The position numbers and the translations under genes are program-made. A stretch of 64,000 nt of DNA. Source: Sminthopsis crassicaudata. Its lineage: Eukaryota. Position 1 is the first letter of the stretch; every line of letters starts with the position of its first letter. Positions 1 to 64,000 of this stretch are shown piece by piece. The stretch lies in NCBI RefSeq assembly GCF_048593235.1, contig NC_133618.1:610470889-610534888 (forward strand). Direction: 5' to 3'. Under the pieces are notes generated by a model that saw nothing but the letters and a program-made list of their open reading frames with translations, was not told where the DNA came from and ran no database searches.

Positions 1-13200: not shown

Positions 13201-14262
13201 TCCTCTAAAGGAGTTCTTGAGCGGTGTGGATCCCACATATAAGATATGGACTTTGGCAAATCTAGAATTGATGCTGGAGACCTGGGCGGGGGAGAATTGA
13301 AAAAGGACGCATTCAAAATATCAGTAGCTGTCAGACAGACATCCCGGTAACAGGATAGTCCTAACTAAATTGGGGCTGAAGAGAAGTAGGTTCTACCCGC
13401 AGCTGTCTCCTGCCTAACTAGAAGGGCTACTTGGGCAAGTCCCCTAATCTGTTTCAGTTTTCTCATTAATAACTTGGGAAAGCGTTATCTGCCAATTTCA
13501 AAACACCAATCGTTTGTACAATTAAAGTCTCAGGGAAGCTCTGAGGTTAGAGACGGGCCTCTCAGGGCCGGAGGGGCTGCCGGCCTTTGGGACCCGCCAG
13601 GCGCCTCCGCAGAGTGGGGGTTTCATAGTTTTGCCCCTCAGAACAGAGACGCGGGAACGAACACACTGGGGAATTTTCGGGGTTCGGTTCCGGAAGACAA
13701 AGGTCGGCGGCGGGGGAGGGGAGGGCCTCACCTTGCAGGTGACGATGGTCCCCACATCTGGCAGCATCTGGGATTCGGTCTCTCGCGTCACGGACACCAC
13801 GGGCAGCTGCGGAGGGGACCAAGAAGAGGTTCGCGAACCGCGCACAACTCCCGCCCGGGGGTCCCGCGGGCCACGTGGAGGCCTGGGGGGGGCTCCGGGC
13901 CACGGTTCCACCTGGGAGACCCCGGGCGGGCTTTGGAAGGCGAAGGCCCCCCCGCAGCCGCGGCCTCACCTCGCCGTTGTCGCTCGTCTTCACCACGCAG
14001 CCCGAGAGCGAGGAGAAGATGTAGCCGTGCCGGGTGTAGGTGCCGCTGCCGGGGCTGGCCTCGTCCAGGTGACACAGTCGCTCGCCTGCGGCGGACAAAC
14101 GCGCGGTCCTCCTCCCGAACGGCCTCTCCCCCCGGCCCGGCCGCCCGCCGCCCGCGGCCTCCCCGCCCCGGAGCCTCACTCACCCGGGATGCAGTACCGC
14201 GACGGCGGCGCCGCATCCACCGCTTCCCAACAGCCGTTCTGGGAGGCCGGGCGCCGATCCAT
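10287..14262 (-). CDS. EXOSC1: Exosome complex component CSL4 (EXOSC1); start codon ambiguous (see findings)
   Basis: Exons in transcript order: 14262(or ~14216)-14184, 14085-13970 (116), 13806-13732 (75), 13281-13193 (89), 12221-12188 (34), 10938-10888 (51), 10743-10659 (85), 10393-10287 (107, TAG). All GT-AG. Spliced peptide: ..APPSRYCIPGERLCHLDEASPGSGTYTRHGYIFSSL..PDVGTIVTCKVSSINSRFAKVHIL..KSFRPGDIVLAKVISLG..ELGVVVAHSESGVQMVPISWCEMQCPRTHTKEFRKVARVQPEFLQT*. Confidence 0.96.
12742..12933 (-). mobile_element. Very short L1 3' end in EXOSC1 intron 4
   Basis: L1 3'UTR similarity. 19-bp TSD with 1 mismatch, tgtagtg(c/a)atgtaatcttt, at 12723-12741 and 12934-12952. Confidence 0.8.
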
Positions 14263-15170
14263 TAGCACAGCGAGGGCTGAAGGCCTCACGGACAGAATGG
14301 CCCACAGGCTGGCGCACCACGCGGCTCGTGTGGGTTGCCCCGGGCCTTCCCTCTCCTGCTGGAACTCCAGCTCCCAGGGTGCTCCGGGAGAAGGAAAGGA
14401 GGGGGCGGGGCCGGGCCTTCCGCGCTTGCGCCGTGGGGAACGCCGGGGCGGTAGCGGTCCTGGCGCCGCCGCCGGTTGGGGCTGGGGATGATTGGTCTGA
14501 CTGAGTGGGGCCGGGGTCGGCTTCGGCGGAGGCTGCTGTGAGCCGTGGAGGGTTCGGGGCTCGACTGGGTCGTTGCCCGGCGGACAGGAGGTAAGGGGCC
14601 CTCCGGGGTCGCACTCTCCTTCCCCACCTCCTTCCTTCCTCTCGGGATTTCGGGCCCCCAGCCGTGGGGGGCGTGGAAATACGGGGCGCGAAAGGGGTCA
14701 AGGCGCGTCTCCATCCCCGCGGAACGTCGGGGGCTTCGCCCTTCCGGGGATCTCCCCGTATCCGGGGGCAGGGGCACTGTGAGGTGGAGGGGCTTCTTTT
14801 CGCTCCCCTCCTCCTCCTTCCTAGCTCTGCTCGGACCGGCTTCGTTGCACCTGCTTCCCCCCACCTGGCGGACGGGCTCGGCTACTGCCGAGCTGGGGCA
14901 AGGAACCCCCTGCGACCGAGCTCGCCTAAACGGTCACACTGGCGCGGCGCGGCATCCGGCAAAGTTCGGCCCCGCTCCCGGGGGCGGGGGGGGGCCCGCA
15001 GCCGCGGTGTCCGGCGGAGCATCTGCGGACCTGCGTCCGGGTCACCCAGTCAAGTCCCGTGGCGGCCTCTCGGGGCGGGGGCTCCTCCCTCCCCCCTGCC
15101 CGTTAAGCGGAGGACGGCGAGCTTAGGTCTGAGACTCGATTGTTGGGCGAGCGAGGTCCGAGAATGATCC
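13540..15170. promoter_or_regulatory. CpG island / bidirectional promoter of EXOSC1 and ZDHHC16
   Basis: Very GC- and CpG-rich. Covers EXOSC1 exons 1-3. GC box ggggcggggc at 14402-14411, NRF1-like gcgcttgcgc at 14422-14431, inverted CCAAT at 14491-14495. Confidence 0.9.
14440..14590 (+). other. ZDHHC16: Probable non-coding first exon of ZDHHC16 (start approximate)
   Basis: Strong donor gag|gtaagg at 14590/14591 inside the CpG island. The first coding exon has an acceptor only 6 nt before its ATG (ctgtag|gaggccATG, 17506/17507), so an upstream UTR exon is required. Confidence 0.6.
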
Positions 15171-17512
15171 AAGGGATGACTTCTTGAGTTTACATCTGGG
15201 AGCAGACCCTGGTGTCGTGGAGAGCCTTAGAGAGATACTTTTTAATTATAAATGTATTCTCGAAGGTCCCCGGTGCTTTAGAAAAGTTATTTTAAACAAT
15301 ATCAATGAAATATATGTAATGTGGGTTTTAAAATTTTGACTCAGTTTCAACATTCAGGAGTTTGTTTTTGCATTTGGATACGCCTGCATGTTCTGGACAT
15401 TCATACTTTAAACCAAATGACAATAGCGGCAATTAGTCCATAAGTATCTATTAAACGTTGTATTTTAGGCGCTGTGCTCTGATGGGGATACGGGACAAAA
15501 CCCCCTAAATATCAGGGCACTTTTGAGATTTAACCGGAGTAGATAGAAGGAAGCAGAGAATAGCAATTGTAATAATTCTCTAGAATATTAATGCGGGGCC
15601 CGGGAGGATGGGATTTAACCGTCTTGAAGGAGCTTCACAATTCCAACATGTTTCATACTCCCATATTTGATTTCTGATTGTCCTGGTGTCAGGAAGCTTC
15701 TGATCATTCTCTTTCTCCTCTGCCCCCCCCCCCCCCCCCCCCCCCCGCTCCCCCTCCCCCGCTATTCCTCCTTCATTGTCTTAAACTTTTCTTTGGGCAG
15801 GTACAGGAAGAGAAGATGGAACATTTGAAAGGCTTTTCTTGGGTAGAAGTAAGGGATGCTGATCCAGTTACTGAATTGAAACTGTGCCTAGATGTGCACT
15901 GACCTCCTCCAGTTTCTTATGGGTTTCAGACTTCATACTAAATAAATAAATCAACAGGAGTTGGGAACTAAACAGTAACATCCTACCTCCCATGTGACAA
16001 ATCAGATAATCTTCTCTTTGATAATAGACAAACTTGTTTACAAAGTTGATCTAGATATTCACAGCGGTCTCCAGTTTAAAATATTGGTTTGGCATCCTTC
16101 TCCCTTCCATTGCTGCTTACTGTGTGTGCCACAGCTAGAGAGAAGGAAGACATTTAAAGAATTTGGAGTGCTGGGGAGATAAACTAAACAGCAGCCTCTG
16201 AGGGACAATTACAGTAGAGAAAACATATTCTACAAAGAAACACAGAATAAGATTTTGCTTGGGACTGGTCAATTCTTTTCTGTTCCTCTTAATGCAAGAG
16301 ATATTTAACAACTAGACTTAACATTATTCTTGTATTAAGAGTAAGTATTGTGTAATGGAAAAAATGCTGGACTTAGGTCTGGATTCAAATCCTAACTTAG
16401 ACTTGATTTTTGCTTGGGAATAAGAGGATTCTTGGGTTAATTTCCAACTGGAAAGGACTAGACTTCACAACCAGATATGTTCTCAAGAAGGATCTGTAGC
16501 TCAGTAATGGGACCTAGATCACCTTTAATTAGATGATATCCTCATCTGTAAAATGGGGACAATTATTTAATGTCTACCTCATAGGGATGTTTTGTGGATC
16601 AAAGGAGATGTATTATTACAATCACAAAGCCCTATGTGAGTTGTTACATTACATGATAACTGGGACTGAGGACATTGGAAGGTGCAAAGCTTGGGAATTC
16701 ATTGCTGCCAGCCTGAGCTCTCTGAGCCTGTAATAGCAGTCCTGAAGATGAGAACTAATAGCTCTCTCCAGGGATATAGATGGCATCAAAGATCTAGGAA
16801 CAGGATCCACTCCAGAAAGGTTTCCCATGCTGATGTGGCTAGTTTTAGCCAAAAAGAGTCAGTGGTCCAGGAGGGAGAAGCATTAGAAGCAGGAGGTGAG
16901 CAGGAAGGGGAGAGGAGATCATAGGCAGCTTTCTCAGCAACTCTGCCATTGCTGAAGCCAACAGGTTTTGTCATACTCTCTCCTTGCAGTGGTCGTGTGC
17001 CCGAGTAGGTTTGTTGGTGTGGGCATTGCTGTTCCTATTTGTTTAAGGCTTCTTTTAACGTCTTGGTTCCTATTCTACAGAGAAACACAGAGTAAGATTT
17101 TGTTTGGGGCTGGGCAGTTCTTTTCTGTTCCTCTTTTTGCAAGAGATTTCATTTAATAGCCAGACTTGCTTATCCTTATTGTGTAATGAAAAAAAAGCTG
17201 GACTTAGGTCTGAATTAAAATCCTAATTTAGATGTGATTCTAATCAAACTACTTCCTTTAAGCCTGTTTCTTTCATTGCAAAGAAGGCATGATAATACTT
17301 ATTACAGAAATTCACATTTGTGAAGTTTCCAATTTTAGTACTATGTGTTAAAAAACAGGTTAAGTTTAATTCTTCAAACTTTCACCTAGGATTTCTAGCC
17401 TGTGGTAATTGGAATAGGTAAATCATTAGGGGTAGGCTGAGTGTGAAAAGGTCCTTATTTTCACGGAGTAAGTTTGGATGTTCACCAGGTATTTATTTTG
17501 CTGTAGGAGGCC

Positions 17513-20500
17513 ATGCGAAGCCGCCGGTCCTTATTGCTGGGGCCAGCACGTCTATGCTTTCGTTTGCTTCTCCTCCTGGGCTACAGACGCCGATGCCCAC
17601 CAATACTAAGGAACCTTGTGCTTCGTTGGCGCTATGGAAAAGTCTGTCTGCGTTCTCTACTCTACAACTCCTTTGGGGGCAGTGACACTGCCATTGACTC
17701 TGCTTTTGAGCCTGTGTACTGGCTTGTGGACAATGTGATCCGCTGGTTCGGGGTGGTGAGTGTTGCCTGGTCTCATGGCTTAGGTTAGCATGGCAGATTG
17801 TGGGAGCTCTTGGGTGGAAGGATGGAGAAAGGTGCTTTCTTGGAAAATTTCCCAACAAGCTTTACCAGTCTAGCCTCTCCTTTTCTTCCTCTTGTGCCTG
17901 TATTCCATCTATAGCTGAGTGTTGACCTCCTGTCATTGGCAGGTCTTTGTGGCCCTGGTGATTGTGCTGACGAGCTCAATTGTGGCCATTGCCTACCTGT
18001 GTGTCTTGCCTCTGATCCTCCATACTTATTCAGTGCCCCGAATCTGCTGGCATTTCGTCTACAGCCACTGGAACCTCATCCTCATTGTCTTCCACTACTA
18101 TCAGGCCATCACCACACCTCCTGGATACCCTCCCCAGGTAGGGTGCAACCAGACACCCAGGGGAAATGGTGGGACAAAGAAGCTGGAGTCCTAACAAAGG
18201 AGCAGCAGAACTCTTTAAGAATTCTCTGGTTTCCAAAAGGTCCCCATCAGAAACTAAAATGTTCTGAGGCCTTGCCTGATTCTCTTCCAATATAGGCCAA
18301 GACTGACCTTGCTACTGTATCCATCTGCAAGAAGTGCATTTACCCTAAACCGGCGCGAACGCACCACTGCAGCATCTGCAACAGGTCGGCTTTGGTCATC
18401 TTCCCTATTTCCTTGGCATTGTTTTTGATCTTGTTCACTTGCCCTTTTCTTAGGGTCAGGCAAGTCAGGAACAAGCTCACCTAATCACCCAAAATGTCCA
18501 CCCTTGTTGAGCACAAGTAACGTCTCCATGCCCCATTCCTCCTTCTAGGTGTGTGCTGAAAATGGATCACCACTGCCGTATCCTTTTACCGAGACTCCCT
18601 GAATCTGTCAATGCTTACCAGCGTGTCCCCTCCTGTATCTTCTTTCCCAACTCCCTCCCCAACCACTACCAAAGTATTTTAAAACACTTAGGAAGATGAA
18701 AGGATACTTTTTGGAGAACATGGCCTTTTACTAGGAAAAAACTGGGCCTGGAGATTTTGGAGAAATGTAGCCTCAACTGTTATTTCTGCAAAACTTGATC
18801 TTACAGGAGGAAAAAAGTCTTGGAAGCCAATTATTTCTTTGAGAACAGACATGAACATGGGATTGGCCAGGCCTTGTAGGCAGTTCAGCTGTAGAAATAG
18901 GGATGTAGCTAGAGAAGGGATTAAGGATGCTGTTGTCCTCCTGTGGCGAGCTACAACTGCAGCTCCCTTCCCTTCTTAGCACAGGTACTCGGTAATACTT
19001 CCCATCATTGGTGTTTTGGTGCCAGTTGAATGGCAGCACAGTTGACCCTGCCATCCCCAGCATGGCATAAATGGGCTTATGTGAGTTCTGGGAGACTCAG
19101 AAGCCCATCTCAGCAGGTAGCAAGCGGCTTCAGCAAGTGTTGGCCCCCAGAATTCAGCTGCTACTTGTGCAAGTGTGGCACACACAGGGGTAGCACCCTC
19201 AGCTATGCCCAGCCTGCTCCCTGTATTTATTCCGGGACCCTCTGGAGGTTTCTGGCCAGGCTGATCCTTAAGTCCTAACTCCCAGCTTGGTTGAACAACT
19301 GTGTGGGCCACTACAACCACCGGTATTTCTTCTCCTTCTGCTTCTTCATGACCCTGGGCTGTGTCTACTGCAGCTTTGGCAGCTGGGATATGTTCCGGGA
19401 AGCTTATGCTGCCCTTGAGGTGAGCAGTGGAGTCTGAGGGGATGGAGGAACCTTAGGGTAAAGGTGACAGTAGTAAAGGAGAAGTCTCTCCCTCTGGAGT
19501 GGGGTTGGCAAAGCTCTCCTGCCAAGGCCAGAAAATATAACTGGTACTATTTTCCATCCCCATAGAAAATGAAACAGCTCGACAGGAACAAACTACAGGT
19601 GGCTGCCAATCAGGTGGGCCGTCCCACTCACTGCCTCGTGCTGCTCAGGCCTGGGGTTATAGGTCTAGAGAAGTGGCCTTGGCCTGGCTAGCTATAGGGC
19701 CTCTGGAGGCCCCTGCACTGGCCATGGGACAGGGGGGCTTTAGCCCCTGGAAGCAGTGCCATTCCTAGAAAAATGATATTGGTCTAACACTTGACTGTTT
19801 TCCATTCACTTTCCTAACTATTTGGTCTTCATACTAAAAAAGGCTCTGCTTTGACACTGGCCTGAGCAGCATGGAGTCTTTGTTGGTCTGTGTAATGGGG
19901 TTCCAGGGTCCAGAACAGACTAGGTAATCTGGTCTTTAGCTCGGGTAGTCTCTGACCCATAGGGAAACCTCCCCTTCTTCTGCTCCCCTGAACCAATTCC
20001 TTGGTCTTTGTCCTGAGCAGAGCTCACACCTCGCTCAAGCTCAGACCTAAGAACAGCAAGAATCCTTTCCACTGGGTTTCACACCTTAGCAGCCCTGGTC
20101 ATCCCTTCCCCCATCCTAGCCAGCTCGGTGGGTGTGGGTCCTGATCAGCAGTGGAGGAGGCAGAAAGGGGGAAGGGGTGGCAAGACAGCCCCTGGAGCCC
20201 CATCCCTGTCGTCTGAAGCTCCCCGGCTAAGCCCGGCTCTTCCCTGCGCTTCGCCCTCGCTCAGCCCTGCTCTGGCCAGTGTGTTGTCCCTGTGGTGATG
20301 TTGCCGGGCTCCATCCATCCCTCTGGCTGCTTTTTCCACTCATCTGTAGCTTGACCTTTGTCTCTTCCTGGCCCAGGGCCGGGTCTGTGGGAATCAGGGC
20401 CTCTGCTGGCAGCAGCGACGGGCAAAGGGACAAACACTCAGGGTCTGTTGCCCTTTATTTCAGACGTATCACCAGACCCCACCACCTACTTTCTCCTTCC

Positions 20501-22779
20501 GGGAAAGGATGACTCACAAAAGCCTGGTTTACCTATGGTTCCTATGCAGGTAACTCACGCCACTGTTCCCTGATAGGGGCCCATAAACAGGAATAAACTC
20601 AGCCCTGCTTCTCCTAGAGACCCAGGAGAATCTGGCTCTTCTCTGGCCCCTGAACTCAGTTCTGTAAAGAGAAAAAAGCTGGCTGATACCCACCCCCAGC
20701 CTTTCCAGGGCTCAGAGCAGTGTATCCTCCTGTCCCACTCATTGCAGTCAAATCATAGCCAGCACACTCCTTAGAACCAGAGATGCATCATTGACCTGCG
20801 CCATCCTTGGGAACAGGCTGGCATTGGTTGCATTAGAAGCAGTTTTATGAGCCAGATAAAAACTAGAAGCAAGTCAAGTTCCACCTCCCAGCCAGTACAG
20901 GTGCATTCTGAGGTCTGGGACAAACAGGTCTAGGGGCCTACTTCACACCCTACGTCTAAGAAACCATACTGAGTAAACCATCCTTGTTCCTGAAGCAGTT
21001 AGATATGGTGTAGGCAGTTCTGGCTGTCCAGAATTCCCATATGAAAGCAGACATAGTGAGAACCCATTGAACATCTCTAAAGTCTGCCCATGTTTGAAGA
21101 TTTCTGGCTGTAGAGAGCTTGGTATTTTCAGAGCCCAGCTCACTTCACTTTATATACAGCTGCTCATACTTTTAGGGAGTTTCTCCTTATTTCTATCAAG
21201 CCGAAACCTCCAGCTTTCCTTCAGCTTCTTTCCATTGCTGCTAGTTGTGCACCTGAAGCCAAGAAGACCAAGTCTCCTACCTCTTCTACTGGTAACCTTT
21301 TACTTGGGCAGATGCATATCCAAGACCTCTCTTGTTCAGAAGCAGAAATAATGGCCTAAAACACTAAGATTTCATTTTAAATTCTCAAGAATTTGAGCTG
21401 GATATGGTAGGAAAAAAACCCCCTAGGATAGAAAGCTCTTGTTGGTACTTTGTAAATTCCTTGGGTCTGGGTCTGAGATGGAGTTCAAATCCAGCTGCCC
21501 ACTAATTAGCACTAACCGTCCAGTCAGACCTGAGGCTGTTCTCACAAGAGAATTTGGCGCACACATTGGAATTCAAGATCTCTCCCCATCTGCTTCCTGG
21601 ATAAAGGGATGAACGTTACCTTTTCCTCCTGCAGTAGGAGGCAGTTCATTGATCGGTCTTTTGAGATCTTTTTAAGTTCATTAAAGACTTGAGGGTACTG
21701 GGTATGGGCTGAATTTTATAGGGGTAGATCCCTGTCCTACAGTGGGTCTAGGTTTTACTGTTGAGTGTTCTTTGTGAAACATTACAAGGAACGGACACCA
21801 GGACCTTCTCCATCTCCTCTTAGTTCTGTGGCACTGGCCTTGGGGGCTCTGACAGTATGGCATGCTGTCCTCATCAGCCGTGGGGAGACCAGTATCGAGC
21901 GGCACATCAACAAGAAGGAGAGGCATCGGCTCTCCCTGAAGGGCAAAGTGAGTACGGGGGCAGAGGGTTCTCCAGCAGGAGACACCATCTTCCTAAGGTT
22001 ACCAAGTCTTGGCTGAGACTATGAGTCTAAAAGAGATTGGGGTGGGGTGGGATGGGGGGAGTTTGGGGAAAAGGAGTTTCTGAGCATACCTGTCCTTCCT
22101 TGGCTACAGGTATTTAGGAATCCCTATAATTATGGCTGCTTAGACAACTGGAAGGTATTCCTGGGTGTGAACACAAGAAGGTAAAAGAGGGAAACATTGC
22201 AAATCTCCATCTGGGGGAGGGTGTTTCCATTTATTGAGGTATTGCCTATTAGGTAAGGGCTGGTACCCTCATGGTTAATCACTATAGTGATAAAAAGAAT
22301 ATGCTGAGCCCTACTTTAGCCCCAGAATCTAAGCAGCACCCCCACTGGAGACAGATTTAAAAAAAAAAAAAAAGTCACCATTTCCTGACAAAAGCATCTC
22401 TTATGTCTAATTGCCCCATACACCAAGGATAACTAATATGATCACAGAGACCAGTTCTCTATCTTCCCCACTCCTTCCCTCTTTAGGAATCCTTTTACTT
22501 TTATTCTTGCCTTTGACTTATGGTTGGCTCCTCCCATAGCCTTTGAGGTTATTAATCCATGTTGTTTTGGGATTGGGGAAGTACAGAAGTTCATCCCCAA
22601 GACTTGAAGGCAGCAGCATTGCCAGCAGCCCTTCCCAGGAACTGTTTTTTGTCTTCTCTTTCAGGCACTGGCTCACGCGTGTCCTGCTGCCTTCCAGTCA
22701 TCTGCCTTATGGAAATGGGATGACCTGGGGCCCTCCTCCCTATGTGACAGCAGCCCCAGACTCTGTGCTGGCTGTGTGA
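17513..22779 (+). CDS. ZDHHC16: Palmitoyltransferase ZDHHC16 (DHHC family), 377 aa
   Basis: Exons 17513-17755, 17943-18137, 18296-18384, 18549-18577, 19286-19419, 19566-19613, 20464-20549, 21824-21947, 22110-22180, 22665-22779. Total 1134 bp, all GT-AG. Intact CKKC..[37 protein letters not shown] motif and ETSIE motif. Confidence 0.98.
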
Positions 22780-23184
22780 GCCTCCAAGGCTGGTCCTACC
22801 TATGTGGTCTCAAGGAGTCAGAGATCTCTTTCAATCTAGAACAAGGTCTGGAACCATGAAGCAAAAGAAGTCATTTGGACTGGCTTCCTGCACCTGTACC
22901 ACACAGAATGCTGTACGATCACCCTTGGGCACTGGGAGCAGTGTGACATGGAGAACTCCAAGGCTAATGTTCCTTTCACTCAGGCTAACAAGTTCAGTAT
23001 CCGTGTTGCCAGAATTCTAGATGGGGCCTTTGCCCTAAGGTACAATTGTTAGAGACCCAGTCTGGGTTCCAGCATGGGTATTGTGTACCATCTCTCCTCT
23101 GATGGATGGGAAAAGAGCTGACAGGGTAGAGCCCTGGGCTCTTACTAAGGTCACTGCCACTTTTCACACTCTGCTTACTGCAGA

Positions 23185-23190
23185 AATAAA
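23185..23190 (+). terminator. ZDHHC16 poly(A) signal AATAAA
   Basis: AATAAA about 405 nt after the TGA, followed by a T-rich tract. Confidence 0.7.
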
Positions 23191-23510
23191 GGTATTTCAT
23201 TTTGTAAAGACTGAACTCAATCCAGTTCTCCTTTCCCACACTAGCTCCAGTGTTCCTTGTGTGTGCCTGGGAAGAGGGGAAGTATGGAGGCCCAGAAAGG
23301 GGTGATACTTCCTGCCACCATGGAGCCAGTGCCTGAGGCATCACCTGTCCACAGCACTCTTGGAAAGTTCCTTAGTTCAGCCTTTTCTGAATCATTTCCT
23401 CCTGTTTGCCTCAATTACAGTCCCTAAGAAAAGAGAACTAGCCAAACTTTGTAGCTCCTGGGCTGAAAGCGGGTAGGTTTTCTGCACTGGCCATATAACC
23501 AAAAGATGTC

Positions 23511-23516
23511 TTTATT
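23511..23516 (-). terminator. MMS19 poly(A) signal AATAAA
   Basis: tttatt on the + strand, about 310 nt past the MMS19 stop, converging on the ZDHHC16 3' end. Confidence 0.65.
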
Positions 23517-23825
23517 CTCTAACCGTACACACAACATACATACAAATTCTCTGTAGCCCTTAGGGCCAATCACTCACAATCATTCCTCAGGAGGGTAGCT
23601 CCTTTACCCTTACACAACTTGGCCCTCTTCCCTCTGTAGCCAGCACACTTCCATGGCCCCAGTGTCACTTCACAATATCCATGAGCAATGAGGAATATAG
23701 CATTCCTTGCCCAGCCATGCAGCACAGAACTGAGCCCACAGTGGGGAGGACAGTGGTCTCCCCTCCTTGGACAGGGCCCATTCGGCAGGAAGACTCCTCG
23801 ATAGGTCAGGCACAAGGCTGAGGCC

Positions 23826-26800
23826 TCAGCTGCCTGGACTCCCCAGGAGGAACCTGTGGGGTGTGAGAACAGGGGATGGGGTTGATACGTTAGCATGGAA
23901 AGCTAACTCCTGCCCAGTCTCTCACTCCCCAGACACTCACCATGCTCCTCTAGCAGTCACTGCTTCTCTGCGGACCAGCCTCTTCTTGTCATCCAGTGGC
24001 TTGGCCAAGGCCCGGATCACTTGCATTTTGTAGGGCAGGAGCTGTGGAAGGACAGATGCCTGTCACCTGGGGCCTAGCCTCTTAGGATTTGGATAAAGAA
24101 GAAATTCTCTATTTTTTCACTTGTTGGGGCTGCAGAATGGATTTTCTAGGAAGGTGAGGTAAATCCTATTTTTTTAGGGGTCCCTGAACTGCCCAGAGAG
24201 ATTTTTATCTTTTTTTTTTTTTTTTTTTAAACTGTCTTGTCAAATATGGGGCTCAGGAATATGGTATGGGTTCCATGTTCCCTAATCACCAGTGACTTAT
24301 GTTGACTGTTGATCATCCCCTTTAAAATGGGTATCATAGGTCCTTACATACCACAGGAGTTGGCAGCCTGGTGAGTGCATGTATGCACTGTAATGCAGCA
24401 ATCCGAACAGCCTGGAACAAACACAAAGATATGTGGAATGATAAAGTAGGGAGAGAGCTCTCAGCTAGAAAAACTACTGGGGACATAAGTACTCACCATG
24501 GAAGGGCTACAACTGAGGTTTAAGAACTTGGTGACGAGGGTGTCAATGTGAAGACTCATGACTTGTGGGGCATCTAGCAGAAGAGGCTGAAGGCAGCTGA
24601 GGGTGGAGAGCTGTACCACGCAGTCTGTGCAGGATAAAGCCTCGAGCAACAAGGAAAGTAACTAAAAGACAATAGGAACAGATCAGAAGGGACCCAGCCA
24701 GCTGTTATAGAACTACCTCGTATCCCTTTTTTGCCCTCTATTTTATTAAGGCTAGAGGACTCACCGTGGGTAACTCTGGCAGGAGCACGGGTTTCGGTAG
24801 GCTGTTGAGTACGTGAGACAAACCCTTCAAGTAGTTTGGTTTCACGTCTACAAGAAAAGGAAGAGAACATGGGAGCTGTCGGGACCTAAGGTGAGGCCTG
24901 ACTCTAATCCCTAATGTATTCCAAGAGACACAAACCAGGGAATCACCCAGAACAAAAAAAAGCAACGCAGGGCAAGGGTCCAGATGTAACAGTACCTGGC
25001 CAGCAAAAGGGAACAAGACTCACTCTGAGGAGCAGCGTGGAAACCCTGGACCAGAGCGGGCACACTGTCTGTGAAGAAGCGCTGGCGGAACATGATGCGT
25101 ATTTCAGCATGGCCAGCTCGGTGCAGCACATCTGGGCAATCAGCCATCAGCAGGGAGAAGCCATCAGCTGCAGCAGGGCCCAATTCTGCATCACTCAAAA
25201 GGCCCATTAGCTAGAGAAACCAAAGCATCCAAGTCAAGACTCACAAAGAAAGATGGTAATAGAATTCGGGGCTTTATTCCCTTGAAACTTACCTGCTCTG
25301 TGAGGCGGGAGCTGAGAGGGTGGTATCTGAGCACTAAAGCCTTTGTCACCTGTCAATCAGAGAGACTCAGGGTGATTAATGACAACCCATGGACCCAGCT
25401 GCGGCCTTGCAGAAAGCCCTGCTTCAGAGTATGTGTGTCAGTCCAAGTAGGGCCTTGCTCTCCACCCCAGGTCACTCTCTTCCCTTACCCAGAGGAGCAG
25501 TGTGAAAGCCTGACTCCGACAGGGCCCCGGGCTCAGGCCAGCCTCCACTTTTTCCATCGCTTTCTGTAGGAACTCATCTAGCTGCTGCCCTAGAAAGGAG
25601 GGGGAAATGCTGAAGTGTGTGGCCATTTAGTTTCTTATCTCCCTCCCCCAACCCAAACAGGCAGGGGGATTTTTTAATGTAACCCCCCCCTTCCCCCAAT
25701 CATGCTGCCCACAACTGGAGCACTGAGGCCCCAGGAAAGCCCAGGGGATCCCTGACTGGATCACTTTTTTTTCTATAAAAATGTTTTTTATTTACCAAAC
25801 ATATGCATGGGTAATTCAACACTGACCCTTACAAAACCTTGTGTTCCAAATTTTCCCCTCCTCTTCCCTAGATAGCAGGTAGTACAATTTATGTTAAATG
25901 TTAAAATATATGTTAAATCCAATATATGTATATTTATACAGTTATCTTGCTGCACAAGAAAAATCGGATCAAGAAGGGAAAAAAAAAAACTGGGAAAGGA
26001 AACAAAATGCAGGCAAATAAAAGAGTGAGAATGCTATGTTTTGGGCCGCACTCAGTTCCCACAGTTTTCTCTCTGGGTGTAGATGGCTCTCTTCATCACT
26101 GAACAACTGGAACTGGTTTGGCCTGGATTCCTTCTTAATCTGGAGTCCACAAAGGGTCTGTGGACAGTGTTTTTTTTAAAGGTAGGAATGGGCAGTATGT
26201 ATACCCAGACTATGTGACCTTGGATGGGGGAAAATCACACCTTATTTCAATTTACTTGTTTCTTTTTCACTTAAAAATAGAATATTTTTATTTTTTATTT
26301 TTAGAGTGCAAATGTTCTAACACCCTGTCCATGATTTTAAAAAGAAAAGCTAAAAAATCCCTCTCTTACAAACAACTGGAAACAGTCTCTTTAAAGAGAC
26401 TGAAGACTAAACCAATGATTGCATTTGTATCTGTTTCAGGGAGGTATCTTCTCCTTGCCCCTGTGACCCCAGCCTGGCCCCCAATACCTGCTGGGTGTTT
26501 ATTGAGTAGCCCTGCAAAACACTTGGCAGCAGCAGTGCAGGAGAAGAGCCTGTCATGGTGGCAGCTCAGAGTTAGCAGCTCCTGCATAAGTCTGTCCAGC
26601 TGAGGGATCTCCACCTGCAGAGAATCCAGATCATGGCATAGGCCCAGGAGGCAAGACTTAGCAAGGAACAGCAGTGTGGGCAGGCAGCACTTTTGAAGGT
26701 CAGGGAACAGGAGGAGTCTGGAGCAGCTTTAACTATAGCAACATTTCAACCCTGGGGTCACTCTGAGCTCCACTTGCCCGGGTGAGGCTAAGGCCTGTGC

Positions 26801-29800
26801 CCCCAAGATCCCAATGACTTACATTCCTGGGCAGAGAACAAACAAAGGCCATAAGAAGTGCAACCAGCCGCTTCTGTTCTGAGGAGCTATTCTGGAAGAA
26901 GAGAAAGGCATCATCATCACATTGCAAAGCACCATGTATTCCCAATGTTGAATTCCCTTCACCCTTCCTAGATTAGCTCAGGAACCACACACCACAGCCT
27001 GAGTCCTGTTCCACATCCTAGTAGTCTATTACCTGGAATGGGAGGAATTTGCTGGGGAAGCTGTTTTCAGAGAGAAAGGATACGTCGCCATCCAGGAACA
27101 AAGGCACAATACGGGCCACACTTTGAGCAGCTAGCCTGGAGACAGAAGGGATGGCTCACTAGCACTACCTTTACCCAGTCAGGAAATCCTGGAGATCTCC
27201 CCGAAACACCTCCCCAGATGATTGGCCTGTAGATTCAGGTATGGATGGAAGGCAAGGTGAAAAGGCAATGTGTTTTCTCCCCGAGTGATATGTAATAGCT
27301 AAAGCCCAATTCCATAGGGGAAAATACTTCTCAAACTCACTCAGGACTTAGGTGGGTACTGGCTGTGCTGATGACAGAGACCATGGCGGCCAAGACCTCC
27401 TCCTCCAACAGCAGCTTCCCAGGATTGGGGAGGTCTTTCTCTGCAAGAACAGCACTGTGTTAGAAAGCACCAGCCACACTGGCCAACTTCCTCCCTCTTC
27501 CACGCTCACCCAAGACTATGATCCTGGCAACCAGAAGTAAAAGACTAAATTAAGCCCAATTATTGGATCAGTTTCTGTCTAGTTTTATATGCAGCCTTTG
27601 AAGTAAAGATAAAGAAAAGATGGCCATGATTACGAACATGTCTCCAGGCTTAGAAAGAGCCTCTAGGATGATCTGGTCCCATCTCCTCAGTTTACAGATT
27701 ACTAGCTTAGTAAAAGGTTATTAATGGTCACAAGCCACAAATTATTGATGAGACTCACTGGGGCAAACTAGAAATGCGGCCAGGCCTTGAGCAGACCACA
27801 GAGCAGTGTTATTTTTACAGCCTATTGTAGGAGCATTCACTTTATCATTTAATATTTCCCAACTACATTAATCTGACTTGGGTCCTCCTGGAAGTGTTGC
27901 CAGCAGTACCTTATTCCTTTAAATAAACAGAAACACGAAGAAATACTGCTAAAGGAAAACTCAGTGCAGCCTTTTGCATGCTGATGGCATTAGTCACCCC
28001 TGGAGTTTAGAGTGAACCAAAAGAAAGCTGCTAACTCTAGAATCCCAGGATGCTAGCTAACTTGGTCCAGCTCTGGGTGCTCCAGGGCAAAGTACCTGAA
28101 CCCTCTGGTTGGGGGGAAGTTGGGCTAGATGACCTTGCAGGTCCCTTCTAGCTTAAGATCTGGATGCTGCTATGGAATAGGATGCAGAGCCCTGGTCTAC
28201 ATGACTGGGTGTCCTGGGGGGGAGAGGGAAGGAGGGAAGAGACAATACCAGACCAAATTACAGGCCAAAGAAGGAGAAAAAGTCCCACAGAGAAGTGAAG
28301 AGGATTTACCTGGCATGGATGCCTGAACAGCCAAGGCAAGTAGGCAAGGGACAGCTGTCTGATGGAAGTACCAGCAATTCTCAGGCTCCTGCTGGCACTG
28401 CCCCGCCACCAGGTGGAGACTTCGGCATACTGCAATAACCTCGCTGGAGTTGGCATTTTTCCCTGTGAAAAAAGAGAAAGCAGATTCTTTGCTAAGATTT
28501 TTTTGACAGTCTCCTCCTGTAGTAGGGAAAACCACAAACGTTTTCAATGTATCAATCATTTATGTTCTTGCTACTGTAAAAATAACTTAAAGCAGGGCTT
28601 TCCTACTTGCAAGTGCTTTTCACCTGGGCAATCTGTATGTGACCCAGGTACATAGGTATATAAAATGGGCATACAAACCACGACATTCACTGCTAATAAA
28701 TCATAGTTTCACAACACATTCAGTTATATGACCCCATATGGAGTTGCAACTCATAGGTTGACCAGCTATGGTTTAAAGGGTTTCTTATCTCTTCTTTCTC
28801 ATCCAGCCATCATTACTGACCTGGATATTCCCTAGAGTATGTATAACAGCCAGAAACTGAGCACCAGGCCAAAGCTCACAAGAGATGGTGATGGTGAGGC
28901 TGACATTACCACCCCTCCCCCCAACTGCCTCCACGGCTCCTTCAGTTACCTCTGTGCACATGACGGAGGTACTGCAACAACACAGGAAGGGTCTCCCTGA
29001 CAATACTGGCATGTGTAGACACAGCCGACAGGGCCTGTAGACAGCGCAAGCGTCTTGCTTGGTATGAAGGTCCCTCTCCACTGGCCAACTCTGTGTTCCC
29101 TGGAAAGAGCAACATATGAGACAAGGTTTCATTGCCTAAATGGAGACCCGGGGCACGGTGCAGGGCGGGGACAGGAGGAGAAAGATAGGACTCTCTCCTG
29201 TTGGTCCCCAAGACTCCCCCCCTCCTCATGTCTTCCTGCCCAGTCACGGGGCCTGGGAACCACACACCTGTATGAAGCTCCTCTGCTAGCCGGGGCACCA
29301 CGTGGCTAATGAAGACTGTGGGATAGAGCGTGGCCAGCGTCCCTGATGCTTCCATAGCTGCCAAACTGCCAGGAGCACAGAAGGAGGAATATCAGCTAAG
29401 ACTTGGCAATAAGAGGCAACCCCTCTCCTGCCAGGCCAGCAAGAGGGCACCTCGTCCCCTTTGGGAATGATCACTGGGCAGGAACTAGGAACCCAGATAA
29501 TGAAGTAGGGGGCTGGCAGACCCCATGTTTAATCCCTTCCTGGCACAAATTGCAACCTCCAAACCAGAGTCCATTCAGCTGCAATCCCAAGGGAGCACGT
29601 GGTCTGCCTCCCTTACAGGCTATCAACTTCAATGGATGGAGGGAACCCACATGTGGACAGTATAAACTGTCTGCTGGGACTGGACTAGATGGTCTCTGAC
29701 TTAGAGCTCAGAAATCCCATACCTACAAGTTGGGGAAGATTTCTGTAGCCAGAAGCCAACCTTTGGCTTTTGACTTTAAGGATAAAGAGCCAGTGAGAAG

Positions 29801-32800
29801 CATGAAGGGTTCTGGGTGAGGACTCTCTGAGGCTCAGCAGTGGGAGCACTTCCTACCAAGCCTGGCCCTAGAGCCCACCTCTTACCAACTCTGGGACTCC
29901 TCCTCCAGGAAGCTCAGCCTGTAGAGATGATCAATTGCCAGTTCCAGGTCCTGGGTAGACAGAAGCCCTGCAAGCAGAAGGGGACACCCCCTTTTTACTC
30001 CTTCAAAGGAAACTAACAAAAATCTGGAGTTAACTAGAGCTACAGCCGGGGCTGAGGGAAGCCTGCTCTTTGCAGGAACCTCTGGGGGAAGAAGGTATAA
30101 CCCCCTACAATCTTTCCTCATTCCCTTGAGATGTACCTGGCTGGGCACCCAAGACTGTGAGGGCACGGATGCCAACCAGCTGGAGTTGTGTACTAGGGTC
30201 TGCCAGGGCCAAGGAGACCAGTGAACATAGCGGGGTCTTGAAGCCACTCAGGGGTATTTCATCTGTGGAGAGAAAACCAAAGACTAAGTTAAGAGTTTGA
30301 CATAAAAACCAACTGAGGCAGAAGCTACTGGGCTTGGATGGCACAATTTTAGTTATAACACATCATTACTATGGCTATGGGGACAAATGACTGGAAATTC
30401 AGGAAACTCAATGGAATACAAACATTTCCCCCCACAGTTAGCCCCCTGCCCAATACACAGGGCAAGGAGTGAGCTCACCTTTGTCCTCATTTCCCCACTT
30501 TTGCTGTAGTTTTAAGAAACCCAGAAGCATCTCTAGTATTGTCCGTCTCTGGCTGCTCTACAAAGTATGAAAGGAAACTGAAGTCAAAAGGACCCAAAAG
30601 GTCTTTAATTAAACTAGCTGCTATGCAGAGGCTGGGAGAGCCAAGGGTCCCTAGCCCCCATCTCCCCACGAGGTTTCCTATCTCCTTCCTCTTACCTGGC
30701 TGTGCCGATTGAACTGTTCCAGAAGCAAGGGTATCACGGTGCTGGTGACGCGGTCACAGGCTCGAGCGGATGCCCCTGCAGCTGCCTGCAACAGTTTGGC
30801 ACTAGGCCACACCAGCTTCATGTCAGGTTCACAAAGGTGGTGCCTGCAGTCTGCAGAGACAGCACATCCCGGGGGTTAGAGGGGCTGCCCCTGCTCCCCC
30901 CAGCCTTTAGCACTGCAGAATGACATCGGCTTCAGTGGGCACGAGCTGACAGCTTTTCCCATGGCAGTTTCCAGCCACCAGTGTGGAAAGGCCTCAGGCC
31001 CACTGTCCCTGTTACAGCAGACCTCACTTTTAACCCAAGCCCAGTTACCCTCCAGGATGCTGCCGAGAAAGGAGTCTAGAAGGTCCTCCGCATCGGCCTC
31101 CAACACAGATCTAGACAAACACGCAGACAGGGAGTGCAGGGCTGCCAGGCCTTCAGCCTCCACCCGCTCACTGGATGTTTGGAAGACCTGTAAGGGAAGG
31201 GATCCCCCAGATGCTAAGAGCATTCTGAACCTCCTACACCCCATCCAACCTGTTTTCTTCTGGAAATACTTGGGAACCTTTGAGCAACACAAATGGAAAC
31301 CTACTCCAAATGAACTCCACTGAGGAATCTCCACCAAACATCTCTTTCAAGTCAATATGGTGTACATGTCCTGGTACTGAAGTATGTGCAAATGCTACCC
31401 AGGTTCTGGGCCTAAAGAAGTCATCTCCCTCATCTTCCAGATAAGAAAGGTGAAGGAATGTGCCCATGGTCACACAGCTTGTGGGAGAGCCAGGTTGGAA
31501 CTCGAGTCCCTAACTCCAAATTCAGTAATACTTTTGCTGTCCGGTCCAATGGGTACAAAAGTCTGATTGAAAAGACCTGGAGCTGTGGCTGCTTGGAAAG
31601 CCCAGCTCTGCTCCTTCAGCCTGGCCCTGAAAGTGTCTGGGAAGTATTAGTCTGGAGCCACAGTTCCCTTCAGACCCAGAATTTCCTTGTGGCTCTCCCT
31701 CTGATCCAGGCCAGGGCTGGCCCACGGCCCCTAGCCCTCACCACACACCCATCATTGGTTGCTGTGACCCTGCTGGTTAGCAGAGGCCTCCCCTCCCCTT
31801 CTCTGAAGAAGTCACCTCTCTACGGATGGAGGCCCACAGACTGGGCAAGAAGTCTTTCAGCTCCTTCTGCCCATACACAGCACAGCAGGCATTCTGCAGG
31901 GAACAGGTATGAGAGATAAACCACGTGCAATACTCAGTTCTGAGCCCTTAACAAGAAAATCTAGAGCCTTCTACCCTGTAAATTAACAGCCCACCTACTA
32001 AAGGGCCCAAAACATGGAGAAGCACCCCAGGACCCATCCTCTTTTCTTCATCCCTTACCAAGCCTGGCACTAGGTCAGATCTGTGACTGATCACTCCCAT
32101 TAAGTAAGGCACAAAAAAAGACAATCCCTCCTAAAACCCCCTGAAATATTGCCCTACCTTCTCGGGTCCCCCTATCTTCACGGAAGACAGAGTGCTGTCC
32201 CTACCCTTTTATACCCTCCCTCCTGACTTCCAAAGGGCAGGAAGATGCCCACAGTCGCATTCCCTCACCAGCGTCTGCAAGGAGTCCAGCTTGGCGCTGA
32301 GCATCTCAGAGTCTACCTTTTCGAGCAGCAGAGGCAGCAGGAACTGTAGGAGAAGGAGAAGGAGTCCTAGGTGATGCACAGTACTACAGACACATGTCCT
32401 ATGATGCTGAAAGACTCCATTCGCAAAGGGTCATAGTCGTTGGTTACCATCCTACTGTGTCATAGCACCGTTCCCAGATAAAGAACAGTCTGATTTCTAT
32501 CACCTGGGATAACAATGGGTCACAGTATGCCCAGAAAAACTCCCAGAGAGTTGGTTTTTTGAAAATTCCAGAAGAAATGTCCTTTACAATTTGTAATCAT
32601 TTTTCAACTTTAAAAAATGAGCCAATCAGCGCCAAATAGTAGCTCCCATGAGGCCCTACTTTGGCTCAACTCACCTCAGCAAATCGAGGTGTGGAAGCCA
32701 GAACTGCCCGGAGACTCAGGATGAGATCTTCTCTCTGGATGCCATGGGGGTCATTAGGTGGCTAGAGAAGTTAGAAAAGTGTTAAGTTTGTATGGCTCCT

Positions 32801-33154
32801 CCTCTCAGCCAAACTCTCAATTGCCTACCTTGCTGAAACCTAGGACTTACCATGGTATCTTCCGGATTATTAGCTCCCACCTTATCCAGACCTATTGGGA
32901 CTTATTAATTTTTTTTAAAGAATAGATTTTCAGGGGAAGCTCAATGGCACAGTGGATAGAGCACTAGCCTTGAAATTCAAATCTGGACTCAGACACTTAA
33001 GACTCCTAGCTGTGTGACCCCAGGCAAGTTACTTAACTCCAATTGCCTCAGCAAAAAACAAACAAACAAATAAACAAACAAAAACCCCCCCATAACATCT
33101 ACATTATATATCAGCCATATTAATATTGTTTTAGATACATGTTTACATATGGGG

Positions 33155-33185
<31 letters not shown>

Positions 33186-36100
33186 CACATATATATATAT
33201 ATAGAGAGAGAGAGAGAGGTATATGAGTATATATATATGTAAATATGTATTTATGTAGCTCTACATATATTTGTGCTTAACTATAGCCTGCTAGGGGAAT
33301 GGGGGGGAGAGAGTGAAAGAGGAAAAAAAGAATAAAGTTTAAAAAAGTGTGCAGCAGAGAACAAAAGACCAATCTACAAGAAAGGAGGGAAAAAAAAAAA
33401 AAAAAAAAAGAACTCACTCTACTATTAAATAGCCTTTCTTGAAAAGGAAATGCATTATATATTTTGAATTTTGAATCCTCCCTGATGATGTTCTGGGCAC
33501 ATGACAATGTTTGTTTGTTTGTTTTAAACTTCCATTTTCTTTCTTTTTTGTTTTCCCCCCCTTATTTAATGAAATAGGATTTTAAAAAGGGGGATGGAGA
33601 GAATCGACTTTCAAAATAAGAGCTCCAAGTGCTGTTATGGAGATCAAAGCACCCCTCAATACCCACTTACATCCCAACCATTTCACACTCACTTTATCTC
33701 CCCACAGTTCTCCCCCTATAGCACTAAGCACAATGTTAAACAGTAAATTTTTAATAAACACTTATTGAATAAAAATTTCTTTCACTCTCAAATGTTCCCA
33801 CATACTCACTGGAGTAAAATCAACAGGAAAGTAACAGGATGTCACCTCAAACAGTTCCTCTACAAAAGGCCCTAAGGAGATGAACACAAAATTAATCTGG
33901 TTTACAATCTTCTTCATTCTTTGGTCATAAACTGCAGTAACAATTGAAGACCTTACCTAAGCTATAATCCTTTGAGATGAGGTCATAGACAATTCGGAAG
34001 GCCACCAGAAGATTTCGAGGATCTTTCTCCCCATCCATTACCTGGATGAAGCCAAAGGTAAAATCAGCTCCCAGGCCCTTCAGTTCTGTGGAAGACATGA
34101 ACAAAGCCAACATTGTTGCTTATGAAACAGGATGGCCGGCTTTCTTCTGTTGTATATCCATTTTTGTTATCTTTATCTCCCAGAGTGCATCTTTTATTTT
34201 TCTATCTCAAAGTAAAATACCCAGGGCTAAACAAGTGGACTTTTGAAGATGTAAACACAAATAAACCCTCCTTTCTACTTGTTGCAAAGTGGCTTCCAGA
34301 GACCCTCTCTGTCCCCCAAGAGAGCCCAATCTTCCCTGCCTTGACTCTGACTTCCACACTGCCTATTTGTGCATATTCCATCCTCTGGTTTAGCCTTATG
34401 AGAGTGGGCAGGGTTAGGGAAACTGTGGCAGTGAGCAAAGGAGAATGTGAGACACGGTGGCTGCCTCCCTGCCTTCCCAGGGAGTGCAGCCTCTCACCTT
34501 CTTCTCGGGTGCGCATGAAATTGGTAATGATGCTGTAGACTGTGTGTCGATCCATCTGTGTCAGAGACTGGGGGTGGGGAGGTGGGCAAGTGGATGGTGA
34601 ACAGGAAAGTGAGTTAGTGGTCAGTCAGCACAGCCCTCCTCCACCCCCAGGGCTTCCAGGCAGTGGCCAGGCCAGTCCCTCATCAGTCTCAGTGAGGGGA
34701 GCTCGCTATGAGCTCCAGCAACAGAACAGCCATACCCCCCCCTCCACTCTGCCCCAACCTGCTCTTTAGGCACAGCATCAACAGGCTAAGAATAGTCCAC
34801 TAGATAGAACACCTGGGCACACATATGCTTGCACATAAGCATGAAACACCCACGTCCACTGATTCTAGAACTAAAAACTAAGTTTAAAAATAGGTACCAT
34901 TTACACAGTATTTAACGGTTTGCAAAGCATTTTATATCGTGCTATTATCATCATCACCCTCTGTGAAGAAACTGACACTGGCCAATAACTTGCCCAGAGG
35001 CTGGATCTGACTTGGGTTTTCCAAGGCCAGGTACTCTCTGCCACTGTGCCAGCAGGCTGCCCTGGGAGCTCTGGCATGGTTTGGGCCACAAGAGGTTGCT
35101 AGGAGCTTTTGGCCACTGGATCTCTTGGCTTAATCTTAGCTCCTTGTAGGCCCCTGGGGGTGACAGGGGAGAGAAGAGCAGCCAGTGCTTGGCACTCACC
35201 TGTACATGCACTTCCTGAAAGATGGCTTTGAGCACAGAGACAGCCAGGCCTGGAGGGAGCACATCACTCATACTCTAGAAGAAGGGAGCACATACTTGTT
35301 CTCCTCAGATGCCCTCAAGCCCTGGACTAGGCCTCATTAACAAAGGAAAGGTGAGAGAATCAGCCTCCCACGGGCCCTGACCTCAGACAGCCTCTTAGCC
35401 CAAATTCCCCGGGCCTCTCTCTCTGGGGTTATATTCTGAGGAGTCCTCCTGCTCTCCTGAGGGGCACTCACCAGTGCTCGCAGACCTTGCAGCACAGATG
35501 GGATCACCAGGTGATGGTCCTTGAGCTGATTCTCATAGAAGAGGGTCAGGTGTACCACTGTACAAAGCAGAGTCAGCATCAGTGGGCACCTGCTCTCGGG
35601 GCACAGGCTCTCCCACCCCCCTTTCTACAGGACAGTCACTAATGTAACCTTGCTGTATTATTCTGCACCAAGAAACGTTTTCCCTCCTACTGCCCCATTA
35701 TTATGACTTCCTCAAGAGGAAAGCCAAAGTCAATTCCCTTATTCCCCCATTTGGAGACGAAACTCAAAAGGTTCTTTCCTGGAGAGCAAAACTGTGGAGA
35801 TTATTTTTCCTTCTAAGGATCTTAAAGCCTCAGACACTTCTTTATTCTATCTTTCTATCCTACAGAGATAATAATGGCAAAACAGTATTCTTCCCGTTTC
35901 ACAGAGAAAGCACTTGAAACATGGAAGTGACTGGCAATGTGATAATGGTAATACCTGGAAAGAGACTTAGAAATCATTTTCCACCTCTCTCACTGTACAG
36001 AGGGAGCCCTCCTCTCCCAAGGCTGCAGTCACAACAGCAGCCACAACTGGACTCCGTATGTCAGCATCTCAAGTTAGATATGCTGCCAAGTGTACTCCAG

Positions 36101-39100
36101 ACAGATGAATGGAGACTGAAGGTCACAATCATGCCCTCCTGGGATAACCTGGCTCTCCTAGCTCCTCTGAGGATGGCCTTGCCTGAACACTCCAGGAAGA
36201 AGCCCACATTCATGAGAGCAATACCTTCCTTTTCTAGGAGCAAGGGATGACACTGAAGGAGCACCTGGGACAGAAGCTGGATCCCTCGACCTCGAGTCCG
36301 GGGTTCTGGATTCTCCAGGCAGGACCTGGAGAGAAGAAGGGAGGAGGGAGCCTGGCCATTCATTCCCCAGAACACCAGTCTGTTTGAGCCCTTGAAGGCA
36401 TCTTGTTGTAGGGAGTATGGGGCTAGAACCTAGTCACACACAGGGGAAGATAGGATCAGAGGAAGCCTTTCCAGGGTGCAGAGGGGCTCCAAGCACCAAG
36501 ACAAAACGAGATTTCTAGAGGGATCTGGCACCTTTGTAGGGGGCAAATGGGATGCTGATACAATGGATTTTCCTAGACATACTTGGCTTGGCACTAATGT
36601 ACCCAGAAGGATTTTGCAAATCTTAAGTTTCTAAATAAATGTTAAAATGCTATAATAATTTATATATATAAAATATAATTCATTACTATTATTGTCCACC
36701 TACTTGGCCCTTTTCATGGGCTATCAGATATGTACAACATAATATTAATTTCCCATTCTGGGGAACTGATGAAAATCTGATCAGTTGCCAAATTCTTAAG
36801 TATTACTTGGAGATTCCTTTTCTCTTAGTAGCTTCTGCCAAGACACAGAAACAACCTACAGGGTTTGAGGAATGAATGGCGACTGACTTATAGAACAGAA
36901 ATTGAGTTATGTGAGAAAGGCAATAAAAGCAAGACTAATAAAAGCTAAAGTCCCAGTGAAAAATAATTATCATCAGGGTTTGGTTGCATGGTGAAATGGT
37001 CAGAATAAAGATTTAAGTTAGCACTAGAATCAGAGGATAATAAAATGATCCCCTGACATAATTCCATGGGAAACTGTCTGGAAGAAGACAGCAAATTGGA
37101 AGGTATTTATGCAAAAGCAACAGTAGGCACACCTGGAGAAGCCGAAGGCTTATGGGGTTGTAAGAGTTCTACTGTGGATCTTTCCTCTCTCCCTTGCATC
37201 CATTTCAGTTGTAATAAAACATCTGAACCAAACTGTCAGTAAATATGGTCCATGACGTCTGATACATAGAGGATTTATTACTAAGCATTACTTAGAGACT
37301 CTTTCCCTAGGAAAAAAAAAAGCCGTATGTATGGATTTGTCTGTTTGCTTTGATTACTTCCTCCAACTTTATTTTTAGTTTCAGGCCCAGGAATGGGATA
37401 AAAAATGGCCATTAAGGCCTATACACAAGAGCCCCACACCTAAGACTGGCACTTCCAGGATCCAGGGGGTGGAAGCCATCTAAAAATAAACTCTGTACTT
37501 GATAACGAATTGCCATGTTCCTGCTACCTGCACTCTCCAGTGGTCCATAGCTTACAGGGCCTGACAAAACACAGCCTTTATTTCTTCTTGATGACATGGG
37601 CCTATAAAAGAGAGGCTGTCCTATACGTAGGGTTGGTATGAAGGAAAGGTATGCAGAAAGAGCTGAATTAGAACAAGTATTCCAGAACAGATGGGGAAAA
37701 AACCAACAACATCTAATTCTACAGCAAGAAAGAACAACTTTAAAACAAGAAATCTGGGAAAATAAGTTGATGAGGAGATAAGCATCTCAGAATAAGGTCT
37801 TACTTACCCAAGGGCTTCCACCACTTGTAATACAGTACAACGACCAGATTTCACATCTAGAGGGAGGGAAAAAAAAAGAAATGTGGAAAAAAAAAATCTG
37901 TCACTCTGCTCAATGCTTCTACCCAAATGAATCAATCAATAACCATTTATTAAGCACCAGACACTGTGCTAGGCATTGTAGGTATAAATACAAAAATATG
38001 AAACTTGGCAACTCTCAAAGAGATCATAGAAGACAATATGTACATATCTTGTTATATGGAAAATCAATACAAAATAAATAGAAAGAGTTTGGGGAGGGAG
38101 GGTATTAAAAGTTGGAGGTATCAGAAAAGACTTCATGTAGATCGTGTCAGAGTTGATTTTTTTTTTTGTAGTGTTAATTTTTGTTCAATTGTTCAAAGAC
38201 CAGAAAATATGAGCATTTCTATATACAAAGAATGGAAAAAGAGGTCAGCATATGAAGCAGAACATTCACTCTCCACAGCATACATTAAGGAGCACTTGAA
38301 AGTGTAAAATAAACAGAACCAGGAGATCATTATACATGGCAACAAGATTATACAATGATCAATTCTGATGGACATGGCTTTCTTCAACAATGAAATGATT
38401 CAAACCAGTTCCAATTGTTCAGTGATGAAGAGAGCCACTTACACCCAGAGAGAGAGGCCTGTGGGAACTGAGTGTAGATCACAACATAGCATTCTCACTC
38501 TTTTTGTTGTTGCTTGCTTGCATTTTATTTTGCTTCTCTCTTTTTTTTTTTACTGGTTGATTTGATTTTTCTTGTGAGGTATGATAACTGTATAAATATG
38601 TATGCATATATTGGATTTAACATATTTCTACCATGTTTAACATGTATTGGACTACTTGCCACCAAGGGAGATCGTGGGGGAAGGGAGAGGGAAATTGGAA
38701 CACAGGGTTTTGCAAGGGCTAATGTTGAAAATTGTCCGCGCATATGTTTTGAAAAATAAAAAGCTTTAATAAAGAAAAAAAAATTATGCATCTTTTGTTT
38801 TTTTATTATTCCAGGTCTTGGGATAAGAACTCACTATATGACAAAAACTGCTAAGAAAACTGAAAATAGGACACAAACTAGGTATAGACCAACATCATAT
38901 ATTAAGATAAAAGTCAAAGTGGGTGCACAATTTAGACATAAAGGTTGACTTCATAAGCAAATTAGAAGATTAAGGAATAATCTACTTGTCAATTCTTTGA
39001 GGAAGGGAAGAATTCATACCCAAATGAGATAAAGAACATTATAAAATGTAAAATAATTTTGAGTATATTATTAAAATTAAAAGCTTTTGTAAAAATAAAA

Positions 39101-42100
39101 TCAATACAACCAAAATTAGAAGGAAAGCAGAAAGCTGGGAAATAATCTTTATAGCAAGTATTTATGATAAAGGCCCCATTTCTCAAATATATAGAGGACT
39201 GAATCAATGAAATATATGTATTTTTGGCTGTAGCTTGTTCCTTTAATATGTAGAGGATCTGAAGGAGGAAGGTAGGGAGGAATGACTTCTAAGCATGAGT
39301 CCTGGCCAGTGCAAAGCTAGGAAATAGGAGCTGGAGCACAGGGGGATAAGAACAGCAAGATCCATGGACTTAATAACAGTACATTAGAGCTCTGAAAGCC
39401 CGGAAATTTTCCTTTTATCCTAGAGGCAGACGTGGGAAGGTAGTGACTGGAGGCAGGAGGACAGCAAGCAGGCCAGAACCAAAGAGTGGAGTGGGCTCTG
39501 GGAGCCAAAAGATGGGGGCATATGTGAAAAATACTGCAAACAAAGAAACAGAAAGAGGATTTCCCAGGATAGACACATGTGCTGAGGCTGGAGACTGGAA
39601 GGATGGGGCTGCCCTCAAAAGACAGAAGAAGTTCCAAAGAGGGAGAGATTCTGGAGAAAACAGGATGAGTTTGGTTTTAAGTATGCTGAACCTGCAATGT
39701 TTTTAGGACATCCAGTTTGAACATCTGATAAGCAGTGATCCATAACTGGAAAAGGACTGGAGCTAGCTATGTAGATGTAGGAGTCATCTGCATGGAGATG
39801 AGAAGATACTTAAGTCTATGGAAGCTGAAGAGACTGCCAGAGAGGGAGGGAGAGAAAAAGAGGGGGGGGGAGGGGCAGCTAGGTGGTGCAGTGGATAGAG
39901 CACCAGCCTTGAATTCAGGAGGACCCGAGTTCAAATCTGATCTCAGACACTTAACACTTCCTAGCTGTGTGACCTTGGGCAAGTCACTTAACCCCAGCCT
40001 CAGGAAAAAAAAAGGGGGGGGGAGAGAGACGGAGGGGAGAGGGGGAGGAGAAAGAAGGGAAAAGAAGACAGAGGGGGAGGGAGAGAGGAGGGGAGAAGAG
40101 AGGGGGGAAAGGAGAGGGGAGAGGATGGGGGAAAAAGAGGGGGAGGGTCCACTCACTTAGGGGATGTGGTGAACCAGGAAAAGACTGGGATGATAGATCA
40201 TGCTTTGTGCTAAAGAAAATTACAGAGACAATTAGGAAGAAGTATAATAATGGATTATCCTGATTTATGACCATTATACATGAGAAAGCTAACATTCCTC
40301 CTTCAAAATATGTCCATCATTTCCCCTAACACCTAAACTGGAAAAACTGGATCCTCTAATTGTCTGAAGTTTCATCTCTGCAAGAGACTTTTTTTTTCCT
40401 CTGGGTAACTTAACCATTTTATTATTATTAATAAGACCAGAATGATCAATGGCCATCTCACACAGACCAAAGTCAGTCAAGGCAATAGGCTCATAGTTTA
40501 CATATAGCTTTCAAAAGCTCAGGTGGTTAATGGGGTTGAGACCCTGGCCCAGAGAAATTATCTCCATTCCCACCTAGGGCCATCCAGACAAAAGCATTTG
40601 TTCCTACCCAAGCTTTAAGTAGAACATAATAGGCTTCTTTACTCTAGATTATTAAATTCCTAGAAAAGGTTGGATCAGGTCAGACCAAGGTGGAGAAGAA
40701 TCAATGCAATCTCATTATTAGCAATGTCCTTCAAGAAAAAGGAACTTTTTAAAAATGAGGAACTTAAAAAAAAAGGGTGAGAACCTCCGAAACTCCCCAA
40801 GATATTGGTTACTAATAATCATTTCTCATGTTTCCTCATTTGATTCTTGACAGGTATGGCCTCCTCAATGAATCACTGATAAGACAAACACTTTATTAAA
40901 GCTTTCTAACTATCAGACTTATAAAGGGAGACAATGTGAGAGAAAAAAGGAAAAGACTGACAATATCAAAGTAGCAATCCTCTTGGATCTTACAGATAAA
41001 AGGCAGAAGGGAAAAAGTAAATAGCAAAATAAAATTTATAGACGCATGTCCTTGGTCTGATGCAGACTTTTGGTTTGGGTACAATCTCATAACAGTTGTT
41101 CTCCAGCTCAGATCACCTGTAGAAATTCTCTGCCAAAAATTTCCTACAAAATTCGTCTTAACACAATTTTAAATTTACTTTGTCAATAAACCAGGTCAGA
41201 TAATGAAAATTAGCTTAAACCTTATGTTTATTACTAGAAAATTAAACATGAAACTTTTTATACCAGGGAATTTACAATTNNNNNNNNNNNNNNNNNNNNN
41301 NNNNNNNNNNNNNNNNNNNNNNNNNNNNNNNNNNNNNNNNNNNNNNNNNNNNNNNNNNNNNNNNNNNNNNNNNNNNNNNNNNNNNNNNNNNNNNNNNNNN
41401 NNNNNNNNNNNNNNNNNNNNNNNNNNNNNNNNNNNNNNNNNNNNNNNNNNNNNNNNNNNNNNNNNNNNNNNNAAAACTAGAATGCAAATTTTATACATGG
41501 CATTATTTATTCCCCCATTAGGAGTATGAGATTCTGCTAAAGAGTTAATAACATAACACTTTTCACAAGAAGATTTTCATACAGAAATGAATTCATTTAA
41601 AAGCTGCCAGATTATCTGCAATCATAACAAAAGGTTATGGGATAGGATACATGGGTATCTTGAGTAGTCAATTTTAAAACCATGCATACCAAGTAAATTA
41701 TTTAAAATAAAACATTTTCAACTCCTAGCCATGTTCAAACGAATAATGCTTAGTAAAAGTGGATTTCTTACAAAACAGATCACAAGCCATTCTTCTTCTA
41801 AGATAACTAACTTTATTGATATTCTTTCCCCCAAGAGACATTACTGCAGCACTTCTCAAGAAGGCAGCTTCATTTAGGAACTCAGCATAATACAAGGAAC
41901 TCACATTGTCAAGGGGAAAACAACTACAGTGAGAAGTATAAAAGATCATTTTCACAAGGATATGTATATTGCATATAGAGAGAGAATGAAGATGGGCAAA
42001 GAAAAGGACCAAATTGAGCATATCCTAGTTCCAGAGAGCTTTTTGGATTCCAAATCCATCTTTTCTATAGGCATTCAAGTCAATTTTTAAGCAGCATGGT

Positions 42101-45100
42101 CAAGCAAGATGAGAAAAGAGTTTATAGAGGCAGATGGTAAACAGAAAGTTTCCAAAGAATAAGGAGCAGTTTCTCTTGGATAGAGCCTTGTAAACAGGAG
42201 TCTGTCTGGCCTCCATTCTCAGAGGCATTAGAATTCAGTTTCTGAGCTAAGATGTGACTTGTTCTGGCTGAAGAACGGGGCGGTTAAATGAGGCAGTAGA
42301 AAAGAGATTCCCTAGTTGGGATTCACGGCTTGTGATTGGCACCAATTCAGCCATCAGGAATTCACATTCCTTCTTATGCCAGGATATGGAGGAGCCAGCT
42401 GCTGCCCCTGCTAACCAAAAAGAAAAAGTGAGCAGGATGCAAAGTGGAAGAAGGGTAAGCTTACAGAAGGAGCACTGGCATAGCTAATGGGTTGACAAAC
42501 TAATGAAGTCATAAGCAAAGCATATGCTTCTCTCCTCAGCTACAAGTGGGGAAAAATGTTTATTTCTGGAATTTACCTCCTAAAAGAAATTGGAGCTACA
42601 AGGTAACCAGAGCTAGTTTGTCCCAGATCTCATTCAATAGAAGAGTCTAGGAAACCATTAAAGCCCTTCCTTTTAACAGTCATTCACAGGAAAGGGACCA
42701 ATACTTATTTGTAGAGATGGCCATCACTGATCTGATTCTGAATCATCCAAAATCCTGACCTGCTCCTGTGGACCTGAGGTCACAAAAAGCCTAGCTTCTG
42801 ACAACTGCTTCTCTGACTAGGCAACTCTGTGACTACTGGTGAGTCACCTAAAATCCCTCTGCTTCAATTTCCTGCTAAATAAGTCAATGAATGAATATAA
42901 ACCCACGAATACCCTTTGATCCAGCAATACCACTACTAGATATGTAACCCAAAAAGATGGAAAAAAAAGAGGGGGTGTGTGGAAAGGCCCTACTTGTTCA
43001 AAAGTATTTATAGCAAGTCTTTTTGTGGTGGCAACAAATAGGAAATTGAGGAGAAACCTATCATCTGTAAAATGGCTGTGGCATATGATTTTGATGAAAT
43101 TCTATTGTGCTGTAAGTGATGAGAATGATGACTTCAGGAAAACCAGGAAAGATTTATGTGAACTGAAGTGAAATGAGCAGAACCAGGAGAATATTATATA
43201 CAATAAAATACAATGATTAATTGTGAATGACTTAACTCTTCTCAACAATATAATGATACCAGATAATTCCAAAGAATACTCGATGAAAAATGCTATCCAC
43301 ATCCAGAGACTAGATGGAGTCTAAATACACATCAAAGCATATTATTCTTTAAAATTTTTGGTGGGTTTTTTTCAGGGGCCTGTGTTGATTTTCATAAGAT
43401 GACTAATATGGAAATGTTTGGCATGATTACACATATATAATATATACTAGATTGCTTCCTGTCTCAGGGAAGCTGGAGAGAGAAAATTTGGAATTCAAAA
43501 CAAAACAAAACAATATATTTTTTAAAAAGAGCAAATACTGATAGCACCTGCCTCAAAAGGTTACTATGAAAATCAATGATATAATGAATATAAAATGTTT
43601 TGCAAACCTCAAAGCACTGCATACCATTTTTATTATCTTTTGGAAAATCCTCATCCAATTCCAAAAAAACCTGCCCAATGGGATTCAAGTGCATCTGTGA
43701 TTCTGTGAATAAAAACTGTTTTGCAGCATTTCTTAATGTGCTATCACCACTGAATATGGCCTATATGTATTCAGAATATGATATTTGCATGCTCTTCCTG
43801 AATCCCAGTGTATACTTCCTATTACTAAGATTTACCTGATTCATATACACACCCTTAAAAGAACATAAGCTCAATGAGTGCAGAGCTTGTTCATTTCGTT
43901 TATGTTTATATCCAAGGCCTCAGTACAATACAAGGTGTATAATAAATGCTTGTAAATTGACCAGCTCTGATACTCTCAAATAACAATTAAAGCAATATTA
44001 CAAATAAGAAAAAAGTTGTATAACTCAGGAGAAAAGAAAATGGGGAGAAAGTAGCACATGTAAGAATAAAAGTTGTGTATAAATCAAGTTGGAAAATATT
44101 TTAAAATATACTAAGTATTTAAAAATCCTAATATTCCAAGGGAAAATGATTAAACTTCCAATAACTCAGTCCAATTCTATATATTCACAAAGGAAGAAAC
44201 AGAAGTCAGGAAAGCCAAGAATCCTGGGGTTAGAGTCAACCTTGACAATGAACTTGTGACTGGAACTGTCATTATCACTCTCAAGGTTTCAGCACTCCCT
44301 ATCTATATATAAACAATACCCTCGTCAATAAATATGTAGAAGTTTTTGTTAATGAAACATTTGGGATCTTAAACCGAAAAGATACTGCTGGAAGACAGTC
44401 TGCTATGAGTGGACTTACTGGCCTTCCAAACTTAGGGGAATTTGGCCAGAACACAGCTGGCACCCGAAGTTAGGAAGGAAGCTACAAATTGTTACCTACT
44501 GGGATGCACGACACAGGTACAATTGTCTTTTTAAATATAGGCCATTCCTGCCTACTAGTATCCCCTAAACTAACCACACTTCTCAAGTTGGGCACAGCAA
44601 TCCCGAGTGGGCCCCGAGGTGGTGGATCAAAGTGTTTATATGAGCACGAATGTAGAATGCACAACCAGACTCCTGTCTGAACTGAATGCAACCTCTCTAG
44701 AATTCAAAAGCAGGCAACTCTGACTTGGTCCCACCCATGCTCCCAGACTGCTTTTCCTACTGAGGGAACTACAAACATCTCTGAGACTTAAGGCAAAGCT
44801 AATTTTTTATTACTGGCTAATTCAATTCCTCCACCTTCCTCCCCATTTCAGGAATACTATGTTCCCTCAGAGAAGAGGATGAAATACCATGTTAACAGTT
44901 TTCTTAATGAAAACTAAAATGATAGCAAATCAAAAGTTATCAGGGGAAAAAGAGCATACATCAAAGAGCTCCAAAATTAAGCTTTTATCTCCAAGCTTCA
45001 AACCAGTTCCACTTTCCAATTTGTTCACTTCTTATAATTCACTGTACCTTCCAAGCTAAAACCTGTCTCTCCTTCAGTCAGTCAATGCTTTAAACAAGCA

Positions 45101-47522
45101 TTTTATTACATTTTTTTCTTTGTGCTAAGTAATGTGTTTAGTGCTAGGGATCCCTCTCACATCCATCCTATTAAGTTTTTGCCCTCCAAAAGTTTGCTTT
45201 CCAGGGGGCACAGACAACATGTAGATAACCGGTACTTAAGACACATTCAGGGTAAATGAAAGGTAATTTCAGTGAGAAGGGCACTAGAAGCTGAGTTTAT
45301 CACTAGGTGATAAAGTCAGTAAATTTGCTTATTGGTAGCTTTTCAGTTAAATCCATTTAAGGCCTCCTCGGTCACAATCCATGACTTGACAGAATTTTAT
45401 CTTAAACTACTCACCCCCTCCAAAACCAACACTAGATTTGGGTCAAACTACCGTCCTCACTCTATGGCCTCTAAGTCCTCGGCTCAAACCTCCCCCAGGA
45501 TTTAGTTTCTGAAATAAGGAGATAAGCTCCCAGAGGACTGGAACAATGAAAACTCTGGTATTTGTATCTCCCAACATTTAGACAACATCTGGCACAAGGA
45601 GAGGGAGCTTTTCATTCATTCATCGTGGACCGCTTAAATCCCCCTCACGTTACTGGTGGGGCTCAAGACAACCAATGGCCATTTATCAAGCACCTACCGC
45701 TGCCAGGCGGAGTCATCCCGCTAAATTGATTTTCCTCCTCTAGTTTTGTAGAGTCGTGTCTGACTCTACATGAGGCCATTTTCGGTTTTCTTGGCAGATA
45801 CAGGAGAGGTTGTGGTTTCCTTCTTACAAGTGAAGAAACTGAGGTAAATAGGGTTAAGCGACTTGCCGGGGTCACAGAGATCCTAAGGGCCCAAAGACAG
45901 ATTTGGACTCCGGGAGATGAGTCTTGCTGACTTGGGGTCCGTTAGTGTATCCACTAGAAGCCTAGCAGCCCTGATAATTATTGTACTCTCGTATTACTGT
46001 CTAACTGGTTTATTTATAATGTCCTCATGCAGGAACCCCGTCTCATAATTCTTACATCTACAGAAAAAAAAGCATCAAAGCTTGCCGTACACAGGTTTCC
46101 CAGCCTAACATCAGAGCACTCACTGTGAAGCGTTATTCCCAATTTACATAAATGGGAACTGAAACTCAGGGGGTCAGGTAAGTCCTGGGGGTCCCAGAAA
46201 GTGACAAGCGCAGGATACTAGACCAGAACCAGTCAGTCCGTGCAACCACTTCCCACAGGGCCACTGCCCAAGAGGAGCTTTCTGAGGCACTACCAAAGGC
46301 AAGGGCCGCCCAGGACTGATGGTGTGAAAGGAACTTTGTCGCCAACAAAGCCGGGTTTATCTTTCATTCTAGAAGCTGCCATGCCGCGCCAGGGACTGGA
46401 CTTAAGGGAGGCACCTGCCTCACTTCCCTCCAGAGCCGGCCGGACTTGGAGACCGGGACTTCTGGAAAAAGCGCCCGATGTGCCGGGAGACTGCCTGAAG
46501 CCTTCCACAGGCTCAGTCTGACTGAGGCACCCGGAGCAGAGCAAGCGCGACGGGACGGGGGCTGCTGACCGTCATCGCGCGCCCGCTGGACGGTTCAGTA
46601 ATTAAAACGTGACACCGGCACCGCTATTCAAACCCAATGTGCCTTTCACTAACTTTACTATCCGGTCCTATTCCAACTGCTTCTCAAAAGTTTGTCTTCG
46701 TCCATGAAACACCAAACACCTCCTTTTATCATTCACAAGCCTGAGGGGTCACAATCAGGGCGCAGGCCCTTCTGGGGTCCCCCAAACGTAAGGGCCGAGG
46801 GCCGGACCCCGGCCGAGCAGTGACTGCAGGTCTCCGCTAACTCGGCACGGCCCGGCCCAGGCGAGAGCCCCTCCCCGAGGCACCTGCCTGGTCCCGGAAG
46901 GACATCGGGAAACGGGGCGGGAGAGTCACCCATCTCCAAAGGGGCGGTGATCCCTGCTCGGCGGAGGGTCGGGGGCCTGCCTGACTCTCCAACTTGTGGC
47001 GGGAGCCCCGTTCCAGGCTCGCTCAGTACCAGATAACAAAGTTCCGCGGGGGCGGAAAGGTCCCCGAGGAGCGGCTCCAAGAGAGAAAGGGGGCCGGAGG
47101 GCTGCGCGCGGGAAGCGCCCCCCACGACCTTTCCTCCCCATCCCTCCCCAGGCCGAAGCCCGCTTTCCGAGCCCACGTGGCTCCCTGCTGAGGCTTGCCC
47201 ACGCCGCGTCGTACGCCGGCTCTCCCGGGCCTAGTCCTCCTCCTTCCCCTCCTCCCCTGCCCTGCTCCGTCGCGGCCCCTTTTCCTCTCCGGACCGCTCG
47301 ACCCTCGTCGGCTTCCGTCCCCGGGCCCGCCCCAACTGCCGCCTCCATCCCCTCCCGCTGCCCCAGAGGCGGCGGCGGCCGCTCCCTTTCCGCAGCGTGC
47401 AGTGCAGATGTACCTGCCGCCACCTCGGCCGCCGGGCCGTCCTGGTGCCCAACCACAAAGTCCTGGACGAGGCCTCCCAGGGCGCACGCCGGGGCCAGCG
47501 CCTCCTCCGCGGCCGCGGCCAT
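23826..47522 (-). CDS. MMS19: MMS19 cytosolic Fe-S assembly (CIA) targeting component, 31 exons, 1027 aa
   Basis: Exons: 47522-47414, 37856-37808, 36325-36225, 35557-35472, 35274-35200, 34567-34498, 34085-33957, 33871-33810, 32761-32675, 32343-32269, 31893-31816, 31187-31049, 30850-30696, 30557-30479, 30262-30137, 29967-29886, 29365-29268, 29099-28950, 28462-28310, 27440-27341, 27135-27033, 26891-26823, 26614-26488, 25589-25489, 25349-25293, 25210-25024, 24847-24765, 24661-24497, 24411-24352, 24041-23941, 23853-23826. Total 3084 bp, all GT-AG, frame closes. Hallmark peptides FIQVMDGEKDPRNLL, CYFPVDFTPPPNDPHGI, LDDKKRLVRREAV. Confidence 0.98.
25765..26121 (-). mobile_element. L1 3' end fragment in MMS19 intron 23
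   Basis: Same subfamily as 38250-38782, in the opposite orientation. Confidence 0.8.
28593..28770. mobile_element. Old non-autonomous hAT-like MITE in MMS19 intron 18
   Basis: Starts cagggctt and ends ccagctatg, flanked by 8-bp TSD-like acttaaag / gtttaaag. Family not assignable by eye. Confidence 0.5.
32933..33084 (+). mobile_element. WSINE1-type CORE-SINE with (CAAA)n tail
   Basis: Head gggga..ggcacagtggatagagc and core ctgtgtgacc..ggcaagttacttaac. Confidence 0.85.
33155..33240. repeat. Compound microsatellite (GT)n(AT)n(AG)n
   Basis: Read directly from the sequence. Confidence 0.9.
38250..38782 (+). mobile_element. L1 3' end with poly(A) in MMS19 intron 1
   Basis: cagaaccaggagatcattatac...aatgatcaattctgatggac...; A-rich tail. 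A further older L1 ORF2 piece follows at ~38810-39200. Confidence 0.85.
39872..40013 (+). mobile_element. WSINE1-type CORE-SINE followed by a GA-rich tract
   Basis: ggggcagctaggtggtgcagtggatagagcaccagcc...gtgaccttgggcaagtcacttaacccc. Confidence 0.9.
41280..41472. other. Assembly gap (193 N)
   Basis: Run of N in MMS19 intron 1. Confidence 1.
42905..43500 (+). mobile_element. Older L1 3' fragment
   Basis: ataccctttgatccagcaataccactactag..., remnant KVFIASLFVVATN. Confidence 0.75.
45735..45972 (-). mobile_element. MAR1-type SINE
   Basis: gtcgtgtctgactct...gttttcttggcagatac...gaaactgagg.aaatagggttaagcgacttgcc.ggggtcaca. CORE plus RTE-like tail pattern. Confidence 0.7.
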
Positions 47523-49700
47523 GATCGGAAATTGGGAGGGGGAAGAGGGGTAAGACACGGAGGAGGCAGCCCCACGGCAGCGCTGGGGCAGCCTCGCGCA
47601 TGCGCCCCCGACCAATCACGTGTTGAACCGGGAGAAGGAGGGTTGCTCAGGTCACGTGTTAGCCCCCTTCCTGGCCGGACTGTCCCAGAGAGGGAGAGGA
47701 CGGCCCTGTGTCGAAGGGGAAGGGTCAACACCCCGGGGATTCGGCTGTTTCCTAGAGTGGGCAGGAGGGCACCCCGCTCTAGACCACTAACGAAGCCGGC
47801 TTTCGGGGATAGAGCGGGCGGCGGAGCGGGTACCTGGCTGGGTGGGGCCCGTATGGGACGCCCCCTCAGGGGAACCCAATGAGAGAGCCGGGCCCGGGCC
47901 GGGGGGCGGTGCCGACGGTCACATGCTCACCTGGGTCGGGGGGCGGAGGCAGAGCCGGGCCGGGCCAGGCCGGGGCGGGGCTTGGCAGGTGAGTGACAGT
48001 CTCCGGGGCCGGACTCCGATGGGAGCTAGGAGCTAGGTCGGAGTCGCCTCGGCCGCGGTGTCCCCCCCCCCTTCTGCTCTCTCGGTGGTCTCTTCTGTCT
48101 GCCGGTTCCGGCCCCAGCCCCCCTGGCCCGACCACCTGGGGCGGACCCTTGAGCGCTGTGGGAGCCGCCCTCTCGCCCGCTCTCCCGCAAAGTTTGTGGC
48201 CGAGCCGGCGTCGGGGGCTGAGCGCGCCCTGGGGAGCGAGGGGGCAACAACCGATGCCGAACGGCCGGAGCAGTTGAGTCCGGAGTGGCCCGGGACCCCT
48301 CGGGGCATCGGAGGAGCAGTGAGCCCCGCCGCCGGTGCATGGGGCCGGGCTGAGCCGCGGCCATGGGCAACTGCGTGGGGAGACAGCGCCGAGAGAGGCC
48401 GGCTGCGCCGGGACACCCCCGTAAGCGAGCAGGTGAGGACCCCGCCGCGCTCTGCCCCCGCCCGGCTCGGTCCCGGTCTGGCCGGGCACGGGGGAGGGGG
48501 CGTTGGGCGGCGAGTCGCGCCCGGAGCCGCCGGGGGGCCGGGGGGAGGGGAGGAGGAGGCGGCGGCCGGTCTGGGCTCCTCCGAGCGGGGCTGAGCCCAG
48601 CTCCGTCCCACTGGGAAGTGGCCGAGGGAGGGGAGGAGGGGGGCGGAAATGCCGGCTACGGCCGCGGGCCGGAGCTCCGAGGGCGGCGGTGGGGCGGAGC
48701 GGAGCGGCTGCCGGGGCTCTGCGCCCATCCCGCCGGGGAGAGGGACCTCGTGGAGCCCGGGGGGGAGATCGGGGCCGGGGCCGCGGCACTCTGAGCCCTC
48801 GGGAAATGACCGGACCGGTAACGCGGCGCGTCCTCGAGGGGAAACCCGGGCTCCCAGCGCCTCTGAGGGACTGCTCTGACCCCGGAGGGGCTCCCGGGAG
48901 GGGGGGTGAAGGCCGGCGAGAGGCCGAGGGCAGTTTCCCTCTCCCGCCGAGGTGTGAGCGGCGCCTTCCCCTCCTGCACGTTCTGTTCACCCCGCTGGCC
49001 CCACTTTCTCCCCAAACGCGGGCAAGGCCACAGGCGCTGCATGGGCACCCCCCAGGGACCTGCCACCTGAGGGGCTCAGCGCCAGCCCCGGGTTCTCTTC
49101 GGGTCTCACAGCCTGATTGACGCCCGGACCCAGGCCGCCCGCTGAATGTGGTCGCGGGGCAAGGCCCGCGGTCCCCGGCTCCCCCACTGCGGCTCTGGCC
49201 CGGATCCGCCCCCTCCATCCCGACCCTCCACCTGCTCATCCTTCAGCCTCCTTCCCCGACTTCCCCCTCTCCAGTTAGAAGGATCTTCCCCTTCCCTGAG
49301 CTCTCAGACAGCTGTCCTGAACTTTTGTCCAGCGCTCAGCTTTAGTTCTTGTGTGTGTTAGGTTTCCTCCCGTTGACACTGTCTGAGGCCGGGCATCCTT
49401 AAAGCGCCCTTCGCGCCCTTATCTTGTGTGAGGAGAAAAGGAGGCTCGGGAGGTAAAGGGCACGATCCCGCCGGCTGCTGTGCTTCACACTAATGTACTC
49501 GGGCAGATCCCGCCGCTCTGCGAGGCCTGGAAGACTTCCCGGGGGGGAGGGGAGTGCGGTCAGGGTATGGAGGGTGAGACCCCGGACACACAAGTGTGAT
49601 TTATCTGGCGGACGGAGCTGCACACTGAGTTCTTAGTGGGAGGGTCACAGAAGGGACGATCACCGCAGCTGGGCAGAGGGGCATGCGTGTGGGAGATAGG
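46400..49700. promoter_or_regulatory. CpG island / bidirectional promoter of MMS19 and UBTD1
   Basis: GC/CpG-rich block spanning both first exons, whose ATGs are 841 bp apart. NRF1 palindrome GCGCATGCGC at 47596-47605, CCAAT at 47612-47616, E-boxes CACGTG at 47617-47622 and 47653-47658. Confidence 0.9.
48363..48432 (+). CDS. UBTD1: Ubiquitin domain-containing protein 1, first coding exon (rest outside the window)
   Basis: 70-bp exon MGNCVGRQRRERPAAPGHPRKRA(G). Kozak gccATGg and donor cag|gtgagg. Matches the mammalian UBTD1 N-terminus as I recall it, at the syntenic position head-to-head with MMS19. Confidence 0.93.
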
Positions 49701-51678
49701 TTTCGGGCAGAAGGCTAAAATCATGGTAAATACTTGGCATTCCGGTGACAAATCTGAGGCTCGGCCTGTGACAGTTCTCCCAACTCCCCCTCCCCCAAGG
49801 TCTTTCTTTATCCTTGAAATGGATAGTTTGTCTTGAGAACTAGCTTCCCTTTCTCTTATTCTTCGGTCCCATGCCCTTCCACAAACCAACAACTGCTTTT
49901 GACTAAACTCAGGAGCTCTCTCTACTTTCCTTGGACAAACGTGTGTCCTTGTCAGTGAGTTTGTTAAACTTATTAGATGATTGAATGGGAAAGTAACTAG
50001 CCTGGCTCCCTCCTGCGTGCGACTGCGCTGCTCCGTTGCTTTGAGGACCCGTCCTGTCACCTTTTCACTTCCCTTGTCCCAGGGTACCAGTATCAGCAGG
50101 CTCCAGCGTGTCTGGTACCCGCTGCATGGGCCGACCCCCGTGGATTTATTTAGGAGACTGGCCCTTAGTGGTCACTTAGGGTTGTACTTGGAGCGTCCAG
50201 AAGCCCTTCTGTTGACCCCTTTGCTTGGGGGAGTTCTTAAAATAGGAAATTCTGGTGAGAAGGCAGGGTCCGGGAGGCCTCTTGTCAGTATCTCACATTT
50301 CCCCACTTCTGCTGGTGATTGCTGAGCCCTTGTCTATGTTAAGCTGCCAGCTGTGACTGGAGGGGGATCTAGGAGCAGGATGGGGGGGGGGGTGGAGAAG
50401 GGGCAGGCCTGACCTCCACTTGGCAGGCAAGACTTAGGATCCCATTGGAAAAAGTTAGTTGCATCCAGGCCTGGGTTCAAATTCTAGCTCTTACCCTTAT
50501 TGGCCGGGGTCTGCCCAAGTCATCGGATCTTGGTTCTGTATAATGGAGGGCTTGGCACTAGATGATCCCAGACCTTTTCATGCCCAAATCCTCTGGCTCC
50601 AGATTTTCCTTTTGTAAAACTTCACATTGGGGGTAATATTGTGCTTGCACCCTGCCTAGTTTCCAGAAGTAGGTTGGAAACTGGGAGTGCCTTATATACA
50701 AAATAGATTCATGGAAAAAGACAAGGGTTCATGAGTTAAGATTTTGGTAATAGTTCCAGATCTGCCTTAGAAAAGACACCTAACCCTTAACCCACCCTCC
50801 TCCTTTTAGATAAACAATCAACTTCAAACTTCTTATAGGATGTCTGGGGATAAAAAATAAATTAATCTTCGTGATGTAAATGCTTTTGGAAAAATTACAA
50901 GCTCTATACTGATGTGAGGTGGAAGAGGAGTGTCTCATTTATTTGGCATTTGTTGGGAAAGAAAAAGCAGATACTTAGCTCTGGAAGTACCTAACATTTT
51001 TAAAAAAATTATAATGACAATATTACCAAATTTTTCTTTCTTCCCTGTCTTTAAGCCCCTCTCCCATAGTAAGTGTCAGTTAATCTGTTCTCACTAAAAC
51101 AGGGTCATGGTTATGTAATAGTCTTGAGTATATTTGCCCTTATATTAAATCTCCTAGATTGCCAGCTATGGTTTGGGTTTTTTTGGGCTAGGATACTAGA
51201 TAAGTAAGCCTGTTAGAATTGTCTCTAAGAGATTGTGCTTGTGAACCAGAATCTACACTGAAATCAAGTTCCTAAGCTCAATATTGAGACTTTGGTGGGT
51301 CAAAACCTCCGGGGTTCTTGGTCACATTTTGGAAAGTCAAGATTGTTTTTGTATCCCTGGCTTGGTCTGCGGTGAAGCGAGATTGATTCCTACCACCTGA
51401 GTGAATGCTAAAAAGCAACTGAGGCTGTCTTCATTTCATAAGGTGTTGGGTTTTTTAATCCTATCTTCCTTCTGAGAGATGTTGGAATAATATGACCTGG
51501 CACAGAGATAGGGAACCAGAAAACAGGCAAAAGTAAGTGTATTACCCAGCATTGACAGTGACATGTTCGAACTTCCCGGCACTGGTTGGGTATGCACATA
51601 TCCTGAAGTCTTGTGTGGCAAATTGCTTCCCCCTCTTCTGGAGTTAAGTAATGCCTATGAACATTTTGTGGGAAACTT

Positions 51679-52668
51679 TTTTTTTTTTGAAATTTTGTAA
51701 AAGCTTTATTTATTTTTATTATAGCTTTTTATTAATAGAACATATGTATGGGTAATTTTTACAACATTGTCCCTTGCACTCCTGTTCCAATTTTTCCCCT
51801 TCTTCCCTCCACCCCCTCCCCTAGATAGCAGGCAGTCTCATACATGTTAAATATGTTAAAGTATATCTTAGATACAATATATGTGTGCAGAATCGAACAG
51901 TTCTCTTGTTGCACAAGAAAAATTGGATTCAGAAGGCAAAAATAACCTGGGAAGAAAAATGCAAGTAGTCCACATTCATTTCCCATTGTTCCTTCTCTGG
52001 GTGTGGCTGATTCTGTCCATCATTGATCAATTGGAACTGGATTAGCTCTTCTCTTTGTTGAAGATATCCACGCCCATCAGAATTAATTATCATACAGTAT
52101 TGTTGTTGAAGTATACAATGATCTCCTGGTCCTGCTCATTTCACTCAGCATCAGTTCATGTCAGTCTCTCCAGGTCTTTCTGAAATCATCCCCCTGGTCA
52201 TTTCTTACAGAACAATAATATTCCATAATATTCATAAACCACAATTTATTCAGCCAATCTCCAATTGCTGGGCATCCACTCAGTTTCCAGCTTCTGGCCA
52301 CCACAAAGAGGGCTGCCACAAACATTTTGGCACATACAGGTTCCTTTCCCTTCTTTAACATTTCTTTGGGACACAAGCCCAGTAGTAGCACTGCTGGATC
52401 AAAAGGTATGCACAGTTTGATGACTTTATGGGCATAGTTCCAAATTGCTCTCCAGAATGGCTGGATTCTTTCACAACTCCACCAACAATGTATCAGTGTC
52501 CCAGTTTTCCCACATCCCCTTCAACATTCATCATCATCTTTTCCTGTCATTTTAGCCGATCTGACAGGTGTGTGGTGGTATCCAGAGTTGTCTTAATTTG
52601 CATTTCTTTGATCAATAGTGATTTGGAACACTCTTTCATATGAGTGGAAATAGTTTCAATTTCATCAG
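51679..52668 (-). mobile_element. 5'-truncated L1 in UBTD1 intron 1
   Basis: ORF2 remnant (CAKMFVAALFVVARSWK), poly(T) at 51676-51689, 9-bp TSD gggaaactt at 51670-51678 and 52669-52677. Confidence 0.92.
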
Positions 52669-54079
52669 GGGAAACTTAGCTTTGTGCTGTCATCCTGACC
52701 TCATCTGAATTCCCTATACTGGGCATCTTAGGAACAATGTACCATTTAGGGAAAATACCATTGGCCCCTGGTATCCTTGCCCAGTTTGGGATTCTCCAGC
52801 TTTCCTTCAGAGCCGAGGAGGCAGAGGTATACCACTTTTACTTTAGGCCTGATTAATCAGCCTTTTAAAATGATCTCCAGAGCAAAGGCTAAGCAATAAT
52901 CTCCGGCAGTAACTAAAACCTAGGCAGAGGAAACTTGGCTAATGCACAGACACTGAAATCTGGGGGCAGATCTCTGCTTTGAGCCAAGGTACTGCCTCCT
53001 TACACCTTGTATTAAAGAGAACATCTTTCCTTTTCTTATTGAGGGAAGTACTTTTCTGATGGAAGCATCTGTCCAGATTTCCTGGCTTAGTAACTAAAGG
53101 AGGTGCAGGTGCAGGATTTAGGATAAAGGAGAGTATCTCCAGAATTAAATTAAAAAAAAATTTTTTTTTCAATGCTGGGATGGCCCTTAGAAAATATTTT
53201 GTGGCTTTTAACTTTCCTATGGTAAGAACGGGGTTGTAGAGGGATTTTATCTGTGTTGGTCTAGTTATCACTGACCCTCTTTGATAAGATTAGCATTTAC
53301 CTCTGGCTTTCGGGGAGCAAAGGGCTTTCCTTGGTTATCTTTTTTGATTTAAAGAGGCCAGTAAGTGCTATCCCCATTTTATGGATAAAGAAACTGGGGC
53401 AGAGAAAAGCTATGTGACTTGCCCAAGGGCAGAGAACTAAGTATCAGAAGCAAGATTTGAGCTGACTGCCAGGCCGGCATCCTATCCATAGTGCTGCCCC
53501 AGGTGAGAAGATCAATGGAGATGTCATGAGAAGCCCAGGTGCCTGGCTCTCCTCATGCTGCCTCCTCCTCCTCCCCCCTTTCCAGCCTAACCCATTTCTA
53601 CCACCACCACCTAAACAAAACAGATCAGCCAGTCAGGGAGGGAACCCAAGGCTCCCATCCCCCCTTGCCTTTTCTCCCTCCCAGGGAGGTGCTCTGTGAG
53701 CCCATTAAGTTTGGGTTCCTAGGAGCCACACAAATAGAAGGTAAACAAACGTCTCCATCTCCTCAAGTTAATGGGCCAGGCTGGAAGCTTCCAAACTCCG
53801 AAACTCAGGGACTTGTCATTGGCCACTAGAGAGGTTTTGAATTTGCTCCTGGTTTCTCAAGAGAATTGATGAAATACAGATTTGTGTTAGGAAAGCACTT
53901 GTGTTGCGTCCATTTTGTTTTCTCTTTGTAATTACTTTTGTATAGCCACAGAATAAATGGAGAATGGGGGACAATTATGTACATAATTAAGGCTTTTTTA
54001 AAAATTTCAAATACCCAAGTGATTGAAAGGAAAATCTGTGTATTTGGGGCTCCACCCCTTCCTTAGTTCATTTCATGTG

Positions 54080-54221
54080 TTTTTTTATTTTTGTTTTTTT
54101 TGGTTGTTTATTGTTGAGGCAATTGGGGTTAAGTGACTTGCCCAGGGTCAAACAGGTGCTAAGACTAGATTTGATCTCAGGTCCTTCTGACTTTAAGGCT
54201 GGTGCTCTATCCTTTGCATCC
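54080..54221 (-). mobile_element. CORE-SINE (WSINE1-like, degraded)
   Basis: gaggcaattggggttaagtgacttgcccagggtca...gctggtgctctatcc. Confidence 0.75.
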
Positions 54222-54291
54222 CATGTTTTGACACAGCTAACACAACCTTTAAGAAGGAGAGTGTACCTGTCTACAGTAAGGACCTAGTTTA

Positions 54292-54385
54292 ACACACACA
54301 CACACACACACACACACACCCCTCTGACACATACACACACCCCACATCTGACACCCCCCCACATCTGACACCCCCACACACATCT
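54292..54385. repeat. (CA)n microsatellite grading into a short tandem repeat (acatctgacacccc-like)
   Basis: Read directly from the sequence. Confidence 0.8.
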
Positions 54386-55274
54386 GGGACCCAGGCCAAA
54401 CCATATAGTTTGAGTTTCCCTGAGGGTTTCTTGGGCCTCCTGATCTATAATCCCCTCCAGTGTTGCCTTCCTTACCCTCTGGTCCCTGAGGATGCTAGCA
54501 GTCTTTGCTTGACAACAGTTCTTTAGAGTTATTGGGAGAACAGCTGAATATAGGGGTACATGGAAACAAGGCTCTGTCTTCTCTTTTCTCCTCCCTATTT
54601 ATAAGGTGATTTTCTGAGACCAGTTTTGAGAGGCCTCACGGTGCTCACGTTGAGCATGTCAGCAAGCCGTTGCTGCGGAATCCCCTGCCGGGTTCTAGCC
54701 TTTTTCTTTTAGGGTGGTCCCTTCCAGCACTGTCTAGGATTTTGGGATTCTGGGATTCTGACTGAAGGGCCCATTCTCTAGTCTGTGTCTATGAATTTAT
54801 GGTGTCTGTCACCAGTGTCCGGTCTTTGGATACTTTGTTCACCACTTTTTATAGGTTTTGTTTCCTGAAAACATTTTTTGAAGCTTCCAGGCGGGGTGCC
54901 TATGAATTTATACAGCCAGAAACATTTTTCACATTTAAAAAGTTTTTGCATATTTTTGTCTGAGCCCCATTTATCTAGTTAGGAGAGTAGCCATTTTAAA
55001 CTTATTCACAATTTACATTGTATTGACTTTCTAATCTTGCTTATGAACTTTTACACTGAAGTTTATTTCCATACCTTGTGTAGCTGAGAGTGACCATGTG
55101 GTATAAAAGACAGAAGGTCTGGCCTGGGGGTCTTCTCCTACACACCGAAGGTGCTGTGGGCGGTGAACAAGGAAGGCGCTTCACCTGCCGGGCCCCAGGC
55201 TTCTCTCCAAGTCAGCTGCAGCTCTGCAGGGGTGGAGGTGTAGTTTCTATCTTGAAAGTTTCCTATACAGATGA

Positions 55275-55662
55275 TGAGGGTTGAAGTCCCTTTGACCTTG
55301 ATTCACAAATCCTGGTCAAAGGCACCCTTTGAATATCCGGGCCCAGCCCCCACTCTCAGCTCAGCTTCCCCCAGCCCTCACCTGATCTGAGCTAACTGAA
55401 AAGCCCACTGAGAACTTAGGGGTACCGCCCATCATCTTTTGGGTATAAAAGAGGTGACCCGGAACGCCCTCATTGCAGGAACCCTCCCCGCCAACACAGG
55501 GTATCCTTCCAGCCATGTAAGGGTTCCTGCCCGCCAGCGGCCACCTCTGGCCCTGACGTCTTTCTAACTGAGCTTTACTTCCAAATTCCTACAATAAACC
55601 TTTTATTTGTCAATCTAGGTTTTCAGGCCTGTAAATTTATTTACAGGGGACACTGCTCCTCA
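55275..55662 (+). mobile_element. Probable solo LTR, sense to UBTD1
   Basis: Termini tgagg...cctca, TATAAAA at 55444-55450, AATAAA at 55593-55598 in U3-R-U5 order. No clean TSD found. Confidence 0.6.
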
Positions 55663-58078
55663 TGGGATTATCTATGGGCCTAGAAATGGGGTTCCCCCTT
55701 TCCTTTTCCTCATTACAGATATCTAGACAAAAGCATCCCATCGATTCCTTCTAAGTTCTTATTAAGGTTTATTTGTCTGTTCCTTCTCTCTCACTTTTCC
55801 CCTCCTATCCTGTTTCTTGTGCACTCCTTGCTTTTACTTGTTTCTCTCCCCCCCCCCCGCCCCCACATTTTGATAAAAGCTGTTCCTGATTTGTGTTCCT
55901 TGATTTTAATTGCATCACTATCCCGAACGGGTCACAATTTCCCCATTCTTGTATATTTAGATTGCTTCTAGATTTCTGCAAGCACATGCATAAATAGGGT
56001 TAGAATAGAGCCACTTTTAAATAAGGAGACATATCAAATCAGACGTTTATGGCAGATCTATTGTATTCCACTGTCATTCTTTTTGTGGCTGCTTGGTGGT
56101 ATGCCCAAAAACTCTCTCTTTTTCCCCATCCCAGTGGGTAAGAACCTCCCTGGGCTTACTCTTTCAGCCATGCTTTATTCCCCCTATCTTCTCAGCTTGC
56201 CTCAGCTTGCCTCCTCTCAGTATCTTTGCCCATTCAAATCTGCTTTCTACTTCTGGAACCATAATCAGTTCCATTCTGTTATTACTCCTAGAAAGGTTTT
56301 GTCAGTCTGTTCTCCTGTCTCCTCTCAAGAACCCTGGTAACTTTTCCTCACCAAAATACCTTCCCAGCCACACTTTGAAAAGTGCCAATGGTTTTCTTTG
56401 TTAGAATTTGAGCTCCTGGAAGGCAGGGACAGCTTCCCTTTGCATTTGTCTACCCAGTGTTTGACCCTTCCCGTGCCCTGTCATTGGACCCTTAGGACTC
56501 CAGAGGCTTGCCCATCTGTAATTCTTAAATTAATTCTCTCCTTCACTTAGAGTGTGAGAGCCTTGGAAGTAAAAATTGTCAAGATTTGTCTTGTGCCCCC
56601 TCCTTAGCAGCTTCCTTCTTAATAGTTTTAATTCATTTATAAAGCATTGGCGTAGTAGCTGCTCCTGGCTTGGCTCCAGACCCAGGGTAACCCCTGCTCT
56701 CTGCAGGGGTTTTATGTCCAAAGTGGGGCTCCTCTTGTTTGCTCTGTGGCCTTTTCCCATTAGAGCCCTGGTATCAGCTTCACTTTTGAGCCTATTTGGT
56801 ATCACTTTCTTGTGCTGAGGAAGGGGATCTGGGGTCATGAGTGCCATGGTGCTTTGCTTATTTCTATGACTATTGAAGAGTTTGTTCTTGCACATCGCCC
56901 TCTCCCTCCCTTCCCATTGCCTTCCCTCTCTTTCTGTAGAAGACTCCAAAGGGCTTTTTGTTTAACCCACTGAATTAAGACTCGAGTTTAAAAAAAAAAA
57001 AAGCAACTTTGCCCCTGGATACTGTAGCTCTCAGCAAGTCCCTAAGTAGGTAGACAGTGGAAGTCAGACTAAAGGAAGTAGGGCTTGCTGAGCCCAGGAC
57101 TGTCTTGATGATGATAGCTTGGGTTTTTTGGTGCATTTTGGGTGCAAAGCATTTTCTTATGTTACTTGATTGTCTTTACCCTATGAACCTGGAGGTTTAT
57201 ACTTGGGAAAATAGGTTTTGAGAGGCTAGAGGACTAGTCCAGGATCATAGATTTTTTTCATAAGTCACAGAACCAGCAGTAATCCAAGTCAAATTTTCCT
57301 CCCTGGTCCACACAGCCTCCTTTCTTGAAAATAGCACAGTAAGGGCAGTGATGAATCTGCCAGGTTTTATTGGTAGCACCTCATGCCTGGGGTTGTTGGA
57401 CAACTTGGAGAACCAAAAGAGATCGGTGTCACAAAAACACAATACACATTGCACAGGGGTGAGAATTGAGTGAAGGGAGAAGAATCCAATTTTGATTTTT
57501 ATTCTTTTAAGAAAAATGTTAAATCTCAACTTAAACATCAAAAAAGAACATTTCCATACACAGCAGCAGAAACCCAAGAGAAAATTCTAGATAAAATCAT
57601 GAATTTGTATTTCATACCACTTGCTTTTTTAAACATACATACATGTATATATAAAATCAATTCCCACACTTTAAAAACTTTCTTCCTTGTTGGTGCTTTC
57701 TTTTAAATTTTTGTTCTCTTCTGTGTAGTTAAAAAAAAAGTGACAATGGCCTTTTTTTGAGGGGGGGAGAATCATTGCTAGACCCCTTTCAATCCTGGAC
57801 CATTCCATCCCTCTAACGAATTGAGGGAGAAGAAAAAAGAAAAGCCATGTAATAAATAGTCACACAAAACCCATCCTCATATTGGCCATGTACAAAGATT
57901 TGTGAGTCTGTACCTTATGTCTAGCGCTTCTCAGGATTGAATAGCATTCTTTCATTATAGCCTCCGGAGAGTGGTCGGAGTTATTAAATCTTTCAGCATT
58001 TTCTTTATGATGTGTAAAGGTCTACTTACTTTAGTCTTTAGTTCATATGATAGATGGGTCCTCTGAAAGCAGGCATTT

Positions 58079-58238
58079 TTTTTTCCCCTGAGGCTGAGGT
58101 TAAGTGACTTGCCCAGGGTCACACAGCTAGGAAGTGTTAAGTGTCTGAGGTCACATTTGAACTCAGGTCCTCCTGACTTCAGGGCTGATGCTCTGTGCAG
58201 TGGACAGTGTTCTGTCCACTGCAACATCTAGCTGCCCC
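58079..58238 (-). mobile_element. WSINE1-type SINE with an internal inverted duplication
   Basis: 12-bp TSD aagcaggcattt at 58067-58078 and 58239-58250. Confidence 0.9.
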
Positions 58239-58699
58239 AAGCAGGCATTTCTTACAGCATAATCTCACCCCATTCCATTCCTATACATTCTTCAGTTGTG
58301 TAAGAGGGAGTCTTATGCGTCCTCCCTCCCATAAGGGGGGGTCTTTGTCATTCTCCTCCCTTTCAGTCACCTCTTCTGGAAGTTTTGCTATTGACTGATT
58401 ATTGTCCCTCTTGTATTATCCTTCTCTTAATCTAACCTCAATACCTCTCTCCCCCTGTGTCTGTCAGAATTCTCCCATTTGCACATTTCAGATAAGAGTG
58501 GTGCTCATGTCCTGCCTATTGCTCAATCCCTTTTTCTATGTAATTATTAATCATGAATTCCACTTAGACCAAATCAAAGATGGGAAAATGTCCTGCCTTT
58601 TCCTATGCTTCTTTTACATTCCCTTCAAAGCCTCTCCCCAGGTACTGCTTCCCACAGTCCCCTCCCCATATTTTCTTATTTCATTGTCTCAGAATCCTT

Positions 58700-59700
58700 T
58701 ATAGACATTAAGGTTCTGAAGGAACCTTTGTTTCTTCTCTCCTATTGATTGATTAGTAGTAATCAATCAGCATACAACGCCTTCCAATTGTTGAAGCAAA
58801 CTTGCCTTTCTGGATTTCTCTGGTCTTCTCTTCAGAAATAATTGAAAATCTTCTGTTTCATTAAAGATCCATTTTTCTCCCATTAGGATTATTCTCAGCT
58901 TTGCAGGGATAATTGCTTGGTAGCAAACCTATCTCTTGTGCTCTTTGGGGCATATTATGTTCCAGCATCTCCTTTGGTTTCCAGGTCTTATGTGATCTGG
59001 ATGGTCCTTCCTTTGTCCTTTAACTGCTTTCTGGATGCTTACACAGTTTTTTCTTTGACATGAGAGCTTTGAATTTGGTTTGTGACATAACTTGGACTTT
59101 AGGGGTTTCTTTAGGAGTTTTACCTTTACATTTCCTTCTGGTTCTAATGATCTGGGCAGGTTTCATTTATAATGTCTTGAAATATACTGTCTAGGCTTTA
59201 AAAACTTTATTTTGGCAAAAAGCATGGATTTCAGAGTCAAATGATTCTTAAATCATCTCTCTCCTTGATCTGTTCTCCAAGTCAAATGTGTTACTTTTCT
59301 TTTTCATTCTCAATTTTTTTTTTTTTTTTGTCTCATTTGATATCTGTTTGGTCTATTATAATTTTCAGGGTTTCTTGGGTTAGGTTGACTCTCTTTTTCT
59401 AAGTTACTTTTTCTTCTGATTTTTTTTCCTTCAGTGAATTTTTCCCCTTTCCTTCATCTTTAGCCTTGTTTCTTCTAGGTATGTATGTAGTCTGTGGAAA
59501 TTTTCTTTTCTTTTCATTCTTTGTTTGCAGTTCCTACCTTGTGTGAGGATCTCCAGAACTACATAGAACAGTGTTCAATGCTTGTTAGTATTTTGCTCAT
59601 TTCTCCTGCTTTCATGACTGAGCTGGGGCTCTGTCAGGGCCAAGTTCTGCTCTGCGGACCTCAGAGCCCTTGGGCTGTGCCCCATTTTAGTTTAAGTGTT
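58700..59700 (-). mobile_element. Old antisense L1 (ORF1-region) remnants; boundaries approximate
   Basis: ttcatttataatgtcttgaaatatactgtctaggct...atgattcttaaatcatctctctccttgatctgtt resembles the reverse of marsupial L1 ORF1 as I recall it. Confidence 0.5.
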
Positions 59701-62700
59701 TTGTTCCCTTAGTGGTCTTTGGGGCTTCCTGGTTCCCTACTTTGGAGCTTCTTAGGGAAGTTGTAACCAGATACAAAACAGAATGGTTGAGACCCTTTGG
59801 TCCTACTAGAAGGCTACCTAGTGCTAATATGGAGTTCTCTGAAGGATTGAGGGGGAAGCCTCACTTTTTGTGTAATTTTGGGGTAGAAGATGTCATTTCT
59901 TGTAGTTTAGCTGACAAGGGGAGAAGAAAAATAAGAATTGCTAGGTGGGTGCTAAGATTTCTTAGGAATGGAGATATACTTGGGTTTGTTTACTTGCAAC
60001 CGAGGAGTTAGCGGAAGGTATTGAGATTAGAGAAGGGGAAATGGAAATCAGTAATCTGCTAAAGAAGGTGATCTGGAGGGATGGTATCAAGGTTATATGT
60101 AAAAGACTTGATCTTGGTGAACTGTGTTGAGTGTTTAGGGGTGGGGAAGGGGAAGGGAGGTTGAATTTTTTTTGTGTGTTGAGATAGTAAAGGGAGCAGC
60201 TTCATAAGAAGGAAAGTTGGGGGATATGGGAGCGGGAAGAACAAAGGGATTTGAAACCTTCATCCTTAACCCAGACAGACAGAAGGATAAAATTCCTCCA
60301 GATTATGGAAAAGAAAGGACATTCCTGGTAGGAGGGAGGGGACACACAAAGGCATAAGGGACTAGGATTGAGTTACATTCGGTTTCATTAATTTCTTGCT
60401 TCTTTTGTGCAGAGCACTATACTAAAAACAAAATAATATCCTTTATATAGCTATTTCACCCAAGTTATTGCATTTGATCCTCACAAGTCTCTGAGATAGG
60501 AGTGCTGTTATTATCCCAAATTTACAGATCAAGGAACTGAAACTGAGAGTTTAAATGACTAGCACAGACAGGCTGGACAACTCTGAAAGCCACAGGTTAA
60601 ACTTACTATATAATCAGAAAAGCAAACTGCACACACTGGAGATCTGCTTTGTCATGGAAAATTCTTCTTTTTCTGCTTTACCAAGTGTATGGAAATACCC
60701 ATATTATTTGGTATTTATTAAATTTAGAAAAACATTTTGAGTGCATCTGAGCTCTTCCATATTTTATTAGCATTGTACTCTGTCATCTAGCCTTGCCCTT
60801 AAGATGTGTGTGGACACTTGTAAAAGATAGCACCTCAGACTGCAGCCAGGAGCCCTTTAGGAAGCTCTGGTGTCTTGGTCTTGGCTATTTACATGGTTAA
60901 TCTTTGATGGGGGTTAATGATACTCTGTTGTCAGATGTAAGGGAACAGAAAGATGTCACCCACTTTCTACCTGACCCTCTGATCCGTCCTTTGAAACAAG
61001 AGACAGTTAAAAGAACTTTTGACTGCTCCAGTTCAAGCATGTTCATAAAACAAAATAAATACAGCAAAGAAGTTCTGAGTTTAGATAAATTAGCAATTCT
61101 CTTAGTATCTGGCTCTCTGGTGTTTGCATCCCAGAATAACTCACATGTTCTGCTCAGACTGACCTTTTAGGAAAGTGACCATTCCTTCTCTACCATCCAT
61201 TCTCTTTTAGTTATTAAATGAACTTAAATGTATCTTTCTTTTGCTATTACTTGTCATCCCCTTTCCCAGTACACACACAGTGAGACATAAAATAACTTAA
61301 ACAGGCCACTATGCATCAGGACCCTCTCTAGGTATTGGCAATATGGCTCTTTAGTGTCCAAGGATGGAAGTGTGGTTCGGGGAAAACTATGAGACTGGTT
61401 CAAGTAGAATTCTAGCGTGAATGAAGTAGAGAGCAATAGAGATAAAATTGAATAAAAAGGGTGAGTCTGACAAAAGAGGGTCCCTTGAAATACCAAGTTT
61501 AACAGTTTAGATTGATGCTTTAGTCAGTTTGAGAGCCAAATTCCAAAATTGGAAGGTTTTTGATTAGTAGAGAAATGTGATTGAAGATGTTTTAACATTG
61601 ATCTGGTAGTCATTCAGGATAGGTTGAAGGAGGGAGACTGGAGGAAGGGTAAAGATATCAGTCTTTGCACAGGGTTATAAGGACCTCAATTTAGGATTAT
61701 AAGAAAAGAGATAAATCCAAAGACATTTTAAAGGAAGAATTCAAATAATTGTGTGACAAATTTGTTGTATCTGATGATGAGAAAAGGCTTTATGGAAGAA
61801 TAGTGGTACAGTTTTCATAAACAAGAATTTTTTACAGGGATTTGGTTTAGGGAAGATGGGAATGTAGCCAGAAGGAACAGTCAAGAGCAAATAGCTGGGG
61901 TTTTTAGGGTTTGGAAAAATCTAATTATCCATGGTTAAAAGTACCTTGTAAAAGGAGGGGGAAGGGAGGAAGATTGTAGCTGTTAAGAGAAGGGAGGATT
62001 GGTTTGAAAATAGGACCCTAAATTCCAGAGGAATTTAGAATATAAGCAAAAGATTTAGTTTTTGAAAGAAAGAGAAAATAATTTTGTTCTCAGAGACTAA
62101 AAGAAAGAGTTAAAAAGGTAGCTGGTGTACTCAGACCTTCCCTGATTGTCTAGTGGGATTTTTAAAATGCTTAGCATAGTGCCCAGCACATAATAAGCAT
62201 TCTATAGATGCCAGCTATTATTATCATCATCATTGTTATTAATTATTATTATTATTATGGCTCAAGATGACCTAGAGCCTCAGGTTATCCAAAGCCTTTG
62301 AAAGGAAAGGAGTGTTTTATGTCTCGAATCTAAAGTCTTGTTTCCTCTCTCCTGACTCAGATCCTTCTTCAGATACTCTGAAGTGGACATAGTTGCTTAC
62401 AATTGTCCCTAGTTAGAAGTCTTTTTGGGTAATAACTTTGTTTCCTGTCCCCAGCAAACAGGAGTCTGAATCCTTTCCTGATGTTCTTGAATTGTCCAGC
62501 ATGGGGGATTCCATGCTCTCCCACAGAAGGCTAGCCAGGCTCTACAGTGCTCATTCTTCCTTCCTTTTCCCATCCTCAGTGGTGCCTGGGCTTTCTTATC
62601 CCATAGCAGTTAAGGGACAGCTTTCTTGCTTTGGACACTTTTCTTCCAAAAGCTCACTTTTGTTAATTTTTTGTCCCCTCAAGCTGCTGTTTTAACTAGA

Positions 62701-63239
62701 AGCATGTGGTTTACTCTAATCTTCTTATGAGTGAGGATTTGGGCTTGGTCAGGCCTCTTAAATCAAGGCCCAGCCCTAGGCCAGGGCATGCCCCCAGCTT
62801 TTTCTGGCCCATTACTATGGCATATTCTCTCATGTTTTTCCCCCTCTCTCTTAACTAGCAGTTATTTTATCTATCACCATTCAAAGTTTCTCTGCCCCAG
62901 AACCTCACTGTTTGTGCTGTGTTTTCTCCCTCACCCTACATTGAACTTTGTAATACTTCCTTGGTTTATCCTGTTCACCTTTTCTTAGAGATATTTCCTG
63001 TATTTACTGATATTGAATTGGAAATTCAAGAATAGTTTGAATTACCAGATGAGTTGGAGAGTGTCATGGCGGGGAGGGGAAGGGGGTGTGTGTGAAGAAC
63101 ACAACTTGGAATTCAAATCTTGGTTTTTTTGATATGAGCATGAGAATGTAAGCTCCTTGGGGGTAGGAACTTTTCTTTATATCTTTATATCCCCAGTTCG
63201 TTGATTGCATTGTGGTTGGTTGTGGGGCTCTTTTGGTGT

Positions 63240-63540
63240 TTTTAAATAGACCTATATGTTTAAAAGTGTTTACAGTAGCACTTTTGATGGTAGCAAAGAA
63301 TTGAAAATTAGGGGCTCCCCGTGGTAGGGCAATAGCTGAACAAATTATGGCACATGAATGTAATGGAATACTACCAGCAACATTGCAGAAATAGACAACT
63401 TTCGAAAAAGTAGGATCAGTGCAGTGCCAACCAGGATTCTAGAAACCCATGGTCACAAAGCATAGCCCTGACTAATGTAATGGACTCAAGATGTAGGGTG
63501 CAGAATGAGACATTTTTGGGACCTATACAATGCAGGAACC
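63240..63540 (+). mobile_element. Degraded L1 3' fragment
   Basis: agtagcacttttgatggtagcaaagaattgaaaattagggg...aacaaattatggcacatgaatgtaatggaatac. Confidence 0.6.
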
Positions 63541-64000
63541 TTGTCTCTGAAACTTAATTTGACAGAGCCGTGAGCACCCTTGAAACCTCTCAAACTCTGG
63601 GCTATCTCTGGCAATGTGTGTGTCAACCTCATTATCAATGTGGACATCCTGGAAAGTGAACTTACTCCCAGCATTCAAAACTTCTCCTGCTGCTACTTGT
63701 CCCCTAGGCTAGTGACTGTACTGGGCTGATCACTTCTTCACTCCTCTCCATTTCCTCATCTATTAAATACATGTTGGACTAGATGACCTTTCCTGGTTGT
63801 CAGTTAGATGATCCTGTCTCCAGGTTCTGACTTCAGGGGAAAGGAACACAAGTTTTGGCTAGATAGAGCTAGACCTGTGACTCATACCTTCTGAAGTAAT
63901 TGAACCAGTCCTAGCCAGGAATCTCTTTTCTAATTTGACTTAGAAAATGCTGCAGGATTGCGGAGTTATCTTTAAGGCTTTAAGGCCTGTCCTTTTTTTT

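Follow-up and report, generated by a model that had tools for sequence, protein, structure and literature searches.

EXOSC1 (CSL4) is a core subunit of the RNA exosome. The described systems that come closest to the case reported here are proteins with N-terminal extensions translated from upstream in-frame non-AUG starts, for which dedicated surveys exist (PMC3105428, on extensions that are conserved, and PMC9789052, a catalogue from 2022 of human proteoforms). To judge from the available parts of these surveys, the cases collected there share with EXOSC1 of the dunnart Sminthopsis crassicaudata an upstream initiator placed in frame with a conserved protein, as well as an extension that is itself weakly conserved. 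The dunnart gene differs from the surveyed cases, as far as these are described in the same parts, in that its upstream codon is an ordinary AUG, the canonical one has been lost, and the extension would be an obligatory part of the protein instead of an alternative proteoform. Neither survey names EXOSC1 in its accessible text, nor do the supplementary files examined for PMC9789052, and in a search of the literature no paper was found that features both EXOSC1 and Sminthopsis.

Extended EXOSC1 proteins are also present among public gene models. RefSeq models with an in-frame ATG in the leader occur in placentals, namely in the dog, the fox and mustelids (12 extra residues) and in colobine monkeys (16 extra residues). 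These placental models retain the canonical methionine, unlike those of dasyurids, and their extensions (MRSRLRFPP.. and MRNRLRFHPGFG..) share almost nothing with the extension sequence found in marsupials. The human EXOSC1/CSL4 protein, as represented by the structures 2NN6, 6D6Q and 6H25, matches its dunnart counterpart from end to end, the dunnart protein having alanine at residue 17 in place of human Met1 and 16 residues in excess. The models most similar to the arrangement described below are those of the dasyurids themselves, i.e. the dunnart (XP_074152091.1) and the devil (XP_031812066.1 and the three UniProt entries A0A7N4PQG2, A0A7N4UYX9 and A0A7N4PXP3), all of which share the upstream start ATG and the N-terminus MDRRPASQNG[C/S]WEAV[D/E]AAPPSRYCIPG. 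No sequence difference separates these database entries from the reading given here; they are computed models, which carry no comment on the lost methionine and no experimentally determined start.

Results

The window is a stretch of 64,000 nucleotides from the S. crassicaudata genome (contig NC_133618.1 of the assembly GCF_048593235.1), and all positions refer to it unless another species is named. The EXOSC1 gene, the features of which are compiled in table 1, was identified with a query consisting of residues 31–71 of a natural 205-codon ORF (13565–14179, minus strand) that contains exon 2 in frame. This query led to XP_074152091.1, a RefSeq protein of 211 amino acids from S. crassicaudata annotated as "exosome complex component CSL4 isoform X1". 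When the protein was compared in turn with the window by tblastn, every EXOSC1 exon was matched on the minus strand from 14262 to 10290 with 100% identity of the exonic parts, which bears out the statement in the earlier note that the remaining exons of the gene are intact. The 211-residue product contains the ECR1_N domain (PF14382; residues 24–59, E = 1.7e-11, 44.1 bits with a cut-off of 27) and the EXOSC1/CSL4 C-terminal domain (PF10447; residues 111–151, E = 6.9e-16, 59.4 bits with a cut-off of 21.2). In HMMER comparisons with human CSL4 (chains 6h25_I, 2nn6_I and 6d6q_I), dunnart residues 17–211 are collinear with human residues 1–195 (E = 1.5e-120 at best, ~1e-120 for the others), human Met-1 faces dunnart Ala17, and the body of the protein is ~90% or more identical to its human counterpart. 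An AlphaFold2 model of the 211-residue protein, built from an 11-row alignment with a view to disorder of the tail, was of too low confidence to be informative (mean pLDDT 30.5).

Several other elements were noticed in the window. Phosphoglycerate-mutase-like exons, which probably belong to PGAM1 to judge from their sequence, are located at 2166–2321 and 4142–4327 on the plus strand (last exon included), in a tail-to-tail arrangement with EXOSC1. Three ORF fragments (548–724 on the minus strand, 6357–6563 and 8959–9276 on the plus strand) have in common the pattern ..GKLWYM.VMEYYCSVRN.QQEEYRE.. and look like remnants of interspersed repeats in introns and intergenic space. A run of 193 Ns occupies positions 41280–41472.

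Table 1. Features of the dunnart EXOSC1 locus (positions in the window) and corresponding codons in other marsupials.
Feature	Position	Strand	Remarks
Promoter block GCACCCTGGGAGCTGRAGTT	14361..14382	-	near-invariant in all four species aligned (dunnart, devil, Dromiciops, koala); a short way upstream of where the RNA contig ends
Exon 1	14184..14351	-	extent as reached by the RNA contig (0 differences, 0 gaps); 14351 marks the minimum reach of the 5′ end and not a mapped transcription start site (TSS), which contig ends cannot place
Start ATG of the annotated models	14260..14262	-	context gtgctaATGg, C at −3 and G at +4; same start as in XP_074152091.1
16-codon N-terminal extension MDRRPASQNGCWEAVD	14215..14262	-	in frame, no intervening stop
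GTG (Val15), candidate near-cognate start	14218..14220	-	G at −3 and +4
Out-of-frame ATG	14214..14216	-	spans the junction of GAT and GCG; T at −3 and C at +4
GCG (Ala17), orthologous to mammalian Met-1	14212..14214	-	from protein and codon-by-codon DNA alignments
Intron 1	14086..14183	-	98 nt, GT..AG; donor gt at 14183-14182
Exon 2	13970..14085	-	GERLCHLDEASPGSGTYTRHGYIFSSLSGCVVKTSDNGE; phase 1
Exon 3	13730..13806	-	LPVVSVTRETESQMLPDVGTIVTCK; spliced in RNA to exon 2 and exon 4
Exons 4-8	10290..13284	-	tblastn matches ~13284-13186, 12223-12173, 10941-10657 and 10403-10290; coordinates approximate, as the matches run past exon ends into introns
Devil, upstream ATG to donor			ATG GAC CGA ... 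GCG GTG GAG GCG GCG CCG CCG TCG CGG TAC TGC ATC CCG G / gt
Dromiciops, same region			... GTT GTG GCT ATG GCG CCG CCG ...
Koala, same region			... GTC ATG GCT ATG GCG CCG CCG ...

The end of exon 1 reads, on the minus strand, gaagcg GTG GAT GCG GCG CCG CCG TCG CGG TAC TGC ATC CCG G, followed by the donor gt. The region is a CpG island with 70–75% G+C, and from 14480 to 14180 the minus strand contains two ATGs only, at 14262–14260 and 14216–14214. The frame of the latter, taken exon by exon with exons 1 and 2 read separately, covers the last 11 codons of exon 1 (MRRRRRGTASR) and 31 more in exon 2, where it ends with TGA; if used, it would yield a peptide of 42 amino acids. The letters quoted in the earlier note, its in-frame ATG at 14262–14260, its GTG with G at −3 and +4, and the out-of-frame product with a stop in exon 2 are all found in the window as that note had described them. 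It was likewise right in calling the ATG at 14216–14214 out of frame, but wrong in placing it at the site expected for the mammalian initiator, as it is the GCG at 14214–14212 that aligns to human M1. The ATG shares a single base with this Met-1-orthologous codon, being made up of the last two letters of GAT and the G of GCG. It is found in the dunnart only, the devil having GAGGCG at the same place, and is a chance trinucleotide in a weak context.

The integrity of the region was assessed at the level of assembled contigs from two sequencing runs. Run X9 (DNA), which comes from a sample other than the probable source of the assembly, provides one contig of 2823 nt (depth 72) that covers 13650–14550 with no indel and with two substitutions relative to the window, at 13993 and 14437. 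At the former position X9 has T and the window C (plus strand), which turns the codon 13993–13991 from GTG to ATG and Val58 into Met (GCVVK to GCVMK); human CSL4 carries Met at the position aligned to dunnart Val58. As seen in these contig-level data, the change may be a missense polymorphism. Run X11 (RNA) provides a contig of 361 nt (depth 30) consisting of the blocks 13730–13806, 13970–14084/5 and 14183/4–14351, which joins exons 3, 2 and 1, with the GT..AG introns between them (163 and 98 nt) removed, and has 0 differences from the genome. Since it is spliced across GT..AG introns, X11 truly represents RNA. Its loose end at 13730 reads codons of exon 4 (SSINSRFAK), and its opposite end, at 14351, extends 89 nt past the ATG at 14262–14260. 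Dunnart EXOSC1 is expressed and is correctly spliced across exons 1–3 into exon 4.

An alignment with orthologues, a check that the earlier note had suggested, reveals the same length of the start region in the DNA of the devil, Dromiciops and the koala, with the canonical ATG lost in the dasyurids. The stretch from the upstream ATG up to the donor measures exactly 79 nt in these three species as well as in the dunnart, and the alignments are gap-free there (table 1). The devil is covered by two devil-type assemblies (GCA_902635505.1 and GCA_048593225.1) with 99.2–99.5% mutual identity over the locus. The codon orthologous to that of Met-1 is GCG in the dunnart and the devil and ATG in the DNA of Dromiciops and the koala; it corresponds to Met in the protein models of the bilby, the wombat, opossums and placentals, the states of the three marsupial groups being taken from these models. 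Column 17 of the protein alignment contains Ala in two dasyurids only and Met in nine other mammalian models. The canonical ATG was converted to GCG by two substitutions with the length unchanged, and dasyurids alone have lost it among the lineages compared. Of the two readings that the earlier note had offered, a genuine change of the start codon specific to the lineage holds, with GCG in the dunnart and the devil, ATG or Met in outgroups, and no indel.

The upstream ATG, located 16 codons before the canonical one (hereafter the −16 ATG), has a broader distribution. The RefSeq models of Dromiciops (MEWSSASRNGCWEVVAMAPP) and the bilby (MDLQPASCDGCWEVMAMAPP) begin with it. It is present also in koala DNA, where its frame is closed by TGA as codon 3 (ATG GAT TGA) and the model begins MAMAPP, and the wombat and opossum models begin at the canonical Met. 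The devil and Dromiciops share with the dunnart the GTG at 14220–14218, which in the devil likewise has G at −3 and +4; koala DNA reads ATG at this codon, and the bilby protein model has Met. The −16 ATG is older than dasyurids and was already present in the Australidelphian lineage. The occurrence of the −16 ATG and the canonical ATG across marsupials implies an ancestor with two in-frame ATGs, and this state was resolved in opposite ways, with the upstream frame closed in the koala and the downstream ATG lost in dasyurids. Outside dasyurids the extension is poorly conserved (9 of 16 residues common to Dromiciops), and this, together with the koala TGA at codon 3, argues that it is not an old essential peptide. 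A word search with dunnart residues 1–40 retrieved the dunnart and the devil only; the full-length proteins of other marsupials are inside one 90% cluster. As for the adjoining intron 1, it measures 98 nt in the dunnart and ~125 nt in Dromiciops, and in the devil it houses a tandem array (~18 copies of a G+C-rich 35-nt repeat) whose length differs between the two devil-type assemblies.

No other ATG occurs in the leader up to 14351, which makes AUG 14262 its first AUG. According to the scanning model, the first AUG of a leader should be the main start, so AUG 14262 should be the main start in the dunnart, with a predicted protein of 211 amino acids as the product. Some leaky scanning is expected because the context of this AUG is moderate (C at −3), and transcripts that begin downstream of 14262 may exist alongside the leader represented by the contig. 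The N-terminal extension from ATG 14262, also considered in the earlier note, is supported by the location of this codon within the spliced mRNA, by its position as the first AUG and by its use in RefSeq, Ensembl and UniProt models. Comparison of the dunnart with the devil shows 43 of 48 nt identical in the extension, 65 of 90 in the adjacent 5′UTR and 31 of 31 in the rest of exon 1 (Fisher p = 0.019 for extension versus 5′UTR), and four of the five differences in the extension fall at codon position 3 (binomial p = 0.045). Such a pattern would be expected for a translated stretch, with the statistics coming from very few sites.

The surroundings of the −16 ATG differ between dasyurids and the other two marsupials for which we aligned DNA. 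In the koala and Dromiciops this ATG lies within CCAATGG, the sequence CCAATTGG is found 29–47 nt upstream of it, and there is an out-of-frame ATG at +25 (CGCAATGG); all three elements are absent from both dasyurids, in which the two proximal CCAAT/ATTGG motifs have been lost from the stretch corresponding to 14310–14260 of the window. The deep conservation of the −16 ATG may reflect a CCAAT box in a bidirectional promoter, not a start codon. The conserved promoter block upstream of exon 1 (table 1) presumably resembles a ZNF143-type site. Run X11 additionally includes a low-depth RNA contig (depth 7.2) at 14459–14550, starting ~107 nt beyond the EXOSC1 contig, which probably belongs to a divergent plus-strand gene. 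On the plus strand at ~18565 an exon end interrupts a DHHC motif, which suggests that the divergent gene is ZDHHC16. A scan of 14150–14750 for bacterial-type promoters and terminators found nothing, this type of scan being unsuited to a eukaryotic CpG-island promoter.

Discussion

We consider it very probable that dasyurids have undergone a real and fixed turnover of the EXOSC1 start codon, in which an upstream AUG provides an obligatory 16-residue N-terminal extension, and that no frameshift is involved. The −16 in-frame ATG already existed, alongside the canonical ATG, in the Australidelphian lineage. With the upstream AUG occupying the first position of the leader, its canonical counterpart would have become redundant and would then have been lost by drift. 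Scanning ribosomes would now initiate at AUG 14262 and yield a 211-residue EXOSC1/CSL4, comprising the 16-residue tail and a normal body made up of ECR1_N (24–59), the S1 region and, towards the C-terminus, the EXOSC1 domain. The N-terminal peptide expected from such a start is (Ac-)MDRRPASQNGCWEAVDAAPPSR.

Several other readings of the locus deserve attention. The earlier note had raised the possibility that one G was dropped from GC-rich DNA in the consensus and that the canonical ATG GCG GCG CCG is in reality intact, and it is true that a single inserted G recreates MAAPPSRYCIPG in a region this rich in G+C. However, the independent DNA contig and the spliced RNA contig are both free of indels, both devil-type assemblies match the window in length and lack an ATG at the canonical site, and the 79-nt spacing from ATG to donor is identical in Dromiciops and the koala, so a one-base deletion or consensus error is exceedingly improbable. 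The extra-G sequence ATGGCGGCG is refuted for the dunnart start by the DNA and RNA contigs and by the lengths in the devil, Dromiciops and the koala, all of which lack it; the reappearance of MAAPP upon insertion of a G is a coincidence. Loss of the canonical start, combined with an AUG at 14216 that opens a 42-codon frame, might also be taken as a sign of a decaying locus, with translation starting at AUG 14216 or at Met79 in exon 3 and no normal CSL4 being made. Such decay is scarcely credible for a gene encoding a core exosome subunit in which every exon is intact and agrees with the annotated protein at 100% identity, the encoded body retains its close similarity to human CSL4 (E = 1.5e-120), and the mRNA is present and spliced; moreover, the gene is built in the same way in the devil, which lacks the out-of-frame ATG. 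A pseudogene is ruled out by the intact, expressed and highly conserved exons. The GUG at 14220–14218 is another candidate for an alternative start, as it could serve as the main or a substantial initiation site for a protein of 197 amino acids, near the canonical length. Its context is good (G at −3 and +4), the devil and Dromiciops likewise have GTG here and the koala and the bilby ATG or Met, and with C at −3 of AUG 14262 some ribosomes may scan past the latter. Nevertheless, an in-frame AUG lies 42 nt upstream within the same mRNA, so the GUG is not the first usable start, and in the dunnart the leaky ribosomes would also meet the out-of-frame AUG 14216, 4 nt downstream. Near-cognate codons initiate far less efficiently than AUG. 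Nor was EXOSC1 found among the non-AUG extended proteoforms in the accessible text of PMC3105428 or in the text and supplements consulted of PMC9789052. We regard a major role of the GUG as quite unlikely; since the same mRNA carries an in-frame AUG ahead of it, it would be at most a minor start.

A further proposal concerns the order of events that led to the use of the upstream AUG, and would refine the start-codon turnover favoured above without contradicting it. Remodelling of the promoter may have come first: in other Australidelphians the −16 ATG would belong to a CCAAT box in promoter sequence that is not transcribed, and in dasyurids the proximal CCAAT boxes would have been lost, an upstream TSS would have brought the −16 ATG into the mRNA, and the canonical start would have been lost thereafter. 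This history is consistent with the presence of CCAATGG, CCAATTGG and the +25 ATG in the koala and Dromiciops and with none of them being found in either dasyurid, with the reach of dunnart RNA 89 nt upstream of ATG 14262, and with the closure of the upstream frame at codon 3 in the koala. It fits less well with the RefSeq models of Dromiciops and the bilby, which start at the −16 ATG (possibly driven by homology), and the function of the CCAAT boxes is deduced from the motif alone. On balance, we view this scenario as tentative, possible but rather less likely than its negation. A still broader and more speculative version, which we think improbable, would hold that a bidirectional EXOSC1–ZDHHC16 promoter was remodelled, that the ATG of a former CCAAT box became the initiator, that all dasyurid exosomes carry a constrained, lineage-specific 16-residue CSL4 tail, and that leaky scanning in the dunnart possibly adds a species-specific, arginine-rich peptide of 42 amino acids from AUG 14216.

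The turnover of the EXOSC1 start codon in dasyurids, as we reconstruct it, is an event of an ordinary type, and public gene models have already incorporated the relocation. Our picture of the RNA exosome is left unaltered by it, and the functional effect of the tail is probably small. Its chief value lies in a warning to annotators: a projection of the human or placental coding sequence onto dasyurid genomes would flag the essential gene EXOSC1 as "start lost" or "frameshifted", whereas the gene is actually intact and expressed, with a predicted start 16 codons earlier. Dasyurid EXOSC1 would also offer a clean, small case of start-codon turnover that proceeded via an intermediate with two in-frame AUGs.
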